Source: Lama glama (taxonomy: Eukaryota). Taken from it: DNA of 64,000 bases. Below, piece after piece: positions 1 through 64,000 of this stretch. The translations under genes and the position numbers were made by a program. Below the pieces are notes generated by a model. It worked only from the letters and a program-made list of their open reading frames with translations, made no database searches and was not told the origin of the DNA. The first letter of the stretch is position 1, and every line of letters begins with the position of its first letter. The stretch spans positions 19,036,001 through 19,100,000 of the forward strand of contig CM052816.1 of the NCBI GenBank assembly GCA_028534125.1, in the 5' to 3' direction.

Positions 1-259
1 CGTGCACATGTGTGTGTGCACATTAGGGAAAGGGGGGTGTCCTGAGGGGGCCCACCACTCACTACCAGATTGGAATGTCCTCACCATCACTTTACCCAAA
101 AGACAGGCTTGGCAGAAGGTCCCAGGTTTGGAAGGACGTGGAGCCTGTCCCACAGCCTTTAAGCACCAGTCTCTCATTTGGGGTCTGTCTGGACTTGATT
201 TCACACAACTTTCACATGTATGAGTCTCTTCTCTTTAGGCAATTGGTACGCGTGCCCCC

Positions 260-580
260 AGATATTTGCTGTGTCCAGACCCTGTTTGCACTGCACACTG
301 GGACACAGGGCATTGCAGCAGCTCTGTCCCCCAGGGACAACAGGAGGAGGGAAGCACAGGGAAGGCTGGACAGGGACCCACATAACTGACAAGTGGTGGA
401 AAATGGACTGAATGCAGGGGCCCCGGGGGAAATCTCCTTGTTGTAAGGGTCTGAGTGCAGAGAGAGGAAAAGAACTTCCTGAAAGAGGTCACATTTGAAC
501 CGAGCCTTTAAAGATGAACAGTTTGGGATGGAAGATGCATTCTCAGTAGAGAAAACAGCATAAGCAAAAGCGTAGTGCTG
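260..580 (-). mobile_element. Degenerate L2 LINE fragment
   Basis: L2-like stretch aacttcctgaaagaggtcacatttgaaccgagcctttaaagatgaa. Confidence 0.5.
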
Positions 581-1589
581 GGAAAGTGTATCACTAGTTA
601 TTCTGATCCACTCAGTCCGTGGTTCCTGTTGAAGGTGGTAGCAGGTCCTGGGCCACATGGGGTCAGTGCATGTGCCAGAGAGTTTATGTTCCTCAAGTCC
701 ATGCAGGAACAGAGCTGGCTGTTGTAAGTAGCCTTCCTGCATGTGCCAGTGAGATCCTAAAGGACAAACTTCTGGTGATGGACAAGTGATGTGTGCATTG
801 CCCACTGGCAGGTGTGGCCAGTCGACCTCCATGGAGCACCTATCAGTTCTGCATGAGAGTTCAGCTCTTCCCAAGCTCCGTATCAGGATCTGTCTTCCCC
901 CCATACAGTGAGGAGGGGAGGCTCGCGGCATCTGCGCCTGCAGGAGCACTTGGAATGTGCTAGCTGTTTTTGTTTTTCCTTCGGGTCTCCAGGCAGCCTT
1001 TCTGGCCCCCCAGGAGCAGGGAGAGCTTCCCTCATCTGTGTCCCTCTATAACACCCACAGCTAGAAGCCCCTTCTCCTCTCCCAGCTGCTACTCCTGTTC
1101 ATCTGCTCATCCCCAGCCTCTGGTCAGCGGCTGGCTCAGAGGAGGACTCAGCAAGCATTTGTTGTGTGACTCAGATACAAGGAAGGTGGCTCCTATCTTC
1201 TCTCCTTCCCTTCTCACGAAGCAGGGCCAAATTGTCCCCAGAATTTGGGCCACCAAAACACCACCATGCAAGCTGGGATGCCTTGGACCTTGCACAGACA
1301 AGGATGAATATACCTATGCTACAGAAAAGAGAACTGAGATTTAGAGAGTGAGTGGCTTGCCCCACTCAGAGGGTGTTAGGGATAAAACTGAGGCTAGAAC
1401 CAGCAGGCCTGAGCCTCCACACTGGCTCTGGCCGTGGCTGCAGCCTGGCTGGAGCAGCGTGACACCACATCCACACTCGGTGCCTGGCTCTGCTGGCTGG
1501 AGGTGGCTGGAGGTCCCTGCGGGGAGTAAGCATGTCTGGTCTCAGGGAGTCACAGAGGAGTGTCTGACTCCAACCACACCTGTGCTCTG

Positions 1590-1616
1590 TGATCTGTCCT
1601 TCCCAGGCTCCTGTCC
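1590..1616 (+). other. TIFAB: Splice acceptor and 10-nt 5'UTR part of the TIFAB coding exon (exon starts 1607; upstream non-coding exon probably outside the window)
   Basis: Pyrimidine tract ctgtccttcccAG (AG 1605-1606) followed by gctcctgtccATGG. Confidence 0.8.
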
Positions 1617-2249
1617 ATGGAGAAGCCCCTCACGGTTCTGTGGGTGAGCCTGCACCACCCCACGCCGGGCCTGGCCACCTTTGCCAACGTCCCACAGCGG
1701 CTGCAGCATGACACCAGCCCGCTGCTGGTGGGCCGGGGCCCGGACGCCCACCTCCGGCTGGAGCTCCCGCACCTCTCCCGCCGGCACCTGTCGCTGGAGC
1801 CGTACCTGGAGAAGGGCGGCACCCTGCTGACCTTCAACCTGAAGGCCCTGAGCCGCAAGAGCTGCGTGTGGGTCAATGGGCTGACATTGAGGTTCCTGGA
1901 GCAGGTTCCCCTGAGCACCATCAGCAGGATCGCCTTCTCTGGCATCCAGATGGTGGTGCACATTGAAGGAGGCACCTCCCTTGAGGCCTTTGTCTGCTGC
2001 TTCCATCTCAGCCCCTCGCCCCTGATTGACAGGCCCCAGGCTGAGGAGACCGACGAATGGGAAGGTGTTCCCCAGGAACGACCTCCCCCAGCTCCAGGGC
2101 AGCAGGCTCCGGGTCACCTGGGCTTTCTCCACGGCCCTGGCCCTTCGCAGCCAAGCCCTGGCAGAGCAACAGAAACGCAGCTCCAGAGGGAGCCCCCAGA
2201 CAGCGCGCTCCGCCAGCCCCGCTGGTCACCCCGAGCAAGCCTCGGCTGA
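1617..2249 (+). CDS. TIFAB: TRAF-interacting protein with FHA domain B, single coding exon, 210 aa
   Basis: ORF MEKPLTVLWVSLHHP...EETDEWEG matches recalled human TIFAB over 161 aa. FHA hallmarks present: G39-R40, S54-R-R-H57, N87-G88. Lies upstream of MACROH2A1 on the same strand, as in human. Confidence 0.96.
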   Translation: MEKPLTVLWVSLHHPTPGLATFANVPQRLQHDTSPLLVGRGPDAHLRLELPHLSRRHLSLEPYLEKGGTLLTFNLKALSRKSCVWVNGLTLRFLEQVPLSTISRIAFSGIQMVVHIEGGTSLEAFVCCFHLSPSPLIDRPQAEETDEWEGVPQERPPPAPGQQAPGHLGFLHGPGPSQPSPGRATETQLQREPPDSALRQPRWSPRASLG

Positions 2250-2632
2250 AACAGGACTTGAAATATTCAAGCTACATCATGCAAGATTGACCAGCGATGT
2301 CTGACGGGTAATCTTGAACTGATTCTGCAAACACGAACAGCCCGGGGGGAGTGTCCTCCACCGCTACAGCTCTGCGAGGTAACAGGAACTTCATATACTT
2401 TTAGAGGCCCTGAGGGGTTTGGGAGCCTCTCTCGGTGTTTCCCCACATTTCCCCGTCTTGTCTGACTAGGAGTTACTTTATGTTGCTAATTTTGCCTGCT
2501 GCTTAAGAGCTGGAGTTTGAGGTTGCACCAGGAATGCGGGGACACATGTAACAATTACGTTTGTGGTAGCTCAGGGTTACCTTGGGCTTTCAAATACCCA
2601 AAGGCACTCGGGGCTTAGGGAAGCCTGTGTTT

Positions 2633-2638
2633 AATAAA
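2633..2638 (+). terminator. Candidate proximal polyadenylation signal of TIFAB
   Basis: First AATAAA after the stop codon, about 380 nt downstream. Confidence 0.6.
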
Positions 2639-3180
2639 CTGCAAGTATTTCATTAAGCTGGCATACCCAATAGGATTCCCTGATCCCCAGATGGGCCGCA
2701 TGCACGCCACGTCGTCACGCAGAGGCGGGAGCGGGAAATATGGGAGAGGTGTAAGAGGAAATTGGAAAGGTGGGGGCTTGCATTTCTAGAAGGACGAAGG
2801 TAAAGCTCAGGGCTTCCTAGGGATGGGGAGCTGGGGGCTGGGCCAGCCTGGAAGTTCATTGTCACCGTCCTCCATCCTCCTCATCCTTGTGCTCCCCCAC
2901 TCTCACTTCTGGATCAAAGCTTTGGCTGACCAGAGGGCAAAGGTCTTCAGGGAAAGGTGGCTTCCCAGAGCAATGGGCTCTTCTAGGGCTAATTCTAAGA
3001 GAGGATGGGGTGGGAGGTTTTGTTAGAATTCAGTCCAGTAGTTATTTCACTCCAGGTGGGTCATATACCAATGAGGGGTGGGATGGGGGTGGCCTTTCCA
3101 AATAAGGGACTAGTAGCGGACCAAGGCTGGGACAATTTTCTCAGTGCGCGTTGTAGGGGCTGGTCTGTGTCGGGGAGCAG

Positions 3181-3880
3181 AGCACAAGCAGTTACACGCC
3201 ATGCCATCCTAGGATGGGAGAGTGTGGTTTAGAAACCATGTTCACCTGTGGCATGAAGGGAGGAACCTACAAACCCAGATGGTTGCCATCAGCCTAGACC
3301 CTGCACTATGATATCCAAGGCACTGAAGCTGCCCACTGGCTGGCTCACATCCCAGGGGCTGTAACCACCTCCAACAAAGCTTTCAACACTCTCCACTTCC
3401 CGCCCAAGAAGAGAGATCCTTTTGCATCCAGTGCAGGCTGCAAGGAAGTTCAACTGCACAGCCAGCCCAGAGTATTTTCTCTGTGGGGACGATAGCAGTG
3501 GGCAGGACCAGAGACAGGGCGGGAGGGAGCCAAGAAACCCCCAGCTTGCTGTTTCAGACTCTGCTTTTTCGTGAAGTCTCCTTGGGAAACTCACTACCAG
3601 CCTCATAGCAAGTTTCCAAAACAGCACAGCTCCACTCCATGCTAGGCATCATTTTTCTTGAGATAGAAAACCATTGATTGAAATCACCAGATCCTTGACA
3701 CCCACCCCGATTCTTGCCCAGCAGTTGGAATTATCAGGTTGGCTTCTGGTCCTGATCCAGGAGCTGGATAACCCCTGCCTTTGCTGCGCAGCAGCCTGAG
3801 CGGGGCAGTGGGTCCTTCTCAACAATGGCCTCTGTATTCTCTTAGCTCCCACACACAGGGCAGCCCACACTGCTGAGGGG
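3181..3880 (+). pseudogene. DCANP1: Disabled (non-coding) sequence orthologous to human DCANP1/C5orf20
   Basis: Collinear peptide blocks in shifting frames resemble recalled human DCANP1: GLETM, GCHQP, QGL*PP, EGAKKPPACCFRLCFF, SFFL, LKSPDP*HPPRFLPSSWNYQVGFWS*S, SQQWPLYSLSSH, RAAHTAE. Position just 3' of TIFAB is as expected. Confidence 0.75.
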
Positions 3881-3890
3881 TGTGCATGTG

Positions 3891-3931
3891 CACACACACA
3901 CACACACACACAAACACAGGCACACACACAC
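3891..3931. repeat. Imperfect (CA)n microsatellite
   Basis: cacacacacacacacacacacaaacacaggcacacacacac seen directly. Confidence 0.95.
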
Positions 3932-3949
3932 GGTGGTAACTCCAAGCCT

Positions 3950-4145
3950 GGGCTCCACAGTCAGGCTGCTGCCTAGGTTATGGTTCTTGCTCCACACTTC
4001 CTAGTTCTTGGATGAGTGAATCTCCCTGTGCCTCAGGTTCTCCTGCAGGGAAATGGGGAAGATAACAACACTGAGAAGGTAAAGTAAGGCCCCGCAATAA
4101 AGCACCTAGTGAGTGTCTGGCACACAGTAAGTGCTCAGTTGGGTT
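3950..4145 (+). mobile_element. MIR SINE
   Basis: Core-like ctgtgcctcaggttctcc...aaatgggga and tail tggcacacagtaagtgctca. Confidence 0.75.
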
Positions 4146-4799
4146 GACTTTGTCCGATTTAGTGGGATGAATTGAATGCAAGTAGACACGTGGACTTCGC
4201 TTACACACACACACTCACTCATATACACACACATCTACTACAGTCACATCAGTTACAGTCAAGTGTACCCCAGAGCACTACAGTTCCCTGAGATGACATC
4301 TGGAAATGTGTAAAAACACAGCCAAGAGGCTAGCTCCAGGGTGCCCTGTGACCAAAGCAGGCTGAGACGGGAACTGAGAATGGATTCTTTGCACAGCAGC
4401 CCCCCGAGTGGCCAGGCTGCAGTCAGCAAAGGGATATGCAGAAGCAAGAAAGCCCAATGCCCTGTGAGCTGTTTGTCACCACCTCCCTGACCTCCCCCAC
4501 CGCCAGACTGGGCTGCAGGTTGGGAGACCTGCCTTCCACTGTATCTCCTGCCTGAGTCTGGCTCTCCAACTTCGCTCTGCGTCCTCTTCTTCCTCGGTTT
4601 CCGCTCCATGGCACCTGGTGGTGCTGATGCTGCCATCAGGTTACCTGGTCCCTGAATCAGACCCCAACTTTCCTCGCTGCGGCAGCTCTCCCCACACCCC
4701 GTGCTCCAGTCACTCATCCCCACACCAGGCCCCGAGGCCGTGCAAGGGCCGCGTGCGGGGCGAGGAGTCAGCAGAGCCAGCGCCTCCACTGTTCAGAGG

Positions 4800-5240
4800 A
4801 GATTCCGGAGTTAATGAACTCTATTCACATTGCAGGCTGAGGTCCCTCTTACCTTGAAAGTGAACTCGCAGGCGGATTAAAGTGAAATAAAATCTACCAT
4901 TTGAGTTACATTCTCAGCTGATTGGAAACATACATTACCTCCCCGTGACCGGGGCCGTGAGAAGGGAAGTTATTATCTTTCTTTAGAGTTTGTAAACTCT
5001 TTATGGCTGAGGCAGCTTTAATCCTGCTGGGGGAAAAAATGATCCGGGAATAAATTGCTCTCATTTACCTTTGTTTTCCAATCATACGCTCCAGTGGGAA
5101 CAAAACATCCTAAGTGAGTGGATATGGGGAGCCAGGTGATCCCCGACAGAAGAGTTTAATTATTTTCTTCTTTAGGCACGTGAGTTGAAAGGGCTTTATA
5201 CTGCCATTTGGCAAGGGAGCTCGCGCCACAAAAATGTGCA
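4800..5240. promoter_or_regulatory. Candidate developmental enhancer with PITX, HOX, SOX and E-box motifs
   Basis: Non-repetitive AT-richer block: GGATTA 4874-4879, TAATCC 5019-5024, TTTATGGC 5000-5007, CCTTTGTT 5068-5075, TTAATTA 5156-5162, CACGTG 5177-5182. Confidence 0.5.
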
Positions 5241-5859
5241 CCCCTGCAGTGATGCCAGCACCTCTGGGCTGTTACATTCTCTGCCTCTATTTCCCCATGA
5301 TACCCACTTCCTTAAGGGGCACTAGCACCATGGTGCCCAGCTCCAAGACATTTGGGAACAACCAGGAAGGAGGCTGAGAAAGGGCAGATTTGGATCAAAA
5401 TCAAATCACAGTCCAGGAAGGAGGGAGAAACCATGGGGTCTGGGTTCTGGGGGAACTTTCTTTCCTCCTTTGTTATTTCTCTGATCCTCTCTGCATTACC
5501 TAACACAGGGCTTACACAGAGCAGGTACAGGGCAAAGCCAAGGATGCCCCAGGCTCCGAGCCAAGCACGATAACTGCTGGAGGGAGCCCCAGCTGGGATG
5601 TCTGCCTTGCTTTCCTTTAAAGATGCAGAGCCAGGGGGTAGGGGGTGGGGAACCTTCAGAATATGGCTGAGACAGGGGCCTTGGGAGGGAGAGCTCAGCC
5701 AGGCAGTCAGCCACGGGGTTTCTATAGCTGCTTCTCTGAGGGATCTAGATACCGTGATATCACTCCTCCATTCGTTTGCAGCTTGCTGCAGATGGGCTCA
5801 GGAGATGGACCCTATTACCTCCCCTTGCTTGTGGGGGAGGTGGGCTGGGGGTGGCAGGG

Positions 5860-6380
5860 AGTGCATCAGTCAGGATCCAGTCAGGAAAGCAGAACCACTC
5901 TAAATATTTCAAATATTTATTTCTGGGAATTGGGTATACAGGTGACTGAAAAGCCATGCAGGTCATGCAATTCAGAGATCAGCCAGAACAGGAAGGACTA
6001 GCACTGCCAGCTCCCGCCCCTGGGGCGCAGGTCACCCGCAGGAGAGAGACCATGTTACCAGAGTGTGTGCTGTGTGGCAAAGAGCCGGAACGCCCCACGG
6101 AAGCTGGGGCTGTGGCGGCAGAGGCCGTCCGGGGGAGTTGGAGATGTAGAGGAGAGGCAGTGGCCACCAGAGACTCTCCCCAAGGGGTTAAGAGAGAGGG
6201 TGAAACATCCCGGCTTCTCCCCTTTCCTGGCCCCTAGTGGCTCCCATTGGCTGAAGTCGGCCAAAGACGCTGATGAGCAGCCTGGGAAATGCAGCCTGCC
6301 CAGTCCCCTCCCCTTCAGTACAGGGCAGAGAAGGGAAGGGGGAGCGAGGGCTCCGAGTGCACACGGTCAAAGCCAGCACA
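5860..6380. mobile_element. Ancient ERVL-type solo LTR remnant (LTR33/41-like)
   Basis: Starts tgcatcagtcaggatccagtcaggaaagcagaaccactctaaatatttc; a similar start occurs at about 17890. Confidence 0.45.
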
Positions 6381-8247
6381 GGGAGTGCACCCACCTCAGT
6401 GCCCTCAGCCCCAGCCTGAAGCCCTAGGGAGGCCACCAAAAATGGAGAGGCAATGGGTGCACAGCTCAGAGGGCTCCACTGCCTAGTAGGCAAACACAAG
6501 CCCCCCTCCACCACTGTCACCCCAACCCACGTGACCTTTGGCATCTGTAAGAAAGGAAGGAGGGCAAGAGAGGACAAGGGCAGGACTGTGAGGTGCAGAG
6601 AAGGCGCGCTGGCCTGGCCCACACAATCCTGCAGGGAGGTCTGCTTTGAAACCCCTCCTTCCCTCCCACCTGAGAGGCAGGTTCAGCAGAGCCAGGTCCA
6701 AATCCCCACTGCCCTGAAACTTCCTTTATCTCCCAAGTTGCTTTTCTTCAGGCATATCCCTAAAGTGGGGATACTATTAGTATTTCCCTCTCTGCTGTGA
6801 AGATTGAAACACACAGCACATATGGGAACTCAGCACCTACCTTGGAAATGCTAAATAAATGCCAGCCATTTATTATTTAACATGAGACGCCACCCATCCC
6901 CAAATATTCCTCCCTCCAAAAAGCTTCCTTGACTTTTTTCCACAAAGGAGCTGGCTTTCTTCTAGCTCTAAGCCAGTGTCGGGATACTCAGAGGGGATTT
7001 TCAGGCTTGGTTCATGAAACAAAAAGTATTTCCTCAGCTAGGCATACATGTGCTTCCTGTGTGCTCTGCACCATGCTGGCACCTCCCCTCCTGCAGAGCC
7101 CTGGGGGTGGCAGAAACTGTCTGCAGATTGAGCAACCACCTGGCACCCAGTAGGTCCTCAATTAAGTGTCTATTGACAGGGAGAAAGAATTTGGATAGGG
7201 TGAGAGCAGGCCTTTAGGGAATGAGGCTTTGAGAAGTACATTAAACCCCAACGATGATGCTGGTTAAGAGGTTAACATGCACTTTAAACAATTAATTGGG
7301 ATGAGAAGAGGCCAGAGTGAGTGGTTTACTCAGTGAATGGATTCATGTATCTATAGGACTCAGAGCCCCAGAGCCAAGGACAAATCCCAGCAGGGCCATG
7401 CAGGGCCCATACCTCTGACTCCTCGGCACTCTGCTAGCAGGTTTTCCTGTTTCTAGATGAGACCTGAGTCCGTGGTGCAACACAACCACCAGCCCTTCAC
7501 CTCTTGGAAACATGTACACAAGGTGCAGGGCTCCCACACTGGAGCTTCGGCCTGGGAACCCTGGAAGCAGGCAGGCTGGACGCCTGACATCGGAGGCTTC
7601 CAGAACCAGTGCTGGGCCTCATTACTGAGGAGCACGTGGTCCCCTGTGGCACTCGCTGGAGGCCAAAGAGGGAAGCTAATCATCAGGGGGCTCCGTCTTT
7701 CAGTTTTACATTTCTCTTCCCCTAGGCCTGCGGTTGCTGTGCAGATTTCAAGCTGAAACATCAGGAAAGCCTCATGTGGTCTGACTTCCACTTCCCCGGC
7801 ACACACACGCAGGCGCATGCACACACACGCACTCACATGCACACGCCTGCCTCTGGGCTTCATCAAGCACCCCAGGTAAAGTGTCGGCTAGAAGATCACA
7901 GGGTGATGATGAGCTGTGAGTTTTGCTCCTCAGTTAAAGAAAGAGAAAATACCTCTACTTGAGATTCTTAGCATGCTTTACCAACCAGAGGGAATGTTTT
8001 GGCTCAGCTCAGGGGAAAAACAGAAGCCAAGGAGCTCTCATTAGAGGAATGGCAGGGGGCATTTGAGAGGAGGCCAGAGTGTTCTGGATAATGAAATGCC
8101 ATATGCCCTGGACACGAGGGCCTGGGGATGCTGAACAGCTAAGTCTGATGGAGAAAGCAACGCGTTGAGAGGAAGATATTCACCGTGAATATGAGACTCT
8201 GAGAAAGTCACCAAAACTTCACATGCCTCACTTGCATGACTCAACAA

Positions 8248-8629
8248 TCAGGGCTGTGCTGGTAAATGTTTAACAACCTGGGCAATGCATGAGATCTGGT
8301 TGTGGAATTGACCGAGCTCTCATTTCCGTGGTATAAGTTCTCCAACTGTGGTCAATTTCAAGATTATCAAGAGGACATCACTGAACTTGGATTTGGAAAC
8401 AGATGCACAGTGAGCCCAATACTGCACAGCATTCCCAGATGCAATTTACAAGAGCACAGATATAGAAAAGTACAGCAAAGTCATTAGGAAGCAGTGAGTT
8501 TTGATTATTGATCAGTTTTGTATTTAACATAGTTTAACTGTGAGTTCATACAATTTAATTTTTAATAACAGCTTGTTTAACAATCAGCTCTCATAAGACA
8601 GTACGAGAGACCGCTCCAGCACACCATTG
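8248..8629 (-). mobile_element. MER63-like hAT DNA transposon
   Basis: Imperfect terminal inverted repeats cagggctgtgctgg ... ccagcacaccattg; interior resembles recalled MER63. Confidence 0.7.
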
Positions 8630-11074
8630 TATGGAGAAAGTACCTGCCCCTTGTGCTTAACAGTGGGCCAGAGAAACAAAATAACCAATGTGAAAATGTC
8701 TTGGAAATAAAGATGCTACTACACAGAAGCCCTAGAGGGCTCAGAGTAACCATCCTAAGAAATTTATATAATGCTTTGCTATTTCAAAGTGCATGTGTGT
8801 TTAGATTTATAATGTTAGCCATTCAAAATAACTTTATGAAGACGTTAAACCATCCCATGCAACAGATAAAGAAACTGTGTTTCAGAGAGGGGTCACATGC
8901 CCAGACTTCCTCAGCTGGTCAGTGGGGGACCCAGCACCTGATTTATTCTAGATCCTTGGTCTCCTCACCCCCACCATCCATGCACACTTGGGCAGGGGCA
9001 GCTGCTTGGTTCTGGTCAAGCTTGGGTTGCAAAGCCACACTGTCACGGCCCATCTAGCAGCTCTAGCAGATGTCACCAGACAAGTTTACAATTGCAGTGC
9101 TTGTGCTCGGGTCCTGGAGCCAGTCCTCTGGCTTAAAACATGCAACGGGGATGTTAAGTAAGACACCACACTCACTTGTCTCCTAGGAACTCTCTCAGAG
9201 TGCTAGGGCAGTGACAGATTGCCCGGCCTTTAGAAAAAGGAGTACACAGCTCTCTGGGCCCCACCCCATTTCTCTGCCCTCTTGGACACAGGATATTGGA
9301 GTCTCTGGTATATGGATCAGCAGGGAGCAGAGGGGCTTTCAACTCAGTCTCTGAGCCGTAGCCAAACCCCAAGGCCTGCTGGACACAGACAGCAGGGCAG
9401 TGCCCGGTTGGCCACCCAGGCTGTGTGTGCATTACCCAGCAGCTCCTTGGGAGGCCCCAGACAGGCCACTCCCTAACCAGAGCAACTGGCATCATGAACA
9501 CGGCTTGAGGCTTGGATCCCAGACTCCAAACTCACATGTAGCTGGAAACCAGTCCCTAAGAAATCCCCCAGTGCAAAGTAAGCCCTTCTCCCATCTCTCA
9601 CCTTCTCCCAGCTTGGCTACTACCCCTCTGGCTTTTGGGTAGGAGACAACCCATTGCCCAGGCCATGTCCCTTCAAAACTGTGTCATTTCAAATTTTCTG
9701 ACATGTAGGTTTGGTATGCTTGGCTCCTTTAAACATCACTCTTTATGGCCTTTTGCAGTGTAATTTTGTTCCTGTCCTGCCATTCAATTTGAATTAAATA
9801 TCAAACAGATGTGAGTCATTTTTTGCTCTTTATAAAGAAAAAGTTTAATATTAGGGAGCATGCCCTCCTATATGATCAGGAAAGCCATTCGGAGAAATAA
9901 GCCCCTTCAAATTAAAAAAGAATCACATTGGTTAACTTTAAGATGCTTTCAAGTGATACATTTCGAAGTGCTAAGGGAAGGTGTTTCCAGCAAGCTATAA
10001 AGCAGCCAGGAGAAAGGAGGAGAAGATATACGGCTCCAGGCTGATGGGGAAATTGGAGCTCAGAGAGGGGGCAACCCCACCTGGGGAGGAAGCTCTAAGC
10101 TTGGAGATGAGGTTCACAGACGATGGTGGGGGAGGCCATCTTCCCCAAAGGCCTGGCGGGGGCGAGGCATGCTCTCTGCAGCCTGTGTGGTCAGGGGGAA
10201 GGGAGTCAGGAGGAGCTCCATTCTGCACAGAGATCCCACCTGACCTGGGTACTGATTCCCCATCCTCACATACCTGCACCAGCTTGACACATCTCCCCGC
10301 GCCAGCAGTCCCAGGGGTAGACTTGTATGTTGGGGCATGCTGACTGGTGTGTTCCCCTGGTTCCTGCTACAGTCTCCCAGATAGTATAGTCTTTGTCCTT
10401 TCGTTGGTCTTGGATGCCTCTGAAAATGCAGAGACATCTGTGGCTCTTCTTTGAACACAGGAACATGCATAAACCTTCATATAACTGCAGAGGCCCATGG
10501 TCCTCTGATTTAGAACCATCCCTCCCCAAAAATGGCCATCACACAGAGCATCTCATCACCAAGACACTCAACCCAAAGGACCACAGCCCTTCTCTTACAG
10601 AGAACAAGAAGCTACATTTCTGAGCAGGGCCTTGGCGTGAGCTGGAGGAACTGGTCAGTCTCCAAACCCCTCTGGCTTCTTGGCAACATGTATTCCTGGA
10701 GCTCAGCATTATTGGACCTGCCGCCATTCATGGCTACGAGCCAGGGCTTCTCCAGTGCCGGCTCAGGCTAAAGTGTTTCCATGTGGTCCTTTGACTCACT
10801 GCACCTAAAAGGCAGCTCTCCAGCTACAGCAGGCTGACTACAAATGACATTTCCATGTGGCAGGGAAAGGGGCCAGGAGGCCTCTGATTCCAGCTGGTTC
10901 TGGACATTCTGGACCCTGAGACGAGGCTCTGCACACCCAAGGTTCCCCTCTAGGGATGATGTGCAAATGCCCAGAGACCCTGCTCCATGGGGAGCAGGAG
11001 GCCCCACTGATGAGAAACAGAACCAACACTTCCTAGAATTCCGCAGACAAAAGAGAAGTTTCAGTGCAGGGATT

Positions 11075-11280
11075 TAGAGCAAAGAAAAGCCTAGACTTTG
11101 GAGTCAGACAGCCAAAGTCTGGATCCCAGCTCTACCACTTACTACCTCTCCTATAGCCTCAGTTTCTGCCATCTGTAAAGCAGGAATGCCTGTCTCCTAG
11201 GGTGTTCGGAAGGATGAAACAGGCTGATGCATGTGCGACACTAGTACAATGCTTGACCTGCAGCAAGGGCTCAATGTTTT
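11075..11280 (+). mobile_element. MIR SINE
   Basis: agactttggagtcagacag...gatcccagctctaccacttact...gcctcagtttctgccatctgtaaa. Confidence 0.8.
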
Positions 11281-12235
11281 GAGCTTATCTTTCTTTGTCC
11301 TTGTCTCCAGGATGACAAGCCCCATATCTGACGGTGCTCGTGGGGCCTGGGGGCTGGGAGGGAGGTCAGGGCCAGGCTTACTCTCTGTAGTAACCATCCT
11401 GATAACCACAAGTGGAGCGGGAGATATAAAGGGGGGGATGTAAGTTACTGTCTCATAATTCCTGTGTGTCAGGGCAGGGAGGGAGGAAGAGGGGGGAGGG
11501 GAGGAAGGCAGCAGAAATATCTACGAGTGGTTTTAGAAGAGGAATCGAAATTCACAAATCATTGCTGCTGTTCCAACCGTTATTTTGCATCTGTGGCAAA
11601 TCAGTAACAATGAATTGAGACATTCTGAAAGCCTAGGGGGAGAGGGAGGTGCAGCAGAGAAAGGGTGAGGGACTCAGGACCACATCCAGATTCTGGATAG
11701 CAAGGGCTGGGCTGGTCAGAAGAGGCTTCCGGTGGGAGGAGGATGAAGCTATGCGTTGAACGATGGGAAGTCTGTTTAGGGAGAGAGATGCCCCCAACCC
11801 TGTGCCTTGCTGCTCGGCAGGCAGGGGTCCGAGGACAAGGCCGCCTGCTCTCAGGGTTCTCGGTTTAGGCTCCATCCACCTCCCAAATGACTCAGTTATA
11901 CACAGCAGCCATTCATTTGTGTTTCGCTCAAAACAAGAGGTCCTTTCCGTAGTGCTCCTCAGGTACCCAGCCTTGGAACTCTTAATGGCCATGAAAATAC
12001 AGTTCTCTTGTCCTATCACTAAAGGCAGCCATGTGCTGAACAAGCCCTGAGGATTCTCCCAGCCCTCCACTGGGGCCAAGTCCCTCTCCAGCCTACAGGG
12101 GCAGGGGGCATATGTGGGGTCCTGGGCTACGAAAGGAGGCTGACTGTGATGGGGGCTCAGCCCCATTTCCCCCAGGACACCCTGCCCGACCCTGGAAACT
12201 TATGTCAGTGGCCACATTTATTCTGATGACCCTGC

Positions 12236-12907
12236 TTTTTTTTTTTTTATAGTTCTTGTTTTATTAAGTTATAGTCAGTTTACAATGTTGTGTCAATTTC
12301 CAGAGTAGAGCACAATTTTTCAGTTATGTATGAACATACATACATTCATTGTCACATTCTTTTTCTCTGTGAGCTACCACAAAGTCTTGTATATATTTCC
12401 CTATGCTATGCAGTATAATCTTGTCTATCTATTCGACATATGCCTGTCAGTATCTACAAATTTTGAACTCCCAATTTGTCCCTTCCCACCCCCCTCCCCT
12501 CTGGCAACCACAAGTTTGTATTCTATGTCTATGAGTCTGTTTCTATTTTGTATTTATGTTCTTGTTGTTGTTGTTGTTAGATCCCACATATGAGCGATTT
12601 CATATGGTATTTTTCTTTCTCTTTCTGGCTTACTTCATTTAGAATGACATTCTCCAGGGACATCCATGTTGCTGCAAATGGCATTATGTTGTCATTTTTA
12701 TGGCTGAATAGTATCCCATTGTATAAATATACCACATCTTCTTTATCTAGTCATCTGTCGATGGACATTTAGGCTGTTTCCATGTCTTGGCTACTGTAAA
12801 TAGTGCTGCTATGAACATTGGGGTGCAGGTGTCATTTTGAAGTAGGGTTCCTTCTGGATATATGCCCAGGAGCAGGATGCCTGGGTCATATGGTAAGTCT
12901 ATTCCTA
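12236..12907 (-). mobile_element. Young lineage-specific L1 3' end (poly-A tail, 3'UTR, end of ORF2), cut by the assembly gap
   Basis: T-run followed by an L1 3'UTR in reverse, then ORF2-end motifs catccatgttgctgcaaatggcatta and aatagtgctgctatgaacattgggg. Confidence 0.9.
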
Positions 12908-13407
12908 NNNNNNNNNNNNNNNNNNNNNNNNNNNNNNNNNNNNNNNNNNNNNNNNNNNNNNNNNNNNNNNNNNNNNNNNNNNNNNNNNNNNNNNNNNNNN
13001 NNNNNNNNNNNNNNNNNNNNNNNNNNNNNNNNNNNNNNNNNNNNNNNNNNNNNNNNNNNNNNNNNNNNNNNNNNNNNNNNNNNNNNNNNNNNNNNNNNNN
13101 NNNNNNNNNNNNNNNNNNNNNNNNNNNNNNNNNNNNNNNNNNNNNNNNNNNNNNNNNNNNNNNNNNNNNNNNNNNNNNNNNNNNNNNNNNNNNNNNNNNN
13201 NNNNNNNNNNNNNNNNNNNNNNNNNNNNNNNNNNNNNNNNNNNNNNNNNNNNNNNNNNNNNNNNNNNNNNNNNNNNNNNNNNNNNNNNNNNNNNNNNNNN
13301 NNNNNNNNNNNNNNNNNNNNNNNNNNNNNNNNNNNNNNNNNNNNNNNNNNNNNNNNNNNNNNNNNNNNNNNNNNNNNNNNNNNNNNNNNNNNNNNNNNNN
13401 NNNNNNN
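12908..13407. other. Assembly gap, 500 N
   Basis: Run of N; the round number suggests a placeholder size. Confidence 1.
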
Positions 13408-14509
13408 GGGCTGCCCAGCTGATTAGCTGCTCACTGACCTAGGCTGTTTGAATTATTAGGTGCTGGAGAGATCAGAGCCCACTGGTGACTCAGGGACATT
13501 TACCAACACAACATCAAAGCCAGGGGCGGCCTGGGTCCAAAGTGTAGGATAACGGTCAGAGCCCAAGGGTCTGCGCTCTGTCCCAGCCCAGCAGGTTTAG
13601 GTGAGGAGAGAGTCGTAAAAATGCCTCCGTTTTTCCAGAACATGTTTCCAGAGATTCCTGCTGGCTGGAGGAGGTAGGGCTTGGAGCAAGAAGGGAGGTA
13701 TTGAGCTGCCTGTTTTATGGTCAAACCAACTGACACATCATCAGAGATGATGACTTGCCTGATCATAACACTGGCTGCGACCAGACCACCAAACGGGGTC
13801 TCTCACTGGAGACTGACTCATGAGCCATCTTAGCCAGCGATGAGAAGGGCAGGGAAGTGGCCCTGAGGGGCATTCCTGGGGTCACACAGACCTGAGTTCA
13901 AAGCCCAGATTGTGCCCGTACACAAGGTAACTTCTCTCACTTTCAGCCTTGTGGTGATAAATTGGGCAATCTTGATAGCCAGTCCCTCCTTTATCAGGTT
14001 AGTGTGAGAAATTAAAGAATGTCCCTGAGGTGAGGAATGTGACAAGCCGGGGGACCAGATGAGGCTACTTTTGCCAGGAAGCTTCTGTCTTTCTGCCAGT
14101 GGTGTGTCAGCCATGGTCACCACGGGAACAGAGGGGAAGACCTCCCTCCAGGAGGACCTGACCTGGACACCCAGAGCCCCACTTCCTGTTCAGCCTTGTG
14201 CAATAGGCACATGACCCCTCCCCATCCTATCTGACCAGTCTCTTCATCGAGGGGCTCAAATCAATGACCAATATGTGTCATTGGTGGTCGTGGGTGAGCC
14301 AGAGGATGATGGGGTTGGCACAAATCCTCTAAGACCTAGAGAAACGATCGGTAGAGAGAACCTTCATGGCTGGGACTAGGGGCCATGTCTACCTCCCTAG
14401 CAGAAGTTCTGCAGAGAAGCACTCATAGAGAAGTGGAAGGTATTTGGGTTTTTAGCAGCTGCCATCTTTATTTAAATAACGTTATGATTTTAAAAATAAT
14501 ATATGCTCA

Positions 14510-14860
14510 TTATAATATACTACAACGACATACCATATTGATGAATCTCATCAATAACGTTAAGCAAAAGCAGCCGGACAGAAAAAGAGTTCACACCACA
14601 TGATTTCGTTTATATAAAGTTTTAAAATAGGAAATGGAACCTATGGTGCTTAAATCAGGAAGCAGTTCATCCCTGAGGGTGGCAGTGACTGGAAGGGAAC
14701 CAGGGGAACTTTCAGAAGGGCTGCTGATGGTCTGTTTCTTGATCTGGGTGCTGGTTGTGCAGGTGTGTTCACTTAGTGACAATCTACTGAGCCACAGACT
14801 CACAATTCAGTCACTTTTCTGTATGTATGTTATATTCAATAATAAATTCACTTTAAATAA
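14510..14860 (+). mobile_element. Old L1M 3' end
   Basis: gatgaatctca...aagcagccggaca...ggtctgtttcttgatctgggtgctggtt...ttcaataataaa. Confidence 0.7.
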
Positions 14861-15237
14861 ATTGTCAGGTCCATGGAAATGCTGTGTCAAAAACAAATAT
14901 AAAGCATTCATGCTCAGTGTAGAAACTTGGAAACAGATCATTCATCCTACCATCCCAAGTTACTTCCTTTAATATTTTAGTATATTTCCTTCCCACATTT
15001 TCCTATGTATAATGTGTGTGTTTTATATATGTAGTAGTATTCTTGTACTTAAAAATATATGTGCGACTTTTGTTTTCTCAATATGATATAGCAAGGATTT
15101 GTGCACATATCCTTAGTGACTCCTGAAAATTATCCTTTTGACTTTGTAACATGCCACCATATGGACATATCATTTGGTAAAGACAGCGTGAGAAAACAAG
15201 CTGTTGTATCTAAACTAGCTAAATAGTTGATAATTAA

Positions 15238-15384
15238 GATAAACACAAGGTCCTACTGTATAGCACAGGAAACTATATTCAACACCTTGTAACAGCCGGT
15301 ATGTATAACTGAATCACTATGCTGTACACTAGAAATTAACACAACATCATAAATCAACTATATTTCAGTTTTTAAAAAGGCAAA
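15238..15384 (+). mobile_element. 5'-truncated L1 3' end with 17-bp target-site duplication
   Basis: aaggtcctactgtatagcacaggaaactatattcaa. TSD aaatagttgataattaa (15221-15237) and aaagagttgataattaa (15385-15401). Confidence 0.8.
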
Positions 15385-15604
15385 AAAGAGTTGATAATTA
15401 ATGCTTTCAAAGACGGTGGTAAATTACTAGCCACCTCTTTTATAACATCATTTACGGCATCGAAACCAAACTAATCAACCAGTTACTGTATCTTTTACGG
15501 CAGGAGTGCCTTACGGCCAGGTTTCCCGCACGGTGAAACTGCTTGCGGGAAAGTTCTTTACGGCAAAAATACCAGATTCCGTTAAGGTTCAAGAAATTCA
15601 GGAC

Positions 15605-16565
15605 GTGGTTAAAAAGGCACATCTTGGGGCCTACCTTGGACTTACTGACGCAAGTCTGGGATCGGGTTCCAGGAATACGCATTTCAGCAAGCTCTTCAGG
15701 TAATTTTTTAAAAACAAAAAACAATAAACGGTGGTATTATGTATATGCCATAAAATCTGCCTTTTTTGGGGGGTGGGGCAAGGAATTGTGACTTCATTCG
15801 GAAAGCCAGCAGACCGAGTAATTATGCTGTTTAAACCATTTTTAAACATAAAATCCATGGCAGGCATTAGTCACATCAACATTGCTGTGCCAGCATCACC
15901 ACTGTTTCCAAAACTCTTCTATCACCCCAAACAGCAGCTCTGTACCCATTAAGCAGTAATTCCTTGTTTCCCCTAGCTTCTGGTAACCTCTAATCCACTT
16001 TCTGTCTCTGCCTTTGCCTATGCTAGATAGTTCACGTAAGGGGAATTATACAATACGTGCCCTTTTGTGTTTGGCTTATTTCACTTAGCATAAATATTTT
16101 CAAGTTTCATTCAATTTTCGTTCATATTGTAGCATGTGTCACAACTTCTTTCCTTTTATGGCTGAATAATATTCCATTGTATGATTATATCACATGTTGT
16201 CTACCCATTCTCCTATTGATGGTCAGACACTCCACATTTTGGCTATTGTGAGTAACGCTGTTGGAAACACTGGTCTTTGAGTATCTGTTCAAGTCCCTGT
16301 TACCAGTTTTCTGGTGTATATACCTAATAGTGGAATTGATGGATCATCAGATAATTCTGTTTAACTTTTTGAGGAATGCCAAAGTGTTTTCCACTAGCTA
16401 CACCATTTTACATTCCCCTGCATGAGGGTCCCATCCCCATCCTCACCAATACTTGTTATTTTCCATGTTTTTTATTTTAACCAGCCTAGTAGATGTGAAT
16501 TAGTATCTCATTATGGTTTTCTTCTAGTAATTTTCATGCATACCGAGTTGGAGAACCCTACTGTT
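15605..16565. mobile_element. MER5-like hAT element split by a minus-strand L1M insertion (about 15710-16525)
   Basis: MER5-like ggttccaggaatacgcatttcagcaagctcttcaggtaatt resumes at about 16527 (gtaattttcatgcataccgagttggagaacc). The intervening sequence is an antisense L1 3' end. Confidence 0.6.
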
Positions 16566-17889
16566 TAAAAAGGGTATAGAACTTTCAACAGAGAGATAAG
16601 GACTCAGGTAAAAGGAAAGGAATTTTTGTCATTTTTCAGAGTGCATTTCCTCCTCCTCCTTCTCCTCCTCCTCTTTCTGCATCTCCACACTGGTTTGTAG
16701 TGCTGAATTCAGTGGCCCATGAACAGCACAGTCCTGAAGCAAGTTTGAAGAGTTTGGGAGTTGGGAGGGCGGGGTTGAGATCTGAGACTGGGAGCAGAGG
16801 TGCAAGACCAGTGACCACAGAGCTGTGGGAACCTACTGTCAGGAATCCACTCTCATGAGGCTTTTGCCAGGGGAATGGATTGAATTTGAGCCTCTCCAGG
16901 GTCTAATGATTTTCCAAGTTGGCTTTGCAGGATAACTGTGCCTTTTAGAAAGAGCTGTAATGAGAATTAACAGTGGGAAAAGTGCCATTCAGCTTTTTAA
17001 TAAAAAAAAGTGTGAGTCAGGGGTGGGGTCTAGCTGCCTTCTCTGCCTTCCTGCCAGCAGTGTCTGTGGAGCAGCACTCACTGGGCAGGATATCAGGCTC
17101 TGGATCCATCTTGACAGATGTCCAGTAGAGGGGTTTTCTTGTATTCCAGGACTTTAGTCCAGGCTGAGTGAAAATGTCTCTGGAGGCAGGAGGTGCCCCT
17201 CACGACTTCCCGTCTCCCTGATCAAGAAGCTGCTGCCATTAGCTCTGAGTTCTGAGGGCCTGGGAAGTGTTGGGTGGGACCCAGAGCTGAGCCCTGAGCC
17301 CCCTAGAGGCTGCCCTCTCCCAAATGCCAAAACCTACTAGAAGAAACACTCCTTTCTTTGGGTGGAATTCTGCTTCTTGGGCACTCTGGGCCAATTAGCA
17401 TAGCAGGGCTCTGTGGGTAAGCACACTCTCAATGGGACTTGTAAGAGCCACAGTCAGGAGATCAAATAACCCCCTTGCTCTCCATGCAGTAGGCCTGGAC
17501 TCCATCAGAAGGACACGCCCAGCCAGCCAAGACGTAGCTTTGGTGCAGACAGCAGGGCAATGAGGCAAGCAATAAAAAGCCTAATCTCTTAAGGCAACAT
17601 GAATTGTTGGCGAGAACATAAGGGAAAAGCAACATTAGCCAAGGATCATTTTCCTCTTGTTATAGATGCCTGCTGACTGCTTGGAAAAAAAGAGGGGAAT
17701 CGTGCTAACGTGAGTGGGCCGCAAGATACAATTTACAGAACTGGTTTCCCCCAAATTTTAACAGCTAAACAGTCTTATTGCAAACATTAATGACTGCCAT
17801 TGGCTGAGCGCTTCCTCTGTGATAGATATTTTATATTTAATAGCTTGCCTAATCCTCATGATCCAAAAAAATTAGCAGTTTCATCATCC

Positions 17890-18320
17890 TATGTCAGCTA
17901 GGGTTCAGTGCAAGGAACCAAAGTTTTTCTAGGTATTTCCAGCAAAAGGGGATTTTTGTAGGGAATCACATGCTAACAAGATTTTGATAAGAGCTGGAGG
18001 ACAGTACACGAAGGGGTGACAATAAGCTGTTGAATGTGAGGACCATTATGTGGCTGAGACAACAGGAAGCTGCTACAGCTGCCACCACAGCTCCTGTCAC
18101 ACCACCTCTCCCAGCCTGAAGCTGGTGACCAACTTTCTTGCTGCCCCTACAGTCACAACAACCAAACTTACCTCAGCAGGAGGAAGAGGCCTCCCTCAGC
18201 TCTACCTTCCAAACCTCCCATGAGAACCACCATCTAGTGGAACTTTATTCCCATCCAGAACTCTAGCTGCAAGGGCATTTGGGGAGCTTCCTGGGCTCAC
18301 CAAAGAAGGATGGTTGAATT
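17890..18320. mobile_element. Ancient ERVL-type LTR remnant (LTR33-like)
   Basis: tgtcagctagggttcagtgcaaggaaccaaag...ccagaactctagctgcaaggg. Confidence 0.45.
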
Positions 18321-18972
18321 GAGAATAAAGGTGCCTAACTTCCTCACTTTTCAGTTGCATCCAGAGAGGTTAAGTCACTTGTATGCGGTCACACAGCTAG
18401 AGGGTAGGTCAAGCCCAAGTTTGCCGGACTGTGAAGCCTGTTCTTACCCACAGCCTTCTGGGGAGTGTAGGAGAAAAAGCACCCGATGTATTCTAAGCAT
18501 TCCCATTAATTATAATTACATTGGTAATTATTATTAGATCTCAGATTAAATTGCCAGGAGATGAGTATGGATTTTACAGAGATAAAATTACTCTGGCAAT
18601 CATGAGAAATGAATTGTTCCAGTACCAGGGGACAGAAGGTTAAGAGGGAGTGGAAGAGAAAGTAAGTGGGACTAGCCTAGGCTTAGCTGCAGAGCAAACC
18701 TGTATCCCCCTAGATCTCTGTTCTAGGCTGCAGGTTCTTGACTCCCTGCCCTGGGCAGCCTGGGAGATTTACAGCACCCTTGTTGAAGGGTTAGTATTGG
18801 GGAGCGCACAGCTAACGTTTACTAGCACGTGGATGCCAGGCAGCATGCCTAGCATATTTACAAAGATTAGCTCATTTTATCTGCATGAAAACTTTTCGGG
18901 TAGGTGATTGTCTCCTTCGAATTACATAGATAAGGAGACTGAGTGTCAGGGAGGTTCCATGACTCATACAAC

Positions 18973-19460
18973 AATGCAGTATTACTCAGCCATAAAAAGA
19001 ATGAAATAATGCCATTTGCAACAACATGGATGGACCTAGAGATTATCATATTAAATGAAGTAAGTCAGATGGAGAAAGAAAAATATCATATGATGTTGCT
19101 TGCATGTGGAATCTAAAAAAATACAGATTTTATTTACAAACCAGGAATAGAATCACGGACATAGAAAACAAAATGTGATAACCTGGGGGGAAATGGTGGT
19201 GGTAGCAGGGATAGATTAGGAGTTTGGGTTTAACAGATACACATCACTATATATAAAATAGATAAACAATAAGGACATACTGTATAGCACAGGGACCCAT
19301 ATTTAAATTTTTGTAATGAGCCATAATGGAAAAGAAACTGAAAAAATATGTATGTATGTATGTGTGTAACTGAATTGCTTTGCTGTACACCTGAAACTAA
19401 CATTGTAAATCAGCTACACTTCAATGAAAAATAAGAATTAAAAAATAAAGAATGAAATAA
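18973..19460 (+). mobile_element. L1 3' end inserted in a minus-strand MIR (about 18810-18970 and 19460-19560)
   Basis: tactcagccataaaaaagaatgaaataatgccatttgcaacaacatggatggacctagag with A-rich tail; flanks tgactcatacaa and tgactcatccaa. Confidence 0.85.
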
Positions 19461-20281
19461 GTGACTCATCCAAGGTCACACAGTCAGTCTGTGGTAATAT
19501 CAAGGTTGGCACCCAAGTGCATCTAAGTCCATACTCTGAAATCCTTAGTCCCTGGCTGTGTGTCCACTTCTCTGACCCTGTAAAGCCTGGCAGCCCCTCA
19601 CAGCACACCCAGAGTTGGATTAAGGCAGAAAGACTGAACACCAGCTGGGTGGACACTGCTTGTAACACAGCAGTGATGACCAGTTCCCAGGACACCAGTT
19701 TTCTGAAGAGTTCAGTGGAGGTGGCTTCCAGCAGTCCTGGGAACAGCTTGGGGCTAGGGCATCTCTCTACACCAGGGATTCCTTCCACATCCATCATGCA
19801 TTCCCCCACCTCACCCTATCCTGTGAGATTTGTGGCAAGTCCTAAAACCACATTGTTCTAGCTTGAAGGACCACAGTGGATTGCTAGTCAAGCCTCCCAT
19901 TGTGCACAAGGAGAAACAGAGATTGGGAGAGAGGAATGGACCTGCCAAAGGTAATTCAGGTGGCTAGAATCAAGGCGAGGGCAGAACCCAGGCCGTTTCA
20001 TCTCCTCCTCAACTTTAGAGCTAACATTTAAAGAAGGAGGCATCATAACCCAAACTCAGTGCCGTCAGAATCCCTTCATCACGAAGAACTTCCCCCCAAC
20101 CCCCTTACTCGTTAGCTTCTGAGGTGGTGATCATGTTTTATTTCTTGATCTAGGTGATAGCCACATGGCTGTTGACCCTGTGAAAATTCATTGAGCTGAT
20201 TACTTATGGGGTTTTTTGTTGTTGCATTTTTTTATATTATGTCAAGTTTCAATGAAAAGCTTACTTAAAAAAATAATGGGT

Positions 20282-20665
20282 GATTTGCAACAACATCGAT
20301 GGACCTAGAGAGCATTATGCTTAGTGAAATAAGTTGGATGGAGAAAGAACAAGTACCATATGATTTCATTTATATGTGGAATATAAAAAACAAACAAACA
20401 AAACCCCCAAATAAATGAACAAACCATACCAAACAAAAATAAACACATAGATACAGAGAATAGACTAGTGGTTATCAGAGGAAAAGGTTTGGGATGGAGG
20501 GGGCAAAATGGGTAAAGGGATCAACTGTCTGGTGATGGATGGAAACCAAATATTTGGTGGTGAGCACACTGTAGGGCACACAGAAGGAGAAATACAATGT
20601 TATACACATGAAACTTACATCATATTATAAACCAATGTTTTTACCTCAATAAAACATAAATAAAA
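20282..20665 (+). mobile_element. L1 3' end
   Basis: atttgcaacaacatcgatggacctagagagcattatgcttagtgaaataag...cctcaataaa; aaaataatg on both flanks. Confidence 0.85.
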
Positions 20666-20909
20666 ATAATGTTGGCTGATTAGACTTCCTGCAGGACCAG
20701 GAAAATACTCCATGTTTTAATTGAAAAGTGTTTTCCTTCTAGTCTCAAGAGCCAGAGCAAACCATATTCAGTGCTACTGTCAACTCAGTGTTTGAGAAAA
20801 CTGAGGAATCAGAGAGCCAAGAAGTTGAGGGGCTCTTTGGCAAAAGCAAAGACATCCCTTTTACTTTTTCTTTAGAAAGCAGAAACACAGGCACACATAC
20901 AAATGAGAC

Positions 20910-21344
20910 CTGTGGCAGAGACCTGTAGCTGTTCACAAATTGTGTCCCTCTTCTTGCTGGACAAACACAGGGCTACACTTCCCAGCCTCCCTTGCAGGTA
21001 GGCGCCGCTATGTGACTGGATTCTGGCCAATGCAATACCCAAAGTGGGTAGAAGTGATGGATGCCAGCTCCATGTTTGGCCCATAAACACTCCCATGTAC
21101 AACCTTTGATTGCCTTTTCCCATCTATTGGCTAATTGAAGAGTTCTCTGAGGTCTTAGAAGAGGGCAAAGCCATAAGACAGAAGGAGCCTGGGTACCTAT
21201 GACATCCTGTGGAGGAGAGCCATGTCACCTGATCAGGAAAACCTATAATGGGACAGTGCACAGGCAAGAAATAAACTTTATTGTGTGAAGTATTAAAATA
21301 CATAGCTTATTTGTTATAGAAGTTAGCCTACCCTGAATAATACA
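20910..21344 (+). mobile_element. MaLR (MLT1-family) LTR
   Basis: ctacacttcccagcctcccttgcagg...tgtgactggattctggccaatg...agaaataaactttattgtg...taataca. Confidence 0.75.
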
Positions 21345-22228
21345 AGAGCTGCTTTGAAAATAGGCGAATTCTATTCTCCAAATCACCCCATTTTCTCAAC
21401 ATAAATCCATCTCCAAAGAATTTTAAAATATCTGAGAAGCCAAAATGGCTTCTTGCCGGTTACCTATTGACTCTTAAGTCATAAAGAGTTATAATAGGTA
21501 CCATTCACCAGCTTCCCAGGTGAGTTAGGGCAGGAGATCAAGGGGGGAAGACTCTTTATAAGATATGAGAATTCACAGTCTTTTTTTTTTTTAAATTGTT
21601 CTGTCTCCTCCTTTGTTGACAAAGTGCTCAGAACAGCAGCATTCTGGACACCTTCAATACAAGGGCTAACAGTTCTGTACCACCAGAGGGCAATACTATA
21701 TAATAGCTGATGCACATATGATAGCTGAATCCTCATGAAAGGGAGAAATGGGATCAACATTTATGGAAAGTGGCAGGAGGCAGGTAGCAGGATTGTGGAA
21801 GTGAGGAAAGTGTCTTTGAGGTTTATGCCCCCCACCTCCATCTCCCTTACAATTGTTCCAAGGCCTAACTCTGTATTTTTCCTACAGGTCTAAAAATTCT
21901 CCAGCTCGGAGATCCAGCTGGATGAGGTAAGGAAAAAACTGTTCTGAGGCCACCTTCCACCAAAACGTACAAACATGCAGAGCTGTTAGAAAAAAAGTCA
22001 TTGAGAAAAATAAAATGAAAGGAGAAGCACAGGAGGGGACAGAGTCCCATTTTATTTTCTCTTGGGGCTGGGGCCTGCCAGACTCTAAGGAAACAGCAGT
22101 TTCTCTAGCAATACCCTGTGGTTTCCTATTAAAACCCAAGGTTGTGAGTTCTGCTTCCTGGAATTGGGGGCTAGCTTTTTTCCAGACCTAGCTTCTAGTT
22201 GAAGAGAACTAGAAAAGAAGATGTGGTA

Positions 22229-22299
<71 letters not shown>
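22229..22299. repeat. Compound (TG)5(TA)~30 microsatellite
   Basis: Seen directly. Confidence 0.98.
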
Positions 22300-22301
<2 letters not shown>

Positions 22302-24093
22302 TTTAACTGCTTGATGGCATTAAGGAGCAACCAAATATTTCTGGAAGTAAGATCTCAAAGAGAAGGAGAAACCAGGAATCTGAGCCCAATATTTGGCATC
22401 CCTTTTCTCCTTGAGATGTTTGCCAGTTTGGACTTTTTTATTGAAAACCTGATCAGAAAGTAGCAGCTGAGAGGCTGAGTAGAACTTCTGACAGTCTCTC
22501 ACCAGGTTGCAGGACAAAAATTGGAGTCTGAGACCTGCCAATTAGGAGGGGATATAAGGAGCAGCTTAGGTTTTCAGTGGGGATTTCAAAGATCGACTGC
22601 CTAGAATAAGAGAGTCTTAGCTCAGATTTCTGAGAAGATAGAGCCAGAGGTAAAGCTTGCATGCTGCCACCTTACTAGGAAGTACACTTGTAGGGAAGCT
22701 GGCGTGAGGGAAAAAGAGGGGTGAGGCAGAGCAGAAGGGAGAACGTGTGTAAGGGAGGGTATACTCTACAAAACACCAGGACTTAAACTTCTTAGGGTGG
22801 CTAACACAAGGAAAATCTGATATTGTCACATACCAGATGAAACATGATAACTAAATATGAAGTGGTACCCTGGGACAGAAAAGGAACATTAGAGAAAAAT
22901 TAATGGAAGCCAAATGAATTATGGAGCTTGGTTAATACTTACAAACTAAAGTTGGCTCCTTAATTATTAGAAATGAATCTCAGTGATGTAAATTGTTACC
23001 AATAGGGCAAAGTGGGTAGAAGGTGTACAGAACTCTCTGTACTATCTTTGCAACTTTTCTGTAAACCTAACACTATTCTAAAATAAGTTTGTATTTTTAA
23101 AAAAGAGTAAACAGGTTAAACCAAATAAATTTTCATTGTTGAAAACATCAATAATAATGTCTTGTGGGATTATAAACATATTTAACATCACTTATAATTA
23201 AATCACATATAGATTAAATATTAGTAAACATCAACACATGTATAATTACATTGCATACATAGTTAAAACATACAAGAACAATAGCTCAAAGGCAGAAGGG
23301 TGGGGATACATGGAGTTAAGATATTCTAAAATCCTTGTATTGCCTGGGAAATTGTAAAAATATTCATTTATACTAGATTTTAATAAATCAAAAATGCATG
23401 TTGTAATCTCTATGTTCATTGCCAACAGAATAGAAACTGAATGTGTGACTTAACAAGCAGTAGAGAAGAAAAATAGATTATAAAAATACTTAACATGAGA
23501 GTAAGAAAGGAAATGGAACATAAAAGAGGTAGGACAAATAGAAAAATAAACCTTGTATTGTAATGCTAAAACCTAAATATCAGTGTAACACTAAATATAA
23601 ATGAAGAAAATGCTCTGAATAAAAGTCTAAGGGTAGATTTAGAAACAACAACATTAACCAAATGTTTCTTTAAGTAATATACTTTAATTATAAGGATACA
23701 GAATTTTTAAAAATAATGAGATGGAAAAACATTCAATTCAAATAGTAACTAAAGGAAAACTGATGTAGTTAAGTGGACTTCAAAACAAAGCATCATTGGA
23801 GATAAAGAGGGATCGTGTACGTTAAAAGCATTACTCCACTAAAGATATGTAATAATTCCAAATTTGTATGCATTTCATAACAGGCTGAAAATATAAAAAG
23901 CAAAATTGGACAGAATTAAAAAGGAAAAAGACGAATCTACAACTATAGTGGAAGACTTTAAGATACTTCTCTGAGCAACTGATAGAACAAGCAGAAAAAA
24001 AAATCAGGATTTAAAAGAAGCTACTGAATAAAAAAAAAAGTGACCTAAATAATATATACACTACCACCTCCCAACACTGAGAGACTGAATATA

Positions 24094-24309
24094 CAGTTGA
24101 ACCTTGAACATGGTTTAAACAGCATGGGTCCACTTATACATGGATTTTTTTTCACTAACTTTATACTACAGCACTACAGAACTCTTGGTTGGTTGAATCC
24201 AAGGATATGTAACTGTGGATATGGAAGGCTGACTGTAAAGTTATACATGGATTTTTGACTGTGGGCAGAGTCGGGCTTCTAGCCCCCTGAGTTGTTCAAA
24301 GGTCAACTG
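24094..24309. mobile_element. MER8/Tigger2-like non-autonomous TcMar element
   Basis: Terminal inverted repeats cagttgaaccttgaaca ... tgttcaaaggtcaactg, preceded by TA. Confidence 0.8.
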
Positions 24310-24576
24310 TTCGTTCTTTTCAAGTACACATGAACATTTGCCAAAAATGAACATATGTTGAGCCATAAAGCAAATTTCTAAGAACTGAAATCATACAGAA
24401 GATATTCTCTAACCACAGTAGAATTAAGCTGAAAATTAGTAACAATAAACTTACTGGAAAATATTCAAGTGTTTGAAAATTAAGGCATATATTTCTAAAT
24501 AAATCGTGGGTTGAGAATATCACAATGGAGAGGAGAAACTACCTGAATAATAATGAAAATATAACTTACTAAAACT

Positions 24577-24940
24577 TGTGAACTGAATGTTTGTGTCTCC
24601 CTAAGATTCATAATAGAAGCCGTAATCCCTAGTGTGATGGTATTGGGGGCAGGGCCTTTGGGAGGTAATTAGGTGTAGATGAGGTGACATGAATGGAGTT
24701 CCCATGATGAGATTAGTGCCCTTGTAAGAAGAGGCAGAGACAAGCGCCCTCTCTGTCTTCACCACGTGAGGATACAGCAGGAAGGTGGCTGTGTGCAGAC
24801 CAGGAAAAGGACCCTCACCTGTCAGACATCAAATCTGTTTGCACATGGATCTTGGTCTTCCCAGCTTCCAGAACTAAGACAAGTAAGTTTGTTGTTTAAG
24901 CCATTCAGGCTATGGATTTTGTTATGGAATGACTAAGATA
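24577..24940 (+). mobile_element. MLT1A/B-like MaLR solo LTR nested in L1
   Basis: actgaatgtttgtgtctccctaagattcat...gggcctttgggaggtaattagg...gactaagata; the L1 resumes as ttgtgggata. Confidence 0.8.
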
Positions 24941-27929
24941 TTGTGGGATATAGTAAATCTGGACCTAGGAGGAAATTTATAACCTGGAATTCATATAAGA
25001 GAAAAGAGGAAAGAACATCTATCTCCAGGAAGTTAGACTATGAACAGCATGTTCAGCCCAAAGAGTTCCACTTCCAGATGCATGAAGCAGTGTGTGGCAA
25101 GGCAATGCTCCCGTTTAAAAAAATACCCTGGAAACAAAGACAACATATAAAAATCATATATTCAAAAGCATCAGAGAACTACAGAGGCTATGGAGATGAA
25201 AGGATATTAGATTTCATTGAGAGGAGAACTTTTCACCAAATGACTGCAGAATACACAGTCTTTTCAAGACACATTTATGTGGTCAATTCATTTTCAGTAA
25301 AGAAGCCAAGTCAAACTAATGGGGAAAGAGAAATCTTTTCATCAAAAGGTGCCAGAACAACTGAATGTCCATATGAGATCAAATGAAACTTGACCTTTCC
25401 CCCTCACACTATATACAAGATTAACTTGCCATGGATCATACACCTAAGTGTAAAATCTATAAAGATATTATGGAAAATATCTTCATGATCTGAAGCTAAG
25501 CAAAGGTTTCTCATATAGCACTGGAGGGATGTAACTATAAAAGAAGTCATTGATTAAGTGGAATTGATCAAAAGTAAAAACATCTGTTCATCAAAAGACA
25601 CTATTAAGAAAATAAATAGGCAAGTCACAAACTGGAAGGAAATATTTGCAAGATACATAACTGAGGGAGAACTTGTATTCAGAATACATAAAAACTCCTA
25701 CAACTCAGTCATTTAAAGGACAAACAACCCCACAAAAATAAGCAGAAGATTTGACAGGCATTTCACAAAGGAAGGTATGTGAAATGGCCGATAAGTTTGT
25801 GAAAGAGGGCCAACATTACAAGGCATCAGGAAAGTGACAAGGTTGTAGAGCAACCCAGACTCTCATATTACTGGTAGGAACATAAAAGGGTACAACCATT
25901 TTAGAAAAACTTTGGCAATTTCTTAGCAAGTTAAATATGTACTTACGCTTTGACCTAGCAATTCCAATCCCCAATCCTAGTTTTTTATCCAAGATACATA
26001 AAAATATACATCCATAAACCAACTTATACAAGAATGCTCCACACACCTTTATTCACAATAACAAAAAAATTGGGGAAAAAACCCTCAAACCCAAATACTC
26101 ATCAACGGGAGAATGCATAAACAAATCATGATATATTTATACAATGTAGTACTATTCAACAATAAAAACAAACTATTAATGCACAAAGCAACGTGGACTG
26201 ATGTCCCCAAAAAACAACTAAAGACAAAAGAAACATACTGTATACCATTTTTATGAAGTTCTAAAACAGTCAAAACCAATCTGAGGTGAAAAACATTAAA
26301 ACAATGCTTGCCTCTAGGGGTGGGGATTAACTGGGAAGGGACTCAAGGGAACTTTCTAAGATGATGAAAATACTCTATCATGATAAAGGAGGCAATTAAG
26401 TGAAGTATGCATTTGTCAAAACTGCACAGCTAAAATGTGTGCACTTCCTTATGTGTATATTTTATCTTAAAAGAAAAGAACTGTTAATAGTCATCAAGTT
26501 GGGAGTTTTGAGGCAAATAGAAGATGCAAGAATGGAAGAATTTAATAATTGTGGTAGTCAGGTGATGAATATACGGGAGTTAATTATACTCTCCTCCTTT
26601 GTTAATGTGTGAGTTTTTCCCTAATAGAATTTATTAATGAAGGTGAAATAAAGAATTTTTAAGATTTCTTTAAAGAAGAAAAAACTAAGAATTAGTTGCC
26701 AGCAAGTCTTTATTAAAAGAAACATTAATGGTAGGTTTTTCAGGAAATAAAAATGATCCACATGGAAACAGATTTGCAGGAGAGACAGAAGAGCAACAGA
26801 AAGAATATGTGGATGAACATAAACTCATGTAACTTTAGAGAATAATCCTAGTAATGTTGTGGGGTTTAAAATAGATGTAGAAGATTCATGAGAACAGTGA
26901 AAAGTCAAGAGAGTTAAAATATTCTAAGTTAAAATATTCTGAGGTCTTGAAATTATTGGGATGCTAGAAAAAATAATTTCTTGGTAAAATGTCAAGGAAA
27001 CATCTTGTAATATCTGTGGTGATTTATTACAATAGTAATAGGAACTGAAAATGATATCCATTGATGATTTTTACCAAAACTAATCTTTTCTGTGATGGTT
27101 ACAAAATGCTAATTTTCCAACTACAGCATTCACTCTACATTTACCAGTTGCCGTTCACCATTTTGCTAAAGGGAGAGAACGTCTCCCCCAGGCTTTACAA
27201 ATATATAAATATTATATGTAGAAGTATAATTAAATATATATTTATGTATACTATATATATAGATGTATATTAAACATGTTTATATATTATAAGTATGTAT
27301 TATGTAAGTATATATTATCTTTTTATGATCAGTGCAGACCCATGAATCTCTCAAATTGTCCCAGATGTGGCCCATGGGAGTCTCTTAAACTGGCTCCTTG
27401 TTCTTGTGCCATGGCCCCATCATTTTGTGAGTATGTGCCTGTGCGTGTGTATTTCCCCACTTTCTGGTATGACAAGATATCCCAGGGTCATCTTGTGTAC
27501 TTCCTGCCCCAGCCCTAGAATTAGCCATTTCTCCAAGAAGCCCTGGCTCCTTTTAGTAGGAAAGCATATTAAAAATCAAGATCTGGGTATTAGATGTGCT
27601 TATTACTACAAGGCTGTCTTTTCTTCTTGACCTTTTCAGCAGACAGAGCTAGGAAATATATGCATATATAATACACATGTATATCACACACAAATATATA
27701 TGTGTATGTGCACACATACAGGTATATATACATATTTATATATACCTATTTTATAAATGAGTTCACAGCAATAATTCCAGTCCCAGTTCATCCCCATAGG
27801 GCTCTTTCTTGCCTTCCTCCATTCCATATTTCCATGTTCCTTTTTTCCCATGATGAGAACGCTGGCTCCCAGTAATATTAATACATTTACTTTTTTGCTA
27901 AAACTTATCATAGGTCCAAAAATTTTTAA

Positions 27930-27965
27930 AATATTATAAATTTTATTTTTTGTCCAACTATTTTT

Positions 27966-28012
<47 letters not shown>

Positions 28013-28140
28013 TATTTCGGGGGAGGGATGGAGGTCATTAAGTTTATTTTATTTATTCATTTAATGGAGGTACTGGGGATTGAACCCAGGACCTTGTGCA
28101 TGCCAAGCACACACTCTACCGCTGAGCTGTACCCTCCCCT
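27930..28140 (-). mobile_element. Camelid tRNA-derived SINE (Vic-1-like) with (TAAA)n tail
   Basis: Reverse complement reads ggggagggtacagctcagcggtagag...gtcctgggttcaatccccagtacctcca, with Pol III A and B boxes. (TTTA)n tract at about 27965-28013. ggtccaaaa occurs at 27913 and 28141. Confidence 0.85.
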
Positions 28141-28149
28141 GGTCCAAAA

Positions 28150-29790
28150 TTGTTTTAGAATTAATTTTTCCATAGCACTGGAAAAAAAAAACCCAAATTC
28201 TATAAAAATGGTTCAGGATTTGTTTGTAACTCTTCCCTGACTCCCTTTCTCACCACAGACTGAAAGTATCAAATACTGTATTCATAAATAAAGTGGACTG
28301 CTTCTTTGCCCCTACCCCCCACCCCCCACCCCACTACACCCAGCAGGATTATGGTATTCATTTGAAATACAGTTGGATTCATTGGTTTTAGTTTGATTTC
28401 AGTTTTAGGAATTTTCTCCCTGTTCATTCTTACAGATGCAGTTTTACTTTTTGAATATGTCGAACATCAACATGTTTCCAAAAGCCAAAAGTGTGCAAAA
28501 AAATATACTCAGAGAAATGTCACTGTCTCCCTTGCTTTCTGCCCCTCACCCCTATAGGTAACTATGTTTATTGTTTTCTGGTTTTTCCCTCCTGTGTTTA
28601 TTTTTGTAGAGATACATGTATGTTATTTTATTTTCCCTTTTATCCAAAATGTAGCATACTACTGATGCTCATCCTTTTGCACTTTGCTTTTTTTCACTTA
28701 ACAATATCTCCTGGAAATCACTCCATAATAAGTTCATAGATATGTTCATCCTTTATTTTTATAGTGTGGAGTATACACATTGGTGTGTATGTATCAGAGT
28801 TTATTCAACCCATCTCCCTATTTAAGTATTTGCCAATATTCTGCAATTACAGATAATGAAGCAATGAATAATCTTGTGGGTATGTATTTTCATATCATGT
28901 GGTGCATTTTCACGGTAAATTCTAAAAGCAGAATTGCTTGGTTAAGGGTAAATGTAGAGAGAGGTTTATTAAATATTGTAAAATTCCCCTCCATAGGTTT
29001 ATAGTAGTCTCTATTCCTACCAGCAGTTCATGAAAGCCTGTTTCCTACAGCTGTTCGAACAGAGTGTTGTTTCAAGCTTTTGGACTTTTGCCAGTCTGAT
29101 GAGAAATGATACCTAGGTGTAGTTTTATTTATACTTTTCTTATGAGTGAAGTTGAACATCTTTTCATATTTTAAGCCCCTTTTTAATATCTTTTTGTTAA
29201 TTGTTTGTATCATTTGTGCATTTTTTCAATAGGATTTTAAATCTCCCCTCCCTCAATTTTCAGAAGGTATATTTATATGATTGCTATGGACTGAATTTTC
29301 TCCCTCAAATTCATATTGAAGCTCTAACCAATGTGATTATATTTGGAGATAGGGCCTTTAGGAGGTACTTAAGATTAAATGAAGTCATAAGGATGGGGCT
29401 CTAATCCAATAGGATTAATGTCCTCATAAGAAGAGATACCAGAGAATGATCTCTTTTCTCTCTCTCTCTTTTGTTCCCTATACACATGCACAGAGGGAAG
29501 GTCATGTGAGGACAGGTGGCTGTGTGCTCTAGAACAGAGCTTTCACCAGCACTGAACTGTACCAGAACTGTGATCTTGGTCTTTCCAGCCTCCAAAACTG
29601 TGAGAAAATTCTATTATTTAAGCCACTCAGCCTATGATATTTTGTTATGGCAGCCTGAGCAGGTTAAGACAAGGATAGTAACTTTTAACTACATTATGTT
29701 TTGGCAATATTTTCTTCCAGTTTGTCATTTGTCATTTTACTTTCTTACGGTGGTTTTCTTTTTCCATGCAAAAGTTTTGTTTTGTTTTTA
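28150..29790 (-). mobile_element. Old L1M fragments with a nested MLT1-type LTR (about 29282-29671)
   Basis: Antisense L1 motifs (tgagtgaagttgaacatcttttcatattt); LTR tgctatggactgaatttt...ggttaagaca. Confidence 0.7.
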
Positions 29791-29819
29791 ATATAGCCAA
29801 GAGAGGAGTATTATAATAA

Positions 29820-30691
29820 TCTTCCCAGATAATTGTGGATCTTACTCTCTGATTCTACATCAAAACTTGACAAGTGGTAATTTCTTAAAGTGGTAATTTC
29901 TTAAAAACCTAGTTATGCAGGGAAATATACACAAAATGTTATGATAAATCACAGAGAAAAAAATGTGACAATGAGTGTGTATATGTCCATGAATGACTGA
30001 AAAATTGTGCTGAACACTGGAATTTGACACAACACTGTAAAATGATTATGAATCAATAAAAATGTTTAAAAAAAACCTAGTTATGTAGGTTATTGAAACA
30101 TATCACTGGGCTTTTCATACTCTGTGCCATTAAATGCATTGGTTTTTCTTACACTTTGAATGGATTTTTTTAATCCTATACGTGATGTTGCAACATCATA
30201 CGTTAGTCGTGGAAAATATTAGTTCACTAAGTTATACTATCATAAGTTGGTAAGGTCTCTAAAATTTTTCCAAATGTTGACAGATTTTATTATACAACAT
30301 CAAAAAATTATATTAGCTGATACCATCACCAATATCATCAGAAAAGTTTTTAAGTATTGGGAAGCTGTCAGCTGTCAAGCTCATGATAGCAGACACAAGC
30401 TTTCAAATATTTTAGAATCTCCCTCACTAAAGACATTTTAAGTTCCTAAGTGAAACTGTGTGTGTGTATTTGTGTGTGCATTGAATTCCATGACTGCTAG
30501 CATTTTGGGGCAGCTGCCTTGATTTATGCTAAGACACAGTTTTACCCACCAGTGCTCTTGCAATAACAGTGCAAATGTCAACACAATGAAAAAGGTAAAT
30601 AAGGCCTTAGTATTATTATGAAAGTAGTTTTGACCCACGACTCCATTAAAGGGTGTCAGGGATGTCGCAGTAGTCCCTTTGAGCACCACTG
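29820..30691 (-). mobile_element. Charlie1-type hAT transposon fragment
   Basis: Ends ...tttgagcaccactg; 30530-30635 is the reverse complement of 31660-31750. Confidence 0.75.
29918..30070 (+). mobile_element. Short young L1 3' end with perfect 15-bp target-site duplication, inside Charlie1
   Basis: TSD aaaaacctagttatg at 29903-29917 and 30071-30085; TT/AAAA endonuclease site. Body resembles the 3'UTR of the 12236-12907 L1. Confidence 0.9.
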
Positions 30692-31598
30692 CTCTTCGGG
30701 TAGCCTAAATTCTTCAAACTATGTTTCAATCCAGCTCTAACTTCAGGGGGAATATATTTAAATCTAGAGATGCCTCTACACCTGGAGAGAGGTAATACAA
30801 CCCCTTCCTCCTTCCTACATACACTCTAGGATGGTTGTCCTTGGTGCCTTTGTTGTTCCCAATTAAGGGTAAATAGTCACCTGTACTTCTCTTAGAGAAG
30901 GGTATTAACTGCTTAACAAAGACAGGAGGGGTGGGGATCATTGACAACAAGGGGGTCAGATGCCTCCAATTGTAGATCAAAGCGATCAAAGAGAGGGAAC
31001 TTATCTGAAGTAATCAAGTAAAGAAGAAGGGCTTCAACTGGAAGGGATGATGGTGCATTTGTTCCCTGGAAAAGAGCACACTTGTTTGCTTGCGGGTGTC
31101 GAGCATGGCCGGGCAGAAGTTTATTTCCTTCCCAGGATCCCTCCGCTCCTTCACACACACATAACGTACTCACTCCTCTTGGCTCTTTGTGGGTTGATCA
31201 AAAGCTTAGGAACTAACTAGAGACCACTCCCTGCCCTTCCACAAACAAGTTCAGGCTAAACCAGGAAAATGGTGACACCCCACCGTTTGACCCTCAGATC
31301 ATCAAAGGTCAGGGCGGGGCCAAGAGGTGCTGGGGAAATGCAGGAATGCTCGGTCCTGCCCTACTGTGTCTCAGTGTCTCTGGAGGGTCACTTGGCTACC
31401 TGAGTTAAAGCTTTTAAACTGTGGACCTTTGATCCAGCAGTTCTACTTCTAAGAACTTAATGCTCAACAGTCAGATGTGCACAAAAATGTATTTCTAAGG
31501 ACAGGTCTTTATAACAGAGTGGGAAATGGAAAGAAAAACAACAACAACCAGTAACAACTGGTGAACTGAACAGCAGTACAGCCCCAGGATGTTTGGAA

Positions 31599-33496
31599 CA
31601 GTGGTTCCCAAAATAGGGTCTTCAGATCCCCTAAGGTCACTGAGACTCCTTCCGGGACTTTTCATGATAATGCTAAGACGTTATTTAGCTTTTTCATTGT
31701 GTTGGTCTTTGCACCAGTAATGCAAAAACAATCGTGGTAAAACTGCTGATGAGTTGGCACATTGCAACAACCACAACAAACTGTACTAATAATTATTTCA
31801 TCTTTCATTGCCAACAGTTTCACTTAAGAATGTCCTTGATGAGGCTGTAAAAATTATGAATTTTATTGATTCTCGACCCTTCAGAACACATTTTAAAATA
31901 TTCTATGTGACTACATAGGAAGTATGTATGAAGCACTTCTGCTGTATAACAAACTAGGGTGATTGCCTTGAGGAAAAGCATCTTTGTGGTTGAGTTGTGG
32001 GAAAAACAAGCTGCTTTTTTCACGAGACACTATTTTTACTTGAAGTAGCAACTGACAGCAGGACCACATTTTTCATCAGCCCCAGGCAGTTTTGCTTTTG
32101 TAGGTCCCTTCTATAAAAAGACACAAAAATTATATTTTACAACTGTATTGGTATAAAGACAAATATATTAACATTGTATATTAGAATGTTTTATTTGATC
32201 TACAAGAATTAATCCTTGTTTTCTTCTTCTGACTTTAGAAGAATCTGAAACATTTTCGTGAGCCCACAAAGTTGTGTGGGCCTCTGCTTTGCTCTTCAAG
32301 GAGAAGTTGGGCCTGATTGACAGGGAAACTGTGGTTGTTCAGACCAGGGTGCGTGCAAGGCTGAGTTCTCCATGAGGCACAGTTGTAATATATCATGGTA
32401 ATATATCTGTCTTTATACCAATGCAGTCTTGTCTTGTCTTTTCTTTTTAAATGGAGGAAGGGGACCAAGAAGGTAAAAATGCATAAGGCTCAGGAAAGTC
32501 ATAATGTAGCCTTGTGTAAATAGTAGACATTTTCCTGAAAATGATTAAAATGAACTTGTCACTTCAAGAAAAGTAACTGTGACACTATGTTGCCAATGAT
32601 AAATTTGAACATTCAAGCAAGAATTACAATATTGGGAAATTTGTATCTGTCACCATGAGCTTGAAGACTTCTCAATACTTACAAACCTTCTGCTGATACC
32701 AGTGGTCATATTAAGGAATATGATTTTTTGATATTGTGCAATGAAAGGAGTTCACATTTAGAAGATTAGAAGGTTCGTATAACTCAGTGAACCACTATTT
32801 TCCAAATGTCAAATGAGTGATTTTACCAAATTGTGCTTGGCTAAAAAAGATCCATCAGAATAATGGATAATAAAAAAAATAAGATAAATAAATCCATTAA
32901 AAATAATGGATAATAAAAAAGATAGGTTAATGGATTTTTATGTTACCAAATTCAAAAGCTTATTGATTGGTTTGATTCTGCATTACAGTTAATCTTTAAG
33001 AAACTACTACTTTTTCGGTTTTGGTGTAGTATCAAATAAGAACATCCAAAGTTATCTGAAAAGGCTCTTAAGATTCTCTACTTTTTTCCCCAAATACATT
33101 ATCTGTATTTTTTTCATACAGGCTGGATTCTTTTTCATATACTTAAAACAATAGATAGCAACGACTGAATTACAGAAAACGTGAGAATCTAGCTGTTAAA
33201 CCACATATTAAAGAAATGTGCAAAATTGCAAGACAATGACACCCTTCTCACTAAATTTTGTTTGTTTGGAGAATAGTTATTTTTCATACAAATACATCAT
33301 TTATATTAACATGTAACTTGTTTATGCATTAACATTTTAAAAATGAATAAATTAATAAATATTTAAGATTTTTGTTTTAATTTCTAATAGAGCAAACATT
33401 GACAGATATAACCCACATAACAAGAGCTCTTTGTAGTCCTCAGTAATTTAAGAAGACAAAGGTATTTTGAATTCACATTGTTGGAGAACAGCTGTT
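31599..33496 (+). mobile_element. Charlie1-type hAT transposon with nested MER96B-like insertions
   Basis: Starts cagtggttcccaaa and ends ttggagaacagctg. Nested element 32059-32315 has an 8-bp TSD actgacag/attgacag; an oppositely oriented piece lies at about 32343-32515. Confidence 0.75.
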
Positions 33497-34449
33497 GTAG
33501 AATACCTGGTTAAATGTTCAAAAAGATCATTAAGTTTAAAAAGCAGGTGACAAGCCCTAAATGCCATAAGAACCTAAATATATTTAATATTAAGTAGATA
33601 TGGATACAAAGGCTGGAAGGGAGCAGTGGTTCTCTCCTAGTCTTGTACTTAGGGTGATTTCTATTTTTTGTGCATTTTTATTTTCCAAATTTTACATGAT
33701 GAGCATGCATTTACTTTGCAATTAGGAAAAAAAGCTGGTGGAACCCTCTGAGCCAGTTTGGGTGAGAGCACATGTGATCGAAGTGGAAGAACAGGGCACA
33801 CAAATTATAGGGGAAGAGGAAGGAGGGTAGAACCTTCTGGAGAGAGGTGGAGACAGGGCTTCATCTTCATCACCCAAATTGGTGCATTACACAAAGTATG
33901 ACCACACCACTTAACTGAATTAATGAATACATGAATGGTATGTATTGGACACTGCTTTGCAGACTTTTAAAGTACATTGTAAGCATCAGGGTGAAGGGAG
34001 GAGGTTACCACCTCTGCTATAGGGGCAGCCTGAAGGCTAGGAGGGGCCTTTAATGATTCTCATAACCTCCCACCACCACCTCCAGCAGCCAGGGAACAAC
34101 TACCAGGTGGGTACTGTTATCTAAATAGGTCGACAGCTGAGGTGGCTATCTTCTCCACACTCTGGCCAATGGAGGGGGAGAGGAGGAGAGGGAAGACCTC
34201 TGTTTAAGTACTTAGAAAGTCACTAACGCCTTCGGGTCAGAAACCAATTTAGGAATACATAGATGGGCTTTGCATCGCCGCCTCCTCTTTCTGCTTGTCT
34301 GCAGTTTGAAAAAAATGTGTGTGATGATAAGGAATTACTGTTTATGTTAGTAAGTCCCAACTTGGGCCCAAGAATGAACATCGTTGAATCCAAGTAGCTA
34401 ACGGCTTCCATGCAACAAAGTAGATCAGGCATATAGAGGTCACTGTGAA

Positions 34450-36100
34450 GAACCCCAGGGGAGCCGGATGTGCAGTAGTCGTTTCGCGGAGCAAACCAGG
34501 TTTGATGGGGGCTTGTTACTTAAAGACAGCGGGAGGTTCTGAGGTGCGTGGGAGGTTTGCGCCGATTGGAAGGGAAAAGTGCTTGCTCGTTAACAGCAGT
34601 CGTGCTTCCCTGCCTGCGTTTATGGGGTGGCTTCTAGGGATGCTCAGCGAAAGTCCCCCCACGGTAGGTGCTCAATGTGTGCCACTCAAGACGCACAGGA
34701 AGAGACACATGCTGGAGAAGTGCCTCTGCCGGGGTCCCGACCTTTTTCCAGGACTTATAGCTCAGGGCGAGTCTCCGACTCGGGCAGGACCCTGCGTGCG
34801 GTGTCTGGGCGGGGTGCCTGAAGCCAGGGCTTTGGTGCGGCCAGGGGACTGACCTACCGATGTCCAGCCCGCACAGCGTGGAGAGCCCCTGTACGCGCAG
34901 CCACGGGTTTGGGGTCAAGGCCGGGGCGCCCCCGTGGTGCGGGAGGGGCGGCCGGACGCGCGGAGACGGGATGGGATATGACGAGCGGCGCGCTGTGCAT
35001 TGTGGGAAGCCCCGGGCCGCGGCGACTGGTTCCAGTTCACTCGGCAGCGGAGCCGGGCGGAGGGGGCGAGCGCGGGGCGCGCGGGCGGGAAGCGAGGAGG
35101 CGGGCGGGCCAGCGAGGATCGCGGAGAGAAAAGGCGCGAGCGGCCGAGAGTGCACAGGCCGGACACCTTGCTGCCGCTGCCACCGCCGCCGCCGCCGAGC
35201 CGCCCCGTAAGTGCCGCGCGGGCCCCCTCGCCGCACGCCCGTTCCCAGCCGCCCGGGTCCGGCAGCCGCGCTCTTCCGGCCGCGGGTGCCTGGGAGCGGC
35301 CGGGTCTGGCTCCCGCAGGGCGGCGCTCGGCCGGGGTCGGGCTGCCGAGCTCGCCGCGGCCCACGCCGGGGCCTCGCGCGAGCAGGGCTCCTTTCCAGGC
35401 CCTGCCCCGGCCGCGCGGGATTCCCTTTGGTTTTGTTCAAAAAGCAAACCCGGAAGCCAACTTCTCTTAGAACCGCGTTCTCCTGCCTGCGCCTGGGTGC
35501 TTTTGTGGGCAGAAAACAGCCCTGGCGCCTCCCAGGCCGACTATTCTCGGGGCGGGCGGGCTGGATTCGAGGCCGGGGGAGGCGCGGCAGCGCTGGCCGG
35601 CCAGCCTGGGCCTGGGCGCCTGGGAGCTGTTGTGCGCGGAGTTGTACTTGGTAAGGTGCCCACCCGCCCACGAGTTGCCGGCCCCCCGCACAGTAAGTTG
35701 GGTCTGAGCCCCAAGTGGCCGTGGTGTAGGCGTCTTTTGGGAGGGTAGGGCCGGGGGTTGGGGGATACTCCCGGATTGGAACAGGACAGGGGCGGGGAGG
35801 GATTTGTCCAGGGAGGCTGGAAAGGGGCCATGGGAACCCCCTCTCCTCTGGCTTGTTTCTTGCTTGGCCTTTTGTTTGCTTTGTGGTTGGGAGGTGTTTT
35901 TTTTGTTTTGTTTTGTTTGTTTTTAAGGTAACTCCTGAAGGCTGTAGGCTCCTCAGGTGGAGAAGGCCAGGAGAGGAGAGACTCGCTGGGGGGTGGGGGG
36001 AGTGAGGAGGTGAACGCGCAGGATGTTGCCGGCTGAGTTACCTGACAACAGGTGTGCGAGATGGCCTGCCCCGCCTCCACTCGTGCAGGGGCCACGGATC
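34450..36100 (+). promoter_or_regulatory. MACROH2A1: CpG island promoter of MACROH2A1 (core about 34770-35790)
   Basis: Very high GC and CpG content. ZNF143-type site (reverse TTCCCACAATGCA) 34996-35008, ETS cores 35273-35279 and 35450-35456, inverted CCAAT 34565-34569, GC boxes. Confidence 0.92.
35025..35206 (+). other. MACROH2A1: Non-coding exon 1 (5'UTR); start approximate
   Basis: actggttccagttcactcggcagcgg...gccgagccgcccc resembles the recalled human H2AFY mRNA 5' end; donor GTAAGT at 35207-35212; no ATG in the exon. Confidence 0.82.
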
Positions 36101-37489
36101 ACTCAAGGATCTTGTTAGTAGATTGTTTGGAAGGTTCTTTTAGACAACATGTTAGGGGCAAATATTCCTGAGTTTGAAAGTGAGAGAATTCTGTGCAAAC
36201 ATCTGAGACTAACCTTGAGTTCAATAATTAAAACTCTCATGAAGTCCTTGTAAGACTTTAATGATCCAATAAACAGTATATAAGAATAGACAATTAGAGG
36301 GGAACTCCTGCTAGCTTTTCTCTTTCTTCCACCTTTGTGGTTTGAGGTTTTTATCATTAAAGAAGGGGGAAAGTGCTTTGTTCCAAGGCTCCCTGCTCTG
36401 AGGACTCAGGGAGTTTTGAACAGTTTTAGGTTAGAGTGGGAGACACTAGTTGTGAATTAGGTGGAATCCACGTACTCCAGATCACCTATAGGTTTTTAGT
36501 CTTGCTGTCAGAGGAGTTTTTAGCTCCGAAATGAACACCTCATGCCTGCAACTGGAATTAATAACCCTTGTACACAACTAACCAAAGCTGGGCAGTGGCA
36601 TCTCGGTCTTGCACAGGAGGTTCACTGATGAGAATATATGTTTTTAAACCTGTTTCTTTCTCTCGCTCTCTTTTTTTTTTTTTAAACCCTCAAGACTTTA
36701 AATTCTTTACTCTAGTTTTAGGAGAGTGGGAAATCTCTCCAATCTACTGTTGCTTTAATCTCTTAAGATTGTTAATGCTGATCCCTTAATAAAGGCATTA
36801 AGGAGGAGGGGAGGGGTTAAAGTAAGTGAAAACTGAGGCAGGGCTTCTAGAATGAGGGCGGGATGGCTCACATTTTATTCAGCTTTGAGAGTTGTCTGGA
36901 ACATCACACACAGCATTCTGATACACAACTATAAGTCACTGGCTTGGCCTATACCAAATGGGCCAGGGTCAGGGAGTGGTGCGTCTCAGTCTGCCTTTTC
37001 TTCCGGTCCTGGAGACAGCAGATCTTGGGAAGAGCCCTCATGGCTTCCTCAGAGAGATGCTTGGAATACATATACTTATTCTAGGACCTGCCTCTAATAG
37101 CTTCAGAGTTAATGCTGCCCCAAGCCATTTGAAGGAAGTTCATTTAAAAATAAACCAAAGCACAAACTGAAAACCTCAACCTGACAAAACTCAGCAAGAA
37201 TCTATATATGGTGTTCATCAGAATTGCAGCAGCCTTTAGCTCTCATTTCAGTGTGCCCTTAGATTTGTGGCAGCTTTTTCAGAGCCCCATTCTTGGCATA
37301 TAGGCTGGGTTGGGGCAGAGGTTAGTGGAGCCCAGACCTGTCCTATGGGTCCTTTTCCATGTTCTGTAGGTTTAGAAGTACATTGCACCCCACCTCAGCT
37401 CTTATGAGTGAGCCCAAGTGAGTCAGCTCTTCATTGCAAAGAGTTGTATAGCTTGTTTGCTTGGATCAAGCCTGCTGGATCAATGTCTT

Positions 37490-38300
37490 GCAGTCTTTCA
37501 GCAAATATTTCTTGAGAATCAGTTTCTTGAGGGCTAGGCACTGGAGACAGAACCTGATCAAGAAATGCCCGGTCTTGCCATGTCTCTCTACCTCTGAGGA
37601 GGGGAGGGGGGTGAGGTTGAATCAGTCGCCAATGGCCAGTGATTTATTCAGTCATGCCTCCTGTGTAATGAAGCCTCCACAAAAATACCCAAAAGACAAG
37701 TTTCAGAGACTGTCTAGATTGGTGAACATGTAGAGATTTGGAGAGAGTGGCACACTTGGAGAGGGCATGGAAGCTCCCTACATTGCCCTGTGTATCTGTT
37801 CCGTCTGGCTGTTCCTGAGTTATGTCCTTTTATGATAAACTGGCAATCTAGTAAAGAAAAAATAGGAAAAAGCCCAGTTCTTGTCCTTGGGGAACTGACA
37901 TGAAGAGAAGGCAGACAAGCAGCTATTGCAAGTTCAGTGCAGGAGGCCACAGTGGCTCCCAGGACAATAACCTAACCAGGAGCAAGCCCTCAACAGGCAC
38001 GGAAAGGCCAAGGAAGAGTTGGCCAGGCAAAGGAGGGCAGGAAGGGACAAGTGTTTGAGACCTACACACCATGTGCAGAGTCTTAGAACAATGAGAACAG
38101 GAAGTCATGTGGGGGAACTGCCGGAGGCTCAGGATGGCCGGATCCTAGAGGGTGAGGCTAGAGGGCCAAATGGTCCAAATCATAGAGGATCCTGAGGAGA
38201 AACACACTGGGGGGTTTAGACTTCTTCCTTAGAGCAGTAATAAGGCATTGCACGCTCTGGGTAAGAGGAAGATTTGGTCAGGTGTCCTTTATTATTGGGA
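37490..38300. mobile_element. L2 fragment interrupted by a MER21-like LTR piece (about 37575-37855)
   Basis: L2-like ttcagcaaatatttcttgag...ctggagacag; LTR-like gccaatggccagtgatttattcagtcatgcc...gagggcatggaagctcc. Confidence 0.6.
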
Positions 38301-41149
38301 ATACTTCATCTATTCAAGTGTTGAATAGCTTCTAGATGCCAAGACTGACCAGAGTCTTGCCCTACTGAAGCTCACATTTTCCTTTGATGGCTTTGCATTG
38401 GAGTGACTGGCTCCGAGTTTGGCACAGCCTTTGAAAGAGGGAGGAGGGGTGAAGGAAAGTTTCCTTATGAAGCAGGCAGGCAGCCCCTTACTATTGAAAT
38501 ACTGTGCTGGTTCCAACCAGTGTTGCTCAGGAACACACCATAGAGTGAGTTTGCAGAGATGAGGTTTTAATCCCAGACTAGCTTCCTGCTGTTTCCTGCT
38601 TGTAGTGAGTAACAGTCACGTTTGGGTTTTGTTTTTTTCCCTCCACTAAAAACCTAGCACTTAAGAAAAGTGATGTCTGCTGGAGCAAAATGTGGAGTTT
38701 AGAGTTTATTTACTGTCTCAATTTATCCTTCTCTCCCTGTTTGCGAGCTCTTGGTTCACTGAGGGTAGACTGTAAGTTCTTTAATCATCCAGCTCATTTT
38801 AAGATGTAGTGTTTAATGAATGGAGAGAGGTGTTTTTCTTGATTGGCCAGAGTACCAGTGGAAGTCTCTGTTCTGAGCCAATCAGAGTGTAGCTTGTGAA
38901 CCCCAGCTCTGTGAGGGATAGTTGTGTAGAATATCCACATGTCTCTGGGGATGTGACAGCAGTGATACTGTTAATCATTTGGTACAATAGGAGTAAACCG
39001 AAGAGAATGCTGTAAACAGGATTAGTGTCCTGCGCTGAGGAATAAAGTGTCTCAGGTTTGCCTTCATGATTGGAGTTGATGGGAAGGTTACAAATGTATG
39101 TGGACACTTGGGCATTTATCTAGCTGCAGGGAGTGGACGGGGCAGTCCTCCCTCCCTAACAGTGACTTGAATGCTGATAGCTCACATCCCTCCATCCTGC
39201 AGTGCTGGAGCTAGGGTTGTCTGACTAGCAGTCTCCCAGCAGTTCTAATCAATATTTAGTTCAGATCAATATGCACGCATTCATCACTTAGATAATAAAA
39301 GACTTAACCATTGAGCATTCTGATGGTTTTGTGAGTGCCCTGATTATTTAAGAGTTTTCTATGCTGCAACTTTAACAGATGTCAGCATCTTACAGTTATG
39401 AGGAAGGTAAGTATTTTCTTCTGGTCTGTGTTACTGAGCCCATCTTATGGCAAGAAGAGAGGCTGCTGGAGCCATAGAATCGTCAGGGAGTCGGAAGGCC
39501 TCTGCATTCTCCTACATCAGCCACCAGGGAAGTTGTGATGTTCCCTTCCTGGGAAACCCCAAGGTAGTGCGCCAGAGATTGGCTAGGTATTGTGTGAGAG
39601 ACTGGCCCCAGAGAAAGTCCCTGACTGATCTCTCTCTTGCCACTTCTTGATGAATCCTGTGGCCTTTGGAAATGCTGCCCTCATTTTTGTGAGGAGAACC
39701 CCATTCACTGTAAATGCCAGCTAATCAGTCACCACCCAGCCAGCATTTGAGGGCCTTCCAGGAACCAGGCAGGGTGGTAGGTTTTGGAGATACAGTGGTG
39801 AGCAGAGTAGCCTGGTCCATCCCATCAGGACAGGTAAGGAAATAGGTAGTGGTGATACAGTGTGACCAGTGCTGAGATTGGGGAAGCTGGCTCTAGAATG
39901 TTTACAGAAATTGTATCCAAAGTGGCAGTTAGGTTGGAAGGAAGGGCTAGAAGCTGCATTTGCAAAGCACTTTATAAAGACTGAGAAGAGCAACTGAACA
40001 TACTTCAGTGGTGGCTGAGGTTCATTATAAGGGATTTTTTAGCTGGGCTCAGGGGCCACTACAGGAATGTCTACTGAAGAAACAGAGTGGGTCCCCAGTT
40101 GCTGAAATAGGCATAGTGGGCCAGAGGTCACCAGGGCCTTGCGTGGAGTCTGGACATGGGGCTGCTCCATGCTAGGCTGGGACTGGGGGCCATATGGCAC
40201 AGCCACTGCAGGAATGCAGAAGAGGAGCTCCTTGATAGATCTCCATCACCAGAGGAGGCACTGGGTCCATTGGTAGGACTGCTTCAAACTGAGGGCTGGA
40301 GAGAGCGTTCCAGACTGAGCAAGTGACATGTGCCAAAGGGTGGAGGTAGGAACGAAGGTGGTTTGCTGTGCAGCAAGGCGCCAGTTAGGGTGCCCTGTGG
40401 GCTAGGAATAGAATGGTGTGGTAGGTAGGATGGCCCTTTGCCTTCCTCATCTCTGCTGCTCCTCCATGTTTTGTGTCCATCTTATTCACGGGATCCTCAC
40501 AACCAGGCTTATCATTTGTCCTGTGCTTTGAGGACAGGTCGCGTTGTCCTTATCACATCTCCATTGTTGGGAGGCCTGTGGTCAGAGACCTGCTTCTCAC
40601 TTGATCCTGGCTCCTCTTTGTACAGTCCCCTTCCCTAGTGTGTCTCAGGGTGAGCTTTGGGTTTCTGCAGAGAAGGTTTGTGTCTATTGTGATTGATTTG
40701 TAGTTAGAGGTGTTGCAGAGATAAAGACCACAGAGATCCCTTCAGGACCAACCACAGAATCTTCATTTCCTGGCCTGGTAACAGTCAAAAAGACAGCCAA
40801 GTCATTGTTCAGTGATGAACGATGCCAGGGTTGCCAGAAGACCTGTCACTGTCTTCAAAGCATGTGGGGCCCTCTACAGGGGTGAGGGCTTCTGGTTTGC
40901 TGAATAGGGTGCCCTCCTGGAAGGAAGGACAGAGCTTTGTCAGTTTGACAAGGTATTATTGCTATTTCTCCTGTGAGCAAGGTCAGTGCCCTAAAGAGAA
41001 GCTGAGTGTGTAAAAATCCACTTTCTTTATGATGAAAGACCATCCATCTCTCAGAAAAGGCTGGATGCAGGACATGGGTCAAAGTCAGGTTTGACTGGTC
41101 ACTCAGAACCTGGCTTCAGGGTTACCTTCCAAGTTGGTTTGTCATGTTA

Positions 41150-41500
41150 CGGAGGCTGCTGTTTCCTCTTTTCTTCAGAGCAAATAGCTAGAGGACATTT
41201 CTTAACCTCTCTTGCACTTGGGTGTGGCCATATGACCACGTTCTAATCAATGGATCCTGGTCAGAAATGGTGTGCCCCCCTTTCAGACCTGGTTTCTGAA
41301 AGCCCCTATGAGTTGTCCTCCATGGCCTTTTCCCTTCTATGGTAACGCTGGCAGTTGTGCATTGAAGAGTGGTAGGAGTCTGGATCCACGAATCATCCTG
41401 TAGAGAAGCACCAGCCAACCATGGAAGCCACTTGGAACTTTTCACAAGTGAGAAGTGAGCTGTGGGGCTATTTCTTATATCAGCTAGTCTAGAATATATA
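41150..41500 (+). mobile_element. MLT1-family LTR
   Basis: acatttcttaacctctcttgcacttgggtgtggccatatgaccacgttctaatcaatgg. Confidence 0.6.
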
Positions 41501-44500
41501 GTCACTAAGTGGCGGAGCCGTGGCTCGAATCAGGTCAGTCTGACTTTGGAATTCAAGTTATTAAGCACTTCTGTCACAGCCACTCTCTTCCCCCCACGTT
41601 GGTGCCTGGCCATAGCTCCCCATGTCCCATCGACCTCTAAAGAGCAGGATGGACCTGGCACATGTATGGGTTTAGCTGGAGACTGCACAGGCACAACATG
41701 ATTTTCCAAATGATGTTTTAACATTGCTACACATTAGTGGATGTCATGAGGCTGCACAGTTTAGTAGAATTCTTCCATAGCTGTGGCTGCAGCTTGGAGA
41801 TAGTTAGAAGTGTAGGAAGAACACGAGGAGTGGCAAGGAACAGACTCTCTTGAGGATGGACCCCTTGGGATGGGGATAGAGACTTGGGACTGCTCTATTT
41901 AGAGAGGAACCTGGCGCCAGATGAGACAAGAAGATGTTCTACCAGCATAGTGGCACTGATGTTTATGATCTTTCTTGGGACCTGGGGACCTTTGGATGAG
42001 TTGACTACAGCACCTGGCATGGAGTAGCTTGAAGCTGAGTCGATTTGGGAAGGTAGGTTCACAGATGTGTGCTAGGATATAGGCTGTGAGAACACGGAGC
42101 AGTGAGCAATTCCAGTCTATGGTCAGGACCAAGAAGAGGGGTCATGTGAATATCAGTTTAGCAGGTTGGCAAGGGGACAGAGGGTGTTACAGGCAGGAGA
42201 AGCAGCATGTATAAAGACATTCTGGACACAACATCACAGGTCAGGAAGTCAGGGGCAGCCTGGGCCATCTGAGCCTGGGCAGGGGTGGCAGGAAGCAGTG
42301 CTGCAGAAGTGGTTGGAGGATGATGTTTGTGGCTGTCTCGGGTGATGGGGAATCAGTAAAGTGGGCAGAGACCTCTGGTGTTCATGGAGAGACTGGTGCT
42401 GGGGAGGACAGGTGAGAAGTAGCGAGAGCTGAACCGAAGCAGGGAGGGCAAAGAGAAAGGAAGAAGTTTGAGAAGTTACGGAAGTGAGTTCAACAGAGCC
42501 TGGCTAATGACTGGGTGCTGTGGAGGTGGGCAGGGAAGTAGGGACAGGTTGACTCCTGCTTGGTAGCTTGATGCATGATGTTGCCACCCCTGGGGCTGAG
42601 ATACCCAGAGGAGTTGAGGTGCCTTTGGGACTTACAGGGTAGTCAGAACAGAGCTCTGGGACTCACCAGCCAGGTGTGTGCTGGGCTAGGGACCTGGGAG
42701 TCACCAGCATGTCGACCTAAAGACTCTTGGCTTGAGTCAGAGGAAAGCCCTGGAGGATTACTTTTAAGGAATAAATGTGTCTGGGACTCATCAGGTCCCT
42801 GAATCATGGCTTCTCTCTGAGGCAGGACATTGTCCAATTCCCACAAAGGCAGCCCCAGACATACCCTTACAGGTCTTCCTGGAGACAGAGCTGGAGTCTG
42901 TGCTCCAGTGAGAACAGGCCTGAGCTGTGTTAGTCATCACTGACCACAGGCCTCTCCTGGAAGAGGGGAAGCACTCAGATCTAAAAGCTCTTGGTCTAAA
43001 GGCGTTGGGTTGGTCTGTGGAACACATTTGTATTAAAGCAGAAGACTGCTAGGAGCCCAGTTACAGCTTTTTCCCTGCAAACAACATGTGCACACATGTA
43101 TACACATACTATTTCCTGCTCAGAGTGAGCATGGGCACCTTGTTTGCAGGGAGTGTTTTTAAACAGAGCTCATTACAGCAAGAAGTGGAGCCAGCTATTT
43201 GTCTCAGAAAAACCAGACCCTCCTGGGACTCTTTAGTGCTTGTGGTCAGTTAAGACTTGGTGCCCTTCTTGACAGGGTGAAGTACGGGGTTCTCATCACA
43301 GAGGTCATGAGCCCCCTCTAGCATCCATCAAGAACCAAGGCTTGAGCCCCCTTAATTCTAGTGGGCCTGTCCACACAGCTGCCCCAGAGTGCCCAGGAAT
43401 CTGCTCTCTGCTGTAGTGGCCATCTCTGTCATCCAGATGGTCTGAGATTATCCTGATGTTAGGTATGGACATGCATGTCTTGAATGTAGGGTTAGGTGTT
43501 AAAATAACAAGGACTCCTAACTCTGTGGCCTCCATGTGGACCTGTTAGAGCTGGAGGGGCCCACACATCACAGAGCCTGACCTCAGTTTACCGAGACCTG
43601 TCCATTTGGTTCAGTGGTCTGAGCGTAAATGTCTTCTAGGCAAGGCTTGTCTGGTGCCCAGAACAGGCTGAGGCCTCTTGACAGCCCCTCACCCAGCACC
43701 CTGCACTGGCCTTTCACAATGACCATTTAAATGACTGTAGGGTTAGTTATTGTTTCTCTTCCCCATCAGCTCTGGGAGAGCAGGGACCATATCTGTCTCA
43801 TGAACTGCTGTCTCCAGTCCCCAGCATAGTTCCTGAAGTGAATGCATTTAGCAAGTAGCTGTGACCTTACTATGTGGTGCTCCATTAGGAATACAGTCAG
43901 GGGCAGCCCTCTGAGACCTTACAGTATGATGGGAGAGATGGGGGCAGTGTTGTGGCATGAAGCACATAGGAGCCCAGAGGATGGAGCAGCTCAGTTGGAG
44001 CACTCAGGGAAGAGTTAGCAGAGGGCAGAAAAGCATGAGGGGTAAAGGAGGTTCTGGCAAAAGGGTATAGCCCCTGCAGAGGAGGGCGTTTGGGGGACTC
44101 CCCTGTGTTCACGTTTAGACTGCAGGAAGCACAGGTAAAGCTGGGTGGGTGTGCCAGGCCTAGATTTCTAGGGCATTGCATGGCAGGCCAAGGGTCCTGA
44201 TTTTATCTTGGAAATTGTGGCAGCAGAGAAAACTGTAAGACCAGGGCCACAGCATTTTCGGCTTTGCATGTACGAAGATAGCCCAGCCACCGGAGGGCAG
44301 GTGGATTAGAGGAGAGTGTGGCCTATGGTGAGAAGACCTTTTTAGGAGACGTTTGTGAGCATTTGGTTAAGATAGTGGTGACCTAGATCCAGTCACATTC
44401 GGGGTAGAGGAGAGAAGATCCCACAAAAGGTGCTGAAGAAGGGGCTTTTGGGTTGGGGATTGGGAGAAGGGGCAGGGAAAGAAGAACTCTCCTTCGTCTT

Positions 44501-45098
44501 CTCTAAGGACAGGCGTGTCTAGTAGTCTGGAAGTGTTCAGAGGGCCTCTTACTCCAGCCTGGCCACTGAACTGAACTCTTGTGAGCTGGTCTTGCCTCTC
44601 ACAGATAAAGGACCATTAGGTAGAAATGCTGCTTTCATCAAAGAACCTAGATACCTGCTTTACATCTTCATTCTAGGGGCAGGTGACATAGTTTTTTCTT
44701 TCATGAAGGCTTCAGCAAATTATCTGCCTTGGTCTCAAGTGTATGAAAATACAATTATTTAGCAAGTGTATAGTTTGTAGCCAAGAAATCCCATTTTCTT
44801 TTACATCATGTGGCATAAAGGCAAGGCACTTAAGAGCAGTCATTGTCAGAGTAACATTTAAGTGGAAGTGGCTGATAAAATTGATGTCATGGTATAAAAA
44901 GTGAAAATCTAAGCCATTCTCTTTTCAGGGGCCGAAGTGCATGGGGGGGACTGTGTAAACTAGGCTCGTGGCGCTCAGTGGCTGTAGGCATTGGGATCTG
45001 CTGGCAGGACCCGTTTCTTCCAGGGGTCAGAGTGCACTGAGGAGGGGGAGATGCGCTGTTCCCAGTGATCCTGACTGGTGCCCCTCTTGCCTCCACAG

Positions 45099-45131
45099 TG
45101 TGCTTACTGATCCATCTCCAGGGCCACGGCC
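45099..45131 (+). other. MACROH2A1: 5'UTR part of exon 2
   Basis: Acceptor cccctcttgcctccacAG (45097-45098); 33 nt to the ATG; Kozak-like gccacggccATG. Confidence 0.85.
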
Positions 45132-45303
45132 ATGTCGAGCCGGGGTGGGAAGAAGAAGTCCACCAAAACCTCCCGGTCTGCCAAGGCGGGAGTCATCTTC
45201 CCTGTGGGCCGGATGCTGCGGTACATCAAGAAAGGCCACCCCAAGTACAGGATTGGAGTTGGGGCTCCCGTGTACATGGCCGCTGTCCTGGAGTACCTGA
45301 CAG
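45132..45303 (+). CDS. MACROH2A1: Core histone macro-H2A.1, first coding exon (57 codons + 1 nt, N-terminal H2A fold); partial CDS
   Basis: [57 protein letters not shown] followed by donor CAG|GTAAGT. The [14 protein letters not shown] segment marks macroH2A1. No next exon (expected EILELAGNAARDNKK) was found in the window. Confidence 0.98.
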
Positions 45304-45369
45304 GTAAGTGTGCCCGAGTCACTGTGGACACCACGACTTTCCAAGGATTGATAGGACCTTGCTAGTTTC

Positions 45370-46370
45370 ATATGTTTTGAAATTTTTCAAACCTACAGGA
45401 AATTTACAAGAATAGTACAGTGAACATTTTCACCTAGATTCATCAGTTGTTAACATTTTGTCCTGCTTGCTCTATTTCCCTCTGCCCTGTGTGTGTGAGT
45501 GAGCACACACTTACGCTTATTTTTGGCTCTTACCTATCATACAGTCTGTTTTGAAATTTTTTTTAATTGTCCTAAATGTCCTTTATGATTTTGTTCCCTT
45601 TTCTTTCCTAATCCAGGATCCATTTCAGGATCATAGGTTGCATTTAGCTGTCAGGTCTCTCTAGTCTTATTTAATCTATAAAAGGATTCCCCAGCTTTTA
45701 AGTTTTGTTTTAATTTTTGATGACATAGACATTTTTGGAGCGCCTGGGCCATTCGTTTTGCAGAATGCCCTTAATCTGGGTTGATCTCAGGTTCAGGTTG
45801 AATTCAGGCTAAACATTTTGATAGGCGAGTTGTGTAAGTGATGTTGAGTCTTTCTCTGGCGTCACATCGAGAGGCAGCTGACATGGGTTTGTCCTGTCAC
45901 TGGTGCTCTTCATGTTGGTCGTTCAATGAAGATGGTGTCTGGGTTTCTGCACATCCTGTATCACAACCTTTCACACAGCAGCTTTAGCATTCCTTGATGA
46001 TCTTACCTGAATCAGTTATCACTGTGGTGGTTATAAATTAGTGATTTTTCTATCATTTATTAGTTGGTGTTCTTCTGTTAAGAAAAGCTTTCCTTCTGCC
46101 CCCTTTTTTTGGTGCTATCAATATTGGTTTGTGGATTTAAAAAATTAAGTGGGTTATATACTATCATGTCATGACTTGTTATGATGCTCAAATTGTCTCA
46201 AATTTGACCTTTAAGCTGGTTTTTATGTCTTTTTGCTCACTCTCCATCAGTTTCTGTACGTTTCCTGCTTTCTGACATAATGAGAGAGTCTCGTCTCCCC
46301 TGAACTTCCCCTGCCTCAGTTTTGGAATCGGCCATCTCTCCAGGGGGTCCTTGGTCCTTTTCCCAGATAT
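45370..46370 (-). mobile_element. Old L1M 3' region
   Basis: tgaaatttttcaaacctacagga...caagaatagtacagtgaaca...ttgcatttagctgtcaggtctctctagtc. Confidence 0.7.
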
Positions 46371-48189
46371 AATCTTATTGGTGGTTCCATAGCAACTGTG
46401 GGAGGCCAGCTGGGCAGGGATACCATCCCTCATTTTTAGTAATGAGAAAACCAGCCTCAGTGCGTAAAAAGATTTGCCTGGAGTCACATATAACCGGAAA
46501 GAACTTGAGAAGAGATGCACATCTTGCTGCCCTTTTATAATTCTTTCACCACTTTTCGCTGTGTGTGTGATCAGGATAGGTGGCAGGCAGGGGCAGCCAC
46601 CTCTCTAAAGCCAGAAAGGGGAGACAGCAAGACAAGCTGCCTCTTCCAAAGGAGTGTAGTCAGACAGCCAAAGAGCTGGGTCACTTCTTGCTTTCCCAGG
46701 ACTCTCAATAATTCCAGACCAAGGTTTCCCCCACAGAGAACACAGTCATGAGGGTTATAAAGTTTTTATGTTCTGTTAAAAGCATCTAGGCATGAAAAGT
46801 GATTGGTGTTACAGTTGTGAGACCTTTGCATATATTTGGAACTTTAACCCTCTGCTTGTCAGAGACTCTTCTAGGTGCCACGGCTGGTAGCGTGAGCTAG
46901 GCGTGAGTCTTCTCACTATGCAGATGAGGAAACAGGCCCAGAATTTGTGTGGCACACCCAGGAAGACCCTGTGTAACACTGTCAACCGGGCAGGGAGACC
47001 AGGGGAGAAGTCCTTATAGGACTCAGAGGACATTTTCTAGGTCTGGCCTGGTAGTTTACATGCTGTGTGACCCAGAGAGAGTCAGTTAACCTCTGGACCA
47101 TAATTTCCTTACAACTCAAATGAAGGCAATAGTCCCTGCTCCACCAACTCCAGGCTGCTGTGAGAGCTTCTTTGGAGCATAATGGGAAAGCTGACATGAT
47201 GTGGAAACTCAGATAGCCCGTGTTTCCTGGTTCCAAAATGCTCCCATGTCCCTAGCACCGGAATGACACTGGAGTATTCATAGATACTGTCATCAGGCCA
47301 AGCACAATAGCAGTTTCATTTCTTTCACCAAGCTTCCTCTTTTTAGTTTGCAGGGTGTGGGGTGGGAGATACCACTGCTCCATCATGTCTGAGGCTGCAG
47401 CTGTCTGCCACACAGACTTTGTGTCCTTTTTCCTTATCTGTGCCTGGCTGGCTCTGAAACTGAGCATAGCGCTCATGAGGTCCAGGTCAGCAGGTCCATT
47501 CTCATGGGGGTCAGGCACCTTGACCCTGCACTCACACTCACCATGCCTGTCCCCCGCTGTTATGAGTGCAGTAGTGGTCCCAACGGGGTGGGTGGTAGGA
47601 ATGGTCAGGGTAGCCCAGTGCTATAGCTGGTCAAGTCACTCAAGGCAAATCCTTACTCTGGCATTAGCCACATGAACCTCTGTATATTAGAGACTAATAC
47701 ATCTTTTTAAGTTTTATCAAGTCCTTCCAGCAGAGCTATAGTTAGCTTAATCTGAGCCATTTCCTCTGCCTGCATGCAGGGCTGAGTCATTGGCATGACC
47801 CTTGACTAGTACCTGCCCCTGATGTGGCGCCTGGCCTGCGTGATGGGGACTTAGGGTATGTCCAGAGCCATTAGCGCTGTGCTTGGTCACTGCTGTGGTC
47901 ACTTGTGTTCTGTTGCCTGATGGGTCAGGAGCTGAGCTCCCGGGCTGGGTCCAGTGAAAATGCTGCTTCGTTCCACTGGTCGAAACAGTGCTGCCCTCAC
48001 ACTGACAGCTCTCGGGAGGTGATCTGCCCTGAGCCCCTTGGGCTGGAATGTGTGAACACGTGGAGAGTTGGAAGTCCTGGGCATCTGCCTTCTCAGAACT
48101 TTGGTTTTGGTCCCTGAGAGAGAAATAAAGGTGGACAAGTTCGCTTTCTGCTCTGCTCTTGGCTTTTGTTTCACTGAAGACCCTTTCCC

Positions 48190-48500
48190 ATTTATTCTGC
48201 ATGCTTACTGAGCACCTGCTGTGTGCCCAGCGCTGTCCTAGGCTGTGTGTGACAGCACAGGGATGATGGGGACAGAGATGGTCTCTGCTCCATGGAGCTC
48301 ACAATCTAGTCTGCAAGAAAGAAGCAACCAACTGAAATGGTTACTGACTGTGATGAGTGCCGTGGAGGCTGTAAACAGGCCAGGGGCTCAGGCACCTGGG
48401 GTCTGGCGATGAACTGGTCCAGGAAGGCTTCTTTGAGGATGAGACATCAGCTGAGACCTAGAGAAGGAGACAGTGCCAATCAGCCCTGTGAGGGCTGGGA
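48190..48500 (-). mobile_element. L2 3' end
   Basis: cttactgagcacctgctgtgtgcc...catggagctcacaatctagt...aggaaggcttctttgagga. Confidence 0.75.
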
Positions 48501-49204
48501 AAGGGGCTCTGCCACCCACTCACCTGTGCACAGCACACCTGCTGGGCACTAGCTTCTTTTCTTCCCAGAGTTTGGAGAAGGTGTAGGAAGAGGGAGAAGC
48601 CAGGGTAGCAGCTTTCAGGCAGCTTAGGGCCAAGTTAAGGATGTGATCCAGACACCATGCTCCAATACAAGGCATCTGAGGGAAGTACCATCCAGTTAGC
48701 AGGTCCTCACTGAGAGGTCCCTTGTGTCTAATACTGGGATACAGGCCAGAATAAGACCTCTCCCCAGCCCGAAGAGCTTTGTCCAGAGACAGGTACAAGC
48801 AAGAAAAAGGCAGTGATGGTGCAGGACCACATGTGCTGAGAGTAGGTTTCAGAAAATGTTTCTTGGAGGATGCTTGTTAACCAGTTAACCAGAGTTACCC
48901 TGCCTGTCTAGTTGTCACCTGAAGGGCCCTGTGGAGGCACTGTCTTCTCTAACAGGTGGCATACATAATTGCAGGCATGGAGATGGAGTGTCACATGATG
49001 CTCTGCTGAAACAGCCAGGCCTCCTGCCATCAGAAGGCCCCAGTGAAGAGATGAGGAGGGGTTTGGACACTCCGGGGTGGCTGAGCTGCAGGACCTACCT
49101 AGGGCCAGGTAGCTCTGGAGCAGGAAGTTGACATCTCTTTGGTGGCCAGGCCTGGAAACCACTGGGGGGTGCCACGATATTCAGTAGAAATTGGGTAGAG
49201 GCAG

Positions 49205-49430
49205 CAGAAATCGGGTGGTTTAGAGAGTGGACCTTGGTGTGGGACCAACGTTTCTTAATTGTGGCCTTAGGCAAGTCATTCACATCTCCAAGCCGCAATT
49301 TTATTATCTGTGAAATGAAGGTAAATGAAGTAACTGTGTCATGGGTTATTATGAGATGGAAATGAGAGAATACATGTGAAGTTCTTTCCCGTGCCAGCAT
49401 GGTGTAGGTGACCAGGGGCTAACTGTTAAC
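49205..49430 (+). mobile_element. MIR SINE
   Basis: gtggccttaggcaagtcattcacatctc...atctgtgaaatgaagg...atgagatggaaatgagagaatacatgtgaa. Confidence 0.75.
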
Positions 49431-52400
49431 GTTAGGGTGAAAGCAGAGAGGAAGGAGTCCCAGTAGTCCTGCTCCGGTGCTGAGGTGACTGCCCTTAGGG
49501 AGGGTGATGCGAGCTGTCACTGCCCACTCGTGTGTTGTCCTTTCAGTTGGTCAGAGCTCACTGGGCCTCACCAGGCACTGCAGAATGTCTTGGCTGTTTC
49601 AGGACTACTCCCCCTGGTTTATTTCAAGCTGCCATTTGACAACAACTCCTAAAGCCTTTATCACCCTCAGCACCAAGATGCCTTGTTACCATACTCTTCA
49701 GACTGGCGTTGAAGGACTCTTCTGTCCTGAGCTCCTGGCACACTCCTGAAAACCTTCTTGAAACATTTTCTGGTTAGCTAAGAGCTGAGCATGCCCAGCC
49801 CCAGGGTGTAAGGCCAGAGCTGAGACCAGGCTAGCATGAGAGTACCTGGACAGTCAGCAGCCCCTGCAGGCCAGGGGCCATCAGAGCCTAGACAGATGAT
49901 CCTCTATAAGAGCAGATCTCCAGGGATGAGAGACCATCCAGGTACTCCTCCCTGGGGTCTCCTCCAGGCTGGGGTGGCTGTGGGAGGAGGTTGTGGCCTT
50001 GCATCTTGCTCTGAAACTTGCAGCTGGCATCTGTTTCTCCCCTTGGGTGCAGAACGCAGTGATCTGCCAGACTTAAAAGGAAAAGGCAACATCTGGAACA
50101 AGTTTGAGTCTGGTGATCAGACAGCTCCTTCCCCATATCTTTGGGCACCTGGCTCGGCAGCCCTGCTGCCTCTTCCCAGAGCTCCTCCTGAAATGTGATG
50201 CTGTCTGCGGGCTTGTCAGTGCCCCAGGACCGGCGGGCCTGGCTCCATTCTCCACCCCCTTGGTCCTTGATCTTCCAGCCTCAGCGGTAATAGTAGCCCC
50301 ACCTCTTGGGATTGCTGTGGAGAGCAATCAATTGCATCTTAAGAATTTAGCCGACATCAGTAGTAAACATTCAAAAAATGATGGATAAAAATAAGTATTA
50401 TTATGGGGAAACTGGGGTAGTTTCTTTGAGGCATCATCTTTGCTCCCATTTTCCTGTGGTACTTTTAAATGATATTTCAAGGGAACTTGACTTCAGCTCA
50501 GAAAGCCCCTTTGGAGTCTCTCCCCTTTGCCTAGCACAGCACTGCACGGTGCTGGAAGGTATAGGAGATGTGAAATAAGAAATACATGACGTGGCTTTTG
50601 CTGCAATGGAACTTTCATTGATGTTGGGGACAAGCAGGCCCACAGACCAGAAAGGGAATAGGGCAGGTATCTAAGGGGTGAATTAAGAGCAGTCGAGTAC
50701 TACAGTGAGGGTACTGCTGGGCATGAGCAGTGTGTAGAAGAGAAACAGCAAGCATGCTGTGATTTGATGGATGTAGAGCAGTCTGGGTTAGCATTGCTCA
50801 AACTGTTCAGCAGAACCCAGGTGTTTGGCAAAACTTAAGAGGTAGTCCACCAAAACATGGCTGAAATCAGGAGATGCCTAGATTCACATTCCCTCTTTTG
50901 AGATAGATATATGAATAACTTTGTTGAGTTCCTCAGCAAAGGAACTTGTTTTAGTTTGGAAACCACCGAGAAACAGCTTTCTTGACTGCAGGACTTTTCA
51001 GAGCCTTTAACACACTGGTGTCCCCATGGATCCCCAAGAGAAGGAACTGATATGCAGTGGTTCCCAAACTTTTATCACCAAGCCTTTCAGGGGACACAAT
51101 ACAGTGTGGGTTAAGCCATGAGAAATGTCACCATGGGGAGTGCAAAGTGAAGAAACAAAGCCAAAGGCCACCATGGAGGATGTGCTTTGGCCTGGCTCAT
51201 TGTGGTGTTGAGGGGCAGAGCTTGGCTCATAGATAAGGAAACCTAGGTCTGCCTCCTCTGTACAGGACCAAGCACATTAGAAGGTACATCAGCATTCACT
51301 CAGTTCACTTAGCAGAGCCACTGAGGCAAAGACCCAGGGAGGGCCTACCACTCTCAGGCCTGTGCTAGTCACTGAGATACAAGACAGAGGTCCTGCCCAT
51401 GGGACTTACCCTAGAGGGAAGTGCCTTTGGAGCCACTCACCCAACCCCAGAGAGAACAGGCCTGATTTCTGATCATCAAATCTGAAAAGCTGTGTGATGA
51501 CATCTTTTTCTTTTTCTGGTCCAGAAATCCTGTTACATAGCTTGATCACAGAGCTTATTCTGCCAACTTGCCTCCTAAAGCGTAAACATGTTTGCACAAA
51601 TTGAATCTATTCTCAGAGGATTTCTTGACAGTAGGGAGGCCAGGAAGCCCTGGGTGCCCGCTCTCAAGACTGAATGTTGACACCTTATAATAATACAGAC
51701 CCTCCCAAGGTGACCACCATGAGAAGTCTACTGATTTGAATAACTAAGCTCTGGTATATTTAAAAAATGTAGTGTCACAGTATTATTTTTCTACCTCTTA
51801 TGGATAAGGCCATGGCTAGATTTTTTTTTCCTGTTTTCTTTGGATCTAATCTACAAACTGATGAAGTCATGTGGATTTGCATAGTCTTAATCCCCCACTC
51901 CTTTTCTGTTTCCCCAAGCTCTGTCCCTCCCTCTGCCCTCTGTTTAAGACCTTGGTCTTCCCTCTCCTGTCTGTTGTCAGTGACCAGGACCTCCACGCTC
52001 TTCTAACAGGCATACTCTCACAGCAGGCCCTCCAGTCTGAAGCTGCCTGCGGGTACTTCATTAACCATGGTGGAGTTTACAGGGTCAGCTCCTGACCTGG
52101 GGAACAAATAGGGTCCACCCAGGGGGCGCTTCTGGCCTTACAGCCACTTACCAGACTGGATGAGGCCCAGCCCTCATGCCTGACTGCATCCTGTAAGAAA
52201 ACCCCAGGGAGAAGGGGTGGTGGTTAAAAAATACACCTTGATACCTGGTTTTGGCTAAGAAAATGATCATCTTCATCCCAAGTTTCAGCTTGTTTGATTT
52301 CTTATCTGGAACTCGGGTCAGATGTTGCACATCCCTTCAGTGTTAGTCATTGGGCTGCACTCCATCCTTGCCCCCATCTGTTGTAAGCATAGTACAGAGA

Positions 52401-53654
52401 AACCTCCTCTGTCAGCAGTACGTCCTGTTACGCAGATAGTCGTTTCAACAAACATCCGTCACACTTGGCATTTCTGGCCTAGGAAAGGATCCGACAAGCT
52501 TGGAAGATTAGGGTAGGCAGAGCCTGCAGTTGGCTCTGTCACTTACCTGGCCTCTTTACCACTTTCCTATCCAGGACACCCAACTGTGTCCTGTACTTAC
52601 ACAGCAAAAAATAGGGCAGGAAGAAGAGGACAGGCTGGCTCTATGATGCTTCAAGGCTCTCTGAATTCCTTTGTTTCTTGCTTGTTTGTGTGACCATCCT
52701 ACATTTGACTAACACTTGAGGCCAGGACCCAGCTAACTCTTGCCAGCAACTTCATGCTTTCCTGGGGCTCTCAGAACCCCACAGTACTCATTGTTCTGCA
52801 AAGCCCTTTACCCACTGATAGGGAGAACTAGATTTTAATGAGGTGGACGGTTGCAACTAGGAAAATGTTAGAAACACTGAAGTTGAAACCCAGTTTCAAC
52901 TGGGTACCCAGTGTGTGTGGACTGTATTTAAATGCTTGTTCCCTTTTTGGGTTGTGTGAGTAATGTTTGAAAATTTGAGAATTTAACCACTTATAATCTC
53001 ACTGTCCAGAGATAGCAGCTGGCACTGAATGCCTTTTAAGTGTGTGTGTACACGTGAAAGAGAGATTTTAGTCTAATTACTTGTTTTTATTACTATCTGC
53101 TATTGACAATCTTCATTGATAGTTAACCAAAGAAAAACATCACTGTATATGCTCCTACAAAGCAAATCATGGGGTAATTAAGGGAGAGCTCCATAGTCAG
53201 TCCCCTCAGCCTCCCAGGGGATTCTGTGGTTGATGAACATTCAAGGAGCACTTGAAAAAGCAGCAGTTTAGCATGACGTGTCAGTTTCCTGGTGACTTAC
53301 CATGAGATGACCAGCCCATTAGCAGACCCAGGTTGCTCAGACCTCAGGGCTGAGGCCAGATGTGGAAAGTACTAAGGAGTGGAGTTCTCCAGTGCTTCGC
53401 AACCCCCACAGGACGTGGAGGTGGCAGCCTGGCTCGAGGATGTGCTTGTCACGGGGCACATGAATCTGCGAAGCTCAAAAACTGAATTTTTATCTGGTCC
53501 TTCATCCGGTCCTTCTAAGAGGCCATGAGGTTGTCCAGGAGAGTGTAAATGTGACCGGGGGCCTCTTGCAACAATTGCCCCATGTCCCCTGCTCTCCTAC
53601 TGCTGGGGGTTGGACCTTACCACTTGGATCAGAGAAAGGAAAGGCCTCATTGCT

Positions 53655-53985
53655 TTGTTTTACAGATATTTTCTCCTGGTCTGTGACTTATTCTCTTAAC
53701 AGCGTATTTGACAAAGCAGAAGTTTTTTCCTTAATTTTAATGAAGTCCAACTTTCAGTTCTTTCTTTCACATACTGTGCCTTTGATTGTTGTATCTAAAA
53801 AGTCATCGTCAAACCCAAGGTCATCTACATTTTCTTCTATGCTGCCTGCTAGGAGTTCTATAGTTTTGTGTGTTATATTCAGGTCTGTGATCTATTTTGA
53901 GTTAATTTTTGCAAAGGCTGTTAGAGCTGTGTCTAGATTCACTTTTTTGCATGTGGATGTTCCAGCACCATTTGTTGAAAAGCTC
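53655..53985 (-). mobile_element. L1 ORF2 fragment
   Basis: gtatctaaaaagtcatcgtcaaacccaaggtcatcta...ttccagcaccatttgttgaaaa. Confidence 0.8.
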
Positions 53986-54279
53986 TCTGCTTTCTTGAAG
54001 ATAAGCTGTGTTGCCTAGGAAACCTTAGTGGTCAAGGAGTCTCACTTCACGATTTCCCGTTGAAGGGTGATATGTAACTTTCATTTCTGCCATCGGGGTC
54101 TGCAAATGCATAGACCAGTTCCCTATCAGGGGTTCTGTTTTTGCTTGGGTCAGTGGAAAAGCACAAAGCCCTACAAAAGCCTGATTCTGGATTCAGGCAA
54201 GGAAAAATGTGTGACCAAAACTGGGTGCCCCTTTCATCTCAGACCTTCCATCTGGGCTCACTTTACATACATCCTTTAG

Positions 54280-55340
54280 AATTTCATTTAGTGAAGTCTT
54301 TTGGTTATAAACTTTCTTAGGCCCTGATTTGAACATGTCTTTATCTTCTTCATAAAGCTTTTAGCTATTATTTCTTCAGTGTCTCTATCGTAGTCTCTTT
54401 CTCCATATGGAACACAAATTGAACATATGTTAGTGTTTTACTCTGTGTTCCATGTCTGCTCGTCTCATTCATGTTTTTCATTTTTGTGTCTCTGGATTAC
54501 TTTCTGGGTAATTACTTCTGATCTGTCTTGTAGAGCTATCTCTCAGTTTAGTAATTCTTTCTTTAGCTGTATCTTACCTGCTATTTAATTCAGTCACTGA
54601 ATTTTTAATTTTTAATTTTTTTTTAATGTCTAGAAGATCTGTTTGGTTCTTTTATGAATCTGCCTGGTCATTCTTTATAATCTCTTATTTTCTCTTCATT
54701 TTCAAAATTTTCTTTAAATATATATTACACGTATTTTTTATGTATCTGAATAATTCCAATGTCTGAGGTGTTTATAAGTCTGTCTGTTTTTGCTGGATTT
54801 TGAGTCATGGTTCAGAAAGCCCACTTCTCTTCACGACTGCAAAGGAATTACGTCATGCTCTTGCTTAGTATATTTATAGCTTAATTTTTTACGTTTTTAT
54901 TTTGACCCATTTGGAATTAATCCTGATCTATAGTGTGAGAGAAGGATGGACTTAGTTTTATTCCAGATGGTTACCCATTTATCTCAACACAGTTGGATAT
55001 TCCTTCCTTTCCCTGGTGATCTGAGATGCTGCCTTTACCACATGTGGAATTTCTAGATTAATTAGGGCCATTTCTGGACTTTCTTTTGTTTCATTGGTCT
55101 GTCTAGTTATATACTTCATAATGTTTCTCATACCTAGTAGGCCTTTTATTCTTGTTTTATTTTTGCAAAAGGTAATTATTTTCTTCATTAAGTAATATAT
55201 ACTGATGATAAAATTTGCATGTTCCCAAGGGACATTCAGTGAGATGTGCATTTCTCTCCCTGCTCTTTTGCATACCCAGTTCTCCTCTCAGACCATCAGT
55301 GTTACTAGTTTCTTATAAATGTTAGATATCTTTCTAAAGA
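54280..55340 (-). mobile_element. Old L1M fragments
   Basis: T-rich antisense L1-like sequence (tttgacccatttggaattaatcctg, ccagatggttacccatttatctcaacac). Confidence 0.6.
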
Positions 55341-58300
55341 TAATCTTTTTCTCTCTTTTCATTTCAAAATAAATCTAGAAAGTAAAATTTCAAAAAGTAG
55401 GGTATCATGAAAATGGGTTCATGTGATATGTAGAGGCTGACATTTATATTTGAGCCAAAATCTGAGGATGGTGGTTCTACCTCAGAACTCCCCCACTTTC
55501 CCTGGTCCCCTCAGCCAACCTTGAGTCCTGACTTGAGACTGTGACGGGTGGCCTGCCTGGATCGTGGACCATCCTGGGCCTGCTTTCTCCTGAGATGACA
55601 GCTTTGTAGTTCATAGTGCCTGCCATGGATGCCACATGTTTGTTCTAATCCTTGAAACCAGGCCAGTGCCTCAGAGAACATCCTGCACTTCCATCCTGCA
55701 ACACCACCTGAATGCTGTGGTGCTTATTCACTTGTTCAGTAATTCATCTGTAATGACCTGTTTGTGAAAGAGTTTCCAAGGTCTGACCAGGTACAAGGTG
55801 CTGAGCTGGGTGCTGGGGTCAAAGGAATTACTGTTGAGTTCAACAGATTTGTATTGAGTGTCTTTGACGGGCCAGATGTCCCAAAGGACATACTAGGGAC
55901 CTCAGGACTGGGAGTATGCCTTCTCCAACCCTGCCTCATCACTGTGTACTCAGTCCCCAGCACAAGGGCAGACATTCTGCAGCTGCTCAGCACATAGGTT
56001 TTTGTTGAAGGGTAAGAAGACCAGTTAGAGGAAGGATGGGTTTCTGGAGGAGGGAATATTGGTAATGGCAGATGCTTCCAGGAACTGGATGAGGATGAGA
56101 GCTGAACTAGACTCCTGGATTTTTTAATGGTGCGTAATTAGGATTAACACCAGGGCATCGTGGGCCAGACCTGCCTGAGGAGAGGCAAGTGGCAGGGCAG
56201 CTGTTGGTGGCAAACAGGAAGGGTTTCAAGAGCTTCTCTCTCACTCTTGCTACAAAAAGGTTTGTCTCAGCTGTACCTTGAAAAGCAGAGGAAGCCAGGA
56301 GCTGCCCAACTGATCAAAGTAGCAGCATCCCAGATGGGTGCTAGAGGTGCCCCCAAGTCCCTCTGTGAATGACCATCAAGAATGGCTTTAAAAGAACTAC
56401 TTACTTACTGAGAGGAGGAGGAAGTGGGTAAGAATGCTACAAATATCTCTTCTCCCAATATCTTCCTGTTAAAATATCAGCAACTAATAAAACATATTTA
56501 TAGTCCTCTTACTTTCTTTCCCTGCCTAAGGGTGCCTATGTCAAGTCAACGCAGAATAAAGTACTATGAAAGCAAAAAGCCACTCCTCAGAGCTATAAAT
56601 AAGTTCCAGCAAGAAGACAAACCCAAAGGGTACCAACCACAGACAGCCTCCCTCCATCTCCCTGCTTGTCTCTTCCCACAGCCCCCTCTAGTTCTGGTTG
56701 CCGAAAGATGACAGATACACACTCTCCTTGGATTTGCCAGGCTGCTCAGCCAGCCTCCGGCTCTAATCTTGGCTCCCACCCTCCCTCCCTTTCTTCCTTT
56801 ATCTTCCACTCCACCTGCTCCCTTTTTAGACAAGTGCCTTCCATCTAGTGGCCAGAAAGCATGTGTTCCCTGGTACTTCAGGAGGCCTGTGGGGTCTACA
56901 GAAGGACATGTGTTGAATGGCCTTTATAGAAGGCATTTATATACGTCTTCTTATAGAAGGAGGCTCGTTCTCTGCCAGAGCTCACATTTTGCCAGTAGAA
57001 CTGTGAGAAGCACGTGGAAATCCAAGGCGTCTGGGAAAGGCTAATCTGTCAGCTTCCCTTGCTGTTGATATCCTGATTGATGCCCCCTCGGGTCATTGGT
57101 AACTGAGGTAATCTTTGGTTAACGTTTCTCTGTTGTCTCTGTAAATCTGAATATTGACTGCTGAAAGTCAATATCTGCTGTTCACTCGGAAAGTGAAGGT
57201 CCTTAGCTTGAGTAGAGTTGTTTTCTTTGCCCTCCCACCTCTGCCCCAGGCAGGTCCTGGCAGTCTCTCTCCTAGATTCCGATTGTGGCTCGTCTTACCA
57301 CGATCTTGGGGGCGTGGAGGGCCATGCTTTGCATGCAGAAACGGTGGGGCAGTTTAAGCAATGAAAACACATGCCATATATTGAGCACTTGCTATGTGTC
57401 AGGCAGTGGCTGAGCCTTCGTGTCTAGTGACCCACTGAATCCTCCGGCCACCTTTGCTTAGGAGGGAGCTGAGGCTCGGGGAGTTTAGATAAGGTCTCCA
57501 AGGTCACTCAGCACAATAACTCATCTCTGAAAGAGTATTTCCTGTAGGTTCTCATTGGAGCTGAAACCTTAGCAGTTAAGAGGAGAACCTCGGGACTCAG
57601 GAGCACTCGGTACACTTTGCATGTCCTCAACCTTTGGTGGACATCTCAGGAGGATGGGATTCACCCAGCCTTCCAAGGCTGGCTCCTGTCTTCGACGGAG
57701 CCATGGCCTGGCTGAAGAGGCAGACGTGGACTCCTGAGAGGGGCGGGCCCTGCACAGTCACAGGTGATTACCGGAGGGCATGTGGTATAGGTGTGCCAAG
57801 GCTGGAGGCAGTCCTATGGCCTGGCGCCCGCAGAGGACAGGTCCTGTGGAATTGGACTGGGAGGACAAATAGTCCCTGACAGGAAGGAGGAAAGTTGAGA
57901 GTTTGTAGGAAGGAGGCATGTGAACACAAGAGACCCAGGTGATGACCATTGGAGTGATGTGTGCTAGGCCACAGGGAGGGGCCATCTGGTCAGTGTGGGA
58001 AGTGCTGGCTGTTGCAGCAGCAGGACACAGAGGTCCTGGAGGAGAAGCACTCAGATGGCCAGAGGTGGCCTGAGGGCTGCCATGAGGAGAGGGAAGGGCG
58101 GTGCCCGGTTGAGTCTGAAGAGGCTGTAGCACTCAGTGGCACTGACGGTGGACTGGAGGGCCAGAAGGTTTTTGCCCAGTGTCCCTTCATTGTCCCCTTA
58201 GTGGAGAGGAGGTGGAATCATGGGTGACAGAGCTTAGGCAAGTTCTTAGACATGTGGCCCTTGGCATTGGGAATCCACTTGGGCAGACAGGGCCAGGGCT

Positions 58301-59429
58301 GGGCTATTAATAAGGTGACCCCAGGAGTGGCAGCCCTTGTTCATGAAAGAACCTGAAAAGTCTCCATGTGCTCAGTTCTTTTTTCCAGAAGCAAGATTAG
58401 GCAGGCTGGAACAGATGTCAAGACAGGAGCATGCTTGTGGCACACAATTGCCAAGGCCTGTGGGGTGGCATATAGCATAGTTTCAGTTTTTTATATTTCG
58501 AAAAGACAAATAGTGCACAAGATAAAGTCAAACGGCGCAAAAGAGGATAGAGCAAAATGTCTCCTTCTGGTGTGGTCTCTGGTTGCATCCTAGGAGGCAG
58601 AGCTGTGCCACGTCTCTGAATGCATGTGTAAGTGCCGGTGCCAGGCGTTCCCCTTCCCTTCCCCACGTGACAGCAGCTCACCACGGCACTGCTCTGCTTA
58701 CTCGCCGTGTGAAAGTCCATCTGGGAAATGGCACCCTGTCAGGGCTCTTTAAATGAGTTTCCTCTTTACACTCTTCAAATCATTGCATTTCAGCAGACAT
58801 CCCTGACTGTTCACCCTTTCCTGAGATGAATTAAGAACAAATGGCTATGATTTTCCTTATCAAAACAAACATACATATTAACCATTTCCTTGCATATTAG
58901 TTTAGAGTCCTTGAAAACAAGTGAATGGTGGGAGAGGTCCTGCCGGCTGTCGCCTGGCCCTGGGTTAGAGCAGATTCCTCTGGCCGTCAGCTTGCCTTCT
59001 GTGGTTTTGACTTGTGCTGCCTCAGACCTTTGGTCCTGCGCTGCCATGCTACACGCTGCTGGGTGGGACAAAAGCCCCAGACCCCATCCCCAGGCAGAGA
59101 CTGTGGGGCCTCCCTGGGTGCTGCATAATATCAAGGCAAGTCTGGCAGCACCGAGGTTAAGCGGGTTCAAGTGCATTTTTCAAACATATGTAAACTGTTA
59201 AGTGTAACAGCAAAGGGTAAACTACCAGGGGAGGAAACACCAGGTTTTCTGTATTGCTTCTCTCCTCCTCCTCTTGGCTCTCACCACATCCGTCTATCCA
59301 CCTAGCTAGCCGGCCAGTTATTTTGACAGAGGAAACTGAGGAAAAGAAAGTATAGTTTCCTCCTCCCAGAAATCAAGCCTGCTACACCATTTTAAAAGAT
59401 AATGTGTGTGGTTGTAGCCTCAGTAATTG

Positions 59430-59630
59430 TAGCTTTTGTTTACAAGTGTTCTAAGCATGTAACTTGGTAACTCGTTAATCCTCACAAACCTAGAGGTGAC
59501 TTCAGTTATCATCCCCTCTTATAGAAGGGGACCCTGAGGCTCAGATGGGTCTTGACAAGTCTCACAGCCCATTGCAGGAGCTTGGGTTTACTCCCAGGCT
59601 GTCAGACAGCACATCCCCAGCTGAACTGCA
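59430..59630 (-). mobile_element. MIR SINE
   Basis: ttaatcctcacaaacctagagg...ttatcatcccctcttatagaaggggaccctgaggctcaga. Confidence 0.65.
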
Positions 59631-62600
59631 GTGCCATTCAGGGCTGAATGCTGAACACAGACCCAGGAGGTGAGCTTACACAGATGTGCTGGAGATTTGG
59701 GGAAGGAAGAGGAAGTTTTCACGAAAGGCAAGATAACACACATCGGGCTGGGTTGTCAGGTTAGCTGAAGATAGTGTTTGCCAAGAATCATAATCTCTTT
59801 TTTGTTAATGTGTATAATGCAAAATTACTGATTTTTTTATTTTGCAATATGAAAAACAATTAGTTTTAGAAATTCTCAAATTAAGCTGCATTTCTATTTC
59901 ATTGGGAGACTTTGTGGGGAAGGTGGGAAACTGGACCAGATGCTGTTTCTTGGACCCCCTAGCTCGTGGGTCCTGAGGAGGGGTCTATAATGTGGGCTTA
60001 GCAACAGTGGACAAGTTAATGTCAGAACATCTGCAGAAAAGCTATAGAATGGCTCATTCTTATAAATATACCTGGTTTTCTGCAGAGAAAATACCTCCTT
60101 CAATTACTGCTATAGGTTTTATTTTCTCTCTGGAATCCCTGGTTCCTCTGAGGCCCCTGGGACAGCCAGACTGGAGAGCTTTGCTGTGGCCCAGAGGTGA
60201 GGCCCCGGTGGTGTGGGCTGACAGCTCAGCGGGCTTCAGACTCTGCCACTTATCTCTCAAAAAGGTGGGATGTGGGCCGGTGGATTCTGGGCTGCCGAGG
60301 GAGTTGGAGGAAACTGTGGTGCAGTCAGGAGGCAGGAAACTCTTAGCAGTCACTCTCCGATTGGGGTTGATTGGGTTAAGGCCTTCCGGAATGGTGTAAA
60401 ACAGTTCTGAACTCAGTGAACTGCTGGTGGCAGCCTGATGAATGGAAAGAAATACAATAAACAGATTCCTTGTCATGTTGTTGGCTTTGTAGCAAATATC
60501 TGTTTTCTCCTTGGGATTACGTGACCATTTGCTTTTCTTTGATTTCTGGTTGTTATTTTCAATATTTCTTTTGTGAGAGGAGGCGCTTCAAACAGTTCTG
60601 TAGAAGCCCCTGACTCTTCCTCTTGCAAGACTTGTGTTTAGAGTTTGGCGCAGCCTCCACATGTCACCTGTTAGCTGTTAGGAGTCTAATTCTGCAAACC
60701 ATGACTTCATCTCCCTAAAGGAAGATAGACAGAATGCTTCAGTACAACAGATAGGGTTCAGTTCAAGACATTTGGATTAAAAAAAAAGGACTCTAAGCCT
60801 TTGGTCTCTGGATGAACTTGGAAAGCAGACCTGTCAAAGGTATTCATGTTCAGACAGCTGGGCTGTAGCTGAGAAGGCTGCCAAATGATGCCGGTATTCA
60901 TGGCTGTGGGAATTTTGTCAAGTGGCCTTAAAACAATCATGTTCAATGAGGCTGGGGAACGTTGGACCCAGGGGTGCCTCTGCTGCGCTTGCTGCTCTGA
61001 CAAGAGAATAAGATCGCCTCACTGGGCCAGGCCAGACGGCACCAGTGGCTCACCACTTGCCAGAGACTGGCCCTGACCAGGAGTGGGACCCAGAGACACT
61101 TGGGTGTTTTGCAAGTTAGAGCTTAAAACAAGCCAAAAAGTTCTTAAAACAAAAAATTAGCTCACGAACTGGCCAGTGTAGCGCATCGTTCAACCTGTCC
61201 CCTGTGCAGTGTTTATAATTGGAGAACCTCACCACACTGAAGGTCCTCCCCAGAGCTGACCACATGTGCTTTGGGCTCCAAACCAGTCTCATGTTGGTCG
61301 TTGGTAATAAAATTAGACTGTCACTAGCCAGGAGGACTTGGCTTGAGGGGTTGGAGGGCCTGGTAAGGGGTTTGTTTCTTCTCCTCCTCACTGCTGTTTC
61401 CCAGTTTCCTTGTCTGGTTTCTTATAGATTCTGTTTGTTTTGTTTAAAGCCTCCAGGGCTGTGGCTTCTGAAAACTCCCTCCAAGGGAGGATCCAAGTGT
61501 GGAACTCTGGAAACTGAAGAAAAGAATTTGTGCCTGTAGATGTGGTGCTTTCTTGGTTCTCTTTCTCAGAATCCATTTTCTCTCAAAGCAGCCAGAGGCA
61601 AAAAAATTCAGAGATGCACAAAGCCTTCCAAGATACAAGATGAGTCAAGTGCCAGAAACCTTCCTCTGTAGGAAGGCATGGGTTCCATTCAAGTGGAGGC
61701 AGAGCTGAAGCTGGCCCTGGCCTAGCCTAGGAGGCGGCCCCCCTTGATAGTGGGGGTGAGGGGCCCATCCCTGTGGGCATGGGGTGCAGTGGCAGGAGCC
61801 CAGGCACAGCATGAGCCTGGGGCCTCCATGAATTTGCTCTTGTTGTCATTTGCAAAGCTGAGGATCACTTACCAGGAAGGAAACTTAATCAGGAAATCTC
61901 CTTTGGAGGAGTGTGCCCTGCCCCAATTCCTCAGCACTCAGCACCCCATCTCCCGCCCTACAGCAGACATGCCCTGGAGAGCAGATGGGAACTGATCCAT
62001 CTTGTTGAGTTGCTGGCATTTTGCACCTCTCCTACCCCCTGCAGCAGGCAGCCCTCTTTTAGCCAGGGAAGCCCTTTATGATTGCCATTTCTAAAAGTGG
62101 ACTGAGGTTTTGTGTGGGGGGCGGGTGTTACTGAATGCTTGGCAAGGGGTGAGTTCGTGCTCTGGGTTCCTGCTTTTGTTCGCAGCCAGAGTCTGTCCTC
62201 CATCTTTCTGGGCTGTGGTCGATGGCCCCAGCCCTCTGCTTGCCGCAGTGCAGGGGAGGGGTGGAGCATGGAACACACACTCATAAAAGGTGTGTCTCTG
62301 AGGTGCTCCGGCTTGTGTGTCCCTTGATGGAGTTGCTATGGTAACTATCCATATGGAAAACATGCAGGAGTAAACAGAAGATAAAGCTCTTGCTCAACTA
62401 GTCAAAGTGTGAATCTCTACCCTTCTTTGTTACCCTACTTGACACAGCTCCCTCCCTACCCCCCAGGACTGAAGGTCCACTCTTTGAAGGTAGTGGGTGG
62501 GAGGGCCAGTTATCTTGGCCGTTGAAGATCAAAGATGAGATGGGGTTTTGCAGAAAGGAAGGAGTCCTGGCTTTTCTGGCTCTTTGAAAAAGGCAGAGGA

Positions 62601-64000
62601 ATGACACAGAAATGACACCCAGACCCAGCTCTTTACAGGGAGCTGAAACACTCCTCACCCCGCTCCATACACCTCTCCAGTCCCTCCACATCCACCTCCT
62701 GGTCACTCCCAGGTGGCTCCAGTCTGGCATCCCTGAGTCCAGGCTGAGTCAGCAGCAAAGTGAGCACAGTCCTTGAAATTTCCGAAATGTAGAAACTCAG
62801 GCTATTGGAAATTTCACACAATGTGAAAGTGTGGGGGTGGGGCAGGGGAAAGCTAGTGGAAGTCAGGGGGAGCTCCTGGAGAATCGATCTTCAGATTTCT
62901 CAGCAGTAAGTGCTGCTTAGAGTTCGCTGCATTGCTTTACTTCCTTGTGTTACATACTGCCTGTCCCTACCCAAATCAGAGGCCACCACACACAGGGAGT
63001 CCTAGGGACCCCTCCCACCCTTCAGGTCTTTGCATTCATCACCACCATCTTCCCTGCACAAGAAAAGCTAGGGCAGCACTGCCAAAAATAAAAAGACCAC
63101 ATCCCTCTTCCTCCACCCTCATCAACGGCCACTGTGCCTTCCCGTGGGGAGAGCCTCCACCAATACCCCAGGCAGGAAGAGGAAGCAGGCCACCTCCACC
63201 TTCCTGAGAAACCAGAATTTCAAACGATCTTCTTGCCAAAGGGGTGGCTTAGGGCAGTACTGTGGGTTTCTCTCTGTCTGTCTGTCTCTCTCTTTTAATG
63301 AGGGCCAGATAAGGGATTCTAAGCATATTATGGGGGAAAAGGTTGCAGTCCACCAACCTCCTCTGTATATTGTGGCTCTGTAGATACTGATGACCCCATG
63401 TTTCCCTGTGGCCTCAGAAAGTGGAGGAAAACTGGGGAGGCACGGGGGTGGTAAAGGCAGGAAGCCAGCCAAGTGGGCTGTAAGTCAGCAGTGCCAGCTG
63501 CCCCTCTCCAGACTTCCTGCCACATGGGCTCCAGCCCAGCACCAGCCATGGCTGGCTCTCCTTCCTGTGCCCTTACTCCCAGGGTCTGTCCTCCTGTTCG
63601 TCAGACTCCTGCTTCGCTTCTCCACAGGTGGGAGTTGGACAGCAGCATTGTAGATGTGCTGCCTCCCACGTTAACGTGGGAGAAGGCAGGCCAAGCTAGG
63701 CTCGCGTCTGCATTCTTGGCTCCTGGGGCATCCCAAGCACCCTTTTTCGCTTGGCCACACTAGGCTTTCTCCTCTGGACATTGGGACACACAGCCACCGT
63801 CAATTATAAGGAAGCTTCAGTGAAACTGCCAGGTCGGCCTGTACCCAGGCCATATGGGGAACCACCCTATTGTGACTAATGGGTGAGGGTGGGAAACATA
63901 CTGATTATCTCTTCTTCCTCTCTGGGCCTCACTCTCATGACTTGCAGATGTGACATTCAAGGCGAGGGACCCCTGTGGCCTGGGAGCATCTAGTAGTCAG

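Follow-up and report, generated by a model that had tools for sequence, protein, structure and literature searches.

The DNA directly behind TIFAB in the llama (Lama glama) is a genuine but unremarkable ortholog of one half of a doubtful human ORF, DCANP1. In the window, i.e., the whole stretch of 64 kb that was analyzed, positions 3511–3878 are a syntenic non-coding ortholog of DCANP1-region DNA (E 6.9e-39), as a sequence-only reading of positions 3181–3880 had proposed, with the restriction that the second half of the ORF alone is covered. Codons 1–121, including the start codon, have no counterpart within the 64 kb. This is likely to be neutral DNA from the 3′ side of TIFAB, which was non-coding in the ancestor, in which a frame was opened in primates and from which a part was deleted in camelids.

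As a real protein-coding gene, DCANP1 is doubtful and is doubted in print, being named among potential non-coding genes (bioRxiv 10.1101/2024.12.05.626965; PMC12462614). Its row in the supplement of the latter study holds a best-exon PhyloCSF of -24.8, a potential non-coding tag, no APPRIS domain or structure score, a PeptideAtlas column that reads as empty and the UniProt status 'evidence at protein level' (PMC12462614). The gene is also listed among those with biallelic loss of function (PMC3868571). PMC3599919 and PMC3532038 cite reports on a DCNP1 protein and on links with depression and IgE. In human, the last exon of DCANP1 overlaps that of TIFAB (bioRxiv 10.1101/2022.04.26.489449), and the locus has already been shown to align across a large part of the mammal tree, where its signal is non-coding (PMC12462614). 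Among the papers found, none treats DCANP1 as a de novo gene, which subscription papers and further supplements may do; the name was not found in the supplements of PMC9911349 (5 files), PMC12534706 (19 files), PMC6442393 (4 files minus file 1) and PMC4860702 (2 files minus file 1).

The human side of the comparison was reached through the TIFAB cluster, which contains the human gene model hCG1980385 (P0106, Celera, 777 aa) joining TIFAB to downstream exons. With residues 474–777 of this model as query, 8 ORFs were obtained among 472 candidates. P0126, an ORF present on 496 contigs, is 98% identical to P0106 544–609, and P0135, a 318-aa ORF from a cluster look-up, is identical to P0126 across 90 residues. 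P0135, the source of which is probably a non-human ape, is linked to P0106 by compatible runs of 199 and 91 nt, against at most 38 at the other offsets of this pair.

A protein alone determines the residue sets that are possible in its shifted frames, and this was used to read the +2 frame of P0135. In this frame position 35 can be a Met, position 279 can be a stop, and no codon has to be a stop, so that 244 codons result, equal to the length that UniProt gives for DCANP1 (PMC12462614). This length alone is no proof, since other starts and stops are also possible in the frame. Codon 117 (in the 244-codon numbering) permits R, G or a stop, which is compatible with the published variant p.R117X, observed in homozygous state (PMC3722564). 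Moreover, the human DCANP1 motifs given in the sequence-only reading proved credible, as 70 of their 71 residues fit the residue sets of the frame when read by eye; the six motifs were placed, likewise by eye, at codons 16–20, 39–43, 65–70, 126–141, 178–204 and 225–236. Because the 244 codons, codon 117 and the motif residues all fit, the +2 frame of P0135 is taken to be DCANP1, and the DCANP1 map used here is thus based on degenerate back-translations of the P0135 protein, not on DCANP1 protein or human DNA. The same DNA carries one frame that is open for 318 codons in P0135 and a +2 frame that can carry the 244-codon ORF; long open frames seem to form easily at this locus. Other primate-like ORFs (six sequences of the P0128 type and P0137, identity 82% and higher) appear shifted by one base near codons 47–57, a shift that is read from short tails and is weak, and may hint that the 244-codon frame is not general in primates.

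The features on which the argument relies are the following:

1617..2249, + strand: TIFAB coding sequence, 210 aa, with FHA domain (PDB 8wwy_B, E 2e-63); upstream synteny anchor
2633..2638, + strand: AATAAA that could serve TIFAB as a proximal poly(A) signal, located before the studied region
3181..3305, + strand: DNA in which the GLETM and GCHQP look-alikes lie, without significant alignment to DCANP1 ORF codons 1–121
3306..3509, + strand: ortholog of the human DNA that precedes the DCANP1 start (P0130 aa ~19–81; P0106 aa 474–511)
3500..3515, + strand: junction of upstream-flank homology to ORF codon ~122, with a block of at least 0.55 kb missing versus human-type records
3511..3878, + strand: non-coding ortholog of DCANP1 codons ~122–244, with 4 stops and 7–8 indels
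3880..3977, + strand: ortholog of the DNA directly past the ORF stop (43/58 fixed bases), with a CA repeat at 3891–3931
4096..4101, + strand: AATAAA, candidate distal poly(A) signal; if used, the region would lie inside a long TIFAB 3′ UTR
4783..4877, + strand: downstream anchor, to a human-type ORF (P0125) and the end of the Celera model P0106 (E 2e-11)

The position of the region is syntenic. TIFAB of the window is 98.6% identical to the alpaca record and 92.9% to the camel record, and the DCANP1-region DNA lies directly behind it, as the sequence-only reading had stated for human DCANP1. Downstream, the block at 4783–4877 completes the order of the human model P0106, in which TIFAB is followed by the ortholog of 3383–3494, the start of P0126/P0135, the ortholog of 3726–3802 and the ortholog of 4783–4877. 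Camelid TIFAB extends about 11 codons (2208–2249) beyond the end point of most aligned mammals, and human TIFAB, with 161 aa, ends far before the marmoset record (205 aa); the C-terminal length of TIFAB is labile. Residue 9 (1641–1643) is Trp here and Arg in the alpaca and camel records, reflecting either a variant or an assembly error. A word share of organism A of 0.43–0.44 could reflect a short transcript or a related species; the reading that it marks the poly(A) site was dropped.

Coding potential is absent at the camelid locus. The six peptides and the three stops named in the sequence-only reading are indeed present where it had placed them, and a long + strand ORF is lacking, as it had stated: ATG ORFs on this strand in 3100–4100 reach 27 codons at most. 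Direct searches for DCANP1 gave no Pfam family in any of the three read-through frames, a single phmmer match against 1.84 billion representatives, to an unrelated protein with 16 repeat stretches, and none of three candidates in a word search. Human DCANP1 was not returned by phmmer, nor was it recovered by the word search, both of which are therefore insensitive. These blanks are uninformative, because human proteins sit in a 15-billion collection. The Rfam scan gave no family in the studied region.

The homology of the second half of the ORF is clear from several alignments. A degenerate DNA profile of P0135 gave a single match in the 64 kb, of nt 468–953 to 3511–3977 (nhmmer, E 6.9e-39), and the sub-models of P0135 for residues 151–200, 201–250 and 251–285 match in order (E 9e-7, 2e-12 and 2e-8). 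In a separate local alignment, codons 122–245 scored 146.8 bits on 3505–3885, a value reached by none of 200 control segments. A second anchor is formed by P0106 aa 609–640 at 3726–3802, which none of 200 shuffles equaled. Four stops interrupt the aligned half, i.e., TAG 3606 (codon 156), TAG 3643 (codon 168), TGA 3696 (codon 184) and TGA 3753 (codon 203). The two TGA triplets had been put forward before as interruptions of the ORF, and the alignment places them there; the two TAG triplets are additional, and at codon 168 the primate residue set allows a stop too. The several indels that had been suggested amount to 7 or 8, depending on which of two aligners is used, and none is a multiple of three. 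Of the 115 codons aligned, 86 fit the primate frame.

For the first half, the result is the opposite. Codons 1–121 scored 14.1 bits on 3150–3510 versus a control mean of 15.1, with 130 of 200 controls as high, and the P0135 sub-models for residues 1–50, 51–100 and 101–150 reached a best E of 0.15 in the window, with no match near the studied region. On the same stretch, P0130 scored 73.5 bits, which none of 200 controls attained. The match of P0130, which shares an exon with P0106 474–511, is confined to 3306–3509 (E 1.3e-14; 74/100 fixed bases), as its aa 1–18 are at chance on 3181–3305 (146 of 200 controls as high). The peptide QGL*PP and TAA 3362 fall inside this ortholog of the upstream flank. 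TAA 3362, which lies at the edge of a 15-nt indel, is not the DCANP1 Tyr site that had been supposed, because it is inside the upstream-flank block.

These data bear directly on the proposal that 3181–3880 is a full-length, collinear pre-gene copy of DCANP1, the stops and indels of which mark the enabling mutations. In its favor, the first three look-alikes are near-collinear, and at least two 4-of-5 look-alikes in the collinear band were seen in 15 of 300 random segments, which makes the coincidence somewhat unusual. However, the DNA score of the first half is at chance, 3306–3509 belongs to a different human segment, and ungapped identity around the first three motifs is 10/36, 13/31 and 9/32, versus 17/34, 16/34 and 26/37 around the last three. 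The proposed peptide collinearity consequently stands for the last three motifs, which lie in the aligned stretch 3511–3977, and fails for the first three. As the alignment covers codons ~122–244 only, whereas codons 1–121 with the start codon are absent, a full-length copy is highly improbable. Short collinear peptide look-alikes can mimic full-length orthology across a large indel.

The window changes cleanly from one homology block to the other: the upstream match stops at 3508–3509 and ORF homology begins at 3511–3512. Since the P0130/P0106 exon precedes the start of P0135 in the human model, the window passes from the upstream flank to codon ~122 at ~3510. The missing block comprises at least 155 P0135 codons and the 31 codons common to P0130 and P0131; as these pieces do not overlap in any frame, it measures at least 0.55 kb. 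One could suppose that the camelid genome does have this block and that the assembly skips it, the more so because a gap of 500 N at 12908–13407 shows that the assembly is not gapless. The junction, however, contains neither N nor a long repeat, and an assembly artefact is very unlikely.

To compare rates of divergence, identity was counted at the bases that are fixed by the protein, using the Fisher test. The ORF half is identical at 144/197 of such bases (73%) versus 117/158 in the flanks (74%; p 0.90), so that no coding-type conservation above the flanks is present, while TIFAB reaches 226/255 (89%; p 3e-5). Within the ORF, codon positions 2 and 3 are identical at 68/87 and 76/110 bases, respectively (p 0.20). 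The tilt toward position 2 likely stems from the method, because the flanks tilt the same way (55/71 versus 62/87, p 0.47). The aligned half of the ORF thus diverges in a neutral-like manner, as the flanks do.

This is difficult to reconcile with the view that DCANP1 is an old placental gene, of which the camelid copy is a half-deleted unitary pseudogene. The compatible codons and the slight tilt mentioned above would agree with such a loss, and the region resembles unitary pseudogenes like GJE1 and GNG14 in its stops, its frameshifts and a start lost in one lineage (PMC12462614). Unlike these, it lacks coding-type conservation, and an intact non-primate ortholog was not found, in searches that are insensitive, as human DCANP1 itself was not returned by them either. 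In addition, identity is the same as in the flanks and far under that of TIFAB, the negative PhyloCSF and the missing APPRIS scores do not point to an old gene, and the P0128 type and P0137 appear to be shifted, if their short tails are read correctly. Loss of an old gene is therefore given a very low probability.

The preferred explanation takes the region to be ordinary, neutrally diverging DNA 3′ of TIFAB, which would belong to a long 3′ UTR or to the 3′ flank. It probably did not code for protein in the boreoeutherian ancestor, and it may be UTR in camelids. Through point changes and small indels, a 244-codon frame would then have been left open in the TIFAB terminal exon of some primates; DCANP1 is the annotation of this frame, which may not encode a selected protein. 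In camelids, a deletion of at least 0.55 kb would have removed the DNA of the human start codon and of codons 1–121, thereby bringing the upstream flank, at ~3510, next to the DNA orthologous to codons ~122–244.

As the comparison involves two sequences, camelid versus human-type, the polarity of the change at the junction is indirect. Alternatively, the start codon and codons 1–121 could have reached the TIFAB 3′ region in primates on an inserted block of at least 0.55 kb, which would make DCANP1 a chimera and the camelid locus an empty site at ~3510. The clean junction fits this, as do the absence of a match to the block in the 64 kb and the fact that every record found with the block shares at least 82% identity with the human model; searches that yield only close records, however, could not have detected distant ones. 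Against an insertion, the ORFs of the block gave no Pfam family at the cut-off, and the tail of P0130 faintly and non-significantly matches a dispersed repeat of the window, a hint of old DNA. In the repeat test, the score of this tail was reached by none of 40 shuffles, but with a margin of 0.3 bits, and those of two other pieces by 1 and 2 of 40; a repeat origin of the block was not adopted on this basis. The repeat, which is presumably MIR/L2-like, lies at 4017–4164 with a second copy at 57380–57490 and has an internal inverted part. Were half of the ORF primate-only, a relative branch length of 0.77 would be hard to attain, given that the score is an average. Loss of old DNA in camelids is favored because DCANP1 does have this value, versus 0.22 for C20orf203 and 0.04 for CDRT15 (PMC12462614). 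A camelid deletion is thus considered the likelier event, and a primate insertion rather unlikely. If true, the insertion would provide a clear origin for a disputed gene that association studies have linked to depression and IgE, and the product of the common human R117X allele would be encoded entirely by the inserted piece, the frame reading on into ancestral UTR DNA otherwise.

The stops and indels of the llama do not reveal the mutations that enabled the ORF. None could be identified as such, because a pairwise comparison with a single distant genome cannot tell which lineage changed. Syntenic non-coding outgroup DNA is the standard test for de novo genes, in which the mutations are inferred from closely related species (PMC6542195). 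The llama region is like the non-genic syntenic orthologs of de novo candidates described there, in that this outgroup DNA can be aligned at the syntenic position, is non-coding and carries stops and frameshifts relative to the focal ORF. It differs in that the alignment extends over only half of the ORF and lacks the start codon, and in that the outgroup is a single, distant one, so that specific enabling changes are not inferable. Because half of the ORF is missing in them, camelids serve poorly as an outgroup for DCANP1. A comparable non-coding ortholog exists for any young ORF in alignable DNA. DNA of other mammals was sought through TIFAB patterns, which were confirmed in none of 46 metagenome stretches and none of 24 viral ones; a 21-nt pattern gave four metagenome matches, all of 21–23 nt only, i.e., chance.

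Among the genes treated in the survey mentioned above, DCANP1 belongs to the same group of recently evolved, potentially non-coding human genes as BLID, PBOV1 and HEPN1, which combine a strongly negative PhyloCSF with DNA that aligns widely across mammals, and its APPRIS age value equals those of BLID and C20orf203 (PMC12462614). The half-loss of the ORF in camelids was not found mentioned in the accessible parts of that study (PMC12462614). Unlike this group, DCANP1 has its terminal exon in common with a conserved gene on the same strand (bioRxiv 10.1101/2022.04.26.489449).

Elsewhere in the window, the non-coding block at 4783–4877 is closer to human than its surroundings (47/57 fixed bases) and adjoins ATTAAA at 4876 and AATAAA at 4886, which makes it a candidate regulatory or UTR element. 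A tRNA-like Rfam match at 28065–28136 (- strand, 54 bits) represents either a tRNA or the head of a SINE. Lastly, a CpG island at 34501–35500 is accompanied by a GC-rich ORF of 256 codons (34978–35748) and is probably a promoter region.
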